Part shown: piece after piece, positions 1 through 64,000 of the stretch
Position numbering within the stretch: position 1 is the stretch's first letter
Layout of the letters: every line of letters starts with the position of its first letter
Source: an uncultured Acidobacteriota bacterium
GTDB lineage: Bacteria > Acidobacteriota > JAQAZP01
DNA: 64,000 nt
Direction: 5' to 3'
Assembly: GCA_963836075.1 (NCBI GenBank)
Contig: CAWIIB010000001.1
Location: 256,001 to 320,000, forward strand
Position numbers and translations under genes: made by a program
Notes under the pieces: generated by a model
Database searches by the model: none
What the model was told of the DNA's origin: nothing
Seen by the model: the letters and a program-made list of their open reading frames with translations, nothing else

Positions 1-180
1 ATCACCGTGGAGCCGGAGAGCAACATTGCTGAAATAATCGACCTGATGACCAAGCACCACATTCGCCGGATACCGGTGATCTGCGGTCAGCGGGTCTGCG
101 GAATGGTCTATATATCCGATGTCTTTCACCGTCTTCACCCGTGCCTGCTGGGCACCACCGGCAAGGCCCGTCAGGGCTGA
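1..180 (+). CDS. 3' end of a CBS-domain protein (truncated by window edge)
   Basis: Not in the ORF track. Frame 1 reads ITVEPESNIAEIIDLMTKHHIRRIPVICGQRVCGMVYISDVF..., a typical CBS motif, and ends TGA at 178-180. Confidence 0.75.
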   Translation: MTVEPESNIAEIIDLMTKHHIRRIPVICGQRVCGMVYISDVFHRLHPCLLGTTGKARQG

Positions 181-304
181 CCGGGGGCGCCGGCACGGGC
201 GCTGACATGTCTATCTGTCGAGGATTTCAAGGTCTCTGGGAACGCTGCCTGTGATACGCACAGGCAACACGTGAGTTATTTACTCATCAGTGAGGAGCAA
301 GTGC

Positions 305-1489
305 ATGATCAAGCCCCATGGTTCGGAAAAGCTCAACCCGTTGTACGTGGCGGATGACGCCAAAAGAGCGGAACTGCTGGCCGAAGCTGAAGGACTCCCA
401 ACGGTGGTGGTCTGTTCGGCCGCGGCGGCCAACGCCGTGATGCTGGGCGGTGGCTACTTCAACCCGCTCACCGGCTACATGAACGCCGCCGATGCGCTGG
501 CGGTGGCGGACAAGATGGTTACCACCGGCGGCCTCTTCTTCCCGGTGCCGGTGCTCAACATGCTGGAGGACGTCTCGGCCATCCAGGGCGCCAAGCGGAT
601 CGCCCTGCGCGACCCCAACGTTGACGGCAACCCGGTGATCGCCATCCAGGACGTGGAAGCCATCGAGGAGTTCACCGACCAGCAGATGGCGCAGATGACC
701 GAGAAGATTTTCCGCACCGACGATATGGAGCACCCCGGCGTGGCCGCTTTCAACAGCGTGGGCAAGTTCGCCGTATCCGGTCCGATCCAGGTGCTCAGCT
801 TCTCCTATTTCGCCACCGAGTTCCCCGAAACATTCCGCACCGCCGTCCAGATCCGCGAGGAGATGGCGGCCCTGGGCTGGGAAAAGATTGTCGCCTTCCA
901 GACCCGCAACCCGATGCACCGGGCCCATGAAGAACTGTGCCGGATGGCTTACGAGCAGCTGGACGCCGACGGCATCCTGATCCACATGCTGCTGGGCAAG
1001 CTGAAGAAGGGCGACATTCCCGCCGACGTCCGTGACGCTGCCATCCGCAAGATGGTGGAGATCTACTTCCCGCCCAACACCGTTCTGGTCACCGGCTACG
1101 GGTACGACATGCTCTATGCCGGCCCCCGGGAGGCGGTGCTCCACGCCGTGTTCCGCCAGAACTGCGGCTGCACCCATCTCATCGTCGGCCGGGACCACGC
1201 CGGTGTTGGTTCTTACTACGGCGGTTTCGACGCCCAGGCCATCTTCCACGACGAGGTTCCCGAGGGGGCCCTGGAGCTGCAGGTCTTCGAGGCCGACCAC
1301 ACCGCCTACTCCAAGAAACTGAACAAGGTGGTGATGATGCGGGACCATCCGGACCACACCAAGGAAGACTACGTTTTCCTCTCCGGCACCAAGGTCCGCG
1401 AGATGCTTTCCAATGGCGAGGACCTGCCGGGTGAGTTCTCACGTCCCGAAGTGGCCAAGATCCTGATGGCCCATTACATGTCGGAGTAG
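305..1489 (+). CDS. sat: Sulfate adenylyltransferase (ATP sulfurylase, Sat)
   Basis: Motifs VAFQTRNPMHRAH, YAGPREA, GRDHAGVG and SGTKVR; GAGGAG RBS before ATG at 305. Confidence 0.97.
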   Translation: MIKPHGSEKLNPLYVADDAKRAELLAEAEGLPTVVVCSAAAANAVMLGGGYFNPLTGYMNAADALAVADKMVTTGGLFFPVPVLNMLEDVSAIQGAKRIALRDPNVDGNPVIAIQDVEAIEEFTDQQMAQMTEKIFRTDDMEHPGVAAFNSVGKFAVSGPIQVLSFSYFATEFPETFRTAVQIREEMAALGWEKIVAFQTRNPMHRAHEELCRMAYEQLDADGILIHMLLGKLKKGDIPADVRDAAIRKMVEIYFPPNTVLVTGYGYDMLYAGPREAVLHAVFRQNCGCTHLIVGRDHAGVGSYYGGFDAQAIFHDEVPEGALELQVFEADHTAYSKKLNKVVMMRDHPDHTKEDYVFLSGTKVREMLSNGEDLPGEFSRPEVAKILMAHYMSE

Positions 1490-1520
1490 CAAGGCCGCCA
1501 GGCCTGCGCTTGAGACCCAT

Positions 1521-1562
1521 CGAGGGCCCTTCCCCGGAGACCGGGGAAGGGCCCTCGTTTTT
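1521..1562 (+). terminator. Rho-independent terminator after sat, between convergent sat and lpxB
   Basis: Perfect 17-bp stem CGAGGGCCCTTCCCCGG / CCGGGGAAGGGCCCTCG with AGA loop, followed by TTTTT. Confidence 0.9.
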
Positions 1563-2745
1563 ATGTACCCGGGGCGCCGGGAGCGGGAGGATTTGACAGC
1601 AGGTCCAGCACCTGCTCCGCGCAGCGGCGGTAGGCCCCGGGGGAGCCGAGGCGCTGGCGCACGTCACGCAGGTCGGAACGGATACCGGCGGCGGTGGCCG
1701 GGTCCAGCAGTCGTGAAAGTTCGGACTCCAGCCGTCGGGGTGTGAGGTCGCCCTGGATCAGTTCCACGGCCACCTGGCGCCGGGCGATAAGGTTGACCAT
1801 GGCGAAGTGCTCCAGGCGGACCAGGGCCCGGCCCAGGAGGTAGGTCAGCGGGCTCACCCGGTAGACCACGGTCAGCGGTACCAGGTGGAGCGCCGTTTCC
1901 AGGGTCACGGTGCCCGAGGCCACCAGCGCCGCGTCGGCCGCCCGGAGCACCGTGTAGAGCTCACCTTCACTGCGCAACATCAGCCCGGGAACCGAGCGGT
2001 GAGCCAACAGGCGGTCCATGGCCTGGTCATCCTTCAGGTGCTCGGCCCGCACCAGTACCGGACGCAGGCGGCGCTGGGCCGCAGCCATGGTGACCGCCTC
2101 GAGGATGGTGGGCAGGATGCGGCGCACCTCGTTCTTCCGGCTGCCGGGGAGCAGGGCCACCACCGTGTCACCGGGATCCAGTCCCAGGTCCATCCGGGCC
2201 TGCCGGCGTTCCGCGTCGGTCGGTTCGCTACCCACCACATCCAGCAGCGGGTGGCCGACAAAGACGGTATCGATGCCGCCGGCCCGGAACAGTTCCTCCT
2301 CGAAGGGGAAGATCACCATCATCCGGTCCACCATCCTGGCCAGGGTCTTGATTCTCCCCCGGCGCCAGGCCCAGACCTGGGGACTGATGAAGTAGACCAC
2401 CGGTATGCCCAGGCGCCGGGCCTCGCGGCAGAGACGGAAATTGAAATCGGGGAAATCCACGGCGATGAACAGTTGCGGAGGGTCGTCGCGCATGGCGCTC
2501 TTCAACGCCCGGAGGCAGGAAAACACGTCACCGAGGCGGGAGAGCACTTCCACCAGTCCGGCGGTGCCGAAGACTCCCGCACCGGAATGGCTGGGCTGGA
2601 GCCCGGCCTCCACCATGCGGCGGCCGCCCATGCCGCTGAAGCGCACACCGGGGGCGAGGCGGCTGAGCTGGCGCAGCAGGCCGGCGCCGTGCAGGTCACC
2701 GGACGATTCGCCGGCTACGATCATGATGCTGGGCTGCTGGACCAT
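1561..2745 (-). CDS. lpxB: Lipid-A-disaccharide synthase
   Basis: IVAGESSGDLHG, DFPDFN, SPQVWAWR, FVGHPL and LLPGSRKNE motifs. Confidence 0.95.
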   Translation of the reverse strand: MVQQPSIMIVAGESSGDLHGAGLLRQLSRLAPGVRFSGMGGRRMVEAGLQPSHSGAGVFGTAGLVEVLSRLGDVFSCLRALKSAMRDDPPQLFIAVDFPDFNFRLCREARRLGIPVVYFISPQVWAWRRGRIKTLARMVDRMMVIFPFEEELFRAGGIDTVFVGHPLLDVVGSEPTDAERRQARMDLGLDPGDTVVALLPGSRKNEVRRILPTILEAVTMAAAQRRLRPVLVRAEHLKDDQAMDRLLAHRSVPGLMLRSEGELYTVLRAADAALVASGTVTLETALHLVPLTVVYRVSPLTYLLGRALVRLEHFAMVNLIARRQVAVELIQGDLTPRRLESELSRLLDPATAAGIRSDLRDVRQRLGSPGAYRRCAEQVLDLLSNPPAPGAPGT

Positions 2746-2768
2746 CGATGCTCCCGTTCCCCGGGCGG

Positions 2769-5174
2769 TCAGGTGCGCAGGGTCAGTATCAGGTAGCCTC
2801 CGCCGATGCCGAAGAATATATTCGGCGCCCAGGCCGCCAGCAGGGGTGGCAGGGCGCCGAGATCACCCAACTGCTGGCTGAAGGCGATAAAGATCCAGTA
2901 GAGGATGCCGAGGCTGATGCTGAGTCCGATGCCGTAGAGGCTGCCCCTCTTTCCCATGTTGAAGGCGAAGGCGATGCCCAACAGGGCCATGACCAGCGGC
3001 ACAACCGGCATGGCCAGCTTGGAGTGCAAATCCACCAGCAGTTCCGGTTCCACCTGGTAGCCGCTGGCCTTCAATTCTTCGATATAGGAACGCAGTTCGC
3101 CCCAGCTCATCTGCTCCGTTTCCTTCCACTCCTTCTTGAAGTAGAGCGGTGGCTCGTGGAAGGGAAAGGACTGGGATTTGAAGGCTTCGTAGGACACCTC
3201 CTCACCCCGGGAAAACTCCTTGGACCAGCCATTCTTCATCACCCAGCAGTCATCGCTGTACACGGCGTGGCGGGCATAGGTCCAGCGCTTGAGCGAGAAA
3301 TCTTCCGGCGAGAACTCAAAGACCGAGAGGCCGGCGATCACCTCGCGGTCGAAGTTGATGTTCTCATAGTTGTAGATCCTGTTCTCTTCCTCGCCGAACA
3401 TCCATTTGCGGATGCGGTAGCGGGAACTCACCGGCCGGCCCTTGATCACGTCCCTCAACCGGTCGTATTCGGCGTTGGAGGTGGGCAGTATCCGCTCCTC
3501 GAGGTAGAAGTTGAAGACCGAGGTGAGGGCCGCCACCATGAATACGGAGAGCGATATGCGGTAGAGGCTGATCCCGCCGCCCTTGATCGCCGTCACCTCG
3601 TTGTGTTTGGAGAAGATGCCGAAGGTGACCAGCGTGCTCACCAGGTTGATGATCAGCAGGACAAAGAAAATGATCTGCGGCAGGTAAAACTGGTAGTAGC
3701 CCAGCACCGTGCCCAGGGGGATCTCGTTCTTGACGATGTGGTCGAACATCTGGAAGAAGTCGACGATGATAAACAGGGAGAGAAAGCCGATGAAGACCAT
3801 GAAGAAGACGCGGAAATACTGGGAGAGGATGTAGCGGTCCAGCAGGTTGGGGAAGGGGATGTGGATGCGGTGCGAGTTGTGCTGCCGGCGGTCCGTATCG
3901 CGGAAGGGCAGTGGGAGCTGGCCGGTATCGGGGGTGTCCCGGCGCTCCGGGAGGGCCGTGGTGCCGACCGGGGGCCGGGTTTTGGGGGAGAGCCGCAGCA
4001 CCAGCCACTGCCACAGCTTGATCATCAGTGCCGAGAGGTCGAAGTTGACGTTGCGGCTGCGCAGGTTGAGCAGCAGCAGCCCGGCACAGCCCAGCAAAAT
4101 GTTGGGCAACCACATGCCCAGCAGTGGTGGAAGTTTCTCCTGGATCGCCATCGCTTCTCCGGTATCGATCATGATCCAGTAGATGATGATCACACCGATG
4201 GCCATGGCGAATCCCGAGGACTTTCCTCCGCGGGAGTTGGTGATGCCCAGACTGATGCCGATGATCGCCAGGACGATGCAGCTGAAGGGAATGGAAAATT
4301 TCTTGTGGATATTGATCCAGGCGAGGTTGTATCTCGATCGCAACTCCGGGGTGCGGCTCTGCCTGGCAATCTCCAGCAGTTCCATGCTGGTTTTGGCCCG
4401 CAGTTTCGGGTCGTGGACCTGGTCCCGCCGGGTTTTCAAGCGGTTTTCCCGCAGCAGGCCGTCCTTGAGCAGCACCCGCATCTCTCCGAACTTGCTGAAC
4501 TGGAACTTTTCCGGATCCTTGGGGTCACTGGAATTTATGGTGCCGTTGAAGAATTTGAGCCACAGCCGGTCCGCCTGGTCGTCGTAGCGCAGCTGGGCCC
4601 GGCGAGCATTGATCAGCCGCCGGCCTTCCTCCACCGACGATTCAGCTAGAAACACACCCTCCCAGTCATGTCCTTCAGTGGTGTAATCGTTGAAATATAT
4701 GACCTTATTAGGAAACTCCTCATAGAATGTGCGTGGTTCAACGGTGCTCGACATGGCCAGTGAGAATATTTCCTCCTCCAGGCGGAGCAGTGTCTTGTTG
4801 CCCCAGGGGAGGAAAAATACCATCAGGTAGAGGGTGAGCAGAAACGCGCCGGTGGCAAAAACCAGGGTGGGGCCCAGAAGCCTCTGCAGGCTGATCCCGG
4901 CGGAGCGGAAAGCGATGATCTCACTGTCGGCGGAGAGCCGGCTGAAGGCAACAATAATCCCCAGCAGCACGGACATGGGAATGGTGAGCACGATGATGTG
5001 GGGCAGATTGAGCAGAAAAAGCTTTGTTACCAGCACCAGGCCCAGATTCCTTTTCAGGGCCAGTTCGGCGATATCAAAGATGATATCCATCACCATGACA
5101 AAGGTGAAAATGAGCAGGCTGATCAGCGTGGGGGGGAACATCTCGCGGATCAGATATTTTCGAATGGTTTTCAT
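2769..5174 (-). CDS. Fused LPS export permease LptF-LptG (two YjgP/YjgQ domains)
   Basis: Two tandem permease domains (SEIIAFRSAGIS...; NEVTAIKGGGIS...), each with a C-terminal xLGMWLPN / LAAWAPN-like helix. Confidence 0.9.
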   Translation of the reverse strand: MKTIRKYLIREMFPPTLISLLIFTFVMVMDIIFDIAELALKRNLGLVLVTKLFLLNLPHIIVLTIPMSVLLGIIVAFSRLSADSEIIAFRSAGISLQRLLGPTLVFATGAFLLTLYLMVFFLPWGNKTLLRLEEEIFSLAMSSTVEPRTFYEEFPNKVIYFNDYTTEGHDWEGVFLAESSVEEGRRLINARRAQLRYDDQADRLWLKFFNGTINSSDPKDPEKFQFSKFGEMRVLLKDGLLRENRLKTRRDQVHDPKLRAKTSMELLEIARQSRTPELRSRYNLAWINIHKKFSIPFSCIVLAIIGISLGITNSRGGKSSGFAMAIGVIIIYWIMIDTGEAMAIQEKLPPLLGMWLPNILLGCAGLLLLNLRSRNVNFDLSALMIKLWQWLVLRLSPKTRPPVGTTALPERRDTPDTGQLPLPFRDTDRRQHNSHRIHIPFPNLLDRYILSQYFRVFFMVFIGFLSLFIIVDFFQMFDHIVKNEIPLGTVLGYYQFYLPQIIFFVLLIINLVSTLVTFGIFSKHNEVTAIKGGGISLYRISLSVFMVAALTSVFNFYLEERILPTSNAEYDRLRDVIKGRPVSSRYRIRKWMFGEEENRIYNYENINFDREVIAGLSVFEFSPEDFSLKRWTYARHAVYSDDCWVMKNGWSKEFSRGEEVSYEAFKSQSFPFHEPPLYFKKEWKETEQMSWGELRSYIEELKASGYQVEPELLVDLHSKLAMPVVPLVMALLGIAFAFNMGKRGSLYGIGLSISLGILYWIFIAFSQQLGDLGALPPLLAAWAPNIFFGIGGGYLILTLRT

Positions 5175-5404
5175 CTGGGATCTGGACCGCAAAACGCTGT
5201 TGCTGGGATTCTGGGACAGCCAGCTGTAATAAGGGAATTCATTTACCTCGAAAAGATAGCACAGTTGACGGACGCCTTCAAGAAGTCAGTTCTACGGAAG
5301 TCCTGTTTTTCCAAAGGGATTGGATTGCTCAATGGGGGGGGGAAGGCCGGCGGCGGGGGATCGCCCGCGGAATCCTTGAGCTTCCGGTCAACTCAAAATA
5401 CATT

Positions 5405-5432
5405 ACGTCCGATAAGATATATTATGTAAACT
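5405..5432 (+). other. dif site (XerC/XerD chromosome dimer resolution site)
   Basis: ACGTCCGATAA-GATATA-TTATGTAAACT has the 11-6-11 architecture of dif (E. coli GGTGCGCATAA-TGTATA-TTATGTTAAAT) and lies in an intergenic region. Confidence 0.88.
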
Positions 5433-5581
5433 AATACGCGCGGCAGTGTACAGTCGTAGAGCCAGACAGCTTACTGCAAGCCCCTATATTTTAGATGGTT
5501 GTCCTTCTTTTGGTGCCCCCAAAAGCGGTTTCGTGGTAGTGACCCGATGCGGTCAGGACCATTGATGAGTTGGGGTGTCGA

Positions 5582-6487
5582 TCAACTGAGGGGCGCTGAA
5601 TCCAATTCGGATGGCAGCGCAGCCGGAAGCGATGCTGCAGCCGAACCGCTATCTTCTTCGCCGTTACCGACCTGGGTTCGCAGTTCCCTGATGATCTCCT
5701 CCAGGCTGTTGATGATCTCTCGGGGATCAACGTCCTTTTTTCTGAAAGACATGTTCAGGGTGAAGGATTTGTTTTGCGGTTGGAACTTGAATGAGAAGTT
5801 TCTCGGGCGTCCGGCCTTTTTTTTGTCCCGGTCGGACTTCAGGCTGTCCCTCTTGGAACCGCCCTTAAGTATTTGTTCAAAGATTTCCCACATATTTTCC
5901 GGTGTTCCGCCTCTAACTATTTGCAATAACAGTCTTTTAGAGGAAATGTCGGCGCTCCGACATGCCGTTCTCAGATCATCGGGCATTTCAGAGATGTTTA
6001 TGGCCTCGGTGATGGTTGAGCGGGACTTTGAAATCATCATGGCCAATTGTTCATGTGAATGGTCATATTTTCGAGCAAGTTCGCGCAGGGCATCACCCTC
6101 TTCAAAGGGGTGCAGATCCTTACGCTGGAGGTTTTCGATCAGGGAGATTTCGACGATCTCGTGATCCTTGAGCTTCATCTCGATACAGGGGATTTCGGTC
6201 AGTCCGGCCAGAATGGATGCTCGGTAGCGCCTCTCCCCCGCTATGATCCTGAACCGTTCTCCAACCGGCTTGACCAGTATTGGTTCCAGCACGCCCTTCT
6301 GCTTGATCGATTTGGAGAGTTCCGCAAGATCACCGAAGTCCTTGCGTGGCTGCTTTGGATTTGGCTCGATAAGATCGGCCTTGATCAGCCGGCCCACAGA
6401 TTTCCCCTTGCCCGTCAACTCCTCCACAAGGTGGGCTGAAGTCCGGATCCGGGTCTTGCTAGGCAGGCCTTTTTTTCTTTTTTCCAC
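5582..6487 (-). CDS. parB: ParB/Spo0J-family partition protein (non-canonical)
   Basis: PNPKQPRK, GVLEPILV, IIAGERRYRA and LIENLQRKDL motifs plus an HTH; GTG start at 6487 with GAGGAGG RBS, overlapping the parA end. Confidence 0.9.
   Translation of the reverse strand: MEKRKKGLPSKTRIRTSAHLVEELTGKGKSVGRLIKADLIEPNPKQPRKDFGDLAELSKSIKQKGVLEPILVKPVGERFRIIAGERRYRASILAGLTEIPCIEMKLKDHEIVEISLIENLQRKDLHPFEEGDALRELARKYDHSHEQLAMMISKSRSTITEAINISEMPDDLRTACRSADISSKRLLLQIVRGGTPENMWEIFEQILKGGSKRDSLKSDRDKKKAGRPRNFSFKFQPQNKSFTLNMSFRKKDVDPREIINSLEEIIRELRTQVGNGEEDSGSAAASLPAALPSELDSAPLS
5946..5963. repeat. 18-bp near-perfect palindrome within parB (candidate parS-like site)
   Basis: ATGTCGG-CGCT-CCGACAT; 8 of 9 positions pair. 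Confidence 0.4.
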
Positions 6488-7235
6488 GCTTGATAACCTC
6501 CTCGCAGAGTTTGCTGTATTCAGCCGCTCCACTTGAGCGCGGGGCGAAGGTGAAAATGGGTTCCTTGTAGGCCGGGCTCTCCTCAAGTCGCACGCTCTTG
6601 CTGATGCAGGTGGCGAACACCTTGTCTCCGAACACCTGTTCAACCTGCTCCTTGATATCCCGGGCCAACAGGGTCCGTTTGTCGTGAATGGTGATCAGAA
6701 CGCCGAGAACTTCGAGGTCGGGGTTCGGCCGGTCCTTGATCTTTCCCAGGGTCTCAAGCAGATCCTCGGTGCCCTCCAGGGCAAAATAGGAGGACTGAAT
6801 CGGGATGAGCACGTGGGTCGCCGCCACCAGCCCGTTGACCGTGATGATACCCAGTGTGGGCGGTGTGTCGATGATGATGTATTCGAACTGGTCGGCAATC
6901 TCCTCCAGCCGATCCTTTAGGCGGAAGATGGAATCGAGTTCGCCGATCAGGCGGCTTTCCAGTTTGGCCAGTGAAATCTTGGACGGGGCCAGGAAAAGGT
7001 GCTCAAAGGCCGTGGGGACGATGATGTTGGATAACGGCTCCCGGGCATTGGTCAGCACCTCGAAAACCGATTTCTCCAGTGGGTGGACATCCACAAAGGA
7101 GACAGAACTGTTGGACTGGGGATCCATGTCCACCAGCAGAGTTTTGTGCCCCCTCATGGCCAGAGCGGCTGAAAGGTTGATGGCTGTGGTGGTCTTACCG
7201 ACGCCACCCTTTTGGTTGGTGACCGTAATAATCAA
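6459..7235 (-). CDS. parA: ParA/Soj-family ATPase
   Basis: Deviant Walker A NQKGGVGKTT, DMDPQ, IIDTPP. Confidence 0.95.
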   Translation of the reverse strand: MIITVTNQKGGVGKTTTAINLSAALAMRGHKTLLVDMDPQSNSSVSFVDVHPLEKSVFEVLTNAREPLSNIIVPTAFEHLFLAPSKISLAKLESRLIGELDSIFRLKDRLEEIADQFEYIIIDTPPTLGIITVNGLVAATHVLIPIQSSYFALEGTEDLLETLGKIKDRPNPDLEVLGVLITIHDKRTLLARDIKEQVEQVFGDKVFATCISKSVRLEESPAYKEPIFTFAPRSSGAAEYSKLCEEVIKRGKKKKRPA

Positions 7236-7327
7236 CGTATTGCCCTTTCAGATAACGCGGTTCCGGTTCGGCTGTCCGCAAACTGCCACGAGGTCAGGAT
7301 GGATCACACGATTCTTGATAATGAGAA

Positions 7328-7357
7328 ATGATAAATCAGCATTGAACAGCCAGTCAA
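7328..7357 (-). promoter_or_regulatory. Putative sigma70 promoter of parAB
   Basis: TTGACT-18bp-TATCAT on the minus strand. Confidence 0.45.
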
Positions 7358-7445
7358 GCAGATGATGGCTTCCATGATGCTCCAGAGGTGGCCTGACGGG
7401 TAAGAAGAAAGGACATTCGATTGCAGGGCCTTACTTTTAAAGGAG

Positions 7446-7931
7446 TTACATTTCGTATTGCCCGAGATCATCGCCGGAGAGGTTTTCCAGAAGTTTTTTC
7501 AATCGAACAGTCTCGCCGGTGTCACTGGTCAGGTCGATGCTTTTGGCCTGCTCCACCACCGACTCCTCAACGAAGATCGAGGCTTTGGTTCTCAGGGCCA
7601 GGGCGATGGCGTCGCTGGGACGGGAATCTATCTTGATCGTCTTGCCGTTCCGCTGGAGGTAGATATTGGCGTAGAACGTGCTGTCCTTCAACTCGCAAAT
7701 CACGACCTTCTGCAGGGTCGCGTCGAGATCGTCGAGAATCGACTTTATCAGGTCGTGGGTCATTGGCCGGGGAGTGCTGATGTTTTCCACCTGCAGTGCG
7801 ATGGCATTGGCTTCAAAAATGCCGACCCAGATGGGAAGCACACTCTCGCCGCTGATGTTCTTGAGGATGACGATCGGCATATTGGTTATGGGATCGATCA
7901 TCAAGCCCTTGATCTTCATTTCTATGGCCAT
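7446..7931 (-). CDS. Bifunctional nuclease family protein (DUF151)
   Basis: LPIWVGIFEANAIA, PRPMTHDL and DSRPSDAIALA motifs. Confidence 0.92.
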   Translation of the reverse strand: MAIEMKIKGLMIDPITNMPIVILKNISGESVLPIWVGIFEANAIALQVENISTPRPMTHDLIKSILDDLDATLQKVVICELKDSTFYANIYLQRNGKTIKIDSRPSDAIALALRTKASIFVEESVVEQAKSIDLTSDTGETVRLKKLLENLSGDDLGQYEM

Positions 7932-8055
7932 GGATATACGTACCTCTCGTATCACACCGGGTGGCCGGCACGATCAGATCTGACGCAATGGAAGGGCTGA
8001 ATCTACCCTTCACGAACCTGCTGGTTGGTGAATACTGTTACAGCCTTCACTGAAA

Positions 8056-8084
8056 TATATAAGGACTTACATGAACTCTGTCAA
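8056..8084 (-). promoter_or_regulatory. Putative sigma70 promoter of the DUF151 gene
   Basis: TTGACA-17bp-TATATA, overlapping the miaB stop. Confidence 0.6.
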
Positions 8085-9448
8085 GGCATATCTTCAACAC
8101 TCAGCAACTCACCGAACAAAGAGTTGGGATGGGGGCGGCTCACCTTCACCCGGACCAGCCGGCCGCGGGGATCGGCGGGCCGCATGGATGGTCCGGGGGA
8201 TGGAGAATAGTCAAAGTTCACCACACGGTTTCCGCTGTCCCGACCAAAAAACTGGCCCCCGCCCTTCCGGCTCTCCCCTTCCACCAGGACCTCCAGTTCC
8301 GTTCCCACCAGTGCCTGGTGGATTTCCATCTGGATCGATTTCTGCAGATCCTGGAGCCGGGCAAGGCGATGACGTTTAATTTCGTCGCTGACATCGTCCG
8401 GCAGGCGAAAGGCGCGGGTTCCCGGACGGGGATTGTAGATGAAGGAGAAGGTGGCGTCATAGCGCACCTGCTCCATGGCCGAAAGCGTCTGCTGAAAATC
8501 CTCTTCTGATTCCCCCGGAAAGCCGACGATCAGGTCGGTGGAAATGGCGATGTCCGGGATCAACGATTTCAGGAGTTCTGTTTTCTCCAGATACTCCTTC
8601 CTGGAATAGCCCCGGCCCATGGCCTTCAGGACCCTGTTGGAGCCGGACTGCAGGGGCAGATGCAGGTGGCGGCAGACCACACCCCGGTTTTCCGCCATCA
8701 ACCGGGCAAGACGGGGAGTGAAATCACGGGGGTGGGAGACGGTAAACCTCAGCCGGTCCAGCCCGGGACGTGCCGCCGTCTTTTTCAGCAGGGTGGAAAA
8801 GTCGTTACCGCCACTGTCAAGGTAGGAGTTTACATTCTGTCCCAGAAATTCGATTTCCCGCACTCCTCCGGCCAGCAGCAGATCCACCTCCTCGAGGATC
8901 TGTCCCAGCTCACGGCTTTTCTCTCGCCCCCTGACCAGCGGGACGATACAGTAGGCGCAGAAGTTGTCGCAGCCCTCGATTATGGTGACATAGGCTTTCC
9001 AGGGCGAGAGTCGATGAATCGGTTCGTCCACCCTCCCCGGACTCCCGCGGTCCAGGTCCGTGGAGACCAGCGGGCCCTCGCTGTTCCAGATCCGCTCCAG
9101 CAATGCACCGATCTCACCGGCCCTCCTCGTTCCCAAAACAAGGTCCACTGCGGGAATCCGTTCCAGGATCTCTTCCCCTTCCTGTTGGGCCACGCAGCCG
9201 GCAACGCAGATCAGGGGAGTGGCAACGGGTCCGGGCACCTTCAGAGCGGCCAGGCGGCCCAGCCGGGTAAAGACCTTCTGTGCGGCCTTGTCCCGCACGG
9301 AGCAGGTATTGAGGACGATGACCGAGGCCGATTCAGGCTCTGCCGCCCTGCGGTAGCCGCTGCGCTGAAGGCTGTCGGCCAACTGTTCAGAGTCGTGAAC
9401 GTTCATCTGACAGCCCCAGGTTTCGATATGGTAGGTCAGCTCTCTCAT
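8081..9448 (-). CDS. miaB: tRNA-2-methylthio-N6-dimethylallyladenosine synthase
   Basis: TWGCQMN, NTCSVR, radical-SAM CDNFCAYC and a C-terminal TRAM-like domain. Confidence 0.95.
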   Translation of the reverse strand: MRELTYHIETWGCQMNVHDSEQLADSLQRSGYRRAAEPESASVIVLNTCSVRDKAAQKVFTRLGRLAALKVPGPVATPLICVAGCVAQQEGEEILERIPAVDLVLGTRRAGEIGALLERIWNSEGPLVSTDLDRGSPGRVDEPIHRLSPWKAYVTIIEGCDNFCAYCIVPLVRGREKSRELGQILEEVDLLLAGGVREIEFLGQNVNSYLDSGGNDFSTLLKKTAARPGLDRLRFTVSHPRDFTPRLARLMAENRGVVCRHLHLPLQSGSNRVLKAMGRGYSRKEYLEKTELLKSLIPDIAISTDLIVGFPGESEEDFQQTLSAMEQVRYDATFSFIYNPRPGTRAFRLPDDVSDEIKRHRLARLQDLQKSIQMEIHQALVGTELEVLVEGESRKGGGQFFGRDSGNRVVNFDYSPSPGPSMRPADPRGRLVRVKVSRPHPNSLFGELLSVEDMP

Positions 9449-9485
9449 CTTCCTGCATGGGGGATGTGGCGGCCCTGTGGTCGGC

Positions 9486-11243
9486 TCAGTGCAGCTGGCA
9501 GATCAGGCCCTTGGGAAATTTGTAGATCATGGTCTCCAGAACATATTCCCTGATTTCCTGCTCGGTGGTAAATCCCATGATCTTGTTGACCAGCGACCGT
9601 GCTTCACGGATGCGGATTGAGCGGATGACGTTTTTGATGATCGGAATTGCCGTGGGGTGCATGCTCAACTCGCGAAGTCCCAGGCCCAGCAGGATCAAGG
9701 CGTGAAGCGGATCGGAAGCCATCTCACCGCACATGGAGACATCGATGTGACAGGCGTTGGCCGACTCCACCACGAACTTCAGCGTCCGCAGAATTGCCGG
9801 GTGAAGCGGAGTGTAGAGATGGGCGATGCTGTCGTTTCCCCGGTCCGTGGCCAGGCAATACTGAATCAGGTCATTGGTCCCGATACTGAAAAAATCGACT
9901 TCCCGGGCCAGCAGGTCGGCTATGGTGGCCGCAGAGGGAACCTCGATCATGATTCCCAGTTTCATCTGCTCGTCGAATGGCTGGCCTTCACGATGCAAGT
10001 CCTCCTTCACTCCATCGAGGACCATTTTAGCCACCCGCAGTTCCCGCACGCCGGATATCAGGGGGAACATCAGCCGCAGTTTGCCGTGCAATCCGGCTCG
10101 AAGAATTGCCCGCAGCTGTGTCCGGAAGAGATCCTTGCGCTTGAGGCAGAGGCGTATGGCACGCAGTCCCATAACCGGGTTCATCTCGTCGCTCTCCAGC
10201 ACCTCGTGGAAGAATTTCTCTCCACCCAGATCGAGGGTGCGGATCACGGCGAAGTGCGGCTTGCTCTTCTCGGCCAGTGAGCGGTAGACCTGAAAATGCT
10301 CCTCCTCGGTGGGCAGCTGGGGAGAGCACTTTAGAAAGAGGAATTCGGAGCGATAGAGCCCCACCCCCTCGGCCCCGGACATGCTGTTGTTCTCCATTTC
10401 TTCCACCAGCTCGATGTTGGCGCGCAGGTGGATCTGGTGCCCGTCCAGGGTTTCAGCCGGAACGTCCTTGAGACGCAACAGCTCCTCGGCATAGTCGCTG
10501 TATTTCCGGGCCTTGTTGCGCGCTTCGCTGATCAGTGTGGCACTGGGGTTGATCAGTATGGTTCCCTCGTTCCCGTCCAGGACGATCATGTCACCGGTCT
10601 TGATCCGGCCCACAATATCCTGAAATCCGACAGCGGCAGGGATCCTGAGGGATTTGGCGATGATGGCGCTGTGTGAAGTGGGGCCGCCGACTTCCACGAC
10701 AAAACCCACCACCGGCCTGTTTCTGAACGACACGGTCTGCGATGGCGACAGAGCGTGCGCCACCACGATGGTGTCCTCCTTGAGATCCGGCAGATGATCG
10801 GGTTTGAAGTCGGGATCGAGAAGGTGCCGCAGAATGCGGTCCCGAATGTCCTCAAGGTCGATGATCCGTTCCCGGAGGTAATGGTCACCAACACCGCTCA
10901 GAGCGATCACCGTTTCCTGGAAGACTTCCTGGACCGCCCATTCGGCCACCACCAGCTGTTTCCTGATATTGCTGCAGACCTGTTCGATAATGGTCCGGTC
11001 GTGGAGCAACAGAATGTGGGCCTCGAAGATACCGGCGTTATCGTCACCAACTGAACGGCGCACATCGCTTTTCAGATTTTTCAGGTCTCTGCTGGCATTT
11101 TTCAGGGCGGTGCGGAAACGGGAGATTTCAGCGGGCACATGGGATTTGGCTATGCTCTTCCTGGTCAGGACAAATTTCTGCGGATCGAGGACCAGTGCCC
11201 TGCCATAGGCTATCCCTGCTGAGACACCTAGACCTCTAAACAT
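9486..11243 (-). CDS. ptsI: PEP-protein phosphotransferase (PTS enzyme I)
   Basis: GGPTSHSAI phospho-His motif, GLYRSEF, FSIGTNDL, MCGEMA; no N-terminal GAF domain. Confidence 0.95.
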   Translation of the reverse strand: MFRGLGVSAGIAYGRALVLDPQKFVLTRKSIAKSHVPAEISRFRTALKNASRDLKNLKSDVRRSVGDDNAGIFEAHILLLHDRTIIEQVCSNIRKQLVVAEWAVQEVFQETVIALSGVGDHYLRERIIDLEDIRDRILRHLLDPDFKPDHLPDLKEDTIVVAHALSPSQTVSFRNRPVVGFVVEVGGPTSHSAIIAKSLRIPAAVGFQDIVGRIKTGDMIVLDGNEGTILINPSATLISEARNKARKYSDYAEELLRLKDVPAETLDGHQIHLRANIELVEEMENNSMSGAEGVGLYRSEFLFLKCSPQLPTEEEHFQVYRSLAEKSKPHFAVIRTLDLGGEKFFHEVLESDEMNPVMGLRAIRLCLKRKDLFRTQLRAILRAGLHGKLRLMFPLISGVRELRVAKMVLDGVKEDLHREGQPFDEQMKLGIMIEVPSAATIADLLAREVDFFSIGTNDLIQYCLATDRGNDSIAHLYTPLHPAILRTLKFVVESANACHIDVSMCGEMASDPLHALILLGLGLRELSMHPTAIPIIKNVIRSIRIREARSLVNKIMGFTTEQEIREYVLETMIYKFPKGLICQLH

Positions 11244-11255
11244 AAAATTATTACC

Positions 11256-11561
11256 CTATCCGGTAATCTGCTGTTGATGAGCCTCCGGCAGCTCGCCAAA
11301 ACCGTTGGCCACCAGAGCTTTCAACGTGTCCAGCGCGGTCTGCTGGTCCTCACCCGCTACCCGGATGATGATCCGGGTTCCGATGGAGGCCGCCAGGAGC
11401 AGCACACCAAGGATGCTCTTGCCGTCGACCTCGTCTCCCGGCTTGTCCTCCCGGCTCAGTTTGACCTGGCTCTGGAAACCGCTGGCGGTATTGACAAACT
11501 TGGAGGCCGCCCGGGCGTGAAGCCCCAGCTCGTTGATAATCTCGACAGTCTCCTCGATCAT
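11256..11561 (-). CDS. ptsH: HPr phosphocarrier protein
   Basis: GLHARAA (His15) and DGKSILG (Ser46). Confidence 0.93.
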   Translation of the reverse strand: MIEETVEIINELGLHARAASKFVNTASGFQSQVKLSREDKPGDEVDGKSILGVLLLAASIGTRIIIRVAGEDQQTALDTLKALVANGFGELPEAHQQQITG

Positions 11562-11679
11562 ACTGTCCTCGAGATCCGGGCGCGGCCCGGGGCCGCGGTC
11601 TGCTGCCATATTCTTCAGTACACTGTCGCAGAGTGAAGATGTCTTCTTTCAGCCGGTCGGCCGCTGAGAGAGCGGGACG

Positions 11680-12087
11680 TCAATTGCGGTTGAGAATGTC
11701 GCTGGCCACATGGATGCTCTTCTGCCCCTGGGCCCGGATTTTCTGCGCCGCTTCCACCAGATTCCACTTCTCTTTCCTGAGACTGAACAGCTTGATCAGC
11801 ATCGGCAAATTGACGCCGGTAATGATTTCCACCTTGTCGGCTTCCAGGAAGGAAAGGCTCAGATTGGTCGGCGTACCGCCGAACATATCGGTGAGGATCA
11901 GGACACCGTAGCCCTCGCTCACTGTTTCAATTCCCTCCAGGATCGCCCTGCGGGCCTTGCCCACCTCATCATTCCAACCGATGGAGATGGCCTGGATTCC
12001 CTGAAAGTCCTCGCCGATGATCATTCGAGCGGCTTTCACCAGCTCGTCGGCCAGGTTGCCGTGGGTCACAACAAGAATTCCAAACAT
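11680..12087 (-). CDS. PTS EIIA, mannose/fructose family
   Basis: VVTHG, TDMFGGTP, GVNLPML. Confidence 0.92.
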   Translation of the reverse strand: MFGILVVTHGNLADELVKAARMIIGEDFQGIQAISIGWNDEVGKARRAILEGIETVSEGYGVLILTDMFGGTPTNLSLSFLEADKVEIITGVNLPMLIKLFSLRKEKWNLVEAAQKIRAQGQKSIHVASDILNRN

Positions 12088-12226
12088 GATCTTACATCCC
12101 CGGCCTGCCGCCCGGCGGCGCGGACCGTTCTTGACTCTGCCTGTCGGGGAGCTATTCTACCGTCTTCAGGCGGGATGCCGCAAATCATTTCATGCCGCGG
12201 TTCCATCCGCAGAACGGCTTGGCGTC

Positions 12227-13198
12227 TCAACTCCTTTGTCCCCGGCGCAACAGGTTCTCGTCCAGGCGGTCCACAAGTTCACGGGCCCGGTTCACGCCCT
12301 TGAGCTTGAGCAGATGGTTGCGCACCCCCACCTCGATGAGATTGGAGATGTTGCGTCCTGGTGCCACCGGCATCAGCAGCACCGGGATGTCGACGCCCAT
12401 GATCTCCCGGCGAAACTCCTCGACGCCCAGCCGGTCGTAGGCCTGCCCGGCTTTCCATTTGTCCAGGGAAACCATCAGCTCCACCGTCTTGGAACGGCGC
12501 ACCGAGGTCACGCCGAACAGTTCCTCGATGTTGATCACCCCCATCCCCCGGACCTCCATCAGGTGGCGCAGCGGTGCAGGGCTGGTGCCTTCCAGCACGG
12601 AATCAGGCCTCCGCTTGATCAGGATGATGTCGTCGGCGATCAGGCGGTGGCCACGGGAGATCAGGTCCAGTGCGCTCTCGCTCTTGCCGATGCCGCTCTC
12701 CCCCACCAGCAACACTCCCAGGCCGAATATTTCCAGCAGCACGCCGTGGATCTGGGCCGTGGGCGCCAGACGGTCTTCGAGGAAATCGGTGAGCCGCCTG
12801 ATACACACCGAACTGACCAGGCGGCTCTTGATCACCGGCACGTTGTGCTCGTCGGCAAGGCGGAGAAACAGGTCGCAGGCCCGGGAACGGTGGGTCAGGA
12901 CAAAGACGGTGATCTCTTCCGAAAAGACCTGGCGCAGCGTCTCCTCCCAGACCTCGCTCCGCTCTTCCAGGGTCTGCAGGAATTCGGACTCGCTGCGGGC
13001 CAGGATCTGGACCCGGCCCTTGCGGATGTAATCCTGCTTCCCGGCAAAGGAGAGGCCCGGCTTTTGAATCCGGCTGTCGGTGATCAGGTTGGACAGCCCG
13101 CCGCGGCCGGCCAGCAAGCTGGCCTCGATGCCCGGTCGCCCTTCGTCGAGGAGGGCCTGGACCGGGATGCTCTTTTTTTCCAGCGTGTTGTCGGTCAT
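12227..13198 (-). CDS. hprK: HPr kinase/phosphorylase
   Basis: GESGIGKSE Walker A, LIADD, EVRGMGVINI. Confidence 0.95.
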   Translation of the reverse strand: MTDNTLEKKSIPVQALLDEGRPGIEASLLAGRGGLSNLITDSRIQKPGLSFAGKQDYIRKGRVQILARSESEFLQTLEERSEVWEETLRQVFSEEITVFVLTHRSRACDLFLRLADEHNVPVIKSRLVSSVCIRRLTDFLEDRLAPTAQIHGVLLEIFGLGVLLVGESGIGKSESALDLISRGHRLIADDIILIKRRPDSVLEGTSPAPLRHLMEVRGMGVINIEELFGVTSVRRSKTVELMVSLDKWKAGQAYDRLGVEEFRREIMGVDIPVLLMPVAPGRNISNLIEVGVRNHLLKLKGVNRARELVDRLDENLLRRGQRS

Positions 13199-13215
13199 CT
13201 GTGGGGCGCCACGAG

Positions 13216-13830
13216 TTACCGGTCGGGATCGATGAGCCCGAAGTTTCCGTCACTGGACTTGTACATCACATTGATGCGCGAGGAGTCCGCGTCGCGATAG
13301 ACGATGAAGGACATGGGCGAATCGGACAGCCGCAGGGCCGCCTCTTCAACGGTGAGCGGCTTGGCCTCATAGCTGCTGGAGCGGACCACCCGCGGTTGTG
13401 TTTCCGCCTCCCCGTCCAGGTCTCCCCCCTCCTCGTCGCTTGAACCGTCGGCCTCCGCGCCTTCGCCGCCTTCCTCTCCGGCCGCATAGGCGTTCATTTT
13501 CTCCAGCATGGCTTCCTTGCCGCCGCGCATTTTCTTGCGGTCCCGGACCTTTTCTTTCTGCTTCTTGGCCTGCCGTTCAAGTTTTTCCACCACCGCGCCA
13601 ACCGAGGCGTACATGTCGCTGGTCACTTCCTCGCCGTTGAGGGAGAACGGTTTGCCGGTGACGCCGATTTCGGCGATGTGCCGGTATTTTTCAACGCTGA
13701 GCGTGACATTGATGTCCTGGATCGATGTCCAGTACTTGGTGATCTTCTCCAGTTTCTCAGTGACGAATTGCTTCATCGCGTTGCTGACGTCCATCTGCCT
13801 TCCGGTGAAATGGATTCGCACGTCTTTCAT
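13216..13830 (-). CDS. hpf: Ribosome hibernation promoting factor (long HPF) with an acidic linker
   Basis: DMYASVGAVVEKLERQ N-terminal domain and a C-terminal PLTVEEAAL...NVMY..DGNFGLI domain. Confidence 0.9.
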   Translation of the reverse strand: MKDVRIHFTGRQMDVSNAMKQFVTEKLEKITKYWTSIQDINVTLSVEKYRHIAEIGVTGKPFSLNGEEVTSDMYASVGAVVEKLERQAKKQKEKVRDRKKMRGGKEAMLEKMNAYAAGEEGGEGAEADGSSDEEGGDLDGEAETQPRVVRSSSYEAKPLTVEEAALRLSDSPMSFIVYRDADSSRINVMYKSSDGNFGLIDPDR

Positions 13831-13951
13831 GTTTTCCCCCGTTGCCTGATCTTGGGACTCCCTGGGGCGTCCACAACAAAAAGGGGCACGTCATGCCGCT
13901 GCCAAACTCCGGCACTCCCTACCCCGCGGAAACAGGACCTGGATACACTGA

Positions 13952-15406
13952 TTACAAGAGCTGTCGACGATGAGTGGATGATGGTATTTTCATCTCCTCC
14001 CGATACTTGGCCACGGTTCTGCGGGCGATTTCAAGCCCTTCCTGTTTGAGCAGTTTGACGATCGCCGAATCGCTCAGCGGCTTTTCAGCGTTTTCCCCGC
14101 TGACAAAGTCCTTGATCTTCCCCTTGACGCTGAGCGACGACACATCACTGCCGCCATCCGAACTGATGCCGCTGTGGAAGAAGTAGCGCATCTCGAACAC
14201 GCCGCGGGGCGTGTGCATATACTTGTTGGAGACCACCCGGCTCACCGTGGACTCGTGCATCTGGATGTCTTCGGCCACATCGCGCAGCACCAGGGGCTTC
14301 ATGTGGTGGATGCCGTGGTCCAGAAAGGCCCGCTGGTGCTTGACCACACTCTGGGCCACCTTGTAGATGGTGCGCTGCCGCTGTTCGAGACTCTTGATCA
14401 GCCACAGTGCCGAACGGAACTTGTCCCGGATGTAGTTCTTGGTGTCGGCACTGTTTTCCTTGCCCTTCTCCAGCATCTTCCGGTAGTAGGGGCTCAGTTT
14501 GAGCCGGGGCAGCCCGTCCTCGTTGAGCAGCACCACATACTCGTCGTCCACCTTGACCACGTGGATGTCGGGCACCACGTATTGCGAATTGACATTGTTG
14601 TATTTCAGCCCCGGCCGCGGGTCCAGCTGCCGGATGATGTCGAGGTAGCGTCCCACCTCCTCCAGCGAACAGTCCAGCACGGTGGCGATCTCCTTGTAGC
14701 GCCGCTTCTGCAGCAGGTCCAGGTGGTCCCGGACGATCACCTCCACCTCGGTGCCCAGCGCGTCCACCGCCTTGAGTTGCAGCAGCAGGCACTCCTTGAG
14801 GTTCCGCGCAGCGACGCCGGCCGGGTCAAAGGACTGCACCAGGTCGATGGCCCGGGCGACGGTTTCCAGCCCATACCCGCCCATGGTCTGCAACTCATCG
14901 TCGCTGGCCATCAACATTCCGTCTTCGTTGAGATTGCCGATCACCGCTTCGGCAGCCTCGCGCAGGGATTCGTCGGACTGGGACACTCCAAGCTGCCACT
15001 GCAGGTGGTCGGTGAGGTTGGGCGGTTTCTGCAGAAAGTTCTCATACGAAGGCAGTTCACGGACTTCGGACATTCCCTGGAAGGTGCGCGGTCCGATGGC
15101 CGGGTCGAGGTATTCCTGAAAATAGGAATCCATGTCGATTTCGCTGAATGAATCCTCCTTGACCTCCGGCTCGGTCTTTTCCACGGGAGGGCTTTCGGCT
15201 TCCGGCTGCTCCGCGGCGCCCGGTTCGGTGGGCGGCTCCACCGCGGTCTCCTCCAGCACCGGGTTCTCCACCAGTTCCTGGGTCAGCACGTCCTGCAGTT
15301 CCAGGCGGTTCAACTGCAGCAGTTTGATCGCCTGCTGCAGCGACGGAGTCATGATCAGCTTCTGGGTCAGCTTGAGGGACAAGCTGAGTCGTTGGTCGAA
15401 CGCCAT
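13952..15406 (-). CDS. rpoN: RNA polymerase sigma-54 factor
   Basis: LQQAIKLLQL region I, HESTVSR and the RpoN box ARRTVAKYRE. Confidence 0.97.
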   Translation of the reverse strand: MAFDQRLSLSLKLTQKLIMTPSLQQAIKLLQLNRLELQDVLTQELVENPVLEETAVEPPTEPGAAEQPEAESPPVEKTEPEVKEDSFSEIDMDSYFQEYLDPAIGPRTFQGMSEVRELPSYENFLQKPPNLTDHLQWQLGVSQSDESLREAAEAVIGNLNEDGMLMASDDELQTMGGYGLETVARAIDLVQSFDPAGVAARNLKECLLLQLKAVDALGTEVEVIVRDHLDLLQKRRYKEIATVLDCSLEEVGRYLDIIRQLDPRPGLKYNNVNSQYVVPDIHVVKVDDEYVVLLNEDGLPRLKLSPYYRKMLEKGKENSADTKNYIRDKFRSALWLIKSLEQRQRTIYKVAQSVVKHQRAFLDHGIHHMKPLVLRDVAEDIQMHESTVSRVVSNKYMHTPRGVFEMRYFFHSGISSDGGSDVSSLSVKGKIKDFVSGENAEKPLSDSAIVKLLKQEGLEIARRTVAKYREEMKIPSSTHRRQLL

Positions 15407-15529
15407 CTGGTATCGCCTCAAAAACCTTTCATGGTCTGGTCAACACTTCTGCTCGGGGCACCGGCTTCCGCTGTAATCCGTTTCGGCCGATTGGGCCCCG
15501 AGGATTACCCCCGGTTGCCGTTTGGGCTG

Positions 15530-16273
15530 TCAGTTCAAGCGAAAATGTTCGCCGAGATAGATTCTCCGGACCTCTTCGTCCTCCGCCAGATCGGACGGGG
15601 ACCCGGTGCGGAAAATCTCGCCCTCCTTGATGATGTAGGCCCGATCGGTAATCTGCAGGGTTTCCCGCACGTTGTGGTCGGTGATCAGAATCCCGATGCC
15701 CTTGTCACGCAGATGAAGTATCAGCTTTTGAATCTCCAGCACGGCCTTGGGGTCGATGCCGGCGAAAGGTTCGTCGAGCAGGATGAAAAAGGGGGAGATC
15801 ACCAGTGAACGGCTGATTTCCACCCGACGCCGCTCACCGCCGGAGAGCGAATAGGCCTTGTGCTTGGCCAGGTGCTCCACACCGAGTTCCCGCAGCAGTT
15901 CTCCCAGCCGCCTGGTCCGCTCGGCTGAGGTCATGCGCATCGACTCCAGGATCGCCAGCAGGTTCTCCTCCACGGTCAATTTGCGGAAGATCGACGCCTC
16001 CTGGGGCAGGTAGCTGATGCCGCTCTTGGCCCGGAGATACATCGGCAGGGTGGTGATGTCCCGGCCATCCAGGAACACCTGCCCGCTGTTCGGTCTGATC
16101 AGGCCGAGGATCATGTAGAAGGTGGTGGTCTTCCCGGCGCCGTTGGGCCCCAGCAGGCCGACGATCTCGCCTTTGCGCACTTCCACCGAGACGCGGTTCA
16201 CCACCTGGCGGCCCCGGTAGGACTTGACCAGCTTGTCCGTACTCAGGCAATGCTCGGAACCGTTGGTGGACAT
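15530..16273 (-). CDS. lptB: LPS export ABC ATPase
   Basis: [36 protein letters not shown]. Confidence 0.96.
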
Positions 16274-18877
16274 CTACCGGGTACTGCTCCTGCCGACAGA
16301 ACCGCTCCCCGCGGTCCCGCTGGAACGGGCACTGCCGCCACGGCTCACGCCGTTTGCAGCATCACCGCCGCCGGCAATCACCGGTGGGGGCGCGCCGGAA
16401 TGCAACAGAATAAGGGTCACTTCGTTATCGTTTGCGCGATTCAAAATTTTACCATCGGCCAGATAGTAAGTCAAAGATGTGCCTTGTGCTGAGCCACTTC
16501 GCGGGTCAACGATGGTGGCGATGGTATCGATGCCCACCAGTACCGCCACCTGTTCCCCGGGGTAGTAGAGGACCCGCTCGCCGGTGGCCGTCCGGCCCCC
16601 CGGCTGGCTCAGCGTCACCTGGGGCACCTGAGGACGCCGGGATGGGCCGGCCGTTTCCTGTTCCGCCCCCCCGCCGGAGAGGCTTTTTGCACCGCTCTCC
16701 GCCCCTGCGGAAGGGGAGGAACTGCCCGGGGCCGCGGTCCGGTCGTCAATGCCGGCGGCAACGGTTTCGGTGCCGCGCTGGCGGCTGGCCTGCCGGTCAA
16801 AACCGGTCACCAGCAGATCCTGGCCGGCGAGCTCCGGAGGGACCGGATCCAGCGTCTTCGCAGCGGCGGCGGAGGCAATAATGTGCAGGATCCGGTTGTC
16901 CGCCCGGGCCAGCTGCACCTCCATGTGGTCGGCGGCAAGCCTGGTCCTGTGTTTGCGGACGGTGACCTTGTCGTTGAGGATGATGTAGCGTGCCAGGTCA
17001 TCATAGACCAGCTCCCGGCAGGTGATCTGCAGCGGCGCCGACATGTCAAGCGCTTCGGGCTCCGTCGCCGATTCTTCAGCGGGCCCCAGATCGTCCGCAA
17101 TTCTGCCGAGCGGCGCCACCTCACCGCTGGAGAGACCTTCGGCCAGCTGCTCCACGGCGGGAAGGACCTCTTCCGCCTCGTCCGCCACCCGGGCCTCCTC
17201 GCCCCTGGCCGGGGGGTGGATGACCAGCAGGACGCTTTCCAGAGCCTCCATGCGCCGGTCCTCGTGGTGCAGCCACAGGTTGCGCGCCGAGAGGACGTTT
17301 TCACCGTTGAGCACGCGAACCGTTCCCCGGAAGCTGGAGACACCCGCTTCCAGGTCGCTCTCCAGGCGGTCGGCATGGATATAGACCGGTTCGTTGCCGC
17401 TCCCCTGGCTGAACAGGGCCACGTCGAGACCCGTCTCTTCCCCACCCTCTCCCTCGACCTTGACCCAGACGTCCTGCTCCGCCACCAGCAGTTGGCCATC
17501 CACCGAGTAGGTGAGGTGCACGGCTTCCATCTGCACTTTGTCGTTCCACATCCGGGGCAGCCGACCGTTCTCTTCTCCTGATATATGGAGCAGCCCTTTG
17601 GCGGCATCGAAGGTCGCTTGCCGGCCCCGTATTCGATCCTCTCCGCGGCTGAAGAGGATACCCCCGGCCACTTCGGCGGCCTCCAGTTCCTGGGCTTGTC
17701 CATCGAAACGTGCGGTCAGTGTCTCTCCGCTGAGCCGGGCTTCTTCAGGCCCGCCGTCAGCCATGCGCAGCAGGCAGCCGCCCTCGGCGTGGAAACTGTC
17801 CAGCCGGTTCGCCGGACCGTCGGGACGAAAACGGAAGATCAGCCGCTGGCCTTCCAGCTGCCGGAGCTCACTCCCCGTTGCGCCCTCCCCGGGTGCGGGA
17901 AAAACCCTGATGACCGCCTTTTCCGCTACGCTGCCCCGGGCCACCAGATACTGCAGGCGGGCCGTTTCATCGGCCTCCTGGTCAAAGAAGATTTCCAGCT
18001 GGCTTGCGCGGAGCGTCTTGCGGCCCGGATCGGAGCCCAGGCTGTCCAGCCCCTGCCCCTCTTCGCCGGGCTCCACCTCTTCGGCTCCGTTCCCCTCGGC
18101 CAGCTCCAGGACCACGTCGCCGAAAGCGGAGACGTGGCGGATCCGGCGATTCGCTTCGTCAAACTCGATGCGCAGGGTCCGGCTGCTGAGGCTCAGCCGG
18201 TCCTGCTCCAGGCGGACGCCCCGGGCCAGGTAGGCGATACCCGATTCCTTGATCAACTTGAGAAAACCGGCGCGCACCGAGACCGGCTCGTCCACGGAGC
18301 CTTCACTGTTGTGGATGGTCAGGTCCACCTGGGCCGGGAGCTGGAGTTCGCGGGTCTCGATGTCGTAGATCACGCCGTGGGAACTGCCGGAGAGCCGGGG
18401 GTCGAAAAACTCCACCAGGCTGTCGCTGACCACCATTGACGACTCCCGTCCCTGCTCATCCAGCTCCGTGTGGTGCAGGGCGGCTGCCGTACGGATGGTC
18501 ATCCCCTGCCCGTCACTGATGATGACGTTGTCCCAGAGAAAGGAATCGCCACTCTCCTGGTCGTGGCGGCCGAAGTCGCTGCGGACATCCATCCCGTCGG
18601 CCCCGCGGGTGAAGTGGAAGTCCTCCAGGATAATGCCCCCGTCCTGGTAGTTGACCATCTCCCGGGCCCGGATCTCGCTTTCCAGCTGCTCTTTCTGGTA
18701 GTTTTTCTGGCTGAATTCCTTCTGGATGACCTTTTCACCGTCCACCAGTTTGCGGAGATCCTCGTCGGCGGTGGAATCGGAGATGGTTTTGCCGGTGCGG
18801 TAACTGGTGATCACCACCCCGGAAAAAATCACCAGAGTGAGAAGCATCAGTATTCGCAGCAATTTGACTCGTTGCAT
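16274..18877 (-). CDS. Large LptC/LptA-like (OstA beta-jellyroll) multidomain protein
   Basis: One N-terminal TM helix, repeated OstA-like segments (e.g. PVYIHADRLE...FRGTVRV) and position directly upstream of lptB. Confidence 0.7.
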   Translation of the reverse strand: MQRVKLLRILMLLTLVIFSGVVITSYRTGKTISDSTADEDLRKLVDGEKVIQKEFSQKNYQKEQLESEIRAREMVNYQDGGIILEDFHFTRGADGMDVRSDFGRHDQESGDSFLWDNVIISDGQGMTIRTAAALHHTELDEQGRESSMVVSDSLVEFFDPRLSGSSHGVIYDIETRELQLPAQVDLTIHNSEGSVDEPVSVRAGFLKLIKESGIAYLARGVRLEQDRLSLSSRTLRIEFDEANRRIRHVSAFGDVVLELAEGNGAEEVEPGEEGQGLDSLGSDPGRKTLRASQLEIFFDQEADETARLQYLVARGSVAEKAVIRVFPAPGEGATGSELRQLEGQRLIFRFRPDGPANRLDSFHAEGGCLLRMADGGPEEARLSGETLTARFDGQAQELEAAEVAGGILFSRGEDRIRGRQATFDAAKGLLHISGEENGRLPRMWNDKVQMEAVHLTYSVDGQLLVAEQDVWVKVEGEGGEETGLDVALFSQGSGNEPVYIHADRLESDLEAGVSSFRGTVRVLNGENVLSARNLWLHHEDRRMEALESVLLVIHPPARGEEARVADEAEEVLPAVEQLAEGLSSGEVAPLGRIADDLGPAEESATEPEALDMSAPLQITCRELVYDDLARYIILNDKVTVRKHRTRLAADHMEVQLARADNRILHIIASAAAAKTLDPVPPELAGQDLLVTGFDRQASRQRGTETVAAGIDDRTAAPGSSSPSAGAESGAKSLSGGGAEQETAGPSRRPQVPQVTLSQPGGRTATGERVLYYPGEQVAVLVGIDTIATIVDPRSGSAQGTSLTYYLADGKILNRANDNEVTLILLHSGAPPPVIAGGGDAANGVSRGGSARSSGTAGSGSVGRSSTR

Positions 18878-19003
18878 GGAGCGTATCCGCCACCGGGGCC
18901 GCCAGAACGGCCAGGTTGATTCAAAACCCGTACCACTTTCGCTATTGTACTATTATTGATTCACCGGGGGCTGTCAATCTTTAATAAAAAGCAGCGGTCA
19001 CCG

Positions 19004-20746
19004 TCAATTGCGGTCCGTTGTGGACTGACGGATATCGGCGATGCTCAGCCGTACGGTTTCCCTTCCGCCCCAGCGGTTCAGTTCCAGACGGCCCAGCACG
19101 TCCACGGTGCCGGTGCTGTCCAGCCGCATATTTCCGGACCTCCACCAGACAGCCTCCATGGTCAGTCCGCCACCCCGCAGCATCATTTTGAGGTGCTTGC
19201 CCTTGAGTGGCACCGGCGCGCCGTCCAGCTGCAGGCCGCGGACCAGGAACAGTGGCCGGGGATTGCCCATGCCGAACGGTTCCAGGCGCTCCAGCTGGTC
19301 CAGCAGCTGCCGGTCCAGCTGGTCCAGGCTCGCCTCGACGTCGGCGCGGGCCCGGGGGACCAGCAGGTCGTGGTCCAGCTCCCGGCGGCAATGGCGGTAC
19401 AGGCTGTCCCGCAGCTGGTCCACCTTGCCGGTTTCAAGGCTGAGACCGGCGGCCATGGCGTGCCCGCCGAAACGACGGAGGATACCGCCGCCGGCCTGTT
19501 CCAGGGCGGCAGTGATGTTGAACCCCGAAACCGAGCGGCACGACCCGTGGGCCTCCTCGCCGTCATGGGAAATGACCACTGCTGGACGACCAAAGGTCTC
19601 CACCAGCCTTGAGGCGGCGATGCCGATGACCCCCCGGGGCCACCCGGCACCGTCCAGCACCAGGATCCGCTCCTCCAGCATCCGCGGTGCGGATTCCACC
19701 CTGCTCAACAACAGCTCCACCAGCTCGCTTTCCTGATGGCGGCGGCGACTGTTCAGCAGATCGAGCTGTCTGGCGATCTGCCGCGCTTCGTCATCGTCGC
19801 TGGTCAGAAAGAGCCGCGCCGCCAGCTCCGCCGATCCCAGACGTCCGGCGGCATTGATTCGGGGCCCCAGGTGAAAGGCCACCTGGCCGGCAGTGGGCGC
19901 CTGGCCGTCTTCGATCCCGCTGACCCGCAAAAGTTCGCGCATCCCCGGGCTGGCCGGCAAACTGAGGTGCGGCAACCCCAGCCGTACCAGCAGCCGGTTC
20001 TCATCGCGGAGCGGCACCAGGTCGGCCACCGTGCCCAACGCCGCCATGGAGGCATAGGCGGCAGCGTTGAAGCGGCGGCCCAGACTGAGGTGCAGGGCCT
20101 GGGAGAGCTTGAACGCCAGTCCGGCGCTGCACAACTCCTTGAACGGGTAGTCGCATCCCTGCTGTTTGGGGTTGACCATGGCATGGGCCGCGGGCAGTTC
20201 AGAGCCCGGCAGGTGGTGGTCCAGAATCAACACGTCCACGCCACTCTCGTTGAGCAGGCGCACCGCCTCGATGTCGCTGGTGCCGCAGTCCACCGCGATA
20301 AGCAGACCGTACCCCTCCTCCACCGCTCGCCGGGCCGTGGTGCTGGTCAGGCCGTAGCCGTCATCGATCCGGTGCGGGATGAAAATGCTGACGTTGATGA
20401 ATCCGGTCAGGTCGAGGCTCCGTTTGGTCAGCACGGCGGCGGTCACCCCGTCCACGTCGTAATCCCCGTGAACGAGAATCCTCTCCCCCGTTTCCCGCGC
20501 CCGGAGCAGCCGCTGCACCGCCCGCTCCATTCCGGCCAGAAACCACGGGTCATACAGGTCGCCGGGGAGCGGCTCGGCCAGAACGTCGAGGATCGACGCT
20601 TCGGTGAGAAAGCCCCGAGCCTGGAGTATGGAGGCCAGCAGAGGGTGGAGCCCGGTGCCACGGGCCAGCAGGGCGGCATCACCGCTTCCCGCCGTGGTCC
20701 GAACCTGCCATAATTTTCCGGTGAGCGATAGGGTCTGGTCGCACAT
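19004..20746 (-). CDS. recJ: ssDNA-specific exonuclease RecJ
   Basis: HGDYDVDG, VDCG, LDHH, GTVAD, PRINAAGR, GGHAMAAG. Confidence 0.96.
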   Translation of the reverse strand: MCDQTLSLTGKLWQVRTTAGSGDAALLARGTGLHPLLASILQARGFLTEASILDVLAEPLPGDLYDPWFLAGMERAVQRLLRARETGERILVHGDYDVDGVTAAVLTKRSLDLTGFINVSIFIPHRIDDGYGLTSTTARRAVEEGYGLLIAVDCGTSDIEAVRLLNESGVDVLILDHHLPGSELPAAHAMVNPKQQGCDYPFKELCSAGLAFKLSQALHLSLGRRFNAAAYASMAALGTVADLVPLRDENRLLVRLGLPHLSLPASPGMRELLRVSGIEDGQAPTAGQVAFHLGPRINAAGRLGSAELAARLFLTSDDDEARQIARQLDLLNSRRRHQESELVELLLSRVESAPRMLEERILVLDGAGWPRGVIGIAASRLVETFGRPAVVISHDGEEAHGSCRSVSGFNITAALEQAGGGILRRFGGHAMAAGLSLETGKVDQLRDSLYRHCRRELDHDLLVPRARADVEASLDQLDRQLLDQLERLEPFGMGNPRPLFLVRGLQLDGAPVPLKGKHLKMMLRGGGLTMEAVWWRSGNMRLDSTGTVDVLGRLELNRWGGRETVRLSIADIRQSTTDRN

Positions 20747-20833
20747 CTCAGATGATCCTCTCCGCCGGCCGGGTGCGGCGAACCGGAGTTCTGCGGGGGG
20801 CGGGTTCAGGGAGGGAGGCCGCGGCGCGGTTGG

Positions 20834-21784
20834 TCACTCCATGTTCAGGAAGGCGCCCATCTGCCGGAACTTCTCGTAGCGCTGCTGGAGAAGCTCTTCG
20901 GGCGGCAGTCCGTCCAGGCGGAGGAGATCCTCTTCCAGCTGGTGCCGCAGAGTGGCGCCCATCAGGCTCGGATCGGCGTGGGCGCCGCCCGACGGTTCGG
21001 GAATCACGGTATCCACAATACCCAAACCCTTGAGGTCGGATGAGGTGAACCGCAGGTTCTCGGCCGCTTCCTGGGTCTTGGTCTGGTCCGACCAGAGGAT
21101 GGCGGCGCACCCTTCCGGGGAGATCACCGAGTAGATGGCAAAGTCTAGAATGTTCACCACGTTGCCCACACCCAGGCCCAGCGCCCCACCGCTGCCGCCT
21201 TCGCCGGTGACGGTGACGATGATCGGCACCTTGATCTCCGCCATTTCGCGGAGGTTGAAGGCGATGGCTTCTGCCTGTCCCCGCTCTTCGGCCCCGATTC
21301 CGGGATAGGCGCCGGGGGTGTCGATGAAGGTGAATATGGGACGACCGAACTTTTCGGCCATGCGCATGAGGCGCAGCGCCTTGCGGTAGCCCTCGGGGCA
21401 GGCCATGCCGAAGTTGCGGTGAATGTTCTCCTTGGTGCTCCGGCCCTTCTGGTGGCCCACTACGGCAACCGGACGGCCGTTGAAGGAGGCAAAACCCCCG
21501 ACGATGGCCGGGTCGTCGGCAAACCGCCGGTCACCGTGCAACTCCACAAAGTCGTCGAAGATCATCCCCACGTATTCCAGGGTGTTGGGCCGCATGGGAT
21601 GGCGGGCCACCAGCGCCTTCTGCCAGCGGGTGAGCCGGCCGAAAACCTCCTCGCGGGTTTTCTTCAGCTTCTGCTGCAGCCGTTCCAGCTCCCGCGAACT
21701 CTCCTTGCCGGAAAAACTTGAATGCTCTTCGATCTCCCGGAGAATGTCCCGGATCGGCGCTTCAAAATCGATGGAGTCTTTCAT
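20834..21784 (-). CDS. accA: Acetyl-CoA carboxylase carboxyltransferase alpha subunit
   Basis: ELHGDR, PEGYRKA, IDTPGAYPG, GEGGSGGAL. Confidence 0.96.
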   Translation of the reverse strand: MKDSIDFEAPIRDILREIEEHSSFSGKESSRELERLQQKLKKTREEVFGRLTRWQKALVARHPMRPNTLEYVGMIFDDFVELHGDRRFADDPAIVGGFASFNGRPVAVVGHQKGRSTKENIHRNFGMACPEGYRKALRLMRMAEKFGRPIFTFIDTPGAYPGIGAEERGQAEAIAFNLREMAEIKVPIIVTVTGEGGSGGALGLGVGNVVNILDFAIYSVISPEGCAAILWSDQTKTQEAAENLRFTSSDLKGLGIVDTVIPEPSGGAHADPSLMGATLRHQLEEDLLRLDGLPPEELLQQRYEKFRQMGAFLNME

Positions 21785-21913
21785 CTTGACAACCGCTGCA
21801 CCGCACCGCATCCCGCAGTGGGCTGTTCAATACACTTTGTTTCAGACTGTTGAAGCAAAACCACTTGCGCGGCAGGAGGGTACTTGATGGTCCATGCTTT
21901 TGTCAAGGAAGGC

Positions 21914-24900
21914 TCAGCCCCAGTTATGTCCCCCGTTCTGTCCGAACCGTCCCCCGTTGCCCCGCGCGCCGCTGGTCTGTTGCCAGTCGCTGAGGCGAAT
22001 CTGCCCCGGGTGGTAGTGCACCGAACCCTGCCCCAGGAGGGCCTCCAACTGCCTGGTGGCTTCGGCGGACGGCTTGAGGAAATAGCCGGTGGCCGGCCGC
22101 AGGGTCACCCGGACGCCGCCGGATCGCCGGAAGACGAACTGCAGCGGGACCTTGCCACTGTACCCGGCCAGCATCAACCGCAACCGTTCCAGCACGTTCT
22201 CGCTCAAACCGTCCAGATCGATGGAGACTGACACTGCTCCGGCCAGCTGTTCCGGGGAGGTTTCCAGGGGAAAGATCTTCACCGCCAGCAGCCGGATGTT
22301 CTCCTCCTCGGCGTCCTCCCGCACGGTTTCCCGGGGCGAAGCTGGCCTGCTCTCCGATCGTTCCAGCCGGGCCAGCACCATCACCGCTCGGTCCTTGACC
22401 AGGCTGGCCTTGCAGTCCTCGAACACTTTGGGGAAGACCACCACCTCGTTTCGGCCCTCCAGATCCTCGAGGACGAAGGTGGCCATGGTGTCCCCCTTGC
22501 GGGTTTTCTTCAAGCTCAGGGCGGAGACGATTCCGCCCATGGCCACGGCTTCTTCGGTATCGGCCACCGCCGGCAGGCGCCTGCTGTCGGCGGTGGCAAA
22601 ACGGGAGATGATGTCGGCAAAGTGGGTCAGCGGGTGCCCGGTGACAAAGTAGCCCAACAGCTCCTTCTCGTAGCCCAGCACTTCGGAATCGGGCCACTCC
22701 TCCACCTCGGGCATCTGTTCGGCTTCTTCGGGCCAGCCCGATTCCGGCTGGCCGGCGGTCTCGAACAGCGAGTCCTGTCCCTGTTGCCGGTCGGTCTGCC
22801 GGCGCTGCCCGGCCTCCATGGCCCGGTCGAGCACCGCCCACAACTGGGCCCGCCGGTAGCCGAAGGAATCGAACCCGCCGCAGCGGATCAGACTCTCCAG
22901 CACCCGCCGGTTGTTCAGCCGCAGATCCACCACCTCGAAGAACTGGAAGAAGGAGCTGAACCGGCCGCCCTCCTGCCGGCGGGCCTCGAGGATCGATTCG
23001 ATGGCGCTCTCCCCCACATTCTTCACCGCGGAGAGGCCGAAGCGGATCTTGTCACCGGCCACCGAAAAGTTCATTCCGCTCTCGTTGATGTCCGGCGGCA
23101 GGATCTGGATCCCCATGTCGCGGCACTCGGCGAGATACTCCACCATCTTGTCCGGGGCGTTTCTCTCACTGGTCAGCAGGGCGGCCATGAAGGGCACCGC
23201 ATAGTGCGCCTTGAGGTAGGCCGTCTGGTAGGCCAGCAGCGCGTAAGCCGTGGAGTGCGACTTGTTGAAGCCGTATTCCCCGAATTTGGCGATCAGGTTC
23301 CAGATGGTCTGGGCCTTGGATCGGTTGATTTTCAGTTCGGCCGCGCCCTTTTGAAAATCGAGGGCGATCTTCTCCATTTTCGCCTGCCGCTTCTTCGACA
23401 TCGCCTTGCGCAGGTCGTCGGCCTCCCCCATGGAAAAACCGGCCACCGCCCGGGCGATACGCATCACCTGTTCCTGGTAGACCACGATGCCGTAAGTCTC
23501 CTGGAGGATCTCATCGATCTGGGGCAGCAACGACTTGCTGCGCTTGCCGTGGCGCCGTTCGATGAAGTCGTCCACCATGCCGCCCTGCAGCGGGCCGGGC
23601 CGGTTGAGCGCGTTCACCGCGATGAGATCCTCGAAGCAGTCGGGGCGCAGCCGGCGCAGAATGTCCTGGGCACCCCCCTTCTCGAACTGGAACACGCCGC
23701 CGGTGCGCGCCTCGCAGAGCAACTGGTAGGTCTCCGGGTCGTCGAGGGTCAGTGTGGAGAGGTCGGGGGGAGTCAGCCCGGCCAGCCGGATGTTGTCCAG
23801 GGTGTCCTCGATGACGGTCAGGGTGCGCAGGCCGAGAAAATCCATCTTGAGCAGGCCGATGGCCTCGGCATGGTTCATGGTGAACTGGGTCAGCACGTCT
23901 CCGTTGGTCATGCGGTAGAGCGGGCAGAACTCGGTGATCTCCCGCGGTGCGATAACCACGCCGGCAGCGTGTTTCGAGGCGTGGCGGGCCAGACCCTCCA
24001 GGCGTTGGGCCACGTCCACCAGCCGCTTCACCCGGTCGTCGCTGCGGTAGAGTTTCTTGAATTCCGGCTCGTCGAAACCGTCCTTCACCGTGGCCTTGAG
24101 GTCCAGCGGGATCATCTTGGCGATGCGGTCCACTTCCACGTAGGGGATCTCCAGCACGCGGCCCACGTCGCGGATGGTCTGCCGCGCCTTGAGGGTGCCG
24201 AAGGTGATGATCTGGGCCACGTTGGCGCTGCCGTACTTGGTGCGCACGTGCTCGATGGCCTCGTCGCGCCGCCGCTGGCAGAAGTCGATGTCGATGTCCG
24301 GCATGGAGACCCGTTCGGGGTTGAGGAACCGTTCGAACAGCAGGTTGTACTCCAGCGGATCGAGATCGGTGATCTCCAGGCAGTAGGAGACCAGGCTGCC
24401 CACCGCCGACCCCCTGCCGGGGCCCACGGAGATGCCCTTGAGCCGCGCCTGGTGGATCACGTCCCAGGTGATCAGGAAGTAGCCCGAGAACCCCATCCGC
24501 TTGATCACGCCCACCTCGAGCTGCAGGCGTTCGCGGTATTCGTCGAGACCGTTGCCGTTCCCCACCCGTTTCAGCCGCGCCTCGATGGCAGGCAGGCGCC
24601 TCTGGAACCCCTCGCGCACCCGCTCCTCGAAGTGGCCGTCGATGTCCTGCCCTTCCGGAACGTCGAAGACCGGCAGGTGGTAGGTGTCGTAGTCGAAATC
24701 GAACCCGCAGCGCTCGGCGATCCGGCCGGTGTTCTCCAGGGCCTCGGGCATTTCGGCGAAGAGCAGTCGCATCTCCTCGGGAGACTTGAAATAGAATTCG
24801 GGACTGGGGAAGCGCAGCCGGTCCGTTTCGCTGGCCACCTTGCCGGTCTGGATACAGAGCAGGATGTCGTGAGCCTTGGCGTCGTCGCGGGTCAGGTAGT

Positions 24901-25546
24901 GGCAGTCGTTGGTGGCCACCAGGGGAATGTCCAGCTCGCGGGAAAGTTTGATGAGTCCGGGGTTGGACTCCGCCTCCTCGGGCATCCCATGGTCCTGCAG
25001 TTCGAGGAAGAAGCTGTCGGCGCCGAATATTTCGCGGTAGCGGCCGGCAATCTCCGCGGCCTTTTTCGGGTCGCCCTGGATGATGTGATTGGGCACTTCC
25101 CCGCCGATGCAGGCGCTGAGCGCGATCAGCCCGCCGGAATACTGCTGGAGCAGCTCGTGGTCCACTCGCGGGCGGTAGTGGAACCCCTCGAGGTAGGCCA
25201 GCGAGACCAGTTTGACCAGATTGCTGTAGCCCGCGGCGTTCTCCGCCAGCAGGATAAGGTGGTAAGCCCGCTCCCCGTGAATACGGATGCCGCGGGCGTC
25301 CTGCTTGTCCAGCCGGCTGTGCGGCGAGACGTAGACCTCGCAGCCGATGATCGGCTTCACGCCAGCCGCCGAGGCCGCCTTGTGGAACTCCACCGCGCCG
25401 AAGAGGTTGCCGTGGTCGGTGATCGCCACCGCCGGCTGGCCGAACTTCCGGGCGGTTTCCACCATTTCGTTGATCTTGCAGGCCCCGTCCAGCAAGGAAT
25501 ACTGGGTGTGATTGTGGAGGTGGACGAAATTCGACTGCTGGCTCAT
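21914..25546 (-). CDS. dnaE: DNA polymerase III alpha subunit
   Basis: PHP domain FVHLHNHT..SLLDG, GPGRGSA, PDIDID, KMDFLGL, YGFNKSH and an OB fold. Confidence 0.97.
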   Translation of the reverse strand: MSQQSNFVHLHNHTQYSLLDGACKINEMVETARKFGQPAVAITDHGNLFGAVEFHKAASAAGVKPIIGCEVYVSPHSRLDKQDARGIRIHGERAYHLILLAENAAGYSNLVKLVSLAYLEGFHYRPRVDHELLQQYSGGLIALSACIGGEVPNHIIQGDPKKAAEIAGRYREIFGADSFFLELQDHGMPEEAESNPGLIKLSRELDIPLVATNDCHYLTRDDAKAHDILLCIQTGKVASETDRLRFPSPEFYFKSPEEMRLLFAEMPEALENTGRIAERCGFDFDYDTYHLPVFDVPEGQDIDGHFEERVREGFQRRLPAIEARLKRVGNGNGLDEYRERLQLEVGVIKRMGFSGYFLITWDVIHQARLKGISVGPGRGSAVGSLVSYCLEITDLDPLEYNLLFERFLNPERVSMPDIDIDFCQRRRDEAIEHVRTKYGSANVAQIITFGTLKARQTIRDVGRVLEIPYVEVDRIAKMIPLDLKATVKDGFDEPEFKKLYRSDDRVKRLVDVAQRLEGLARHASKHAAGVVIAPREITEFCPLYRMTNGDVLTQFTMNHAEAIGLLKMDFLGLRTLTVIEDTLDNIRLAGLTPPDLSTLTLDDPETYQLLCEARTGGVFQFEKGGAQDILRRLRPDCFEDLIAVNALNRPGPLQGGMVDDFIERRHGKRSKSLLPQIDEILQETYGIVVYQEQVMRIARAVAGFSMGEADDLRKAMSKKRQAKMEKIALDFQKGAAELKINRSKAQTIWNLIAKFGEYGFNKSHSTAYALLAYQTAYLKAHYAVPFMAALLTSERNAPDKMVEYLAECRDMGIQILPPDINESGMNFSVAGDKIRFGLSAVKNVGESAIESILEARRQEGGRFSSFFQFFEVVDLRLNNRRVLESLIRCGGFDSFGYRRAQLWAVLDRAMEAGQRRQTDRQQGQDSLFETAGQPESGWPEEAEQMPEVEEWPDSEVLGYEKELLGYFVTGHPLTHFADIISRFATADSRRLPAVADTEEAVAMGGIVSALSLKKTRKGDTMATFVLEDLEGRNEVVVFPKVFEDCKASLVKDRAVMVLARLERSESRPASPRETVREDAEEENIRLLAVKIFPLETSPEQLAGAVSVSIDLDGLSENVLERLRLMLAGYSGKVPLQFVFRRSGGVRVTLRPATGYFLKPSAEATRQLEALLGQGSVHYHPGQIRLSDWQQTSGARGNGGRFGQNGGHNWG

Positions 25547-25647
25547 CGCGGCACTGCCCCGTGTCTGTTGCTGGTTGTCTGCTTTCAGGCTCGTTCCCAC
25601 TTTACCGCAACGGGGCACGGGAAGTAAATCCACCGGCCGGGTCATCC

Positions 25648-25676
25648 TTGACATCACCGGGCGGGCATGGTGAAAT
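25648..25676 (+). promoter_or_regulatory. Putative sigma70 promoter of the PQQ-repeat lipoprotein gene
   Basis: TTGACA-17bp-TGAAAT. Confidence 0.5.
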
Positions 25677-25726
25677 CGCCGCCAGTTCGGTCACCCGAAA
25701 GAACCCGACCACCCGAGGAGTGGGAA

Positions 25727-27040
25727 ATGAGATTGGGATCCGCGGCCCTGCTGGTGCTCCTGTTGCTGTCCGGACTGACGTCCGGGTGCCGGCTGTTCAT
25801 CCGCTTGCCTGACGAGATCACCGATCCCCGGATCCGCGAAATTCACGGGCTGGGGGAGATACCCGAAGAGGAGACCTGGTGGCAGACCCGCGATCGGCTG
25901 AAAAAAGAGCAGCAGAAGCTGCTCTTCCGCTTTCCCCTGGACCAGATCTGGAAGCATGAGTTCAACCCCGACCGGGCTCTCTCCTGCGCGCCATTGATCG
26001 ACGGCCGGCGGATCTACCTCACCGAGGCCAAAGAGGGGCTGGTGCTGCTTAACGAGAGGGACGGCATCCCGGTCTGGTCCTATGCCCCGCTCCCCGGTGA
26101 ATCCTGCGGCCCCCTGGTGGCCGCCGACAACCTGCTGGTCTTCGGCACCAGCACCGGCCGCGTCCTGGCCGTGGACCCGGCGGGCCCGCGGCTGGCCTGG
26201 GAATCGGTGCTGGATGAGCCGGCCCCCGGGGCACCGGCCGCGGCGGCAGGCACGGTCTTTTTTCCCACCCCGGGCGGCACACTGCTCGCCCTGCGGTCGT
26301 CCGACGGTTCGCTGCTCTGGCGCTACCGCACCGGCGAACCGATGACCGCCGCTCCCCTGGCCGACGAGACCGGCGGCCGGGTCTTCTGCGGTTCGCTGGA
26401 CGGCACCATGTTCTGTCTCGACGCCGGGAGCGGCGTGGTGCGCTGGCATTATGCGGCCGGCGCACCGATATACGGCGCACCGCTGCTCAGCGAGGGCCTG
26501 CTCTTCTTTGGCGACGACAACGGCCGTTTCCACTGCCTGAAAGCTGAAGACGGGGCGCCTCGCTGGGTCAAGCCCACCGGCGCCGCCATCCGCACCCCGC
26601 CGGCGGTTTTCGAGAAGCGGGTCATTTTCGGCTCGTGGAACGGGTTCCTCTACGTCCTGGACAGCCGCAACGGGCGCACGCGGTGGAAGGCCCAGCTGCC
26701 CAACCGGATCGATATCCCCCCGGTGTGCGTCGATGACCTGGTCCTCGCCGCCTGCCTCCGCTCCCCGGAACTGACCGCCCTCAACCTGAAGGACGGCCGG
26801 TCGGCGGGAAGCTTCAAACTGGAGCACCTGGACGCCTGGTTCACCACTCCGCCCGTGCTCTCCGACGACTACATCCTCTTTGCCGGCACCAGCCGGGGCA
26901 AGCTTCTTGCGCTGCAGGAAATCATCGAGGAGGAGATGTCCGAAGAGGAGGCGTCACGGGCCAGGTTCGAGGAACTGTTGGGGGGGCGGCGCGAGGAGGA
27001 ACAGGGCCCGGGCGATGGTCCCGCCGGGGGCGCCCGCTGA
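25727..27040 (+). CDS. PQQ-like beta-propeller lipoprotein (BamB-like)
   Basis: Lipobox-like LTSGC; repeated AxDxxxGxxxW blades. Confidence 0.8.
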   Translation: MRLGSAALLVLLLLSGLTSGCRLFIRLPDEITDPRIREIHGLGEIPEEETWWQTRDRLKKEQQKLLFRFPLDQIWKHEFNPDRALSCAPLIDGRRIYLTEAKEGLVLLNERDGIPVWSYAPLPGESCGPLVAADNLLVFGTSTGRVLAVDPAGPRLAWESVLDEPAPGAPAAAAGTVFFPTPGGTLLALRSSDGSLLWRYRTGEPMTAAPLADETGGRVFCGSLDGTMFCLDAGSGVVRWHYAAGAPIYGAPLLSEGLLFFGDDNGRFHCLKAEDGAPRWVKPTGAAIRTPPAVFEKRVIFGSWNGFLYVLDSRNGRTRWKAQLPNRIDIPPVCVDDLVLAACLRSPELTALNLKDGRSAGSFKLEHLDAWFTTPPVLSDDYILFAGTSRGKLLALQEIIEEEMSEEEASRARFEELLGGRREEEQGPGDGPAGGAR

Positions 27041-27057
27041 GCCCAATAAGATTCAGG

Positions 27058-27864
27058 TCAGTGGGCGAGGGGGCCGGCCAGCAACTGGTCGAGATCGGTC
27101 TGCCGCAGCAGGATCACATCGGGGTCGTCCGGCTCGAGGGCGATGTTTTCCGGTTGGCCGTCGTCGCGCACGAAGTGGAAGACCCACATCGATTCCGACT
27201 CGCTGTCCCCCTTGCGCCAGATTTTCTGACCCCGGTACGGCTCGGTCCCGGTCACCAGGTAGAGCTTCCGCGGAGTCATCATCATCTCCCGGGGAATGGG
27301 ATTCAGCAGCTGGAGGGCGAACACATCCCGCGGTGACACCTCGTCCAGGCAGAGCATATCCTCCCCCCGCTCCAGGCCGGGTATTTCGCCTTCCGCCGAG
27401 GTCACTTCACCTTCGGCGTCCACCATCTCGAACCAGCGGTCGCTCTCCAGATACCAGGTGATGGGAAAGGAATTGCCCACCAGCGGCCACTCGGCGCCAT
27501 GCAGGTGGACATGCTCCCCTTCCAGCGTTGCCTGGGAAAGCATCTCCAGTATTCTGGCCACGTATACCAGCCCGGCCCGGTTGCCGCTGATCACCATTCC
27601 CAGTTCCGGCGTGTAGTCCATGTGGATCTTCTCGTCGCCGGACCCCGGCACCAGATCCCGCACCACCTCGGCGAAGACCATCTCCTGACCCAGGATGTTG
27701 GAGGCCCGGGAGATGAAGGCGTTACGGTCCAGCGACAGTTTGAGGTTGATGTCGGCGTAGTCGAGGCAGCACTGGTAGGCGTCCTTCCGCGCTGTCGGGT
27801 CCTCCAGGTCATACCCGGAAAGCAGGTCGTGGAGCAGCCCTTCAATATCGATGCGTTCTTCCAT
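27058..27864 (-). CDS. Hypothetical protein with a central Imm32-like segment
   Basis: Plausible 268-aa ORF with its own promoter; ISGNRAGLVYVARIL..LS......HVHL resembles the Imm32 family as recalled. Confidence 0.6.
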   Translation of the reverse strand: MEERIDIEGLLHDLLSGYDLEDPTARKDAYQCCLDYADINLKLSLDRNAFISRASNILGQEMVFAEVVRDLVPGSGDEKIHMDYTPELGMVISGNRAGLVYVARILEMLSQATLEGEHVHLHGAEWPLVGNSFPITWYLESDRWFEMVDAEGEVTSAEGEIPGLERGEDMLCLDEVSPRDVFALQLLNPIPREMMMTPRKLYLVTGTEPYRGQKIWRKGDSESESMWVFHFVRDDGQPENIALEPDDPDVILLRQTDLDQLLAGPLAH

Positions 27865-27938
27865 CTGGAACCCGTTTGATGAGATGGTGCGGTGGCCTGA
27901 TGACCGCCCGCTGTTGCCGATGCAGCGGAATCGCGCCC

Positions 27939-27967
27939 AATATAGACTCCAGCCCCGGGGCTGTCAA
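27939..27967 (-). promoter_or_regulatory. sigma70 promoter of the hypothetical gene
   Basis: TTGACA-17bp-TATATT. Confidence 0.7.
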
Positions 27968-27970
27968 CAA

Positions 27971-28744
27971 TCAGCTGCTCAGGCTGCGGTCTATTTCCCT
28001 GCGGTAATCCTGGCCGTCCATGCGGACGACGTGGCACATCTCGAAGAGCCGTGACCGGAGCCGGTAGCCGATCCTCTCGGCCAGGGTTTCGCCGCCGCCG
28101 GGCCCCGGTTCGTCGAGGTAGTTGGTGGTGATCAGCGTGGTCAGCCGGCGCAGGTAGCGCTGGTTGATGACGAAGTGCAGCGTGTCCAGGACCCAGGGCG
28201 AGGGTTTTTCCGCCCCGAGGTCGTCCAGTACCAGCAGGTCCACGCCCACCACAGGCTGGAGCAGGTCCATCTCCGACGTGCCGGATACCGGATTGTAGCT
28301 GTTCTTGATTTGCCGCAGAAGTTCATGGAAATCGCAGAACCTTCCCCGGGCTGCCTTGCGCAAGGCCAGCTCCTTGAGTAGCGCCACCGCCAGGTGGGTC
28401 TTGCCCACCCCGCAACGGCCCATGAAGAGCAGGCCTTGCTCGATGTCGGGATAGCTCTGGACGAAGCGGCTGGCAATGCCCTTCGCTATCTCCAGCGTCT
28501 CATGGGTGTGGGTATGGAATCCACGTTCCGTGCGGTTTTCCTCGATGGCACAGTCATGGAACCGCGGCGGGATGCCGAGGGACCCCAGCCGGTCGTTGTT
28601 CGGCCGCAGCCGGCAGGAACAACGTGCCGCCCGCTCGAAGCCGTTCTCTTCCACGTAGATATAGCCGGTGCCGCCACAGCGGCTGCAGAGCCCCCCCCCG
28701 GGGGCGCCGCCGGCCCCGCCAACTGCATCCTGTTGATCGTTCAA
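27971..28744 (-). CDS. DnaC/IstB-like AAA+ ATPase with N-terminal Cys motifs
   Basis: CSRCGGTG...CSC, Walker A GRCGVGKTHL, LLVLDDLG, ITTN, RLRSRL. Confidence 0.88.
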   Translation of the reverse strand: MNDQQDAVGGAGGAPGGGLCSRCGGTGYIYVEENGFERAARCSCRLRPNNDRLGSLGIPPRFHDCAIEENRTERGFHTHTHETLEIAKGIASRFVQSYPDIEQGLLFMGRCGVGKTHLAVALLKELALRKAARGRFCDFHELLRQIKNSYNPVSGTSEMDLLQPVVGVDLLVLDDLGAEKPSPWVLDTLHFVINQRYLRRLTTLITTNYLDEPGPGGGETLAERIGYRLRSRLFEMCHVVRMDGQDYRREIDRSLSS

Positions 28745-29598
28745 TTGAGAAATCCTCGCAAAATCTGGCAGCGATGTGACCGGCGCAGTTTCTCCATGGC
28801 CTTGAACTCGATCTGGCGGATCCGCTCACGGGACAGGTCGAGCTGCTGGCCGATCTCCTTCAGCGTCTGGGGCTCACCACCGCTGAGGCCGAACCTCAGG
28901 CGGATGACCATGGCTTCTTTTTCGCCCAGCTCGCCGAGAAGGCTGAGGATGTGCTGCTCGAGGGATGATTTTATCACCTGGAGGTGTGCGGAAGGAATGG
29001 TGTCCTGCTCGATGCGCTGCCAGAGCTGGAAATCGTGGTTCTCGTCGACGATGGTGTTCAAAGAGATGTTTTCGCGGGAGAAACTCTGGAGGAAGAGGAC
29101 CTCGTCCTCGGTGATGTTCATGCGGTCGGCAATCTCGTCGGCGGTGGGTTTGCGCCGCAGTTTCAGGGCCAGGTCCGATACGTTCTTCCCCAGTTTGTAG
29201 AGCAGGTTTGCCTGTTTCTGGGGCAGACGGAACGAGCCGCCCTTTTCAGCGATGGCGGAGATGATCGACTGGCGGATCCACCACACGGCATAGGTGACGA
29301 ACTTGACCTTGCGGCCGGGGTCGAATCGTTTGGCCGCCTCGATCAGCCCCAGGTTGCCTTCGTTGATCAGATCGAGAAAAGAGAGGCCGGCGCCGCGGTA
29401 GCGCTTGGCAAAGCTGACCACGAACCGCAGGTTGGCTTCCACCATGTGGGTCAGCGCCTCTTCGTCACCCTGCTGGATCCGCAACCCCAGTTCAACTTCT
29501 TCTTCGGCGGTGAGTTTGGCAATGCGGGAAATTTCACGCAGGTAGCGCTTGAGGATCTCTGATTGCGAATCGTACTTCTTGACCTGCTTGTCGTTCAT
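28741..29598 (-). CDS. Sigma-70 family factor lacking region 1.1 (RpoD/RpoS-like)
   Basis: ANLRFVVSFAKRY, DLINEGNLGL, YAVWWIRQ, SRERIRQIE. Confidence 0.92.
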   Translation of the reverse strand: MNDKQVKKYDSQSEILKRYLREISRIAKLTAEEEVELGLRIQQGDEEALTHMVEANLRFVVSFAKRYRGAGLSFLDLINEGNLGLIEAAKRFDPGRKVKFVTYAVWWIRQSIISAIAEKGGSFRLPQKQANLLYKLGKNVSDLALKLRRKPTADEIADRMNITEDEVLFLQSFSRENISLNTIVDENHDFQLWQRIEQDTIPSAHLQVIKSSLEQHILSLLGELGEKEAMVIRLRFGLSGGEPQTLKEIGQQLDLSRERIRQIEFKAMEKLRRSHRCQILRGFLN

Positions 29599-29646
29599 CT
29601 GGTCCCGTTCCGCACTGCTGCGCCGCCCGGGACGATACTCTCCGGG

Positions 29647-30039
29647 CTACCGTCCCGTCCGCCTGATCAGCTTCGCCGGAGGTACGCGTATCAAGGCGTT
29701 TTCGACTTTCTTTTCCAGACCCTCATACTTCCTTTCGAGTTCTGACTGGAGATACTTGAGCAGTTCAAGCATTTCACCCTGCAAAGACTCCATTTTTTCT
29801 TTCATGTTCAGGATAACATCAACCCCGGCGAGGTTGACCCCCATCTCCCTGGTCAAATTGAGGATCAGCTCCAGACGTTCCAGGTCGTCATCGGTGTAGA
29901 CCCGGGTGTTCCCCTCCGTGCGGGACGGTGTTATTAAACCTTCCCGTTCGTATAAGCGCAGGGTTTGCGGGTGTACATCGAATCGTTCGGCCACAGCGCT
30001 GATGAGGTAGACGGTCTGCTTATGCTTTTTTCTGGGCAT
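29647..30039 (-). CDS. hspR: MerR-family heat-shock repressor HspR
   Basis: ISAVAERFDVHPQTLRLYEREGL..PSRTEGNTRVY and GVNLAGV; lies downstream of dnaJ. Confidence 0.9.
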   Translation of the reverse strand: MPRKKHKQTVYLISAVAERFDVHPQTLRLYEREGLITPSRTEGNTRVYTDDDLERLELILNLTREMGVNLAGVDVILNMKEKMESLQGEMLELLKYLQSELERKYEGLEKKVENALIRVPPAKLIRRTGR

Positions 30040-30120
30040 CGGACTCCACTCCGTACTCCGGCCCGTCGCCGCCAGGATGGAGGCTATCATACCGAGCGGT
30101 AGGATGGCCAGCCAGCCGGC

Positions 30121-31044
30121 TCAGGGGATGTCTTTCCGGATCCCGTCCTGGGGGTTGAGACGGGAAAATTCACGGACGATTTCCTTGGACCTCTCGTCGC
30201 TCAGTGCGGGGAGTACGATGCGCACCTCAACATACTGCTGCCCGCGGACACTGCCCCGCAGCGACGGCGCCCCCTTGCCGGCCAGTTTGAATTTCTGACC
30301 GGACTGGGTTCCCGGCGGCACCTTGAAGGTGGTCACACCGTCCACGGTGGGAACCTCCACCCGTGCCCCCAGCAGGGCTTCCTCCAGGGTGATGGGGAGG
30401 ACACAGTAAATATTGTCGCCCCGCCGTTCGAAGAACCGGTGTGCGGCCACCCTGGTGATGATGAACAGGTCTCCGGGCGGTCCGTTGTTCAGGCCGGGCT
30501 CACCCTTGCCGGCCACCCGGACCTTCGAGCCGTCGCTGACCCCCGCCGGTATGCGCACCCGGATCTTTTCGCTGCTCGCGCCACGATTGAGGCTTACCTG
30601 GGAGGAGAGGCCCTTGATGGAATCCTCGAAGGTGATGCTCATGGTGTACTGCAGGTCACTGCCCCGGCGCGGTCCGGTGCGCGGACCGCCGCGGCCGGCC
30701 GCCGAACGGCCGCCGAAGAGCTCCTCGAAGATGTCGCCGAAGCCGCCCTCGCGACCCATGTTGGAAAAGTCGAAGTTGTCGAAAATGGTGCCGTCGAAAT
30801 CGCCGCCCGGGGAAAAGCCGCCCTCGGCGAAACGAGGGCCCAGCGTGTCGTACTTCTTGCGCTTCTCGGGGTCGGAAAGAACGGCGTAGGCCGCGGATAT
30901 CTTCTTGAACCGGCGTTCGGACTCCTTGTCCCCGGGGTTGAGGTCGGGATGGTGCTTGCGGGCCAGCTTGCGGTAGGCCTGCTTGATCTCCGAAGCCGGA
31001 GCGCCCTTTTTCACACCGAGAATGGTGTACAGATCTTCACTCAT
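30121..31044 (-). CDS. Class II J-domain chaperone (DnaJ/CbpA-like, no zinc finger)
   Basis: HPD motif, G/F-rich region and C-terminal domain; no CxxCxGxG repeats. Confidence 0.92.
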   Translation of the reverse strand: MSEDLYTILGVKKGAPASEIKQAYRKLARKHHPDLNPGDKESERRFKKISAAYAVLSDPEKRKKYDTLGPRFAEGGFSPGGDFDGTIFDNFDFSNMGREGGFGDIFEELFGGRSAAGRGGPRTGPRRGSDLQYTMSITFEDSIKGLSSQVSLNRGASSEKIRVRIPAGVSDGSKVRVAGKGEPGLNNGPPGDLFIITRVAAHRFFERRGDNIYCVLPITLEEALLGARVEVPTVDGVTTFKVPPGTQSGQKFKLAGKGAPSLRGSVRGQQYVEVRIVLPALSDERSKEIVREFSRLNPQDGIRKDIP

Positions 31045-31078
31045 TCCGCTTCCCCACCTGCCACCCCGGTCCGGGCAA

Positions 31079-32998
31079 TCAGTTGGACCCCTGTTTGTTG
31101 TCCATGTCCTCGTACTCGGCGTCGATCACGTCCTCCTCAGACGGTGCGCTATCCGCCTGCTGGCCCGCCGCTGAGCCGGCCTGGTCAGCAGCACCGGCAT
31201 CGGTGCTGGCCTGCTGATACATCACTTCGGCCAGCTTGTGCGAAGCGGCGGTGAGCTGCTCGATGCCCTGTTCCATGGCCGTGGTGTCACCGGCCTCGAC
31301 GGCCTTTTTCAGCGATTCAACGGCGTCATCGATATTCCTGGCCTCAGCCTCATCCACCTTGTCACGGTGCTCCTTGAGCGTCTTCTCCGTGCTGTAGATC
31401 AGGGTGTCGGCGCGGTTCTTCAGTTCCACCTCGTGCTGTTTGGCCTTGTCCTCATCAGCATGCATTTCGGCTTCGTTGACCATGTTGTCGATCTCGTCCT
31501 TGCTCAGGCCCGAGGAAGAGGTGATGGTGATCTTCTGCTCCTTGCCGGTGCCCATGTCCTTGGCCGAGACATTGACGATGCCGTTGGCGTCGATATCAAA
31601 GGTCACCTCGATCTGCGGCACCCCGCGTGGCGCGGCCGGGATGCCAACCAGGTGGAACACGCCCAGGGTCCGGTTGCCTTCGGCCATGGGCCGCTCACCC
31701 TGGAGCACCCTGATTTCGACGCTGGTCTGGCTGTCCGCCGCGGTGGAGAAAATCTCGCTCTTCCGCGTGGGGATGGTGGTGTTCTTCTCGATCAGCCTGG
31801 TGCAGACACCGCCGAGGGTCTCGATCCCCAAAGAAAGCGGGGTGACGTCCAGCAGCAGCACGTCCTTGACGTCGCCGGAAAGCACGCCGGCCTGGACGGC
31901 GGCGCCGATGGCCACCACCTCGTCGGGGTTGACGCCCTTGTGCGGCTCCTTGCCGAAGAACTCCTGGACCAGCTCCTGAACCTTGGGGATCCGTGTGGAC
32001 CCGCCCACCATCACCACCTCGTCAACCGACTGCATCCCCGCGTCCTTCATCGCCATGCGGCAGGGACCCATGGTCCGCTGGAGCAGGTCCTCCACCAAAG
32101 ATTCGAACTTGGCCCGGCTGAGCTTGAGCACCAGGTGTTTGGGGCCCGAAGCATCGGCGGTGATGAACGGCAGGTTGATCTCCGTCTCCATGGCCGAAGA
32201 GAGCTCGATCTTCGCCTTCTCCGCGGCTTCCTTCAGCCGCTGCAGGGCCATCTTGTCCTTGCTCAGGTCGATGCCCTGGTCCTTGACAAAGGAATCGACG
32301 ATCCAGTCAATGACCCGCTGGTCGATGTCATCGCCGCCCAGGTGGGTGTCGCCGTTGGTGGATTTCACCTCCACCACTCCATCGCCAACCTCGAGGATCG
32401 AAATGTCGAAGGTGCCACCGCCAAAGTCGTAGACGGCGATGGTCTCGTCTTTCTTCTTGTCCAGGCCGTAGGCCAGCGCCGCCGCGGTGGGCTCATTGAC
32501 GATCCGCTCCACGGTGAGGCCGGCGATCTGGCCGGCATCCTTGGTGGCCTGGCGCTGCGAATCGTTGAAGTAGGCCGGGACGGTGATCACCGCCCGTTCC
32601 ACCTTCTCACCGAGGTAGGCCTCGGCTGCAGACCGCATTTTCTGCAGGATCATCGCCGAAATCTCGGGCGGGGAATAGAGTTTGTCGTCAATCCGCACCC
32701 TGGCGTCACCGCTCTCCGATTTTTCCACCTTGTAGGGCACCAGCTTGATTTCCTCGCTCACCTCATTGTAGCGGCGGCCCATGAACCGTTTGATTGAAGA
32801 GACCGTGTTCTCCGGGTTGGTGATCGCCTGCCGTTTGGCGGCCATGCCCACCAGTCGCTCGTCGTTCTTGGTGAACGCCACCACCGACGGCGTTGTCCGC
32901 CCACCCTCGGGGTTGACGATGACCGTTGGCGCGCTGCCTTCCATTACTGAAACCACGGAGTTGGTGGTTCCGAGGTCGATTCCAATGATTTTGCTCAT
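31079..32998 (-). CDS. dnaK: Chaperone DnaK (Hsp70)
   Basis: [34 protein letters not shown]. Confidence 0.99.
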
Positions 32999-33103
32999 TA
33001 CTCAATAGCCTCCACTGTTATTCAATTAATCGGGACCCGCCGGGATAGGTTCAACGACCATCCGTTCAGCAGTCCCGTGTTCCATCTGATTCAGTGCCTG
33101 CTT

Positions 33104-33133
33104 TTTATAGGATATGAGTCTCTTCTTGTCAAC
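33104..33133 (-). promoter_or_regulatory. dnaK sigma70 promoter with an overlapping HAIR (HspR operator)
   Basis: TTGACA-17bp-TATAAA on the minus strand; TATGAGT-N7-TGTCAAC (33113-33133) versus HAIR consensus CTTGAGT-N7-ACTCAAG. Confidence 0.78.
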
Positions 33134-33230
33134 TAAATCTGTGAAAGAAATTGAAGAAATGCTATAGGATGCGGAAAGAGAGGATAAAAAGCATGATACT
33201 GACTGGAAATCTAGTTATTTCAACGGTTGA

Positions 33231-33647
33231 CTACGAACCAAGAATTGACATGGTGATCCGGCGATCTCGCTGGCCGTTGTCGAAATCGATGAGCACGATC
33301 TGCTGCCAGGTGCCGAGGAGGAGACGGTTTTCCCTGATCGGAATGGTCAGGGAGGGTCCCAATAGTGCTGCCCTGACATGGGAAAAGCCGTTTCCATCCC
33401 CCCACCGGGCATCGTGGGCATACCCCATATCCTGGGGAGCCAGCCGCTGGATGGCCTGCCTGAGGTCGTCAACGGCACCGGATTCGAATTCAAGGGTGGT
33501 CAAAGCGGCAGTGGAGCCGGGTATGAACAGGTTGAGCAGCCCCTGGCCCGGTTGGGCCTGCCGGACAAACCCGGCTGCCTGTTCGGTGATGTCGATGATG
33601 TGGCAAAAACCTTCTGTGGCAATGGTGATGTCGCGGCACTGCATCAC
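33231..33647 (-). CDS. YjbQ family protein (UPF0047)
   Basis: GSTAALTT.E, Y.HD, NGFSHVRA, LGTWQ...DFD. Confidence 0.9.
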   Translation of the reverse strand: MMQCRDITIATEGFCHIIDITEQAAGFVRQAQPGQGLLNLFIPGSTAALTTLEFESGAVDDLRQAIQRLAPQDMGYAHDARWGDGNGFSHVRAALLGPSLTIPIRENRLLLGTWQQIVLIDFDNGQRDRRITMSILGS

Positions 33648-34846
33648 TGCGCCTCATCAGTGGCCGTGACCGGATCCTCCACCTTAGCTGCCGGGGGCCT
33701 GGAGTGGGGGGCGAGGCTGAAGCCGTTGCCCTTTTGCAGATAGGCATACCGCTCTCCGGAGTTACTGTCGATATCTTCCTCGTTCACGAAGCCGTCTTCC
33801 ACCAGCAGCGACAGCCCTTCGGGGTAAGCGCCTTTCTCCAGGCGGTAGGCTTCCAGCTGCTCCACCACCAGGTGGGTCCTGTTGGTTTCGCGGAGCATGT
33901 CCAGCCGCGCAGCACGGTCATTGTCGGTGAGTCCCCTGATGAGAATATTCAGTGGATTCAGCTGCAGCCGGGGAACGGTCACCGCCAGGACAACCGCCAT
34001 GGCCGCCCCGAGCACGGCGGAGACGGCAAACCGCCCGCCCCTTCCCCGCGCGGCGACTGTTCCGCTCTGCGGACGTTCGGCACTGCTTCGTCCGTCACCC
34101 GACTGGGTGATCAGTCCCAGACCCAGCAGGTTGCACAGAACAGAGGCGGTATTGAAGTCGTGTGTTGGTGACAGCTCCTGAATCTCGGATACCGTGCGGA
34201 CCCCATCCACAAGGTCGTACACCTCGTATTCCTCTCCAGAGATCCTGATCTGGCCCGAATCAACACCCGCTCCCCCGTCATCGTCGTTCACCACCACCTG
34301 GCCGGCCACCGACGTCCTGCTGAACACCAGATCGGCGGTGCGCAGCTTGCGCTCCAGCAGCGGCCACTCGTCCATCATCCGCACGCCTTCCATCAGCACG
34401 GATTCGGAATGGATGGGCGTGAAGTGCTCACCGTCGTAATCGATGTTCGCTTCCTGGATGAAACTGTACTCCCCGTCAGTCCAGCGGAATACCGGGTAGA
34501 TGATCTTTTCCACCTGCAACTGAAGGGCCTTGCGTACCTGGTCACCGGATACCGCTTGCTGACCCAGCAGTACGGTCCACAGCCGTTCCAGTGTCTGCTG
34601 TTGCGCGTGCCGCGCCTCCTGCAGCTGGTCCGCAGTGCAGTGGCCCCACCGGAGCAGGGCGGTGGCCACCCGTTCTTCCAGGCGCTGCTCTACCGACTCC
34701 GCGGAGACAATGGACCCCTGGGCAAAACTGATGCTGATGCGGTCATCGCTGCCGTGCAGGTTGAGCACGCCTGTTTTTCGCTGAATGCCGATAAGCTGAA
34801 GGATGTCGGCGAGGGAGAAATCCTTCAATGTTCCCTTGAGTGCCAT
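33644..34846 (-). CDS. DUF4388-domain membrane protein with a GspG/pilin-like C-terminus
   Basis: MALKGTLKDFSLADILQLI...KTGVL N-terminus, LMEGVRMMDEW, one TM helix, then LEAYRLEKGAYP..L..LV. Confidence 0.78.
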   Translation of the reverse strand: MALKGTLKDFSLADILQLIGIQRKTGVLNLHGSDDRISISFAQGSIVSAESVEQRLEERVATALLRWGHCTADQLQEARHAQQQTLERLWTVLLGQQAVSGDQVRKALQLQVEKIIYPVFRWTDGEYSFIQEANIDYDGEHFTPIHSESVLMEGVRMMDEWPLLERKLRTADLVFSRTSVAGQVVVNDDDGGAGVDSGQIRISGEEYEVYDLVDGVRTVSEIQELSPTHDFNTASVLCNLLGLGLITQSGDGRSSAERPQSGTVAARGRGGRFAVSAVLGAAMAVVLAVTVPRLQLNPLNILIRGLTDNDRAARLDMLRETNRTHLVVEQLEAYRLEKGAYPEGLSLLVEDGFVNEEDIDSNSGERYAYLQKGNGFSLAPHSRPPAAKVEDPVTATDEAQ

Positions 34847-36972
34847 CAGTCACCTCCCTCGTCGCCGCCGTCTCTCGGCTGGCCGGGAGCAAGACGCAGG
34901 GTGCCCATGAAGCGCCAGCTGCCGCTGCGCAGAACCTGTACGACCCAGCTGACCAGAGAGGCCCCCCAGAGCAAGGCGGCGAGGATACCGGCCACCAGGA
35001 CCAGCGGGTCGAGGCTCCACGACGGTGAGCGCAGGCCGATATGGGGCAGGTAGCGAGGCAGCGCCAGGATCACGGTGATGAGGAAAATCCAACTGCCGGC
35101 CACCAGGCCGCCCGTCAGGGTCCTGCCCCCGCGCATGCTCTCCAGGCCCGGAATGGAGAGGGTCAGCAGGGCCTCGCGCAGAATCCTCCACAGCCGGTGA
35201 CGCCGAATCTGGTCCAGTTTCCGTTTCTTGATTCCGGGTGATATGCCGCTCCTTCTGGAATCGAGCTGGGCGCACTGCTGGCAGTGCGGTTGTTTGACCG
35301 GGTCGGGACCGCAGTGGCGGCAGTATGCCCGGCCGCAGGAACTGCAGCGGCCGATCCTCTCGTGGCGGCAGATCCATCCCAGCAGCAGACCGAGCAGTGC
35401 TGACAGCAGGGCCGCCACGGGGAGGATGAGAATCCCCCCTCCCCTGCTGGAACTCCGGACCCCTGGAATGACCCGCCCCAGACCGGCAAAGTGTCGTCGG
35501 GCATTGACGCGCAGCGCATCCCAGGCCAGCTCCCAGAGAAAGGACGGCGGGATTTGATGGTCCAGGGTCCTCAGCCCGCGGGCCTCCTCGCTGATCAGCT
35601 TGCCGATGGCCAGCGGGGCGAGCCGCTGGGCCCTGCTCAACGACTGGTCGGAGTGGTCGAAGTCGTAGACCTGGAACTGGGCGTTGCTGAGATTGAAGTG
35701 GCACTCAGCGTATTGAGGCCGGATGTCGATGGCCGCGCGGTAGTGCTGGGTTGCCAGGTCGAACTGGTGCATGGAGAAATAGATATTGCCGATATTGTTC
35801 TGGGCCATGGGATAGAGGTAGTGGTAGACCGGGATCGACGCATAGCTCTGGAACGCCTCGTCGTCACGGCCCATCCTGCGGTGAATTCCGGCAACAAGAA
35901 AGGTCTGTTCCTGCCGGTACCCCAGGCGATTCTCCTGTTCCGGTTCACTGGCGCCTTCGCGGAGCAGCGCCTCCCCGCGGGGAGAAAGCAGCTTGTTCTG
36001 CAATGCCTCGCTGAACAACCGCAGGTCGTCTGTGCTCAGGTCCCGGTAGGTTCCCACCACCGTGTCCACGGCGGGAACCAGAAAGGCCAGAAAAAGCAGG
36101 GAGGCCAGAGCCAGCAGACGCTCCACCCGGGTGGCAAAGCGCCAGAACATCGCGGTCCAGCAACAGAACAGCCAGAAGGGACCGAAACAGAGCAACAGCG
36201 GTGCCAGCAGCAGGAACCAGCCGAACATGGGGAGCAGGCTGCCGGGTATCCGCTCGCGCCAGGCCTCGCTGACCGAGTGACGGAGAAGTTTCTGATAGCG
36301 GGCGGCGATCACCAGCTGCAACAGACAGGTCATCACCGCCAGGGTGAGGGCCAGGACCAGAGACAGGTTGACCAGTGAGGTCAGCGCAGGCCAGAAGGTG
36401 CGGTTCAGCGCCGAGAGCGAGGCGGCGATATACCCCGGCGCCGAGAACGGCGTCCGGCCGAGGCTGATTTCGGCCTTGGCCGAGAGGGACGGGAGGTGGA
36501 CGGGGTTCAGCGTCAGAGCGGCATCAAGGCTGCGCCTGGCCTGCTCCAGGTGTTTGCGTTCCGTCAGCAGGTGTGCCTCATGGACCAGATTGGCCTCCAA
36601 CCCGCTCACCGAGCTGTACCCCTGCTGCTGCAGGATATCCAGCAGCGTGTCCAGGCTCGCCGGTCCCGTGTCGTAGTCCCCGGTCTCCTGCACCGCGGTT
36701 TTGCGGTTGTCCCACACTTTTGCGACCCGTTTGCGGATATCCGACCTGTTTTCCTCCGCCATTTTCTGACGGGCCGGCGGCAGGACGTATATTTCCCCGG
36801 GCCGTGACACCGGCTCCACGTCGTATGTCCTGCCGTTGGCCGGCGGCGCGCTTTCCTGGGCCTGGACCAGCGGCAGCGCACAGCAGCACCAGCAGATCAG
36901 AACCAGCAGCGCCGGGCCCAACAGGGGAGCATTCCGGCAGCGGATTTCTTTCAATCTTGCGCGTGCGTTCAA
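34846..36972 (-). CDS. Multi-pass membrane TPR protein with a Cys-rich (Zn-finger-like) domain
   Basis: TPR-like AQNNIGNIY...A...Y..AI...P, several TM segments, CSSCGRAYCRHC...CQQC. Confidence 0.72.
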   Translation of the reverse strand: MNARARLKEIRCRNAPLLGPALLVLICWCCCALPLVQAQESAPPANGRTYDVEPVSRPGEIYVLPPARQKMAEENRSDIRKRVAKVWDNRKTAVQETGDYDTGPASLDTLLDILQQQGYSSVSGLEANLVHEAHLLTERKHLEQARRSLDAALTLNPVHLPSLSAKAEISLGRTPFSAPGYIAASLSALNRTFWPALTSLVNLSLVLALTLAVMTCLLQLVIAARYQKLLRHSVSEAWRERIPGSLLPMFGWFLLLAPLLLCFGPFWLFCCWTAMFWRFATRVERLLALASLLFLAFLVPAVDTVVGTYRDLSTDDLRLFSEALQNKLLSPRGEALLREGASEPEQENRLGYRQEQTFLVAGIHRRMGRDDEAFQSYASIPVYHYLYPMAQNNIGNIYFSMHQFDLATQHYRAAIDIRPQYAECHFNLSNAQFQVYDFDHSDQSLSRAQRLAPLAIGKLISEEARGLRTLDHQIPPSFLWELAWDALRVNARRHFAGLGRVIPGVRSSSRGGGILILPVAALLSALLGLLLGWICRHERIGRCSSCGRAYCRHCGPDPVKQPHCQQCAQLDSRRSGISPGIKKRKLDQIRRHRLWRILREALLTLSIPGLESMRGGRTLTGGLVAGSWIFLITVILALPRYLPHIGLRSPSWSLDPLVLVAGILAALLWGASLVSWVVQVLRSGSWRFMGTLRLAPGQPRDGGDEGGD

Positions 36973-37079
36973 ATCGTTCTAAACTCCTTGCCCCGAAGCA
37001 GAGCGGTCCTGCATGAGCATCCAGAGCATTGTTTATCTGGCTTCTCTTTTCTTTATCGGCCCTTCGAATGAGGAAATTG

Positions 37080-37952
37080 ATGAGTTTCAATAATACCGAT
37101 CAGCAGCACGATCCATTGCTGCAGCGCTTCCGCTCACTGGTTTCCCTGGTGGAGCGACTCCGCGGCCCTGGTGGGTGCCCCTGGGACCGTGTCCAGACCG
37201 CCCAGGACCTGCGGACCTATATCCTGGAGGAGGTTTACGAGGTGATCGACGCCATCGACCGTCGTGACGCGCCGGCGCTGCAGGAGGAACTGGGCGACCT
37301 GCTCTTCCAGGTGCTGTTCATGGCCAGTGTGGGCACGGAGGCCGGCGCCTTTGATCTCGGCGCCGTGATTGATGCGGTGGAACGCAAGATGGTCCGCCGC
37401 CACCCCCACGTGTTCGGCGATGCCGACGCCGAGACCCCGGAAGATGTGGTTGACCGCTGGACAAGGATCAAGGCCCGGGAGAAGCAATCGGGTTGCCGAG
37501 GTGCCCATGGCGGCGGTGACGGGTATCTGGACGGGCTGCCCGCGGTCCTGCCCGCGCTCTATCGGACGCACAAGCTGTCCACCCGCACGGCCCGGGTGGG
37601 GTTTGACTGGCCCGACGCGGCAGGGGTGTTGGAAAAGATCGACGAGGAGTTGGGTGAGTTCCGCCAGGCGCTGGCCGCCGGTGATGTGCCGGGGCAGCGG
37701 CACGAGATCGGCGACCTGCTGTTCACCGTGGCCAACCTCTCCCGACACTGCGGGATCGACCCCGAACAGGCACTGATGGAATGCAACAGCCGGTTCCACC
37801 GCCGCTTCCACCGCATGGAGCAGTTGCTCCACCGGGACGACACAACGTTGGAGGACGCGTCCCAGGAACTGCTGGAACGGATGTGGGAGCAGGCGAAGAG
37901 CGAAGAGCAGGACCCCGACGGGTTTACCTTTCTGGGTCCAGCGGCGGAATGA
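37080..37952 (+). CDS. mazG: Nucleoside triphosphate pyrophosphohydrolase
   Basis: GCPWD, EEVYE, EELGDLL, RRHPHVF, GFDW, EIGDLLF. Confidence 0.95.
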   Translation: MSFNNTDQQHDPLLQRFRSLVSLVERLRGPGGCPWDRVQTAQDLRTYILEEVYEVIDAIDRRDAPALQEELGDLLFQVLFMASVGTEAGAFDLGAVIDAVERKMVRRHPHVFGDADAETPEDVVDRWTRIKAREKQSGCRGAHGGGDGYLDGLPAVLPALYRTHKLSTRTARVGFDWPDAAGVLEKIDEELGEFRQALAAGDVPGQRHEIGDLLFTVANLSRHCGIDPEQALMECNSRFHRRFHRMEQLLHRDDTTLEDASQELLERMWEQAKSEEQDPDGFTFLGPAAE

Positions 37953-37956
37953 CCGC

Positions 37957-40452
37957 TCAAAACGGCCCGCTGCGCTGGTAGAGACGCCGGCCGTCCGAAA
38001 CCACCACCAGCGCGCCGTCCTGTCCGGTGATATGGATCCGCCGGCAGCCGGCCGCCAGCAGGCGCTGCCGCAAAAAAGGGTCGGGATGGCCGAACCGGTT
38101 GAACCGGCCGGCGGTGACCACCGCGATGCGCGGGGAGACCTGGTTCAGCCAACGAATGGAACCGGCACCCGGAGCCCCGTGGTGACCAACCTTGATCAGC
38201 TGGCAACCGCCGATCAACCGGGAAAGCGGTGAGCCCAGCACCTGCTCTTCCCCCCCGTTCATCAGGTCGCCGGTGAACAGCATGCGCACGGCGCGGTGAC
38301 GCAGCAGCAAGACCAGTGAGTTGTTGTTGGGGTTTCCGGCCTGTTCGTCCACCGTGTCCGATACGGCCAGGGGGGGCGGCGGGTGGAGCACCACCAGTTC
38401 CACCTCACCCTTGCGCAGCACCATGCCCCGGTGGAGCGGCACCAGCCGCGCACCGCACTGCTCACCGGTTTTCAGCAGGGTCTGTACCGCTCCCAGGTCG
38501 CGGGAGAGCCTGCAGCCGGCAAGAATACGACGGGGCCGGAAATTTCGTACCACGGCGGCCAGCCCACCGGCGTGGTCCTGGTGCCCGTGGCTCAAGACCA
38601 CGTCCTCCAGCGAATGCAGGCCCCGGTCCCACAAAGCCGGCGAAACCGCCAGCTCCCCGAAATCGAACCCGCCTCCGGGCAGTGCCCCGCCACCGTCGAT
38701 GACCAGGGTGCGACGGTCCGGACATTCCACAATAATCGAGTCTCCCTGCCCCACGTCGAGGACGGTGACCCTCAAGGTGCCTGGCGGCAGCCGGTTCCCT
38801 CCGGCGGCGGCATGGACCAGCAGCAGGCACGGGGCGGCGCAGAGCAGCAGGAACACCCATTGTCCCCGGCCCACCGTCCGGTTGCCGCGGAGTCCCGCGG
38901 CCGATGCCAGGCAGAGATAGTAGGCACAGGCCAGCGCCGGGGACGGCGCGGGCAGACGAAAGGAGATGGGGGCGCTCAGTCGCGCCAGCCGCACGATCCC
39001 GCTGAAACCGAAATCCACCAGCCGGGCCGCCAGCAAGGCAACGGCGCGGGGCAGCAGGGAGCAGCACGGCGGGAGCAGATCGCTGAGGCCCTGGGACGTC
39101 AGCAGGACCAGCCCGGCGGTGAGGGAGAGCCCCAGCAGCGGGCCGGCGGCCGGGTTGGTGAGCAGTGCCGTCGGGGTTGCGCGGTGGAACAGGGAGGCCT
39201 GAAGCGGGGCGATGCCCAGCAGCACGGCAGCTGAGACGCCGAATAGAGTCGATGCCAGCCGCGCGGGATTCCAAAGCGATTGCTCCTCCCGGCGCTGGCG
39301 GACCACAACCGGGCCGAGAAGCAGGATGCTGTAGGTCGCGCCGAAGGAGAGCTGGAAGCCGGCCTCGTGGAACAGAAGCGGATTGAAAGCAAGAATGGCC
39401 AGGCCCGAAGCGGAGAGGCTGTTCAACGGTCGTGGGTGCAGGCCCAGGGTGGCGCCCCCCAGGTAGAGCAGTGCAGTGACCACGGCCCGGGTGATGGAGG
39501 GTTGGGGCCCGCACAACTGGAGGTAGGCCCCAAAAAAAATCATCAGGAGCAACCGGCGGGCCCGGATGTTCACCCTGGCGCTGGCCAGCAAGCGGTTGAG
39601 AAGCAGTCCCAGCAGGCCGAGGTGCAGGCCTGAAATGGCCAGCAGGTGGCCCAGGCCAGACTGGCGCAGCAGTTCCTCGTCTCGTGGGTCGACCCAGCGC
39701 CGTTCACCCACCAGGCAGGCCACCAGCAGTGCACCGGATGGCTGGAGGCCGGTTTCCCCGGGGCGGCCGAAGACGGTGGCCACTGATCTTTCCACCCAGC
39801 GGCGGACCACGGACGACGGAGCACTCGCTGACGGGGGTGAGCGCTGGATCAGTTGTCCGCTCTTCAGCCGTGCCGTGGAACTCACGCCCCGGGCGGCAAG
39901 ATAGCGAAGGTAGTTGAAACCGCCGGGGTTTCCGAAAGCGGCCGGCTGGCGCAGTCTGGCGAAAAATCGGATCCGCTGCCCCGTTTCCGGGGGACCGGGG
40001 AATGAACCTGGAGCGGAGCTCTCCGTGGGGTAGCTGAGACGGATGCGGAGCGCTGGGGCGCTGGCCGGGGTATCGAGGTCAACCAGCAACACCGTGTCCC
40101 GGTGGCCCGCTTCTGCACGGCCGCTGACCCGGCCGCTGTGCCAGGCCGGGTCCTCTTCCGTGTTGCCGCAGCCCTGAGGGGAGGAGGGCGATTGAACGCT
40201 CACCCGGGACTCGCTTCCCAGGAGCCAACCAGACGCTGCGCAGAGGATCAGGAACAGCAGGGCCAGAACACGTCCTGAACGGCCCTGGAGACGAACGGCA
40301 GCCGCGGCCGCGGCCAAACCCAGTGGCAGCAGGGCGCAGGCCGGGGCGTGGGTAAGCAGAACAGGAATCCGCTCCGCCAGGGCGGAGTCAGCACAGAGGA
40401 TACCGCCGCAGAAGGCCAGCAGACCGAAGATGAGGGGGCAGCGGAAAAACAT
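37957..40452 (-). CDS. comEC: DNA internalization competence protein ComEC/Rec2
   Basis: HLLAISGLH, GFQLSF, LDVGQGD, SHGHQDH, KVGHHG, N.FGHP. Confidence 0.93.
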   Translation of the reverse strand: MFFRCPLIFGLLAFCGGILCADSALAERIPVLLTHAPACALLPLGLAAAAAAVRLQGRSGRVLALLFLILCAASGWLLGSESRVSVQSPSSPQGCGNTEEDPAWHSGRVSGRAEAGHRDTVLLVDLDTPASAPALRIRLSYPTESSAPGSFPGPPETGQRIRFFARLRQPAAFGNPGGFNYLRYLAARGVSSTARLKSGQLIQRSPPSASAPSSVVRRWVERSVATVFGRPGETGLQPSGALLVACLVGERRWVDPRDEELLRQSGLGHLLAISGLHLGLLGLLLNRLLASARVNIRARRLLLMIFFGAYLQLCGPQPSITRAVVTALLYLGGATLGLHPRPLNSLSASGLAILAFNPLLFHEAGFQLSFGATYSILLLGPVVVRQRREEQSLWNPARLASTLFGVSAAVLLGIAPLQASLFHRATPTALLTNPAAGPLLGLSLTAGLVLLTSQGLSDLLPPCCSLLPRAVALLAARLVDFGFSGIVRLARLSAPISFRLPAPSPALACAYYLCLASAAGLRGNRTVGRGQWVFLLLCAAPCLLLVHAAAGGNRLPPGTLRVTVLDVGQGDSIIVECPDRRTLVIDGGGALPGGGFDFGELAVSPALWDRGLHSLEDVVLSHGHQDHAGGLAAVVRNFRPRRILAGCRLSRDLGAVQTLLKTGEQCGARLVPLHRGMVLRKGEVELVVLHPPPPLAVSDTVDEQAGNPNNNSLVLLLRHRAVRMLFTGDLMNGGEEQVLGSPLSRLIGGCQLIKVGHHGAPGAGSIRWLNQVSPRIAVVTAGRFNRFGHPDPFLRQRLLAAGCRRIHITGQDGALVVVSDGRRLYQRSGPF

Positions 40453-40569
40453 GGTTCATCCACTGCACAGCAAATTTCGTACCCGCCAGGGCCGGTCTGT
40501 TTTCCTGGTGAACTGTGAACTCCGGATGGTACGTTGTACACCAGGGTTGTCACTATCCCGGGGGCCGGT

Positions 40570-41304
40570 TCAGAGGGCAAAGAGGCTGATTTCAGGAATG
40601 CGGGAGGCGTTGCGAAGCCGACGGATGGTCATCCGCTGCAGGGTGGACTGGTAGAGCGCGGGATCCATGGTCCCGGCCAGCTCTTTCATTTCGGCATCAC
40701 AGGCCTCCCGGACCTGCCGGAGAAGTACCGGGCTGGTGCTGCCGAGCAATTCGTCCGTGACCTGATGGTCCAGCGGTTCCAGCTCCGCTTCCGCATCCTG
40801 GACCGATAGGTTCTGGCGGCCCAGCAGCCGGGTCACCGTGTTCACCGAGCGCTCCAGGGTCTGCAGCAGAGCGGTGTGGCCGGACTCTTCCTGCGCGGCC
40901 CGGGCCTGCTGGAGCCGCTGGAGCAGGCGCTGCAGGCCCTGCTCCACTTCTCCGCCCCCCTGGACGGCGGCGGCGGATGTCGCATCTCCACCCACGGCCA
41001 GTTGCCTGCTCTCTTCGTGGGCCCGGCGGACGAACTCCTCGCAATACTCCAGGGAGACGGCACGCTGCCGTGCCTCGGGCCGTTTGAAGCGTTTGGCAAA
41101 ATAGTCGTCGATGCCCCGGCAGACCACGCGGAGCGGTATTCCTTCCCGGTGCCATCCCGCCGCCCGTTCCAGCTCACGGGGCGAGAGAATCAACGGTCGT
41201 CCGCGCAGGCGGATGAAATGGGCTTCCACCGCCTCGAAATAGGCCCGCTCCTCAGGGGTGAGCCGCAGGTGAGGCTGCTGCTCAGGGGGAGGCGTTCTTT
41301 TCAT
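40570..41304 (-). CDS. Hypothetical protein with a DnaD-like N-terminal segment
   Basis: Clean ORF in operon position after coaX; F...RGRPLILSPRE....W...GIPL.VV..GI and SLEYCEEFV. Confidence 0.6.
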   Translation of the reverse strand: MKRTPPPEQQPHLRLTPEERAYFEAVEAHFIRLRGRPLILSPRELERAAGWHREGIPLRVVCRGIDDYFAKRFKRPEARQRAVSLEYCEEFVRRAHEESRQLAVGGDATSAAAVQGGGEVEQGLQRLLQRLQQARAAQEESGHTALLQTLERSVNTVTRLLGRQNLSVQDAEAELEPLDHQVTDELLGSTSPVLLRQVREACDAEMKELAGTMDPALYQSTLQRMTIRRLRNASRIPEISLFAL

Positions 41305-42076
41305 CGAGAACCTTCAGACCGTAAAGCGTCAGGTGAGCGTCCTCCACCTGGATCAGTCTGGAGTGGGGTACGATTTCACCGGCCAGCCCGCCGGTGGCCA
41401 CCACGTGAACGGAAGGCTGCCCTTTCTCGTCGGCCGGGAGGTCGAGCTCCCCCAGCAGCCGTTGGAGAATGCCGTCCACCAGGCCGAGATAGCCGTAGAA
41501 GATGCCCGACCGCATACTGTCGATGGTGTTGCGGCCCACCAGGGTTTCCGGCCGGGTGAGTTCGATGCGCGGCAGCCTCGCGGCGCGGGCAAAAAGGGCG
41601 TCGGCGGAGATGCGCAACCCCGGCGCGATCAGACCACCGGAATATTCCCCGCGTACGGTAATCACATCGAAGGTTGTGGCGGTACCGAAGTCGACCACGA
41701 TGGCCGGCGAGCCATAGCGGTGGCAGACCCCGACACTGTTGGCTATCCGGTCAGCGCCGATCTCCTGCGGCTGTTCAACCAGCAGTGGCAGGCCGGTGCG
41801 GATGCCGGGCCGCACCACCAGCGGCCGGGATCCCAGCAGTTCGCTGCAGGCCTCTTCCAGCGGGCTGAGGAGCGACGGCACAACGCAGGCGATGCAGGCC
41901 CTGCCGACCTTCGTGCGGTCAATCCGGCCCTTGTCCAGCAGGCTTTGCAACAGGATCCCCAGCTCGTCCGCGGTCCGGTCGGAGATCGTGGACAGACGCC
42001 AGTGCGCGATGAGGTCCTGGCCGTCAAAGATCCCCAGAACCGTGTTGGTGTTTCCCACATCGATGGCCAGCAACAT
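41282..42076 (-). CDS. coaX: Type III pantothenate kinase
   Basis: LAIDVGNTN, IGADR, VDFGTATT, GG.IAPG. Confidence 0.95.
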   Translation of the reverse strand: MLLAIDVGNTNTVLGIFDGQDLIAHWRLSTISDRTADELGILLQSLLDKGRIDRTKVGRACIACVVPSLLSPLEEACSELLGSRPLVVRPGIRTGLPLLVEQPQEIGADRIANSVGVCHRYGSPAIVVDFGTATTFDVITVRGEYSGGLIAPGLRISADALFARAARLPRIELTRPETLVGRNTIDSMRSGIFYGYLGLVDGILQRLLGELDLPADEKGQPSVHVVATGGLAGEIVPHSRLIQVEDAHLTLYGLKVLDEKNASP

Positions 42077-42119
42077 GAATCGGTCCCCGGTGATGGTGCG
42101 CGGTTGTATCAGGCAGGGC

Positions 42120-42992
42120 TCACCCGCCGGTGCTGTCTCCACTGCCGCGAAAGAGCAGACTGATGTCGGAGGCCGGCGCGGAATGGGTCAGGCGGCCGAT
42201 GGAGATGAAATCGGGTCCGGCATCGGCGTACTCCCGGATGTTATCAAGCTGAATTCCACCTGAGACCTCCAGGGGAATCCTCGACCCCGCAAGTTGAACG
42301 GCGTTGACCACGTCGGCCGGCCTGAAATTGTCCAGCAGCAGCATCTCCGCCCCGGCGGCCAGAGCTTCCTCCACCTCAAGAATGTCGGTCACTTCCACTT
42401 CGATTTTCAGCAGGTGTCCCGACCTGCGCTTCAGGGCGGCGGACACGGCCTGCCGGATACCACCGGCAGCGGCGATATGGTTCTCCTTGATCAGGATGCC
42501 GTCGGAGAGCGAGAAGCGGTGGTTGTGGCCGCCCCCGGCGGCCACGGCGTATTTCTCCAGCGACCGCAGTCCAGGCGTGGTCTTGCGGGTGTCGAGAATC
42601 TTCACCCCGGTGCCCTGCACCGCATCGACAAAGGAACGGGTCTCGGTGGCGATACCGCAGGTTCGCTGCAGCAGGTTGAGAGCAACCCGCTCACCGGCCA
42701 GCAGACTTCGGGCCGCCCCGCGGACTTCGAAAAGCAGGTCTCCGGGGTGGGCCAGGCGGCCATCGGAGACCAGCGGAGTGAATTCAACCGTGCGGTCCAC
42801 CTGGGCGAACACCATGCGGGCCACATCCACGCCGGCCGCCACCAGCGGCCTCTGGCCCTTGACCACCGCGACAGCGGAGTTCCACCGCAGGCTGTCACCG
42901 AGCAGGAGTTCGGAGGTCACATCACCAAAAGGCAGGTCTTCGTGCAGGGCTTGCCGGATCAGTTCCCTGAGATCGTCATGCCGCAGGTTCAT
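42120..42992 (-). CDS. nadC: Nicotinate-nucleotide diphosphorylase (carboxylating)
   Basis: ERVALN, DTRKTTPG, NHR, KENH, EVEV, LLDN. Confidence 0.96.
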   Translation of the reverse strand: MNLRHDDLRELIRQALHEDLPFGDVTSELLLGDSLRWNSAVAVVKGQRPLVAAGVDVARMVFAQVDRTVEFTPLVSDGRLAHPGDLLFEVRGAARSLLAGERVALNLLQRTCGIATETRSFVDAVQGTGVKILDTRKTTPGLRSLEKYAVAAGGGHNHRFSLSDGILIKENHIAAAGGIRQAVSAALKRRSGHLLKIEVEVTDILEVEEALAAGAEMLLLDNFRPADVVNAVQLAGSRIPLEVSGGIQLDNIREYADAGPDFISIGRLTHSAPASDISLLFRGSGDSTGG

Positions 42993-43017
42993 CGGAGCCC
43001 CCCGGGAGGCAGGTTAC

Positions 43018-44253
43018 TCATTTGGATGACTCGGCTTCTTCCTCGATCTCCCTGATCCGCTCACGGATGAGGCGTTCCGCGATTTCAGGAACAGCCTCCC
43101 AGGCCACGTCCCGGATCACGGACTCCGAGAGCAGTTCCACCACCCGGCGAGCCACCTGTTCCAGCTGCCCGTCGCGCAGTTCCATGGGCGCGGCCGGCAG
43201 GGGCGCCGGAACGGGCTCGGACTCCTCCGGCGGTTCGCTCCCGGTGCCGGCATCGTCGGATGCCTGAACTTCTTCAACAGCGGCGGCGTCCTCTTCCACG
43301 ACCTCCGTTTTTTCAACGGCGGGCAGTTCCACAGCGGGGAGGGAAGTGTCCGTTTCCATGGCCGGCGGGTCGGACTCCACTGGCGGGTTGTCCTCGGCGA
43401 CCTGCATTTTTTCCTCGTATTTCTTCAGGAACCACGAGAGGTCGCTGTCCTCGGAGGCGATTTCCTGCTTCTCGCCGGCATCCTCTTCATCGCCGGGCGC
43501 GCTGTCGGCTGCCGGCACGGCATCCTCCACAACGGTGGTCTCGCCGGCTCCGCCCCAGATACCGAAATCGGGCGAGCGGCGCTCGATACCGTCGTCGGCC
43601 GTTTCAGCGGGGTCGGACTTCCCGGTCTCTTCTTCGCTCTCTGCATCGATGATGGCGAAGATGTCCTCCGCACCGCTATCGGTCACCGCGATGGTGTCGT
43701 CCCCGGCAAAGCTGTCCACGGGTTCATCCTCGGGGAAGATGCGGTCCAGCAAAGCATCCGACCTGGTGATCGTGGCGGGATCCGCGCTGGCGCCGGATAC
43801 CTCGGCTTCCCCGGACGGAGCCTCGGGCAGGGTCTCGGAATCCGGGGCCGGGGCCTCGGCCTCCGCTTCCACCGCAGGGTAGACGGCGTTTTCAATGAGG
43901 CGGTTCACCAGACTGAACAGTTCGGGGCCGTCCACCGGTTTGGTGACGAAACCGTCATATCTCGATTCCTTGGCCCGGTTGATGTCAAAGGGCTCGAATG
44001 TCCCGGTGAGCAGCAGCACGGGGATGTGCGATGTGGCCGGATTTTCCTTGATCTGACGGCAGATCTCATAGCCATCGATCTCGGGGAGCATGGCGTGGGC
44101 CAGCACCAGGTGCGGCTGAGCGGTATTGACCTGTTCTATGGCGACCCGGCCGTCCTCAGCAATACTCAGCTGGTAATCGGCGGTTCCGAGGGCATTTTCA
44201 ACACTTTTTTTTGCTGCGGCGCTGTCATCCGCAAGGAGGATTTGTTTCGGCAT
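43018..44253 (-). CDS. RomR-like response regulator (receiver, acidic linker, conserved C-terminal helix)
   Basis: N-terminal REC domain (ILLADD...TKP), a long D/E/P/A-rich linker and VIRDVAWEAVPEIAERLIRE at the C-terminus. Confidence 0.75.
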   Translation of the reverse strand: MPKQILLADDSAAAKKSVENALGTADYQLSIAEDGRVAIEQVNTAQPHLVLAHAMLPEIDGYEICRQIKENPATSHIPVLLLTGTFEPFDINRAKESRYDGFVTKPVDGPELFSLVNRLIENAVYPAVEAEAEAPAPDSETLPEAPSGEAEVSGASADPATITRSDALLDRIFPEDEPVDSFAGDDTIAVTDSGAEDIFAIIDAESEEETGKSDPAETADDGIERRSPDFGIWGGAGETTVVEDAVPAADSAPGDEEDAGEKQEIASEDSDLSWFLKKYEEKMQVAEDNPPVESDPPAMETDTSLPAVELPAVEKTEVVEEDAAAVEEVQASDDAGTGSEPPEESEPVPAPLPAAPMELRDGQLEQVARRVVELLSESVIRDVAWEAVPEIAERLIRERIREIEEEAESSK

Positions 44254-44275
44254 GTGGGTCTCCAGGTGTATCAGC

Positions 44276-44296
44276 GGCGCCCCGCAATGGGGCGCC
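44276..44296. repeat. GC hairpin in the 5' leader of the RomR-like gene
   Basis: GGCGCCCC-GCAAT-GGGGCGCC. Confidence 0.45.
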
Positions 44297-44422
44297 CGAA
44301 TAATTCCACGGGTTTATCGTTCTCCTGCCTTGGCTCTCTTAGCACCTTCCCCACGGAAAGTCAAGAAGCCGGCAGCTCCATCTGATCGCTTAAGCACTGC
44401 AATGTAAACAACATAAGGCTCG

Positions 44423-44962
44423 CTACTCGTCTTCCTCCTCAACAGTGAGACGAATCAGCGGATCCCCCATGGCGGCAGCGTCCCCCACCGCCAGTGGAAG
44501 GCTGTGCACCGAGCCGTTCACCGGACTGAGCACCGGATTCTCCATCTTCATCGACTCCAGGATGACCAGCAGGTCTCCGGCGGTCACCCTGTCCCCCACC
44601 GCCACCGGCAGTCCGACCACCTTGCCGGGCATGGGAGAGAGGATGTCCCCCTGTTCATTGATATCGCCGCCGGTGTCTGCGTTCCCCGGCCCTGATGACC
44701 CCTGATCGTCGTCAGCCGGATCGGCCAGGCGGTAGATCCGGCCCCGGTACTGCAGATGAACCTGCCCCGATTCATCCCGGGCCAGGTGGACCAGGTGCGC
44801 GGTTCCGTCGTCGGCCAGCAGGGAAATGGTGTTCGGACCGGCGCGCAGCCAGTCCCCGGCGAGCTGCTCACCCTCCACGGTCAGCGAAAAAACCTGCCCC
44901 GGGCCGGAGTCCAGCCTGAAGTTGTGCATCGTCCCGTCCTGGTCTCGATATTCAAGATCCAT
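44423..44962 (-). CDS. Biotin carboxyl carrier subunit (split MCC alpha C-terminal part)
   Basis: SPMPGKV and the ESMKME biotinyl motif; GGAGG RBS before ATG at 44962. Confidence 0.88.
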   Translation of the reverse strand: MDLEYRDQDGTMHNFRLDSGPGQVFSLTVEGEQLAGDWLRAGPNTISLLADDGTAHLVHLARDESGQVHLQYRGRIYRLADPADDDQGSSGPGNADTGGDINEQGDILSPMPGKVVGLPVAVGDRVTAGDLLVILESMKMENPVLSPVNGSVHSLPLAVGDAAAMGDPLIRLTVEEEDE

Positions 44963-46502
44963 CTGGTCCTCCGTCTGCCCCGTCCGTCTCCACCAGGGGT
45001 ATGGAATCTCCAATTTGCCAGGAACCGCAGAGCTGCCAGGGGGAGGCCAACACCGCGCCACTGCTTGTTCCGGTTGCCGCGGCGGCCGGACGCATCTGCT
45101 CCAGCCCGGCGGCCGCCAGAACCGCGGCGGGAATGGCGCCGTCCCCGCTGCCGGGGATCCAGTCGCCCATGTGGCGCGGTATGAAGTCGGTGTAGGTGTC
45201 CCCGGAAGCAAAAGCCGGGTGGTCGATCACGTCGGCCAGGTAGCCGCAGGTGGTCTGAATGCCCAGCACCACCATGTCACGCAAGGCCCGGCTCATTTTG
45301 TGCCGGGCCTGCTCACGGTCCTCGCCCCAGACGATCAGCTTGGAGAGAATCGGGTCGTAGTCCATGGTGACTTCGAAACCGCTGAAGATGGCGCTGTCGT
45401 TGCGAATTCCCGGCCCCATGGGCTCAAATGCGTACAGAATCCGGCCCGGGGACGGCATGAAGTTGTTGCCGGGGTCCTCGGCATAGATCCGGCACTCGAT
45501 GGCGTGGCCCTTCTGCTGCACATCCTTCTGGGAGATGGTCAGCGGCTCGCCGGCTGCGATGCGGATCTGCCACTGGACCAGGTCCACGCCGGTGACCAGT
45601 TCGGTAATCGGGTGCTCCACCTGGATGCGGGTGTTCATTTCCAGGAAGTAGAAACTGCCGTCGGTGTCCAGCAGGAATTCAACCGTCCCGGCGTTGGTGT
45701 AGCCCACGGCCTCGGCGGCCTGCACCGCTGCATGGCCCATGGCCTGCCGGACCTCGGGGGTCAGCGCCGTGGACGGTGATTCTTCGACGATTTTCTGGTG
45801 CCGCCTCTGGATCGAGCACTCCCGTTCGCAGAGGTGAATGGTGCGTCCGTGGTGATCGGCCAGCAACTGGATCTCAACGTGCCGGGGCAGCTCGATATAC
45901 TTTTCCAGGAACACGGTGCTATCGCCGAAAGCGTTGCCCGCCTCCCGTTGCGCCGATTCCAGGGACAGGCGCAGGTCGTCCTCGGATGCGGCCACCCGCA
46001 TGCCCTTGCCGCCGCCACCGGCGGCGGCCTTGACCAGCACCGGGTAGCCGATCTTCCTCGCTTCCCGGATGAACTGCTCCTGATCACCGGCCGGCGGCGA
46101 GGCCCCGGGGATCACCGGCACGCCGGAACTGGTCATCAGCTGCCGGGATTCCACCTTGTTGCCCATCAGCCGCATCGCTTCGGCGGGAGGGCCGATAAAG
46201 GTCAGGCCCGCCTCGGTCACCTGCCGGGCGAACTGATGGTTTTCGGCCAGAAATCCGTATCCCGGGTGGATGGCGTCGGCCCCGCACTGCCGGGCCGCGT
46301 CGATAATCGAGTCGATCCTCAGATACGATTCCAGCGGCGAAGCCGGGCCGATACAGAACGCCTCGTCGGCCAACTGCACCGGCAGGCCCAGACGGTCCAC
46401 CTCGGAAAAAACCGCCACTGACGGTACGGAAAGTTCGCGGCAGGCCCGGATGATGCGAACGGCGATCTCTCCACGATTGGCAACCAGTATTTTTTTGAAC
46501 AT
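44952..46502 (-). CDS. Biotin carboxylase subunit (MCC alpha / LiuD-like)
   Basis: ANRGEIA, HPGYGFL.EN, GGGGKGM, ECSIQRRHQK, EMNTRIQVEH. Confidence 0.93.
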   Translation of the reverse strand: MFKKILVANRGEIAVRIIRACRELSVPSVAVFSEVDRLGLPVQLADEAFCIGPASPLESYLRIDSIIDAARQCGADAIHPGYGFLAENHQFARQVTEAGLTFIGPPAEAMRLMGNKVESRQLMTSSGVPVIPGASPPAGDQEQFIREARKIGYPVLVKAAAGGGGKGMRVAASEDDLRLSLESAQREAGNAFGDSTVFLEKYIELPRHVEIQLLADHHGRTIHLCERECSIQRRHQKIVEESPSTALTPEVRQAMGHAAVQAAEAVGYTNAGTVEFLLDTDGSFYFLEMNTRIQVEHPITELVTGVDLVQWQIRIAAGEPLTISQKDVQQKGHAIECRIYAEDPGNNFMPSPGRILYAFEPMGPGIRNDSAIFSGFEVTMDYDPILSKLIVWGEDREQARHKMSRALRDMVVLGIQTTCGYLADVIDHPAFASGDTYTDFIPRHMGDWIPGSGDGAIPAAVLAAAGLEQMRPAAAATGTSSGAVLASPWQLCGSWQIGDSIPLVETDGADGGPDGS

Positions 46503-46507
46503 CCAGA

Positions 46508-47320
46508 TCAGTCTCCGTTATCGTCGGAAATGGACCACGACGGTATTCGACGTTCGAGAAAAGAACTCACGCCCTCCCGGCCCTCGTCGCCGGCGCGCAA
46601 GCCGGCGATAACCCCTGCGGTGTAAGGCCCGGCTTCGTCCAGCGACATCCCGGGCACCTTGTGCAGCAGTTCCTTGCAGGAGGCCATTGCGCGTTTGCCG
46701 TTGGCCAGCAACCGGCGAACCAGGGCGTCCACTGCCTGGTCCAGTTCCAGCGGTGCGGCCACGCGGTGAACCAGCCCCAGCCGCTGGGCCGTGGCCGCGT
46801 CAAAACGGTCGCCGGTGAGGAACAGCTCTCGGCAGGCACTGTCCCCCAAACGCCTGATCACGTATGGTGCGATGCAGGCCGGAGACAGCCCCAGCCGCAC
46901 CTCGCTGAAACCGAACAGGGCGTCGGGGACGGCGATGACGATATCGCACACTGCCACCAGGCCCATCCCTCCGCCGATCACCGGGCCGTGAACCCTGCCC
47001 ACCAGCGGCTGGGGCAGCTGGTACAGCGCCCGCAGACAGCGGGCCAGGCCCATAGCATCCTCGAGGTTCTGCTCTTTGGTGAACCCGGCCATCCTCCGCA
47101 TCCAGTCCAGGTCGGCGCCGGCGCAAAAAGATTTTCCGGCACCGGCCAGCAGCACAACTTTCACCGTCTGGTCTGACGCCAGGCGCTCGGCGGCTTCGGC
47201 GAGTTCGGCCAGCAACCGCTCGTCAAAGGCGTTGTGGATTGCGGGCCGGGACAGGGTCAGCGTGGCCACCGGGCCATCGGTCACCAGAGTGATCCTCGGC
47301 ATTTCTGCAGAACGGGGCAT
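46508..47320 (-). CDS. Enoyl-CoA hydratase, methylglutaconyl-CoA hydratase (LiuC)-like
   Basis: HNAF, FCAGADLDWM, GGGMGL, SEVRLGL, EGREG...FLE.R.P.W; liu context. Confidence 0.85.
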   Translation of the reverse strand: MPRSAEMPRITLVTDGPVATLTLSRPAIHNAFDERLLAELAEAAERLASDQTVKVVLLAGAGKSFCAGADLDWMRRMAGFTKEQNLEDAMGLARCLRALYQLPQPLVGRVHGPVIGGGMGLVAVCDIVIAVPDALFGFSEVRLGLSPACIAPYVIRRLGDSACRELFLTGDRFDAATAQRLGLVHRVAAPLELDQAVDALVRRLLANGKRAMASCKELLHKVPGMSLDEAGPYTAGVIAGLRAGDEGREGVSSFLERRIPSWSISDDNGD

Positions 47321-47347
47321 GATTCCTCGCGGTGTCTGGTTCCGGCC

Positions 47348-48958
47348 CTACATCCGGAAGACGCCGAAATTATGGTCCGGGATCGGCGCGTTGAGCGACA
47401 TGGAGATGGCCAGGGCAAAAGCGGTCCTGGTGTCCAGCGGATCGATGATCCCGTCATCCCACAACCTGGCGCTGGCGTAGTACGCGCTGCCCTCGCGGGC
47501 GTAGCGCTCGAGGATCGGCGCCTTGAACTCCTTCTCCGTCTTCTCGTCCATCAGCGCCTCGCCGGCAGCACGCAACTGATCCTGCTTGATGGTGAACAGC
47601 ACGTCGGCCGCCTGTTCGCCGCCCATCACGGAGATCTTTGCCGTGGGCCACATCCAGAGCAGCCTCGGGAAATATCCGCGGCCGCACATGGCGTAGTTGC
47701 CGGCCCCGTGGGATCCCCCGACGATCAGGGTGAACCGGGGAACCTGGGCGGTGGCCACGGCGTGGACCATCTTGGCCCCGTCCTTGGCGATGCCGCCGTG
47801 CTCGTAGTCCTTGCCGACGATGAAACCGGTGATGTTCTGGAGAAAGATCAGCGGGATCTTGCGCACCGAGCAGAGGCTGACGAAGTGGGCGCCCTTTTGC
47901 GCGCTCTCCGAAAAGAGCACGCCGTTGTTGGCCAGGATGCCCACCGGGTAGCCCATGATGTGGGCGAAGCCGGTGACCAGGGTGGTGCCGTAATTTTCCT
48001 TGAATTCGTGGAAACGGCTGCCGTCCACCAGGCGGGCGATCACTTCGCGCATGTCGAACGGTTTGCGCAGGTCGCGGGGAATGACGCCCAGCAGTTCTTC
48101 GGCGTCGTAATACGGCTCTTCCGGTTCGACGATGTCCTGGAAAGTCTTGGGCTTCCGCGGTATGTTCTGGAAAATGTTTCGTGCCAGCTGCAGCGCGTGC
48201 TCGTCGTCCCGGGCGTAATGGTCGGACACGCCGGAGATGCGGGTGTGCACATCCGCCCCGCCCAGTTCCTCGGGCGTCACATCCATCCCGGTGGCCGCCT
48301 TGACCAGCGGTGGGCCGCCGATGAAAATCGTGCCCTGTTTCCTGACGATGATCGTCTCGTCGCTCATCGCCGGGACGTAGGCGCCGCCGGCGGTGCAGGA
48401 ACCCATGACGATGGAGATCTGCGGGATGGCCAGCGCGGACATCTGGGCCTGGTTGTAGAAGATCCGGCCGAAGTGGTCCTTGTCCGGAAAGACCTCCTCC
48501 TGCAGGGGCAGGAATACCCCACCGGAGTCAACGAGGTAGACGCAGGGCAGGTGGTTGTTCAGGGCAATTTCCTGGGCCCTGGCGTGTTTCTTGATCGAGA
48601 TGGGATAGTAGGAGCCGCCCTTCACCGTCGGATCGTTGGCCACCACCAGAACTTCCTGGCCGTGAACCGTGCCCACGCCAGTGATCACGCCTGCGGCGGA
48701 GGCCTCCTTGTCGTAGAGGTCATAGGCGGCGAACTGGCTGAACTCGAGAAAGGGGCTGTTGCGATCGAGAAGCTTCTCGATACGCTCACGTGCGGAGAGC
48801 TTGCCCCGGGCCTTCTGCCGCTCCCGCGCTTTCGGCGGACCTCCCGCCTTGATCACCGCCTGCCGCTGCTTGAACTCGGCGAGCTGCTTTTGGTAATGGG
48901 CCTTGTTATCCTTGAACTCGCTGGAACTGGTGTCGATCTTTGATTCGATTCGATACAT
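47348..48958 (-). CDS. Methylcrotonyl-CoA carboxylase beta (carboxyltransferase, LiuB-like)
   Basis: [44 protein letters not shown]. Confidence 0.92.
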
Positions 48959-49035
48959 GGCTCGCTTTCAGGCGTCCGGAGTTGTATGGCCGTTCACCCG
49001 CGGCCACCAGGGAGCGGCCGCGGGCTGCGCGGGGA

Positions 49036-49428
49036 TCAGACCGGCACCCCCTTGTGTCCGTAGCAGATAATGCCCGCCTCGCCGTCGGCGGAGATCTTGC
49101 GGAACTCCAGCTTCACCCGCTGGCCGATGGCCAGGCCATCCGGGTCGCAGTCCACGATCTGGGCCATCATCCGTCCGCCGCCCTCGGTTTCCACCAGGCC
49201 GACGGCATAGGGCGCCTGGTCCACAAAGCGGCTGGGGGCCACGCGGATCACGGTGAAGGTGAGCAGTTTTCCTTCCAGGGGCAGGTTGACCTTCTCGAAG
49301 GTACGGCACTGGCATGCCGGGCAGATCAACCGCGGGGGATAGCAGATCTTGCCGCAGGCGGTACACTTGCCAGCTTCGAGACGGTAGAACTGCGGTCGCT
49401 CTCTCCAGTAGGCCGGCTGACTCTTCAT
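49036..49428 (-). CDS. DUF35 Zn-ribbon/OB-fold protein
   Basis: CTACG...PPR..CPAC followed by an OB fold; abuts the thiolase stop. Confidence 0.92.
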   Translation of the reverse strand: MKSQPAYWRERPQFYRLEAGKCTACGKICYPPRLICPACQCRTFEKVNLPLEGKLLTFTVIRVAPSRFVDQAPYAVGLVETEGGGRMMAQIVDCDPDGLAIGQRVKLEFRKISADGEAGIICYGHKGVPV

Positions 49429-50592
49429 CTATACACCCTCCAGAATGTGAACCACCGTGCTGCCGCCGCTGCCGCCCATGTTCTGGGCCAGGGCCAGGCG
49501 GGCTCCGGTGATCTGGCGTTCGTCGCATTCGCCGCGCAGTTGCTTGACCAGCTCGACGATCTGGGCCACGCCGGTGGCGCCCACCGGGTGTCCTTTCGAC
49601 TTCAGTCCGCCGCTGGGATTCACCGGAACGGGTCCGCCGATGGCGGTCTGGCCGGAGGCCACGGCCTCGGCACCCTTGCCCCGCTCGAAGTAGCCCAGGG
49701 CCTCGGTAACGCAGATCTCGGCGATGGTGAAGCAGTCATGGACCTCGGTGACCTGAATGTCGGATGGGGTACGACCGGCCATTTTAAAGGCGGCCGCCGC
49801 TGCCCGTTCGGTGGCGCCCAGCCAGGTCAGGTCGTCCCGGGAGTGCAGGGCGATGGTGTCGGTGGAGTGCCCGCTGCCGGTGACCTTCACCGCCGGGGAC
49901 TTCTTCTTCGACAGGTCGCCAACCATGGACATGGGGCAGAGAATGACCGCGGCCGCACCATCGGTGATCGGCGAGCAGTCGAGGATGTGCAGCGGGTCGG
50001 CCACCATCACCGAGTTGATCACCTGCTCCACCGTGACCTTGTGCGGGTACTGGGCGTAGGGGTTGTTCGACCCGTTGAGATGGTTCTTCACCGCCACCGC
50101 GGCCAGCTGCTCGCTGGTGGCGCCGTACTGGTCCATGTACGCCCGGGCGATCATGGCGTAGAGACCGGGGAAGGTGATTCCGTGGTAGCCCTCGTACGTC
50201 TGGTCGGCGGCGGTGGAGAGCGCGTAGGTCGCCTCGTCACCACCGATGTCGGTCATCTTTTCCACACCGCCAACCAGCACCACGTCGCTGATCCCGGAAG
50301 CCACCTCCATCCAGCCCTGCCGAAAAGCGAGCCCGCCGGAAGCGCAGGCCGATTCCACCCGCACCGCGGGCACCGGCCCGAGGCCCAGGTAGTCGGCCAT
50401 CAGCGAGCCCAGGTGCTCCTGGCCGTTGAACAGGCCGCCGGACATGCAGCCGATATACAGGGAGTCAATGCGGTCCACGCCGGCATCGTCGATGGCATTC
50501 AAGGCCGCCTCGACATAGATGTCGCGCAGGGATTTTTCCCAGAGCTCCCCCCATTTCATCATTCCAACACCGATGACGGCAACATCCCTCAT
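49429..50592 (-). CDS. Archaeal-type acetyl-CoA acetyltransferase (thiolase)
   Basis: [34 protein letters not shown]. Confidence 0.9.
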
Positions 50593-50611
50593 CGTTTGGT
50601 TCCCTCCTTGG

Positions 50612-51664
50612 TTATTCGGCCATCCGGATCTTGCCCCGGCACTTGGCGTAGGCCCCGTATTCCAGGTAGCGTTTGTCGTTGTCCAGCATCACCCGGGTTT
50701 TGCCGGTCAGGTCGCGGACCTCGTCGATGCGGTCGGTCACCGTCCAGACAAAGGCATCGCTGCCGGAGCCGGATCCGTAGGAGACCATCAGGATCTTGTC
50801 CCCGGGCTTGGCCACGTCCAGGGTGGCGGTGAGGCCGATGGGGGAGGCGCCGGAATAGGTGTTGCCCAGCCACGGCGAGAGCCAGCCCGGCTCCATCTGC
50901 TCGTCGGTGAAGCCGAGCATCCGGCCCGCCCGCTGGGGAAATTTGCCGTTGGGCTGGTGAAACACCGCGTAGGTGAAATCTTCGGGTTTCATCCCCGACT
51001 TCTCGAGGATGGCATTGGCCGCGCCCAGGGTGTGGCTGAAGTAGGCCGGCTCACCGGTGAACCGCCCGGCATGGCGCGGGTAGTGCATGTACTCGCGGCG
51101 CCAGAAATCGGGGGTATCGGTCATGAACGAGTCGGTGAAGTTGCAGACGGCAACCAGGTCGGTGTTGCCCATGATGAAGGCGGCGGCTCCGGCAGCCGCC
51201 GAGTACTCCAGGGCGTCGCCGGGGGCTCCCTGGGACGTGTCGGCACCGATGCCCAAAGCGTACTTCACCTCGCCGGCCTTGACCAGGCTCATGGCAACGA
51301 ACATCCCTTCCGACCCGGCCTTGCAGGCGAATTCCATGTCGGCGCAGTGGATGCCCGGTGTGGCGCCGAGGGCTTCGGCCACTACGGTGCCGCTGGGCTT
51401 GACCGCGTAGGGGTGTGATTCAGATCCGATGTAGATCGCGCCGATGTCCTGTGGGTCAACGCCGCCCGAGCGTTTGAGCGCTCTCCGGCCGGCCTCCACC
51501 GACATGGAAATCACGTCCTGGTCAGGGGCCGGAACCGATTTCTCGTAGAGCATCAGTCCTTTCTTGTAGCTCGGAGCGTCGGCCCCCCAGACCTTGGCAA
51601 TCTCCTCGACCTTGATACGTTGCCGGGGGATTGATGACCCGTATCCCACAATTCCAACTTCCAT
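50612..51664 (-). CDS. Archaeal-type hydroxymethylglutaryl-CoA synthase
   Basis: [20 protein letters not shown] (catalytic Cys), [23 protein letters not shown]. Confidence 0.93.
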
Positions 51665-51735
51665 CGGATCTCCTCCTTGGGCCGCCGTGGCGGCCGGGCT
51701 CAAACCGGCGGTCTTTGCCCGCCGGCGGATTTCGA

Positions 51736-52878
51736 TCAGTCACTCATCAGGGCGCGTGAAATGACGATGCGCTGGATCTCCGAGGTGCCCTCGTAAATCG
51801 TGGTCACCCGTGCATCGCGGAAAAATCTCTCCACCGGGTATTCGCGGGAATAGCCGTAGGCCCCGAAAATCTGCAGGGCGTTGGAGGTGACGCGGTTTGC
51901 CATTTCAGAACAGAAGAGCTTGGCCATGGACGCTTCCTTGCCGTGTTTTTCCCCGCGGTCCTTGCGCAGGGCGGCGCGGAGCATCAGCAGGTTGCCGGCT
52001 TCAATTTCGGTGGCGGCATCGGCCAGCATGAACTGCACCGCCTGGTGCTGGGCCAGCTGGCGGCCGAAGGTTTCCCGTTCCCGGGAATAGGCCAGCGCCT
52101 CCTCGAAGGCGCCCCGGGCCATGCCGATGCACTGGGCCGCCACTCCGATCCGGGCGCCGTCGAGGGTGGAGAGCGCGATCTTCAGCCCCATGCCCTCTTC
52201 GCCCAGCAGGTTCTCCTGGGGTACGAAGCAGTCCTCGAGGATGATCTCCGTGGTCATGGAGCTCTTCAGTCCCATCTTCTCTTCGGCCTTGCCGAAACGG
52301 AACCCCTTCATCGACGGGTCGAGGATGAACGCCGACAGCCGTTTGGAGCCGGATTCGGGCGCGGTGACCAGCAGCACCACGAAGGCCTGGCCCACCAGCC
52401 CATTGGTCACCCAGGATTTGACCCCGTTACAGGTATAGCCGCCGTCGGTTTTTTCAGCCTTGGCCTGCAGCGCCGAAGCGTCGGAACCGGTGCCCGGCTC
52501 GGTGAGCGCGAACCCGCCGATATAGTTTCCGGCGGCCGACGGTTCAAGATATTTGCGCTTCTGCTCTTCGCTGCCGAAGTTGATCAGCGGCCCGCAAAAG
52601 ACCGAGTTGGTCACGCTGACCGTGATGGCGGTCGAGGGGCAGACCGCGGCCAGTTCCCGGATGGCCAGACACGAACTGACCATGTCCAGCCCTGCGCCGC
52701 TGAAGGTATCCGGGACCATCATGCCCAGCAACCCCAGCTCCCCGAGCTTGTTGATGATCTGGTGCGGGAACTCTCCCTGCGGCTCGTAGTCCTTCACCGC
52801 CGGCGCGATTTCGCTCTGGCCGAAATCACGGACCATCTCCATCACCATTTGCTGTTCTTCGGTCATCTGAAATTCCAC
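51736..52878 (-). CDS. Acyl-CoA dehydrogenase (short/branched chain)
   Basis: FALTEPGTGSD, NGVKSWVTNG, GAYGY, IYEGTSEIQ; GTG start at 52878 after AAGGAGG. Confidence 0.92.
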   Translation of the reverse strand: MEFQMTEEQQMVMEMVRDFGQSEIAPAVKDYEPQGEFPHQIINKLGELGLLGMMVPDTFSGAGLDMVSSCLAIRELAAVCPSTAITVSVTNSVFCGPLINFGSEEQKRKYLEPSAAGNYIGGFALTEPGTGSDASALQAKAEKTDGGYTCNGVKSWVTNGLVGQAFVVLLVTAPESGSKRLSAFILDPSMKGFRFGKAEEKMGLKSSMTTEIILEDCFVPQENLLGEEGMGLKIALSTLDGARIGVAAQCIGMARGAFEEALAYSRERETFGRQLAQHQAVQFMLADAATEIEAGNLLMLRAALRKDRGEKHGKEASMAKLFCSEMANRVTSNALQIFGAYGYSREYPVERFFRDARVTTIYEGTSEIQRIVISRALMSD

Positions 52879-53083
52879 AACCAGTTCCTCCTTCGCCCGG
52901 CGGTGGCAGCGTCGACACCATGAGCGTGATCGTGGGCTGATGTCTCCGGGACCCGGAATCGATCCGGTGCACCGACTACTAAAAGACCGCGGAGGGGGCG
53001 CGGGCCGGTAAAGCACACCGGCTGCACCGCGCCGTCTTTCCGAAGGGTCTCGGCAGGCCGCTGGGCCGCGGGTGATGCGGCGC

Positions 53084-53359
53084 TCAGTTGTTGATCAGTT
53101 CCTTGAGCTCCTTGCCCGGCTTGAAATACGGAATCTTCTTCGCCGGCACATCAACCTGCTCACCGGTCTTCGGGTTGCGGCCCTTGCGCGATCCGCGCTG
53201 GCGGATGCGGAAGCTGCCGAATCCCCGGAGTTCGATTTTTTCGCCCTGTTTCAGAGCGTCGATGATGCTGTGGAAGACAGTGTTGACGATGACTTCCGAA
53301 TGCTTCTTCGTCAGTTCCGACGCCTTTGACACTTCTTCCACGAGTTCGGCCTTGGTCAT
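53084..53359 (-). CDS. ihfB: Integration host factor beta subunit
   Basis: MTKAEL, IELRGFGSF, GRNPKTGE, FKPGKEL; rpsA-sppA-ihfB synteny. Confidence 0.88.
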   Translation of the reverse strand: MTKAELVEEVSKASELTKKHSEVIVNTVFHSIIDALKQGEKIELRGFGSFRIRQRGSRKGRNPKTGEQVDVPAKKIPYFKPGKELKELINN

Positions 53360-53468
53360 GAGTCTTCTCCTTCCCTTTCGGAGGCAATGACCATTTAGTA
53401 GAACAGGAAAAATACCAGATAACGGAAACTCTGATCCCCGGCAACCCCCGGGACCGGCCAGGGCGGCG

Positions 53469-54434
53469 TTACGGAGCCGCCAGCCGCCGTGGCGCTTGCC
53501 AGATATAGTGATATCCATCGCCGGCCCCGGCGATCCCCCGGTTATCCGAGAGGCCCTGGGCCAGGCGTTCGAGCACATACCCTTCCAACAGGTCGAAAAT
53601 GTTGAGCGGCCGGTCGCGTCGTTTTCTCAGTAACTGGTGATCCTCGTCCAGACCAGCCAGCTGGGCCGCCCGTTCCACGGCGTCGGACAGGTTGCCGATC
53701 TCGTCGATCAGCTCCAGCTCCAGGGCCCGGTGGCCGGTGACCACGCTCCCGTCGCCCAGCTGCAGGACGTCGTCCACCGCCAGGCCGCGGGACTGGGCCA
53801 CCGCGTCGACGAACTGACCGTGAAGCTCGTCCACCAGGGCCTGGTGATACGCCAGCTCCCCGGCGGTCATCTCGCGGGCCGGGTTCCCGGCGTCTTTCAG
53901 TTCACCGCTCTTGACCACCACGTTCTTCAGCATGGCCCAGCGCAGCAGTTCGTCGTACTGGGTCCAGGAGGCGATGACGCCGATGCTGCCGGTGATCGTC
54001 CCGGGGCTGGCCACGATCAGGTCCGACCCGCAGGCGATATAGTAAGCCCCCGAAGCGGCCACGTTTCCCATCGAGGTGAGGATCACCAGGCCGTCCCGCT
54101 CCCTGATCTTCTGCAGTTCGCGATAGACCTCCTGGGCCGCCACCACCGATCCACCGGGGCTGTCGATACGCAGCACCAGCGCGTGAACGTCTGAACGGCC
54201 CACCAGGTCATCCAGCTGCTGGATGATCGGGGCCGAGGAGTAAATGGGTCCGGTGATCTCCACCAGGCCGATCTTCTCCCGGCCAGGAAAACTGAAGCCG
54301 TCGGCCCTGAAACTGCCGCTCACTGCAAACCAGACCAGGAAGACGCAGAAAGCGAAAAAGGACGTAAAGATCCCCGCGGCCATGAGCCAGAGAATCCAGG
54401 CGCCCTTTTTCCGTTCCTTCTTATCCTCAGGCAT
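53469..54434 (-). CDS. sppA: Signal peptide peptidase SppA (36K type)
   Basis: IDSPGG, AASGAYY, TGSIGV, KSG.LKD. Confidence 0.93.
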   Translation of the reverse strand: MPEDKKERKKGAWILWLMAAGIFTSFFAFCVFLVWFAVSGSFRADGFSFPGREKIGLVEITGPIYSSAPIIQQLDDLVGRSDVHALVLRIDSPGGSVVAAQEVYRELQKIRERDGLVILTSMGNVAASGAYYIACGSDLIVASPGTITGSIGVIASWTQYDELLRWAMLKNVVVKSGELKDAGNPAREMTAGELAYHQALVDELHGQFVDAVAQSRGLAVDDVLQLGDGSVVTGHRALELELIDEIGNLSDAVERAAQLAGLDEDHQLLRKRRDRPLNIFDLLEGYVLERLAQGLSDNRGIAGAGDGYHYIWQAPRRLAAP

Positions 54435-54488
54435 ACCGTCCCTGGTCGGCCGCCGCCCCACGCCGGCGCGGAGCGGCGGTCAGCGACA

Positions 54489-56490
54489 TCAGTCGTCTTT
54501 TTCTTCGGCCTCCTCCGCCTCTTCCACGGGTTCTTCGGCAGCGGCTTCCGGCTCCACGGCGTCCACAACCTGCTCCACGGCGTGCCTCAGTTTCTTCCGC
54601 GGCCGCCTCGGCTTCCGCCTTGGACTCTGAGATGTGCGAACGGAGCTTGGACAGTTCCTTGCCCACCACGTCGCCGAGGGCGATGGCGCCCTCGCTGGAG
54701 TCGTGCATGTAGCTGCTGACCACGTCCTCCTCGGACTCCATCTGGACCGCCTTGACACTGAGCCCGATCTTCTTTTCCGCCGGCTCCATCTTGACGATTT
54801 TCATGTCCAGCGAGTCGCCCACGGAGAACTTGTCCTCGGGCCGCTCCACGCGGTCCTTGTCCAGCTCGGAGACGTGCACCAGGCCCTCGACGCCTTCCCG
54901 CAGTTCGACGAATACGCCAAAGTCGGTGATGCGCACGATGCGGCCCTGGATCCGGTCGCCCACCTGGAACTCGTTGAAGAAACCGTCCCAGGCATTGGGC
55001 TGCAGCTGCTTGATGCCCAGGCTAAGCCGCTGGTTATCGGTGTCGATGTTGAGAATCACGGCATCGGCCATGTCGCCCTTCTTGAGAATTTCGGAGGGGT
55101 GTTTGATCCGGCGGGTCCAGGACATATCGGAAATATGCACCAGGCCGTCGATCCCTTCCTCCACCTCGATAAAGGCCCCGAAATCGGTGAGGTTGCGCAC
55201 CCGGCCGGTGATAATCGACCCGATGGCGTATTTGTCCTGAATCAGCTCCCAGGGGTTGGGTTCGGTCTGCTTGAGGCCGAGGGAGATCCGGCGCGCCCGG
55301 GGGTCGATGTCCAATACCATGGTCTCGACGATGTCACCGATGGCCACCACCTTGGAGGGGTGCTTGACCCGCTTGGTCCACGACATTTCGGAAACGTGGA
55401 TCAGGCCTTCGATGCCGACTTCCAGCTCGACGAAAGCGCCGTAATCGGTGAGGCTGACCACCTTGCCGCGCACCCTGGATCCCACCGGGTATTTCTCTTC
55501 GGCACTCTCCCAGGGGTCGGGGGTTTTCTGCTTGTAGCCCAGGGACACCCGCTCGCGTTCGCGGTCGAACTTGAGCACCACCACCTCCACCTCGTCGCCG
55601 ACAATGAACAGCTCCGAGGGGTGGCTGACGCGGCCCCAGGACATGTCGGTGATGTGCAGCAGGCCGTCCAGGCCGCCGAGGTCGATGAAGGCGCCGTACT
55701 CGGTGATGTTCTTCACCATCCCCTTGATCATCTTGCCTTCCTCGAGGGAGGCCAGGGTGTCGGTCTTCTTGATCGCGTTCTCCTCCTCGAGCACGATCTT
55801 GCGCGAAAGGACGATGTTGCCGCGGCGTTTGTTGAGCTTGATGATCTTCATCCGGAATTCCTGGCCGCGGAGGCTCTCCAGGTTGCGCACGGGACGCACG
55901 TCCACCTGGGAACCGGGGAGGAAGGCCCGGATGCCGATATCCACGGCCAGACCACCCTTGATCCTCTCGATCACCCGGCCGGTGATCACCTCGTCCTGCT
56001 TGTAGGCCACTTCGATGGTCTTCCAGACCTTCATCCGCTCGGCCTTCTCCTTGGAGAGGACCACGTATCCGTCCTGGTTCTCGGTGCGCTCGAGGAGCAC
56101 TTCCACGTCGTCTCCGACCTCGATCATCACCTTGCCGGATTCGTTGACAAACTCAAAAATGTCAATGACGCCTTCGGACTTGTAGCCGATGTCGACCATC
56201 ACTTCCTGGTCGGTGATTTTCAACACCTTGCCGGGAACCACCTCGCCCTCGGCGAGATTCTTGAAACTCTGGTCGTAGAAGGCCAGCAGCTTCTCGTAGT
56301 CCTCGGTGGTCTCCAGATCGGTGTCTCCGATCTGATCATTGATGAAGTCCTCGAGCTTCTCCTTGGTTTCTTTTTTAGGTTTTTCGGGGGTGGAGCTATC
56401 CACCGCCGCAGTGTCCTCGCCGTTGGTGTCCGGCGTGGGCAGGTTTTCGGCATCCTGTGCCTGGTTTGGTTGATGGTTAAGAGTTTCCAT
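54489..56490 (-). CDS. rpsA: 30S ribosomal protein S1 (probable frameshift in the acidic tail near 54582)
   Basis: Six S1 repeats (YGAFIDLGG.DGLLH, FGAFIEV..GIDGLVH). The ORF-track frame ends at 54427; an alternative acidic tail ends at 54489. Confidence 0.95.
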
Positions 56491-56585
56491 TTGCGGGCAT
56501 GCGCCTCCTTCACTCAGTTGATTTTTGCGAAAACAGCCACTGCGGCTGTTCTCATGACGGAACCGGGGGAAAATCCACCCGTCCG

Positions 56586-57203
56586 TCACCTCAGGTCGTA
56601 TATCTGCTGCAGCACCTGGTTGGTGAACTGCAGGTAGACCTCTTTTCTTCCGTGTCCCGCCGGCTCCGGTCCGCCAAAGTCCGGAGGGGCCAGCGGTTGG
56701 CCAAAGATCACCTTGACCCGGCCCGGCCGGGGAAAGGTCTTTCCCGGCGGCAGAACCAGGTCACTGCCGATGATTCTGGAGGGAATCACCGGCGACCCGG
56801 CCCTGGACGCCACCATCGCCATCCCCGGCTTGGCCTTCCCCTTCCGGTCAGGACCGTGAGATCTCGACCCCTCGGGAAAAAAGACCAATCCCAGACCGAT
56901 CTTCAGGAAGTGAAGAGCGTGCTGGATGGCGTCGCGGTCGTTGGCTCCCCGCCGAACGGGAAAGGCGTTCACCTTTCTCAGCAGAAAAGCCCCGAACCGG
57001 TTGCGGAACAGTTCGGCCTTGGCAAAAAAGGCCAGATCTCTCCTGGTGGCCACACCCAGGAGAAATGGATCGAGGTTGCTCTGGTGGTTGGAGGCGAAGA
57101 TAAAAGACCCTTCCGCAGGGACGTTTTCGGCGCCTTTCACCTCAAGCCTGACAAAGAGCTTGAACACAAGAACGGCGAGCAATTTGCCGATGCTGTAAAA
57201 CAA
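56586..57203 (-). CDS. plsC: 1-acyl-sn-glycerol-3-phosphate acyltransferase (PlsC family)
   Basis: NHQSNLD, FAKAELF, FPEGSRS; start probably the TTG at 57203, downstream of the promoter. Confidence 0.88.
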   Translation of the reverse strand: MFYSIGKLLAVLVFKLFVRLEVKGAENVPAEGSFIFASNHQSNLDPFLLGVATRRDLAFFAKAELFRNRFGAFLLRKVNAFPVRRGANDRDAIQHALHFLKIGLGLVFFPEGSRSHGPDRKGKAKPGMAMVASRAGSPVIPSRIIGSDLVLPPGKTFPRPGRVKVIFGQPLAPPDFGGPEPAGHGRKEVYLQFTNQVLQQIYDLR

Positions 57204-57242
57204 CCGTCGAACACCCGAACCTTTCCAAGCGAAACGCGGCGA

Positions 57243-57271
57243 ATTATATAGGAGGCCCAAAACCTTGTCAA
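57243..57271 (-). promoter_or_regulatory. Consensus sigma70 promoter for plsC-rpsA-sppA-ihfB
   Basis: Perfect TTGACA-17bp-TATAAT on the minus strand. Confidence 0.88.
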
Positions 57272-57341
57272 GTCAAACCCATACTATTTCAATAAATTGA
57301 CAGCATCCGGACCGTGCGGCGGGGGACCGGAAAAAAGTCAC

Positions 57342-58076
57342 TCAGCAGAGCAGCCGGTGCATTTTCCATATCATGTAATCCACCACCTGTTCAGGGTCCA
57401 TGTCGCCGGAATCGACCAGGAGGGCGTCCGGGGTGCGGAGCAGCGGGGAGTCGTTACGGCTGCTGTCATCATGATCCCGTTCGGCCAGCTGGGCCCGGAC
57501 CTCGTCCAGCGGCAGGTTTTCCCCCCGTTCGGCCAGTTCCCGCCATCGTCTTTCGGCCCGGATCTTCAGCCCGGTATCGAGGTAGAATTTGACCTGGGCC
57601 CCGGGAAAGACCCTGCTGCCGATGTCCCGTCCGTCCATCACCACCCGGCCCCGGGTTCCGGTCTGCTGCTGAATGGCCACCAGGCGCCGGCGAACCGCCG
57701 GGATGGCCGATACCGCCGAGGCCAGCCGGCCGATATCGGCGGTGCCGATGAGGTTGCTGACATCGGTGCCGTCCACCAGGATTCGGGCTCCGCTCTCCCC
57801 CTCCGGCGGGAGGTAGAGGATTTCCATCCGGTCCACGGCCGCGGCCACCAGGTCCGGCTGCCCCACCGCAATGTCAAGTTCACGGAGCCGCCAGGCGGCG
57901 GCGCGATACATCGCCCCGGAGTTGATGTAGAGATACCCCAGGCGCCGGGCCAGGAGTTGTCCGGCTGTGCTTTTGCCGGAAGCGGAAGGTCCGTCGATGG
58001 CCACCACCAGGTCGAGAGCGCCCAGTGCCGCGGCCATCCGCGCCGTCTCCGCTGCTGTGGGCCGAATGTCGACCAT
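57342..58076 (-). CDS. cmk: Cytidylate kinase
   Basis: AIDGPSASGKST, SGAMYRA, MDGRDIG..VFP.A, RD..D..R..SPL. Confidence 0.95.
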   Translation of the reverse strand: MVDIRPTAAETARMAAALGALDLVVAIDGPSASGKSTAGQLLARRLGYLYINSGAMYRAAAWRLRELDIAVGQPDLVAAAVDRMEILYLPPEGESGARILVDGTDVSNLIGTADIGRLASAVSAIPAVRRRLVAIQQQTGTRGRVVMDGRDIGSRVFPGAQVKFYLDTGLKIRAERRWRELAERGENLPLDEVRAQLAERDHDDSSRNDSPLLRTPDALLVDSGDMDPEQVVDYMIWKMHRLLC

Positions 58077-58082
58077 GGCGCT

Positions 58083-59186
58083 CTACCCCTCCCCCGTACC
58101 GGTCACTTTCTCCAGGGCTCTGATAAACCGCTGGTTCTCCTCGGGAAGACCGGTGGAGACGCGGAACGAATTGGGATACCCGTAGCCGGCCATGGGCCTG
58201 ACAATCACCCCCTCCTCGAGAAAGGCCGAAAAGGCGTCCGCGCTGGAAAGGGATGTGGTCACCAGGACGAAGTTTCCGTAGGACGGGGTGTATTCCACGC
58301 CCAGCCGGTCCAGCTGGCCCTGAATATAGGCGATGGACTCCCGGTTGAGGGCCACGCTGGCCTCCAGGTGCGACCGGTCTTCCAGGGCGTGCAGGGCGGC
58401 CAGTTGGCAGAGGGAATTGGTATTGAACGGCGAACGGATCTTGTTCAGTCCGGCCACGATCTCCTCGTTGGCCACCCCGTAGCCCACCCGCAGACCGGCC
58501 AGACCATAGGCCTTGGAAAAGGTCCGCAGGATGATGATGTTCCTCCCCTCCTGCAGGTAGCGAAAGGAATCGGGGTAGTCGGGGTGGTCCATGTATTCGA
58601 AATAGGCCTCGTCCAGCAGTACGATCAGATGGTCGGGCAGGCTGTCCAGGAAGCGGTCCACCGCCTCGCGGCCCACCATGGTGCCGGTGGGATTGTTGGG
58701 GTTGGCAATGTAGACCAGCCTGGTGTTCCCGTCCACCGCCGCGGCCATGCCGTCCAGGTCGTGGGTCACTCCGTCGGCCATGGGGACCATCACCGCGTTA
58801 CCGTTAACCGCCTGGGTGGCGAGGTAGCACATGATAAACGCGCCGGCGGACATCACCGCGTTGTCCCCGGGCCCGAGGAAGGTCCGGCAGGCCATCTCGA
58901 TGACATCCACCGAGCCGTTGCCCAGAACGATCTGGTCTTCACCGACCCCGTGGACCGCAGCCAGCGCCTTCCGCAGATAAAACCCGCTGCCGTCGGGATA
59001 GAGGTTCAAGCTGTCCAGCGCTTCTCCCAGGGCCGCGAGGGCCTTGGGGGAGGGCCCCAGGGGGTTCTCGTTGGACGCCAGTTTGCACACGTTGGTGATC
59101 CCCAGTTCACGCTGCACCTCCTCGATGGGCTTGCCGGGGATATACGGTTTCAGGGCACGGATATTTTCGGGCAACAGATCCTTCAC
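58083..59186 (-). CDS. hisC: Histidinol-phosphate aminotransferase
   Basis: KLASNENP, NPNNPTG, DEAY, RTFSKAYGLAGLRVGY. Confidence 0.93.
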   Translation of the reverse strand: MKDLLPENIRALKPYIPGKPIEEVQRELGITNVCKLASNENPLGPSPKALAALGEALDSLNLYPDGSGFYLRKALAAVHGVGEDQIVLGNGSVDVIEMACRTFLGPGDNAVMSAGAFIMCYLATQAVNGNAVMVPMADGVTHDLDGMAAAVDGNTRLVYIANPNNPTGTMVGREAVDRFLDSLPDHLIVLLDEAYFEYMDHPDYPDSFRYLQEGRNIIILRTFSKAYGLAGLRVGYGVANEEIVAGLNKIRSPFNTNSLCQLAALHALEDRSHLEASVALNRESIAYIQGQLDRLGVEYTPSYGNFVLVTTSLSSADAFSAFLEEGVIVRPMAGYGYPNSFRVSTGLPEENQRFIRALEKVTGTGEG

Positions 59187-59224
59187 GGCGTCCTCCAGTA
59201 GGGAGTTGGTAGTGTCGCGGCGGC

Positions 59225-60158
59225 TCATCCCCGCTTCGGTTTCCTGCGCTCCGCGGGCGGCCGGCGGCGTTCTTTTGCACCGGGCTTCTCCGCCGGGCTG
59301 CCGGATCGGCGAAGCGATTTCTGTTTCGGGTTGTCTGGCCGGCGGCGTTTCTTCGCTCCAGGCCGCTCTTCGGGACCGCCGGGCCTGCGCAGCGCCTTCA
59401 GTTCCGGGCTGGTCAACCGGCGGAACTCGCCCGGGGTGATGCCCCGGGCCTTGACCGTGCCGATGGCCTCCCTGGTCAGCTTGACCACCGGGTGCATGAT
59501 GAGTTCGAACATCCGGCGGATCTGGTTGTTGCGGCCTTCCCCGATTACCACCAGCAACTGGCAGTTGCGCACCTTTCCCGGAAGGATGGTGATCCGCGCC
59601 GGCCGCGTTCGCCGTCCGTCCAGCACCACTCCTGCCCGGAGCCGGTCCAGTTCTCCAGTGCTGGGCATGCCGCGAACCTTTACCCGGTAGGTCTTGAGGC
59701 AGCCGTGCCGGGGGTGGGCGATCTTCTGGGCCAGCTCACCGTCGTCGGTGAGTACCGATCAGCCCGTCGGTGTTGAAATCGAGACGGCCGGCGGGAAAGA
59801 GGCGGTTTCCGGGAAGCCCGGTGATGTCGCCGAGGCAGGGCCGGCCCTCCGGGTCGCTCATGGTGCAGACCATCCCCCGGGGCTTGTTGAAGAGGATATA
59901 GGTGTGCGATACCCGCCGGGAGGCGGTGTAGCGCAACCGGGTCCCGTCAAGGGCCACCCGGTCGGTTTGCGGATCGATCCTTTTTCCCGGGGACGTCTCC
60001 GTCTTCCCGTTGACCGTGACCCGTCCTTCGAGGATCAGTTCGCCGGCCTTGCGGCGCGATACGCCGCCCCCGACCACCACCACCCGCTGGAGACGCTCCT
60101 GTTCAGGGGGTTTCGGGGTCGTCGGGGGCCGTGTTGTTTTCGCTGCTGTCCTGTTCAC
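59225..60158 (-). pseudogene. rluB: RluB/RsuA-family pseudouridine synthase, frameshifted at about 59755 (possibly a sequencing error)
   Basis: S4 domain and GRLD in one ORF; EGRNNQIRRMF in the next. Removing one base restores GRLDFNTDGLIVLTDDGELAQKIAHP. Confidence 0.8.
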
Positions 60159-60753
60159 TGTCGTTTATCAGTTCTTCCAGTTCCGGCTGATCGTCATCCC
60201 CGGAGAGGGTACCGGCCTCCTCGGTGACGATGAACTGCTCGAACTCGTCCATGTCCGGCAGGTCCTTGAGGTCCCGCAGGCCGAACTGCAGGAGAAATTC
60301 TCTGGTGGTGCCATAGAGCATCGGGCGTCCCACCACATTTTTCCTTCCCTGGATGCGCAGCAGTTTGCGTCCCAGCAGAGTTTTCAGAGGGGCGTCAGAC
60401 TTGATGCCCCGCACGTCGGCGATCTCGGGCTGGGTCACCGGCTGCCGGTAGGCGACAATGGCCAGCACCTCCAGGGCGGCCCGGCTCAGGCGGGTGGCCC
60501 GGCGGTCCTGGTTGATGGTCCGGATCCAGTGTGCGAAATCGGGCTTGGAGATCATCTGGTAGCCTCCGGCCACCTCGCGGATGTAGATTCCCCGCCACTC
60601 GTCGGCGCAGGCCCCGGCCAGTTCATCGAGCAGGGCCACCGCCTCGACCCTGGAGATTTCGTCCACCGCGTCGGAGATCTGCTTGGCCGATACAGGCTCG
60701 GCGGCGGCAAAAACCAGCGCCTCAACCAGTGCTTTCTTCTCTGATTCCTTCAT
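60103..60753 (-). CDS. scpB: SMC-Scp complex subunit ScpB
   Basis: EALVFA, VAGGYQ, LSRAALEVLAIVAYRQPVT, GRP..YGTT..FL..FGL. Confidence 0.95.
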   Translation of the reverse strand: MKESEKKALVEALVFAAAEPVSAKQISDAVDEISRVEAVALLDELAGACADEWRGIYIREVAGGYQMISKPDFAHWIRTINQDRRATRLSRAALEVLAIVAYRQPVTQPEIADVRGIKSDAPLKTLLGRKLLRIQGRKNVVGRPMLYGTTREFLLQFGLRDLKDLPDMDEFEQFIVTEEAGTLSGDDDQPELEELINDSEQDSSENNTAPDDPETP

Positions 60754-61537
60754 TGCTGATTCTTTCCAGTTCCTCGTCGGATACGGTCTTGAACACCCGC
60801 AGAGTCTCGAAACGCTTGCGCTGCAGCACCCGGATCACCTGTAACCGCATCAGTTCCAGGATGGCCAGGAAGGTGGCCACCAGCATGGAACGTTCCATCA
60901 TCGTCCCGTCACGGCGCTCGAAGATTTCGTGAAAATCGAGCGATCTGGTACCGCGCAGCCGGGTGGCCAGACGCTGGATCATTTCGCCCACCGAAGTCCG
61001 TTTTCGCTCGATGGTCATGCCCTCGGGCTGGGCGTCCAGACGTTCGCGGATCTCGCGGAAGGCCTCCACCAGGTCGAAGAGGGTCACTTCCAGATACTGC
61101 TCGCCGTCTTCCTCGAGCTCGGCCGGGGGGCCGCCGCGGGGCCAGAGGGAATCCTGGTGCAGCCTCTTTTCGGCCAGGCGCTGGGCCGCTTCCCGGAACC
61201 GCTGGTATTCCTCCAGTTCGCGGTAGAACTGTTCCTCCGGGTCCTCCTCTTCACTTTCCCCGTCCTCAGTGTACTGCAGCAGTTCGCGGGGGATCAGCAC
61301 CCGCGACTTGAGGTAGACCAGGCTGGCCGCCATCAGCAGGAACTCCCCGGCCACGTTGAGGTCCAGTTCCTTGAGCAGGTCGAGATACTTCAGATACTCG
61401 TCGGCAATGGTGGCGATGGGCACATCGCGGATATCCATCTCCTCCTTGCGCACCAGGTGCAGCAGCAGGTCCAGCGGCCCCTCGAATATCTCGAGTTTGA
61501 CCTGCCAGCGATGGTCCTGTGAGGTAGAGGTGTCCAC
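60722..61537 (-). CDS. scpA: SMC-Scp complex subunit ScpA (kleisin)
   Basis: FEGPLDLLLHL, EFLLMAA.L..KSR, FLAILEL. Confidence 0.95.
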   Translation of the reverse strand: MDTSTSQDHRWQVKLEIFEGPLDLLLHLVRKEEMDIRDVPIATIADEYLKYLDLLKELDLNVAGEFLLMAASLVYLKSRVLIPRELLQYTEDGESEEEDPEEQFYRELEEYQRFREAAQRLAEKRLHQDSLWPRGGPPAELEEDGEQYLEVTLFDLVEAFREIRERLDAQPEGMTIERKRTSVGEMIQRLATRLRGTRSLDFHEIFERRDGTMMERSMLVATFLAILELMRLQVIRVLQRKRFETLRVFKTVSDEELERISNEGIREESTG

Positions 61538-61642
61538 GTCCGGTTTCCTGATTAGGTTTGAGTGTGCCGGGCAAAACGCCGGCCCCGGAGTTATACTCCC
61601 TGCAGCACCTTCAGGGCAAGTGTCAGGGGGAAAAAGCGGCGC

Positions 61643-62293
61643 TCAGTTGAGGCCCAGCAGAAAATAGGTCAACTGCTGGACCACCCTGATATAGCCGTCG
61701 ATCAGATTTGACATCAGCAGGGCGATGAGTATCACGAAACCGAAGGGCCTGATGCTGTCGAGCAAAGGCAGCGCCTGGTCGGGAAGAATGCCGGCAAGGA
61801 TTCCGCCGCCGTCCAGCGGTGGAATGGGGATCAGGTTGAAGGCGGCGAGGATCAGGTTGATCATGGCGCAGAAGATCAGGAAAAGATACGCCCCTTCGTT
61901 GAACGCTCCACCGCCGGAGGTCAGCGACAACACCCGGAATATAACGATGGCGATCAGTGCCAGGGCGATATTGCTCAACGGCCCGGCGGCCGAGACAATC
62001 GCGCTGTCCCGCCGCGGCTGCCTGAGGTTCAGCGGGTTCACCGGCACCGGCTTGGCCCAGCCGAAAATCGGCATTCCGGAAACGGCCAGCAGGATGGGAA
62101 AGATCACCGTGCCGAAGATATCGACGTGGGCCAGGGGGTTGAGGCTGATCCGTCCCAGCATGCGCGCCGTGGGATCACCCAGACGGTCGGCCGACCAGGC
62201 GTGGGCCGACTCGTGCACCGTGATGGCCAGGGCGAAGACCACGAATTGCATGATATAGATGCCGATGGTGCCGCCGTCCAAAATGACCTCCAA
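61643..62293 (-). CDS. Site-2 protease (peptidase M50)
   Basis: HESAH, AGPLSN, FNLIPIPPLDG. Confidence 0.92.
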   Translation of the reverse strand: MEVILDGGTIGIYIMQFVVFALAITVHESAHAWSADRLGDPTARMLGRISLNPLAHVDIFGTVIFPILLAVSGMPIFGWAKPVPVNPLNLRQPRRDSAIVSAAGPLSNIALALIAIVIFRVLSLTSGGGAFNEGAYLFLIFCAMINLILAAFNLIPIPPLDGGGILAGILPDQALPLLDSIRPFGFVILIALLMSNLIDGYIRVVQQLTYFLLGLN

Positions 62294-62316
62294 ATAGTAG
62301 TAATAATTGAATTAAC

Positions 62317-62345
62317 AGGTTACCACAGGGTCTGATTCCTGTCAA
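62317..62345 (-). promoter_or_regulatory. Putative sigma70 promoter of the site-2 protease gene
   Basis: TTGACA-17bp-TAACCT with an extended TG. Confidence 0.6.
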
Positions 62346-62415
62346 CGCCGTTGAAACCATCAGCCGGTTCGGTTCGTAGTGGAATGAGTGAGATCACCCC
62401 TTGGAGGTGTGGACG

Positions 62416-62691
62416 ATGAGATTTCTTCGCCGGAAGGACGGGAATCAACGGGTGGCGCCGCGCCCGGAGCAACGGGTCTGGATACCATCAGCCCTGCTCT
62501 TTCCCCTGACCATCACCGTCGATCTCCTGCTGGTGCTCGACCTGTTGCGGATCGACCCGATCCCCTTTGTGGACGAGTTCGTGCTGATCGCCATCGGTTT
62601 CTTCCTCAACCGCTCGGCGTTGCGCCGTCTGGGATGGTGGCCGTCCCGGGCGGCCTCCGGCGAGGACCAGGGCGGCCAGGCCCAGCAGTGA
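62416..62691 (+). CDS. Small membrane protein (DUF6116/DUF1232-like DPIPFVDE motif)
   Basis: GGAGGTG RBS, ATG at 62416, hydrophobic hairpin with DLL..DPIPFVDE. Confidence 0.55.
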   Translation: MRFLRRKDGNQRVAPRPEQRVWIPSALLFPLTITVDLLLVLDLLRIDPIPFVDEFVLIAIGFFLNRSALRRLGWWPSRAASGEDQGGQAQQ

Positions 62692-63999
62692 GATGGTGGA
62701 GATCGCCATTCCAGCCCACAGGCCCGGCGGGCGGTAGAATAACCGGACCTGCTGTTTTCCGGTGCGGTCCAACATCACTCCAGTGAGCATATCGTCCACC
62801 AGGCAGACCGTCAGGGGCTCCCCGCTTCCCAACAGATCCGCCTTCCAGCCCTTTGACCAGGCCTGGGAAACCACCAGCATCCCGGCCCCTGTACAATCGG
62901 CTTCGATCAGCAGGCGGTTCGGCTCCCGGGCAATGACGGTGGCGGCAGTGAACGCAAGGTCCGTACCTCCCGCCGGGTCGGGCGAAACTGGACCCGGCAC
63001 GAACCAGGCTCGGGGGAACGCCCGGTTGTTGCGGTAGAGCCGCACCCCGGGCAGACGCACCTGGCCGTAGTTCTGCAGGGTCACCGGCAGCGGTTCGAAT
63101 GTTTCCACCAGTTGCAGGCCCTTCTGGGTCAGCGGTTCCCGGGATACCAGGTAGCGCACATTGAGCTTGTCCAGCAGTTCCCGCCGGAAGCCGGGCTCCA
63201 CACGAAGCGTCCAGGCCACGCTGGACTGCTCTTCGCGGCGGTTGAGGGCGTCGAAACGGCGCTGGGTCACCTTGAGGTTGATCGGGTCATACCCGCCGGC
63301 CTTGTCGATGCCAAAGACACAGGCCTGGTTGTCGCTGAGCGCGCCGCTGAGATCGGCCACCCGGAACGGCTGCTCCCCGTCCTGCAGATCAACCAGCCGC
63401 TGCACCAGCGGGGTGGACTGCAGAAAGAGCTGTTCACTGTCCGCCGTGGCCAGATAGCCCCGGCCGAAGAAGAGCAGGTCGGCGGCCAGGATCAGCAGGG
63501 CCAGGCCCTGGAGTGAGTCGCTCTTCAGCAGCGGCCCGCGCTTCAGGGCGAAGAAGAGCAGTCCGAAGGAGGCGCAGAAAAAGACCAGGCTGGCCGCCAC
63601 GGTTTTCGGCAACAGCTGTTCCAGCTGTTCGGCATAGGCCGCTGCCCTGCCGGCACCGCCGCCGAAGAAGGCCGCGCTGACCTCGAAGGATTGGGCCACG
63701 ATCTCCGCGGCCCCGTCATGGTAGACGGCGTACCCGGCGGCCAGCAGACTGATCAGCAGCGCGGCCCCGGCCACCAGCCAGAGGGCCTGCCGCCGCTCCC
63801 CCTTTGTCCCGCGGTCCATGACCTGCCGCAGACCGTCCCAGCCCAGCCCGGCCAGCACCGCCATGGCCAGGGGAAAGAAGAAGAGAATCCGCGCCGGCTC
63901 GCGGAACAGGCTGACCCCGGGGATGAAGCGGTGGCAGAAGTCATAGACCGGTCCGTAGGTGCCCATGGCAAAGAGCAGCAGCGCAGGGATCAGTGCCAC
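62488..63999 (-). CDS. YfhO-like membrane glycosyltransferase (5' end outside the window)
   Basis: Multiple TMs, FREPAR, LNVRYL, LYRN..AFPRAW, W..GWKA, L.YRP followed by a final TM. Confidence 0.78.
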   Translation of the reverse strand: MALIPALLLFAMGTYGPVYDFCHRFIPGVSLFREPARILFFFPLAMAVLAGLGWDGLRQVMDRGTKGERRQALWLVAGAALLISLLAAGYAVYHDGAAEIVAQSFEVSAAFFGGGAGRAAAYAEQLEQLLPKTVAASLVFFCASFGLLFFALKRGPLLKSDSLQGLALLILAADLLFFGRGYLATADSEQLFLQSTPLVQRLVDLQDGEQPFRVADLSGALSDNQACVFGIDKAGGYDPINLKVTQRRFDALNRREEQSSVAWTLRVEPGFRRELLDKLNVRYLVSREPLTQKGLQLVETFEPLPVTLQNYGQVRLPGVRLYRNNRAFPRAWFVPGPVSPDPAGGTDLAFTAATVIAREPNRLLIEADCTGAGMLVVSQAWSKGWKADLLGSGEPLTVCLVDDMLTGVMLDRTGKQQVRLFYRPPGLWAGMAISTISLLGLAALVLAGGRPGRPPSQTAQRRAVEEETDGDQHELVHKGDRVDPQQVEHQQEIDGDGQGKEQG

Positions 64000-64000
64000 A

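Follow-up and report, generated by a model that had tools for sequence, protein, structure and literature searches.

A ParAB gene pair with a candidate palindromic site of its own lies beside the dif-like site at the skew-defined replication terminus of an Acidobacteriota chromosome

We analyzed a 64,000-nucleotide stretch of contig CAWIIB010000001.1 (termed C1) of an uncultured Acidobacteriota bacterium (GCA_963836075.1), referred to as "the window" below. The following features were found around the locus of interest (coordinates are those of the window).

2769..5192, reverse strand: a fused lptF-lptG permease gene (context); the dif-like site lies upstream of it.
5405..5432, forward strand: a dif-like site (11-6-11; ACGTCCGATAA / GATATA / TTATGTAAACT), the presumed XerCD chromosome-dimer resolution site.
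5582..6487, reverse strand: parB2, encoding a 301-aa ParB-family protein (predicted CTPase) of a clade distinct from Spo0J.
5947..5962, no strand given: the parS2 candidate TGTCGGCGCTCCGACA, a 16-bp near-palindrome inside parB2 (codons for C-R-S-A-D-I).
6459..7235, reverse strand: parA2, encoding a 258-aa ParA/Soj-type deviant Walker-A ATPase, which overlaps parB2 by 29 bp.
7328..7357, reverse strand: a promoter-like site upstream of parA2 (TTGACT-18-TATCAT).
7446..7955, reverse strand: a BFN/DUF151 (bifunctional nuclease domain) gene, the conserved upstream neighbor.
8081..9448, reverse strand: miaB (context, the conserved terminus block).

The genes were identified by Pfam profile searches. 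ParA2 matched AAA_31 (187 bits) and CbiA (87 bits), carries KGGVGKTT, and is 43% identical to the origin ParA of the same genome over 251 residues. ParB2, the best start of which is the GTG at 6487 preceded by GAGGAGG and the stop codon of which lies at 5582-5584, matched ParB_N (92.5 bits) and HTH_ParB (42.1 bits against a cut-off of 22.6), as well as TIGR00180 (145 bits against a cut-off of 58.45). The BFN/DUF151 gene matched BFN_dom (143.7 bits), miaB matched UPF0004, Radical_SAM and TRAM, and the lptF-lptG gene matched LptF_LptG in two stretches (521.8 bits). The promoter-like site is a consensus match only, as three such sites were found in the region against 1.9 expected, which is not significant.

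The initial annotation described a non-canonical parAB operon with a dif-like site about 150 bp from the parB stop, and this observation was confirmed. The 28-mer occurs once, exactly, in the window and ends 150 bp from the parB2 stop, while none of 100 dinucleotide shuffles gave a match within three mismatches. The absence of the usual oriC neighbors and of canonical parS noted there also held: dnaA, mnmE, mnmG and rsmG are not in the window but on another contig, C9, and no match to canonical parS (TGTTNCACGTGNAACA) was found within three mismatches anywhere in the window. The GERR motif is present (IIAGERRYRA), and the recognition-helix stretch of ParB2 (KSRSTITEAINIS) indeed differs from that of the genome's own Spo0J (KERATVANMLRLL). 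The C-terminal part was likewise claimed to differ from Spo0J types. It has no significant sequence similarity to Spo0J, but the AlphaFold model gives it a strand-strand-helix layout (strands at 230-235 and 244-249 and a helix at 255-279; block pLDDT of about 76-87), although this rests on the model without a separate match to a solved ParB C-terminal domain, the PDB hits listed being C-terminally truncated proteins. Such a layout is that of the ParB dimerization domain. Thus, the claimed difference holds for the sequence and probably not for the fold.

The genome encodes three proteins with ParB_N hits. One belongs to an ordinary cluster, mnmE-mnmG-rsmG-[2 x GTTCCACGTGGAAC]-parA-parB, located 10 kb from dnaA on C9 (canonical-type sites at C9:895414 and C9:895452), and another lies on contig C4, which also carries canonical-type sites, in an 84%-identical copy of that origin region. 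The third is ParB2. The cumulative GC skew of the 6.2-Mb genome peaks on C1 at 264 kb (1-kb bins), and the dif-like site at C1:261,405 lies within 3 kb of this maximum, whereas the minimum is a trough on C9 at 790-910 kb that holds dnaA. Octamers whose strand skew was learned on C9 alone flip polarity on C1 at about 255-268 kb, within about 7 kb of the dif-like site. The core TCCGATAA-N6-TTATGT has only one exact match in the genome; the second hit, with one mismatch, is 225 kb away and looks like chance. The arms CCGATAA / TTATGT..AA.T match the Frankia alni dif (PMC3025954), and across the phylum the arms are conserved and the spacer is variable. XerD is encoded at C1:206229 (341 bits, above the cut-off of 329.6), and a second recombinase at C9:1338062, presumably XerC, scored 301 bits, albeit against the XerD model only.

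ParB2 is 34% identical to the genome's own Spo0J over 157 residues. The motifs GERR, ENLQR and PNPxQPR are invariant in 30 of 30 aligned relatives. The predicted structure matched CTP-bound ParBs, Noc and KorB, and the best match was Caulobacter ParB-parS (6t1f_D; TMt 0.84, rmsd 2.6). In the ParB phylogeny, inferred with the quick IQ-TREE search only, 25 ParB2 sequences were separated from 21 Spo0J sequences of the phylum plus 10 of other taxa by a branch with an SH-aLRT of 100%. Several groupings inside the ParB2 clade agree with the family codes assigned to the genomes and with the Spo0J tree. Only the first 27 loci were considered for this tree, and four sequences (G005, G023, G025 and L012; frameshifted, stop-containing, not retrieved or unpublished) were excluded. 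In the one search that extended beyond the phylum, the only full-length relatives were Acidobacteriota MAGs or unclassified MAGs.

To find a candidate DNA target, we first searched the two intergenic regions alone for inverted repeats, which gave nothing useful. The palindrome TGTCGGC-NN-GCCGACA appeared only when near-palindromes were compared across 27 loci. In the genome studied here, TGTCGGCGCTCCGACA carries one mismatch to the consensus but is the only site within one mismatch of TGTCGGCGCGCCGACA and the only TGTCGG-N4-CCGACA. This count is not by itself unusual, as 20 arm-shuffled controls gave 0-5; its weight comes from its position and from the phylum-wide co-occurrence. Across 401 genomes of the phylum, exact TGTCGGCNNGCCGACA was present in 175 of 232 ParB2-positive genomes and in 4 of 169 ParB2-negative ones, inside, just upstream or just downstream of parB2 and usually within 1 kb of it. 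All 13 perfect sites found among the first 41 genomes were in ParB2-positive genomes, and in 10 of those 11 genomes they lay within 5.3 kb of parB2. Related genomes are not independent, so that a Fisher test on these counts overstates the case; the 27 discovery loci are part of the 401 genomes counted, and the E-value cut-off of 1e-42 for "ParB2-type" was chosen after seeing the bimodal scores. Where the palindrome lies inside parB2, it forces the residues C-R-R-A-D-I, while genomes with other residues at that position (TREAGI, LESAGI, LQEGGV and others) carry it in the flanking intergenic DNA instead, implying that the site is selected as DNA. On the other hand, 57 of the 232 ParB2-positive genomes lack the exact site, and whole families such as f29 (2 of 27), f7, f8, f13 and f4 show none, so the site is either variable or not universal. 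For f29, we considered a variant, ACAGACT-NN-AGTCTGT, two copies of which lie just downstream of parB2 in genome G034. This motif proved to be a dispersed repeat with 81-203 copies per genome in 3 of 5 f29 genomes, and was rejected.

The dif core is mostly single-copy in 128 of the 401 genomes. In 65 of 65 cases in which dif and parB2 share a contig, dif lies 3' of parB2: within 250 bp in 39, within 1 kb in 55 and within 2.5 kb in 62 (median 202 bp), spread over about 31 family codes by our count. In the remaining three (G017, G278 and G031), dif is 22, 73 and 6 kb away, respectively, and in 10 of 75 genomes the two lie on different contigs. The order miaB-BFN-parA2-parB2 is kept in 22 of 27 related loci, and parA2 is adjacent to parB2 in 25 of 27. 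The synteny of dif, parAB, DUF151 and miaB, which had been set beforehand as a test, is conserved across the phylum. In 8 of 8 evaluated near-complete chromosomes, each a single contig except G004 (a 5.87-Mb contig of a 3-contig assembly), parB2 lies 46-50% of the chromosome length away from dnaA. The genome sizes used here are rounded, and three single-contig genomes of the family f68 (G186, G236 and G381) with dnaA positions were left out. No exact dif core was found in the families f3 and f21 (0 of 15 and 0 of 11 genomes; G004, G039 and G022 belong here). The one-mismatch hits are 39 kb from parB2 in G004 and near the origin in G039, the latter probably by chance, so that the terminus placement in those genomes rests on the distance from dnaA only.

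The initial annotation interpreted the locus as a second ParAB with its own DNA target that may position or segregate the terminus, analogous to MatP/matS, and possibly as a domesticated plasmid cassette captured by Xer recombination. The analysis bears this interpretation out only in part. A second ParAB pair, its location at the skew-defined terminus next to a unique dif-like site and a candidate target of its own, which had not been seen in the initial annotation, are supported, whereas positioning or segregation of the terminus remains inference, the MatP/matS analogy holds for location only, and the plasmid capture has no support.

We propose, with moderate confidence, that the window holds a complete second ParABS-type module (parA2, parB2 and a dedicated parS2), which is inherited vertically in most Acidobacteriota and is physically coupled to dif at the replication terminus. 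In this view, ParB2, a CTPase-type ParB with all nucleotide-binding motifs, would be loaded as a clamp at parS2 (one site here, 1-5 elsewhere) and spread over the neighboring few kb including dif, about 0.5 kb away here, so that the terminus would be tagged with a nucleoprotein complex distinct from the Spo0J-parS complex at the origin. ParA2, a Soj-like ATPase, would act on this complex through the conserved basic N-terminal peptide of ParB2 (K/R-R-G-L-P...), holding the single unreplicated terminus at mid-nucleoid and driving the two sister termini apart after replication and dimer resolution. The origin and terminus systems would be kept apart by different recognition helices and sites. The genes, their family membership, the uniqueness of the site and its co-occurrence with ParB2, the terminus location and the conserved linkage to dif were established by the present analysis. 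In contrast, ParB2-parS2 binding, CTP binding, hydrolysis and CTP-dependent spreading, the ParA2-ParB2 interaction, FtsK-dependent Xer recombination at the dif-like site and the cellular role are inferred from sequence comparison alone, in the absence of binding, localization or phenotype data.

Alternatively, the module may work but have a job unrelated to the terminus, such as self-regulation or positioning some other cargo, and sit beside dif only because an ancient insertion landed in a terminus gene block that rarely rearranges. In ParB2-negative genomes, miaB-BFN lies 0.8-2.8 kb from dif in 4 of 10 loci, and dif lies directly upstream of lptFG in 2 of 10 (G018 and G280), as in several ParB2-positive loci, with serC or an aspartokinase/homoserine-dehydrogenase gene filling the gap. 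The block is therefore conserved without the par genes, miaB-BFN belongs to it rather than to the par module, and part of the parB2-dif adjacency could be inherited synteny rather than selection. The three cases with dif 6-73 kb away also fit this view. Nevertheless, in G027 and G034 the flanking synteny is gone but dif still follows parB2 within about 0.1-0.9 kb (in G027, parS2-parB2-dif stay together), dif is always on the 3' side, and the only sites of the palindrome in most genomes are at this locus, so whatever ParB2 marks is this piece of chromosome. We regard this alternative as unlikely.

It is somewhat less likely still that ParB2-parS2 works mainly without partition, as a terminus-bound clamp that loads SMC-type complexes, modulates FtsK/XerCD action at dif or acts like Noc to time division over the terminus, with ParA2 as an accessory. 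Two of 27 loci (G027 and G009) have parB2 without an adjacent parA2, and ParB2 of G027 lacks the N-terminal peptide while parS2 (overlapping its ATG) and dif are retained, which argues that the ParB2 role does not always need ParA2. ParB-fold CTPases with non-partition roles (Noc, KorB and PadC) are among the structural hits. Against this, parA2 is adjacent in 25 of 27 loci, overlaps parB2 here and is well conserved (53-67% identity in the more distant loci; 97% in the same-genus G002), the basic N-terminal peptide of ParB2 is conserved in most sequences, and ParB2 does not reach the cut-off of the Noc model.

A recent or recurrent integration of a plasmid or IMEX par cassette at dif is very unlikely: although the locus is immediately next to dif, GC is lower here (49-58% over 5000-8000) than the genome mean (64%) and ParB2 is a long-branched clade outside all sampled Spo0J, compatible with a foreign origin long ago, there is a single dif-like site, only parA2 and parB2 lie between BFN and dif, no integrase, replication or phage genes lie between lptFG and BFN, the flanks are the same housekeeping genes in about 30 families, the ParB2 groupings partly follow the family codes and the Spo0J tree, the best plasmid matches are only 29-39% identical (no closer than chromosomal ParBs) and mostly on records of 1.7 Mb or more, the low GC extends over neighboring housekeeping genes up to about 16 kb, and neither an empty dif-BFN junction with duplicated dif arms in close relatives nor near-identical cassettes on plasmids were seen. 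An ancient capture cannot be excluded.

In its furthest reading, which we hold only tentatively, most Acidobacteriota would have two centromeres on one chromosome, the usual Spo0J-parS at the origin and a separate CTP-switch ParB2-parS2 complex that coats dif and is moved by its own ParA2. The terminus would then be actively held at mid-cell and the sister termini actively pulled apart, coupled to XerCD/FtsK dimer resolution, as a ParABS-based solution to the task that MatP, ZapT or passive mechanisms perform in model bacteria. Reviews describe ParABS as an origin-segregation machine (PMC7022226), and how termini are positioned and separated is known for only a few model bacteria, through unrelated proteins. 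Our literature searches, mostly confined to titles and the beginnings of abstracts, found no description of a terminus-linked ParABS, and the palindrome searched as text returned no paper. A phylum-wide ParABS variant with orthogonal specificity, hard-wired to dif, would be the first natural terminus centromere, and makes the question of whether bacteria actively segregate their termini directly testable, with one protein, one 16-bp site and a clear prediction for ChIP-seq, imaging and Hi-C. It also offers a natural pair of non-cross-reacting ParB/parS systems in one cell, useful for studying ParB specificity and as orthogonal locus tags, and an annotation rule for a major soil phylum, in which parS2 plus parB2 marks the terminus and dif in draft genomes.

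The chromosomal ParABS (Soj/Spo0J-parS) at oriC shares with the present system the order parA-parB, a ParA with a deviant Walker A motif, a ParB with the ParB_N CTPase motifs, an HTH and a strand-strand-helix C-terminus (here predicted from the model), and a 16-bp palindrome that often lies inside or beside parB, with few sites per genome clustered around the gene. The classic parS of B. subtilis also lies inside spo0J. In contrast to the origin system, with which it co-exists in the same chromosome, ParB2 is encoded at the terminus next to dif and antipodal to dnaA, does not group with the Spo0J orthologues, and has a different candidate palindrome (TGTCGGC-NN-GCCGACA against GTTCCACGTGGAAC), a divergent recognition helix (HTH_ParB at 42 bits against 123 bits for the genome's own Spo0J) and a different N-terminal peptide (RGLP..MRHD.HxVEEL against LGRGLxALL).

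MatP/matS, the Ter macrodomain organizer of enterobacteria and vibrios, is likewise a site-specific DNA-binding system dedicated to the terminus region around dif, but the resemblance is positional only. ParB2, with its predicted ParB fold, is not homologous to MatP, and the parS2 candidate occurs at 1-5 sites next to the gene, against 23 matS over 800 kb (PMC3330122). The present system further has an ATPase partner and presumably CTP-driven spreading. Secondary-replicon ParABS systems, such as those of Vibrio chromosome 2, Burkholderia replicons and type Ia plasmids, are also second ParAB pairs with their own parS specificity that avoids cross-talk with the main system, but those serve the origin of a separate replicon (PMC10287910), whereas here both systems lie on one chromosome, at opposite poles of the replication map. 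Finally, Noc, the nucleoid occlusion ParB paralogue of Firmicutes, co-exists with Spo0J, has a changed DNA specificity and is among the structural hits (7nfu, TMt 0.74). However, ParB2 scored below the cut-off of the Noc model (TIGR04285; 141.4 against 315 bits) and is paired with its own ParA, and Noc has many sites that are excluded from the terminus, while in most genomes the only sites of the parS2 palindrome are at the terminus locus.

The region of interest lies in the 64-kb window at positions 256,001-320,000 of contig C1, and its genes were assigned by ORF calling and profile searches. Read from high to low coordinates, with all of the genes on the minus strand, the region holds:

9448-8081 (-), miaB
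7955-7446 (-), a BFN/DUF151 gene
7235-6459 (-), parA2
6487-5582 (-), parB2
a 389-bp spacer
5192-2769 (-), a fused lptF-lptG gene
lpxB (-)

The 28-bp dif-like sequence reported in the initial annotation was found exactly at 5405-5432, ending 150 bp from the parB2 stop codon, and no shuffle of the window gave a match. On the other hand, no canonical parS was found within three mismatches anywhere in the 64 kb. The observation made in the initial annotation, namely a parAB pair beside a dif-like site and without a canonical parS, was thus confirmed. We place the start of ParB2 at GTG 6487, which follows a GAGGAGG Shine-Dalgarno sequence, giving a protein of 301 aa whose gene overlaps parA2 by 29 bp. 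In the lptF-lptG gene (2769-5192), the two genes are fused into a single ORF of 807 aa with two LptF_LptG stretches, and the fused form recurs next to dif in other genomes of the phylum. Downstream of miaB, ptsI, HPr, a mannose-type IIA, HPr kinase, hpf and rpoN form one co-oriented run (9486-15421, minus strand), of which the hprK-IIA-HPr-ptsI-miaB part recurs in distant genomes of the phylum. The GC content is 49-64% at about 3000-16000 against a genome mean of 64%, and is lowest (49-53%) over dif-parB2. As the low-GC stretch covers housekeeping genes (ptsI, HPr, hprK, hpf and rpoN), we regard it as a property of the terminus region rather than of an island.

The genome comprises 10 contigs of 6.23 Mb in total, with 64% GC, a completeness of 94.7% and a contamination of 4.6%. 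Cumulative GC skew, whose computation had been suggested in the initial annotation as a check, rises on C1 to a maximum at 264 kb (1-kb bins) and then falls for 2 Mb, and dif is at C1:261,405. In contrast, the skew on a second contig, C9, falls to a flat trough at 790-910 kb and then rises for 2.6 Mb. That trough holds dnaA (C9:904,204), as well as a textbook mnmE-mnmG-rsmG-parA-parB cluster with two GTTCCACGTGGAAC palindromes located 38 bp apart between rsmG and parA. If the contigs are joined in the only way that keeps the skew monotonic, the two replichores are calculated to be about 2.9 Mb each. Furthermore, the G-rich octamers whose strand bias was learned on C9 alone flip their polarity on C1 between about 255 and 268 kb. 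The dif core TCCGATAA-N6-TTATGT has one exact occurrence in the genome, and XerD is encoded. Thus, the parAB of the window is a second system and sits at the terminus. A third ParB hit was found on contig C4, of which positions 1-20300 are colinear with the origin region of C9 (C9:890418-910439) at about 84% nucleotide identity and carry their own split dnaA, two perfect TGTTCCACGTGGAACA sites and a parB. C4 is most simply the origin region of a co-binned related strain, consistent with the contamination of 4.6%, rather than a true duplication.

ParA2 is a standard deviant-Walker-A ParA that is 43% identical to the origin ParA. ParB2 is 34% identical to the genome's own Spo0J, over the N-terminal and HTH parts only. 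ParB2 passes the TIGR00180 model, and its closest solved relative by sequence is Thermus Spo0J (E = 2.5e-36). An AlphaFold model built on 30 relatives (mean pLDDT 75.7) matches CTP-bound ParBs, Noc and KorB, the best superposition being on Caulobacter ParB-parS (TMt 0.84), and its C-terminus is predicted to be strand-strand-helix. PNPxQPR, GERR and ENLQR are invariant in 30 of 30 relatives.

To search for a cognate site, we compared near-palindromes across 27 ParB2 loci and found one shared 16-mer, TGTCGGCGCGCCGACA. In this genome, the only site within one mismatch is TGTCGGCGCTCCGACA at 5947-5962 of the window, inside parB2, and it is also the only TGTCGG-N4-CCGACA in the genome. In the first 41 genomes examined, matches with at most one mismatch occur in 18 of 27 ParB2-positive genomes and in 1 of 14 ParB2-negative ones. 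All 13 perfect sites are in ParB2-positive genomes, and in 10 of those 11 genomes they lie within 5.3 kb of parB2. We then analyzed 401 genomes sampled evenly from the phylum, in which a ParB2-type protein (E <= 1e-42) is present in 232 genomes and in 160 of 227 genera, but is missing from whole families (for example, 0 of 33, 0 of 30 and 0 of 25). The exact pattern TGTCGGC-NN-GCCGACA is present in 179 of the 401 genomes, overlapping with ParB2 as follows.

Co-occurrence of ParB2 and the exact pattern in 401 genomes
ParB2-positive: pattern present in 175, absent from 57
ParB2-negative: pattern present in 4, absent from 165

These counts need to be read with the reservations that related genomes are not independent, that both the ParB2 threshold and the motif were defined on data overlapping the test set, and that two unpublished genomes (coded G025 and G152) are included, albeit no conclusion rests on them. 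For the 57 ParB2-positive genomes lacking the exact site, no variant site was found. Instead, a dispersed palindromic repeat, ACAGACT-NN-AGTCTGT, was detected in three genomes of the family coded f29 (G034, G064 and G137; for example, at 7891-7963 of the locus L109). This repeat often occurs in pairs about 35-57 bp apart, with 81-203 copies per genome, is absent from two other f29 genomes, and looks like a REP-type element. Most genomes possess a single copy of the candidate site and a few have up to five, which cluster around parB2 where several exist. In the genome G160, there are four sites between -39 and +14 kb (G160:C1:1260076-1313255), and G160, G101 (contig C60), G110 and G176 have 4-5 sites spread over tens of kb around parB2, unlike the single site found here.

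The position of the candidate site varies among genomes: inside parB2 at codon ~175, tens of bp after the stop, about 0.9 kb upstream ahead of parA2, or over the parB2 start codon. When the site lies inside the gene, it encodes C-R-R-A-D-I, while the genomes with other residues at that position carry the site outside the gene. This complementarity shows that the DNA sequence itself is what is kept, and is our main reason for terming the site parS2.

The linkage to dif and to the terminus was then examined across the phylum. The gene order miaB-BFN-parA2-parB2 holds in 22 of 27 loci, and parA2 is adjacent to parB2 in 25 of 27. The dif core was found, mostly in a single copy, in 128 of 401 genomes, including families without ParB2. 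Three genomes, G220, G351 and G113, carry 8, 5 and 3 copies of the core, respectively, with near-identical spacers within a genome, which may be Xer-exploiting mobile elements or repeated Xer sites on plasmids. The positions of both parB2 and dif were listed for 75 genomes, in 65 of which the two share a contig. In all 65, dif is on the 3' side of parB2, within 250 bp in 39, within 1 kb in 55 and within 2.5 kb in 62, with a median of 202 bp, and the cases cover about 31 family codes. The exceptions are 6, 22 and 73 kb. In eight chromosomes (G004, G073, G093, G110, G258, G325, G334 and G367; four of them belonging to one family), parB2 lies 46-50% of the chromosome away from dnaA, with genome sizes being rounded. 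Each of these is a single contig except G004, which is a 5.87-Mb contig of a 3-contig assembly. In three of the eight (G093, G110 and G334), the dif core lies 31-799 bp from parB2. Two further assemblies give distances of 2.46 of ~5.1 Mb and 3.01 of ~6.5 Mb.

Altogether, the best reading is a second ParABS whose partition complex includes dif. In this view, ParB2-CTP clamps would load at parS2 and spread over the neighboring kilobases, ParA2 would position this complex on the nucleoid and separate the sister complexes late in the cycle, and the divergent helix and site would keep this system from cross-talking with the origin system. What the present analysis shows is limited to the parts of the system, their conservation and their map position, while binding, spreading, the interaction with ParA2 and the phenotype are inferred from what is established for the ParB family. 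The interpretation offered in the initial annotation is thus partly supported: the pair is a second ParAB at the terminus with a candidate DNA target of its own, whereas a role in positioning or segregating the terminus remains an inference, and the capture of a plasmid par cassette by Xer recombination found no support.

An alternative that needs to be considered is frozen synteny, in which the role of the system is unrelated to the terminus. Among 10 dif loci of ParB2-negative genomes, lptFG follows dif directly in 2 (G018 and G280), and miaB-BFN lies 0.8-2.8 kb before dif in 4 (G019, G179, G192 and G280) with serC or an aspartokinase/homoserine-dehydrogenase gene in between, while the remaining 5 showed none of the query genes. 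The terminus of this phylum therefore sits in an old, stable gene block in at least some lineages, and a part of the parB2-dif adjacency may be inherited rather than selected. Against pure inheritance stands the genome G027, in which every other neighbor has changed but parS2-parB2-dif remain together within about 0.9 kb, and G034 also keeps dif 0.9 kb after parB2 without lptFG. Second, the system may play a non-partition role at dif, such as SMC loading, modulation of FtsK/Xer or Noc-like division timing. The parB2 of G027 (locus L116, 7961-8865) is an orphan encoding 247 aa, with no parA2 nearby and without the N-terminal peptide. Its ATG is the center of the parS2 palindrome (TGTCGGCATGCCGACA), and dif lies 135 bp after its stop. 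This suggests that the ParB2-parS2-dif core can act without ParA2, and the G027 version may be a ParA-independent, self-regulated form. Finally, a recently captured mobile cassette is very unlikely, as there is one dif, the context is the same phylum-wide and no plasmid relatives are close, albeit an ancient capture cannot be excluded.

Literature searches, together with a ParB review (PMC7022226) and the dif-prediction paper (PMC3025954), gave no description of a terminus-linked ParABS or of this palindrome, and the source databases label the protein only as a generic ParB-family partition protein. Two things are distinctive in ParB2. The recognition helix reads KSR(S/T)xITE(A/S)L in place of K(S/E)RxxVANxLRLL, and the N-terminal peptide reads (K/R)RGLP....MRHD.H(F/Y)VEEL in place of the Spo0J LG(R/K)GLxALL. 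In a quick maximum-likelihood tree, 25 ParB2 sequences form one side of a long branch with an SH-aLRT of 100%, and on the other side 21 Spo0J sequences from the same phylum and 10 from other taxa intermingle. Several groupings inside the ParB2 clade agree with the family codes (for example, G004+G039+G022, G014+G031, G029+G011 and G008+G026), and G004+G039 and G017+G034 recur in the Spo0J tree. ParB2 does not pass the Noc model, and plasmid ParBs (29-39% identity) are no closer to it than Spo0J of other phyla (37-49%). The genomes with 4-5 parS2 sites around parB2, in turn, resemble the multi-parS arrays at origins.

Follow-up and report, generated by a model that had tools for sequence, protein, structure and literature searches.

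The window, the whole stretch of 64,000 nucleotides analysed here from an uncultured Acidobacteriota bacterium, carries eight co-oriented minus-strand genes which together exactly span positions 44423-52878 (ORF listing, Pfam and NCBIfam; Table 1). The gene list of the initial annotation was correct for all eight, and the Pfam and NCBIfam matches of these ORFs bore out that neither an HMG-CoA lyase nor an HMG-CoA reductase lies within the cluster. From the ACAD gene to the BCCP gene, the intergenic gaps in ORF coordinates measured 71, 19, 0, 77, 27, 5, and 22 nt, the start codon of the DUF35 gene abutting the thiolase stop codon. The cluster is flanked by an IHF-beta-like gene and a response regulator. 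Two terminator-like hairpins possibly mark the 5' and 3' limits of the transcription unit; both are weak as limits because the consensus scan found 11 such sites in the region where 6.4 +/- 2.7 were expected.

Table 1. Genes and terminator-like hairpins of the cluster, with positions in the window.
Feature	Position	Strand	Description
ACAD (acyl-CoA dehydrogenase)	51736..52878	-	380 aa; Pfam ACAD N, M, C domains
Archaeal-type HMG-CoA synthase (HMGS)	50612..51664	-	350 aa; TIGR00748, NF003274
SCP2-type acetoacetyl-CoA thiolase	49429..50592	-	387 aa; PRK06064
DUF35 scaffold protein	49036..49428	-	130 aa; zinc ribbon + OB fold
3-methylcrotonyl-CoA carboxylase beta (MCCbeta, carboxyltransferase)	47348..48958	-	536 aa; Pfam Carboxyl_trans
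Crotonase-family hydratase, liuC position	46508..47320	-	270 aa; ECH_1
Biotin carboxylase (BC) part of split MCC alpha	44952..46502	-	516 aa; TIGR00514 accC
BT/BCCP protein, C-terminal part of split MCC alpha	44423..44929	-	168 aa; Biotin_lipoyl
Terminator-like hairpin, between IHF-like gene and ACAD start	52987..53003	-	consensus scan; weak
Terminator-like hairpin, 44 nt past BCCP stop codon	44365..44379	-	consensus scan; weak

The HMGS scored 524 bits against the archaeal family TIGR00748 "HMG_CoA_syn_Arc" (cut-off 353) and 525 bits against NF003274, also over the cut-off, and it is the sole HMGS of the source genome, the runner-up genomic match reaching 24 bits. Its best PDB match (456 bits) was the HMGS of the Methanothermococcus thermolithotrophicus complex (6esq/6et9); in this alignment, the stretches around what we take to be the Glu/Cys/His/Asn positions are conserved. 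The thiolase scored 540 bits with PRK06064 (cut-off 420) and 387 bits with its own best PDB match, the archaeal-complex thiolase 6esq_A, and its translation shows HDCF, an HDxF motif, and the ACASG cysteine. The DUF35 protein matched Pfam OB_ChsH2_C (78 bits) and zf-ChsH2 (26 bits). All three members of the archaeal thiolase/HMG-CoA synthase/DUF35 channelling complex, reportedly described in M. thermolithotrophicus by Vogeli et al. in 2018, are thus present and adjacent with their catalytic motifs kept, and we infer that they form a physical complex here. The archaeal complex (PDB 6ESQ/6ET9) is treated in PMC11522927 and PMC12960953, the latter naming the E-C-H-N tetrad of HMGS and the HDxF motif of the thiolase.

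The MCCbeta (Carboxyl_trans, 514 bits) was closest to genuine 3-methylcrotonyl-CoA carboxylases among the solved chains compared, with 733 bits to the Pseudomonas aeruginosa enzyme (3u9r) and 724 bits to the human one, against 441 bits for geranyl-CoA carboxylase beta and 171 bits for glutaconyl-CoA decarboxylase A. The crotonase (ECH_1, 163 bits) had PRK07468 (269 bits) and gamma-carboxygeranoyl-CoA hydratase (231 bits) as best NCBIfam matches, both below the cut-off, and scored 199 bits with 3i47, 129 bits with the AtuE-like 4zu2, and 104 bits with Myxococcus xanthus LiuC (5jbx); it is presumed to be a 3-methylglutaconyl-CoA hydratase, a substrate read from gene position alone. The BC part passed TIGR00514 accC narrowly (631 bits, cut-off 626.5) and contains Biotin_carb_N, CPSase_L_D2, and Biotin_carb_C. 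In the BCCP protein (Biotin_lipoyl, 59 bits), the MKM biotinylation motif is present, and residues 8-161 align to residues 575-727 of human PCC alpha; the stretch ahead of the biotinyl domain is presumably the BT domain. A separate BT/BCCP ORF (~173 aa) was found in 29 of 80 related loci.

In Pseudomonas, the Liu (leucine/isovalerate utilisation) cluster has the gene order liuRABCDE. The present cluster resembles it in that MCCbeta, hydratase, and MCCalpha follow in the same B-C-D order, but the alpha subunit is split over two ORFs, the ACAD is not IVD-like, and the source genome has no LiuE lyase, the archaeal-type module standing where the lyase would be. The closest solved chains of the ACAD were of the Bcd/SCAD group (4l1f, 395 bits; 5ol2, 372 bits), so that the protein is predicted to be a short-chain/butyryl-CoA dehydrogenase; the identification with a LiuA-type isovaleryl-CoA dehydrogenase was rejected, the IVD chains scoring 229-252 bits. 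Nor does the ACAD belong to what is conserved of the operon: among related loci, copies at 88-90% identity lie 5' of HMGS in the same genus only. No canonical-type isovaleryl-CoA dehydrogenase was found in or beside the operon. As to the bkd genes named for a search in the initial annotation, no clear branched-chain keto-acid dehydrogenase was identified, the single E1 alpha tested being of the PDH type.

The association of the module with MCCbeta is far beyond chance: MCCbeta (counted at 60% identity or more) lies directly 3' of the module in 32 of the 80 related loci and elsewhere within the locus in 12 more. The order HMGS-thiolase-DUF35-MCCbeta-crotonase-BC was observed in 44 of the 80; the survey of operon conservation proposed in the initial annotation thus showed both halves to be strongly co-conserved across phyla. 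About ten phylum labels appear on the records of recurring loci, whose titles include Zixibacteria, Ignavibacteria, Acidobacteriota, Gemmatimonadota, Eisenbacteria, Aminicenantes, Coatesbacteria, Planctomycetales, and others. The conserved core consists of six genes: HMGS, thiolase, DUF35, MCCbeta, hydratase, and the split MCCalpha. Among the 33 loci without MCCbeta, 17 have less than 3 kb of sequence downstream. The module is unlinked to MCC at 14 loci whose downstream sequence runs to 4.8 kb or more. This, and the variation of the ACAD between lineages, would be expected of two unrelated modules lying side by side with no common pathway. We nevertheless hold this explanation to be most improbable: the same order and strand recur with gaps of at most 700 nt in 32 loci bearing many phylum labels, HMG-CoA is a metabolite common to both halves, and most carriers are devoid of both other known HMG-CoA enzymes.

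Canonical HMG-CoA lyase was searched for with NF004283 and its cut-off. No match over the cut-off was obtained in the 35 operon genomes (most of the surveyed genomes being MAGs of unstated completeness), and an hmgL elsewhere in the source genome, a point raised in the initial annotation, was not found, the top score being 20.9 bits. In one operon genome, G052, a probable lyase gene is divided between two contig ends. A lyase over the cut-off was present in 2 of 13 genomes with an unlinked module. In a sample of 151 Acidobacteriota genomes, 53 had an MCCbeta ortholog. Within 10 kb of this gene stood a lyase in 21 genomes and the module in 11, and no genome had both there. Of the 30 Acidobacteriota genomes whose lyase scores high, at 340 bits or more, only one has the module. 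An HMGL-family protein that narrowly exceeds the cut-off (252-288 bits) does occur in six of the 11 Acidobacteriota operon carriers; at the two loci read, it stands beside a family III CoA-transferase and LeuCD-like genes, not liu genes. As an MCCbeta ortholog at 61% identity or more is missing from 18 of the 32 module carriers among the Acidobacteriota, the module has at least one further context.

This cluster, common to many uncultured bacterial phyla, joins the leucine-to-HMG-CoA enzymes to an archaeal-type complex in the position normally held by the final lyase, an arrangement suggesting that the complex runs backwards, from HMG-CoA to three acetyl-CoA. Among the options put forward in the initial annotation, replacement of the lyase by the complex agrees best with the comparative data: lyase and module substitute for each other as neighbours of MCCbeta, and most carriers have no reductase or lyase. 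We therefore propose, with a probability of about one half and with the direction of flux inferred, a lyase-free catabolism of leucine or isovalerate in which the conserved core would be a closed path linking 3-methylcrotonyl-CoA and acetyl-CoA. Leucine or isovalerate would be brought to isovaleryl-CoA by a step not encoded in the core, and an acyl-CoA dehydrogenase would yield 3-methylcrotonyl-CoA. MCC would carboxylate this to 3-methylglutaconyl-CoA at the expense of ATP, the crotonase would hydrate the product to HMG-CoA, and the complex, working against the archaeal direction, would convert HMG-CoA and 2 CoA into 3 acetyl-CoA. No acetoacetate would be freed, and the CoA-transferase or ligase step of the lyase route would be spared, an advantage for energy-limited anaerobes.

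The catabolic direction is supported by the retention of a full ATP-grasp biotin carboxylase and by the genes neighbouring the operon at other loci, which read as catabolic: ACADs, EtfA, HdrA/MvhD, acyl-CoA mutase with MeaB, thiolase II, and 3-hydroxybutyryl-CoA dehydrogenase. A further point for it is genome G085, where MCCbeta adjoins a canonical lyase as in the classical liu cluster. Citrate synthase, a comparable condensing/hydrolysing enzyme, is said to run backwards in vivo in some anaerobes (work of Mall and of Nunoura, 2018); against the reverse reading, we know of no experiment showing any HMGS to do so. A precedent is the benzoylsuccinyl-CoA thiolase BbsAB, which according to PMC12960953 is a reversible, DUF35-associated SCP2-type thiolase with the HDxF motif in an anaerobic catabolic pathway; the similarity amounts to 230 bits for BbsB and 38 bits for BbsA (NCBIfam), but BbsAB has no HMGS partner and another substrate. 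Against the reverse reading also stands the SCP2-thiolase/HMGS bridge of Trypanosoma brucei, which differs in its HMGS type and has no DUF35; it was found to be unidirectional toward HMG-CoA, leucine carbon passing to sterols only (PMC5993337). The HMGL-family proteins of six Acidobacteriota operon carriers, the module carriers without MCCbeta, and the failure to find a canonical isovaleryl-CoA dehydrogenase at the operon or a clear branched-chain keto-acid dehydrogenase likewise count against it.

Co-occurrence and synteny suit the opposite, anabolic direction equally well. Three acetyl-CoA would then give HMG-CoA, 3-methylglutaconyl-CoA, 3-methylcrotonyl-CoA (the biotin enzyme being reversed), and isovaleryl-CoA for iso-branched lipids, and leucine might be a further product, formed by reductive carboxylation with a 2-oxoacid:ferredoxin oxidoreductase (OFOR). 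HMGS would work in the exergonic direction known for it, biotin carboxylases can be reversed in vitro, iso-C15 lipids abound in the phyla of the carriers, and rumen bacteria form leucine by carboxylating isovalerate. Further points are the six OFOR loci of the source genome, the Bcd-like ACADs adjoining the operon, of a type able to act reductively with Etf, and the leucine genes: of leuABCD, canonical LeuA is missing from the source genome, which has a single Iso_dh locus, and 24 of 50 module-bearing genomes are without any HMGL-like domain and so have no LeuA. Myxobacteria make isovaleryl-CoA from HMG-CoA by the AIB pathway (MvaS, LiuC, AibA/AibB, AibC; PMC5389471) through the same intermediates down to 3-methylcrotonyl-CoA. 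However, the HMGS here is of archaeal type with thiolase and DUF35, and the source genome has no member of the CoA_trans family, so neither AibA/B nor SCOT, an ATP-dependent biotin carboxylase taking the place of AibA/B. A decarboxylating route has no need of the complete carboxylase that is conserved, the known decarboxylases of the family being without one, and the vicinity holds no membrane subunit. Comparison of operon carriers with genomes that have lyase-containing classical liu clusters gave 61-76% identity for MCCbeta, which argues for the same reaction. Because of the intact carboxylase and the catabolic neighbours, this first option of the initial annotation is disfavoured and seems to us quite unlikely.

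A forward-only supply of HMG-CoA for mevalonate, and thus for isoprenoid and carotenoid synthesis, was also considered, the complex drawing on acetyl-CoA, MCC and hydratase adding leucine carbon, and reductase being the sole outlet. For the most part the module does not serve mevalonate synthesis: reductase (PF00368) was found in only 14 of the 50 module-bearing genomes (12 strong matches) and in 2 of the 32 module carriers among the 151 Acidobacteriota genomes, both of the source genus, whereas DXR occurred in 46 of the 50. The 35 operon genomes gave 7 strong and 2 weak matches and 26 none at all, and PF00368 found no reductase in four closed operon-bearing chromosomes (L066, L079, L096, and L097). 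The archaeal complex feeds HMG-CoA reductase, whereas most carriers here have the MEP route without reductase, the module is joined to liuBCD, and the proposed direction is opposite. Nor does mevalonate supply account for the either/or pattern with the lyase, and we consider it unlikely.

The hub feeding mevalonate envisaged in the initial annotation is possible in the source genus only. The source genome has a reductase (351 bits), a mevalonate-kinase-like gene adjoining a gene read as type-2 IDI, and, beside carotenoid genes, a diphosphomevalonate-decarboxylase-like gene, although the last is split over two frames in the assembly; all but the reductase are readings of translations. The MEP genes searched for were present as DXR, IspE, and IspG, and IspH was not found. 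The initial annotation would have given up its reading for a lyase elsewhere, a complete mevalonate operon, and halves not co-conserved; the outcome was mixed, with no lyase, mevalonate genes present but scattered outside any complete operon, and co-conserved halves. Leucine-to-isoprenoid shunts, in which leucine enzymes hand HMG-CoA directly to mevalonate, offer a precedent in T. brucei (PMC5993337) and in a Calditenuis archaeon, which is inferred to channel branched-chain amino acids into mevalonate (PMC12979851); both have the reductase that most operon carriers do not. With a reductase present and the cluster HMGS the only one of the genome, lyase-free catabolism in the source genus could be combined with mevalonate supply at the same HMG-CoA node, from acetyl-CoA or leucine.

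The eight co-oriented genes reported in the initial annotation were borne out in every particular by the ORF listing and the Pfam and NCBIfam searches (Table). The intergenic gaps are 0–77 nt, and the operon is flanked by an IHF-beta-like gene and a response regulator; a promoter and terminator scan of the region returned nothing significant. The window's own genome (G000) consists of 6.2 Mb in 10 contigs, with 64% G+C and 94.7% completeness, and its phylum, Acidobacteriota, was taken from the contig title of one relative (G024, locus L064).

Table. Positions of the operon genes in the window and of related features in G000 (contigs C1 and C9) and in two other loci (L125 and L126)
Feature	Position	Strand	Basis or remark
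Operon, eight genes	44423–52878	-	ORF listing
Acyl-CoA dehydrogenase (ACAD)	within 44423–52878	-	Pfam/NCBIfam
HMG-CoA synthase (HMGS), archaeal-type, short		-	TIGR00748, 524 bits (cut-off 353)
SCP2-type thiolase		-	PRK06064, 540 bits (cut-off 420)
DUF35 protein, zinc ribbon and OB fold		-	PF12172 and PF01796
Carboxyltransferase (MCCβ)		-	Pfam/NCBIfam and solved-chain comparison
Crotonase		-	liuC position
Biotin carboxylase (BC)		-	accC model, 631 bits (cut-off 626.5)
Biotinyl protein, 168 aa		-	Pfam/NCBIfam
Split MCC alpha subunit	44423–46502	-	516-aa BC protein and BT/BCCP protein of about 170 aa
HMG-CoA reductase	C1:1171480–1172853		351 bits
Mevalonate-kinase-like gene adjoining putative type-2 IDI	C9:3336407–3338459		names read from translations
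Diphosphomevalonate-decarboxylase-like gene	C9:107515–108496		name read from translation; overlapping frames, N-terminal part 108023–108496, C-terminal part 107515–108321
Phytoene synthase/desaturase-like genes	C9:100409–102867		near the decarboxylase-like gene
ACAD paralogues without Glu of YEGT stretch	C1:358719–359774 and C9:425682–426755		read YGGPSE and GGGTSE
Row of HMGL-family, family III CoA-transferase and homoaconitase-family large and small subunit genes	L125:5107–10219 and L126:6195–10374		conserved in both loci

HMGS and the thiolase both found their best solved match in the thiolase/HMGS/DUF35 complex of Methanothermococcus thermolithotrophicus (6esq chain I, 456 bits, and 6esq_A, 387 bits, respectively), and the HMGS, thiolase and DUF35 genes, hereafter the module, are mutually adjacent. 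In the alignment to 6esq, the stretches around the positions that we take to form the Glu/Cys/His/Asn tetrad of HMGS are kept. The thiolase translation shows the HDxF motif as HDCF and the catalytic Cys in ACASG. Both the E-C-H-N tetrad and the HDxF motif are named in PMC12960953. By homology, the three proteins are predicted to assemble physically and to share a fused CoA-binding site. An HMGS of the MvaS type, as in the myxobacterial AIB pathway, was excluded, since the bacterial model TIGR01835 gave 98 bits, far below its cut-off of 360. The window HMGS is the only one in G000.

The other half of the operon resembles the Liu cluster in having the beta subunit and a complete alpha subunit of methylcrotonyl-CoA carboxylase (MCC), the latter on two ORFs here, but it is devoid of a LiuA-type ACAD and of the HMG-CoA lyase LiuE. 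A crotonase, putatively the 3-methylglutaconyl-CoA hydratase (LiuC), occupies the liuC position. Against solved chains, MCCβ scored 733 bits with the Pseudomonas aeruginosa MCCβ (3u9r), 441 with a geranyl-CoA carboxylase beta subunit and 171 with glutaconyl-CoA decarboxylase; this low GcdA similarity and the presence of a biotin carboxylase led us to reject the sodium-pumping glutaconyl-CoA-decarboxylase type. Residues 8–161 of the biotinyl protein align to 575–727 of a PCC alpha subunit, so that the MCC alpha subunit is split, presumably inside the BT domain; its BC, BT and BCCP parts are all present. The split is kept across phyla, and in 29 of the best 80 loci from 592 relatives BCCP has an ORF of its own, of about 173 aa. 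For the crotonase, every NCBIfam match was below cut-off, and M. xanthus LiuC gave 104 bits. The cluster ACAD is Bcd/SCAD-like (395 bits versus 229–252 bits for IVD chains) and retains YEGTSE, a stretch whose Glu we take to be absent in IVD. By similarity it is nearest to butyryl- and short-chain acyl-CoA dehydrogenases and not to isovaleryl-CoA dehydrogenase (LiuA). No IVD-type ACAD was found in the operons, 16 of 16 neighbouring ACADs retaining the Glu of the EGTSE stretch. The two G000 paralogues without it could supply the isovaleryl-CoA dehydrogenase that the operon lacks.

Among the HMGS orthologs of ten relatives from the same phylum, MCCβ was directly downstream in four, the three-gene module stood alone in four, and two showed a variant with a crotonase, a BC and a different carboxyltransferase (33–34% identity). 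For the survey of operon conservation proposed in the initial annotation, one genome per species was scanned; 592 relatives were found, and the best 80 loci were analysed. MCCβ was present in 44 of the 80, under many phylum labels: in 32 at 60% identity or more, on the same strand and at most 700 nt after DUF35, and in 12 elsewhere within the locus (two of them divergently oriented). The variant carboxyltransferase occurred in three of the 80, and 33 showed no MCCβ, with less than 3 kb of downstream sequence in 17 and at least 4.8 kb in 14. The titles of the operon-bearing records, possibly unreliable as MAG labels, name Zixibacteria, Ignavibacteria, Acidobacteriota, Gemmatimonadota, Eisenbacteria, Aminicenantes, Coatesbacteria, Planctomycetales and others. 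A chance juxtaposition of two gene groups, with which the lone modules could be reconciled, is very improbable in view of this recurrence.

The surroundings of the operon are more variable. The ACAD is not conserved: its close copies are confined to this genus, and six other loci have another ACAD at the upstream position. A thiolase II and a 3-hydroxybutyryl-CoA dehydrogenase are found downstream of the module in other loci. Directly upstream of HMGS, six loci (L033, L035, L036, L055, L059 and L062) share a row, complete in L035 and mostly present elsewhere, of EtfA, HdrA, MvhD, cob(I)alamin adenosyltransferase, MeaB, the large and small subunits of an acyl-CoA mutase, and an ACAD. This row hints at anaerobic oxidation of branched-chain acyl-CoA with Etf/Hdr electron handling. 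Extra ORFs separate HMGS from the thiolase in L035, L036, L055, L037, L040, L053, L057 and L077, among them a recurring 131-aa ORF and, in L035, one of 819 aa. The variant operon of L025, L026, L069 and L105 reads HMGS-thiolase-DUF35-crotonase-BC and then the carboxyltransferase, which is 33–35% identical to MCCβ and reaches 278 bits with the mmdA family, below cut-off.

The lack of an HMG-CoA lyase, first noticed in the cluster, extends to the whole of G000, where the best NF004283 match scored 20.9 bits (cut-off 246) and the only PF00682 (HMGL-like) match was an OadA/PycB-like protein of 610 aa (34.9 bits). The relation between module and lyase was examined across 151 Acidobacteriota genomes that are 90% or more complete, a sample that includes the unpublished genome G025 and in which related genomes are not independent: 53 had an MCCβ ortholog (at least 61% identity) and 61 a lyase-family match over cut-off. 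In 21 genomes a lyase, in every case a high-scoring one (343–438 bits), was located no more than 10 kb from MCCβ; in 11 the module was located equally near, with a twelfth (G001) added through locus L022. No genome had both near MCCβ, and only 1 of the 30 genomes with a high-scoring lyase had the module. A low-scoring HMGL-family member (252–288 bits) is present in six operon carriers and was discounted as LiuE; in the two loci read it stands beside family III CoA-transferase and homoaconitase-family LeuCD-like genes and not beside liu genes. The row in L125 and L126 may represent an unrecognised CoA-dependent pathway of 2-oxoacid chain extension or degradation. The HMGL-family protein of L125 scores 280 bits, just over the lyase cut-off, and in this locus only, ACAD-like and Iso_dh-like ORFs, named from their first residues alone, lie upstream.

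We then consider where the HMG-CoA goes. Fifty module-bearing genomes were searched, of which 35 carry the operon, two the variant and 13 an unlinked module. A lyase over cut-off was found in two, both with an unlinked module; in the operon genome G052, two lyase fragments below cut-off lie at contig ends. The reductase was found in 14 of the 50, with seven strong and two weak matches among the 35 operon genomes, so that 25–27 of these 35 are without either known consumer of HMG-CoA. DXR was present in 46 of the 50; of the four that lack it, three have a reductase. Six records are titled chromosomes: all six have DXR but no lyase, four (L066, L079, L096 and L097) are without reductase, L098 shows a 52-bit reductase match only, and L041 has the reductase. 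Among the 151 Acidobacteriota, the module occurs in 32 and the reductase in 25, and both occur together only in G000 and G002, of the same genus. Twenty-four of the 50 module genomes have no HMGL-like domain whatever. Many module carriers (L112–L114, L117, L120–L122 and L124) are without canonical LeuA and have a DRE-TIM protein of 410–440 aa, with 130–155 bits for PF00682, under all the LeuA, homocitrate and citramalate synthase cut-offs.

The short HMGS, the HDxF thiolase and the co-encoded DUF35 protein are all as in the archaeal complex, but the mevalonate service of the latter is not matched by reductase co-occurrence here. Because only 14 of 50 and 2 of 32 carriers have a reductase, the archaeal-type HMGS is mostly not evidence for mevalonate in this set. 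The suggestion that the operon is a hub feeding mevalonate may hold in G000, which has the reductase, but not in most carriers, and a forward-only hub is unlikely. As to a separate complete mevalonate operon, the genes were found in G000 but scattered. The decarboxylase-like gene, beside carotenoid genes, lies in two frames, which may reflect a frameshift, a pseudogene or an error of the assembly. The MEP genes DXR, IspE and IspG are present as well; IspH (PF02401) was not found in this 94.7% complete genome. Under the catabolic reading given below, part of the HMG-CoA of this genus would also be drawn off to mevalonate.

Between methylcrotonyl-CoA and acetyl-CoA, the six conserved genes make up a closed line, of which gene content alone cannot tell the direction. 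The best reading, to which we give a probability of roughly one half, is a catabolism of leucine or isovalerate without lyase, in which the thiolase/HMGS/DUF35 complex would work in reverse. Several observations argue for catabolism: the ATP-grasp carboxylase is retained; the MCCβ of operon carriers shares 61–76% identity with that of genomes having a classical liu cluster; in other loci, EtfA, HdrA, MvhD, the adenosyltransferase, MeaB, the two-subunit mutase and an ACAD are neighbours upstream, and thiolase II and 3-hydroxybutyryl-CoA dehydrogenase downstream; and an acetoacetate-activating transferase is absent by the PF01144 search of G000. Where the module is unlinked, an MCCβ ortholog lies elsewhere in 7 of 13 genomes, in G085 at 3 kb from a canonical lyase. 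The organisms lack the usual leucine synthesis and would therefore have to take up leucine. Thiolytic cleavage of acetoacetyl-CoA is, in approximate values, about as exergonic as the reversal of HMGS is endergonic, and therefore the channelled reaction from HMG-CoA to acetyl-CoA should lie near equilibrium and follow mass action. For a condensing enzyme working backwards, reversed citrate synthase offers a precedent. Against this direction stand 18 Acidobacteriota module carriers without an MCCβ ortholog and the Trypanosoma brucei thiolase/HMGS bridge, reported as unidirectional (PMC5993337).

The opposite flux, an anabolic route to isovaleryl-CoA or leucine, is distinctly unlikely. No LeuA was found in G000 by the HMGL-like domain search and there is a single Iso_dh locus, so the usual leucine biosynthesis was not found; for branched-chain keto-acid dehydrogenase, the strongest E1 alpha was of PDH type. 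Unlike the myxobacterial AIB pathway, G000 is without the glutaconate-CoA-transferase-like decarboxylase AibA/AibB, which was ruled out together with succinyl-CoA:acetoacetate transferase by the absence of any CoA_trans (PF01144) match. That LeuA-less bacteria use the operon as their missing route of leucine and isovaleryl-CoA biosynthesis is quite improbable. In such a route, three acetyl-CoA would give HMG-CoA and methylglutaconyl-CoA, MCC in reverse would yield methylcrotonyl-CoA with ATP recovered from the decarboxylation, and a Bcd/Etf-type reductase would form isovaleryl-CoA. A ferredoxin-dependent 2-oxoacid oxidoreductase would then produce 2-oxoisocaproate, and a transaminase leucine. 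The operon would in that case be a new source of iso-lipid primers or leucine and, for leucine, a new amino-acid biosynthetic pathway across many uncultured phyla.

If the lyase-free catabolism holds, many uncultured sediment and soil bacteria, by record labels Zixibacteria, Ignavibacteria, Acidobacteriota, Gemmatimonadota, Eisenbacteria, Aminicenantes and others, would break down leucine without HMG-CoA lyase, saving one activation step per leucine. An "irreversible" Claisen-condensing enzyme would be reversed inside a channelling complex, a second case after citrate synthase. The routine use of an archaeal-type HMGS in a bacterial MAG as evidence for mevalonate would need changing. In the searchable library, the operon was nowhere described and no paper had DUF35 and methylcrotonyl-CoA carboxylase together; none joined three or more of the themes HMG-CoA synthase, lyase, leucine degradation and MAGs, and searches on Zixibacteria and Ignavibacterium listed nothing relevant.

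Parts of the window are contained in 20 sequencing runs. In the metatranscriptome X20, a 450-nt contig with two mismatches (49231–49680) spans the thiolase/DUF35 junction, with DNA carry-over possible. No contig crossed the DUF35/MCCβ junction among the runs matched, their uncovered parts being uninformative; co-transcription of the two halves is therefore only putative. Of the sampled words of the stretch, 20–50% were present in DNA runs whose sources were soil, freshwater sediment, salt marsh and marine sediment.
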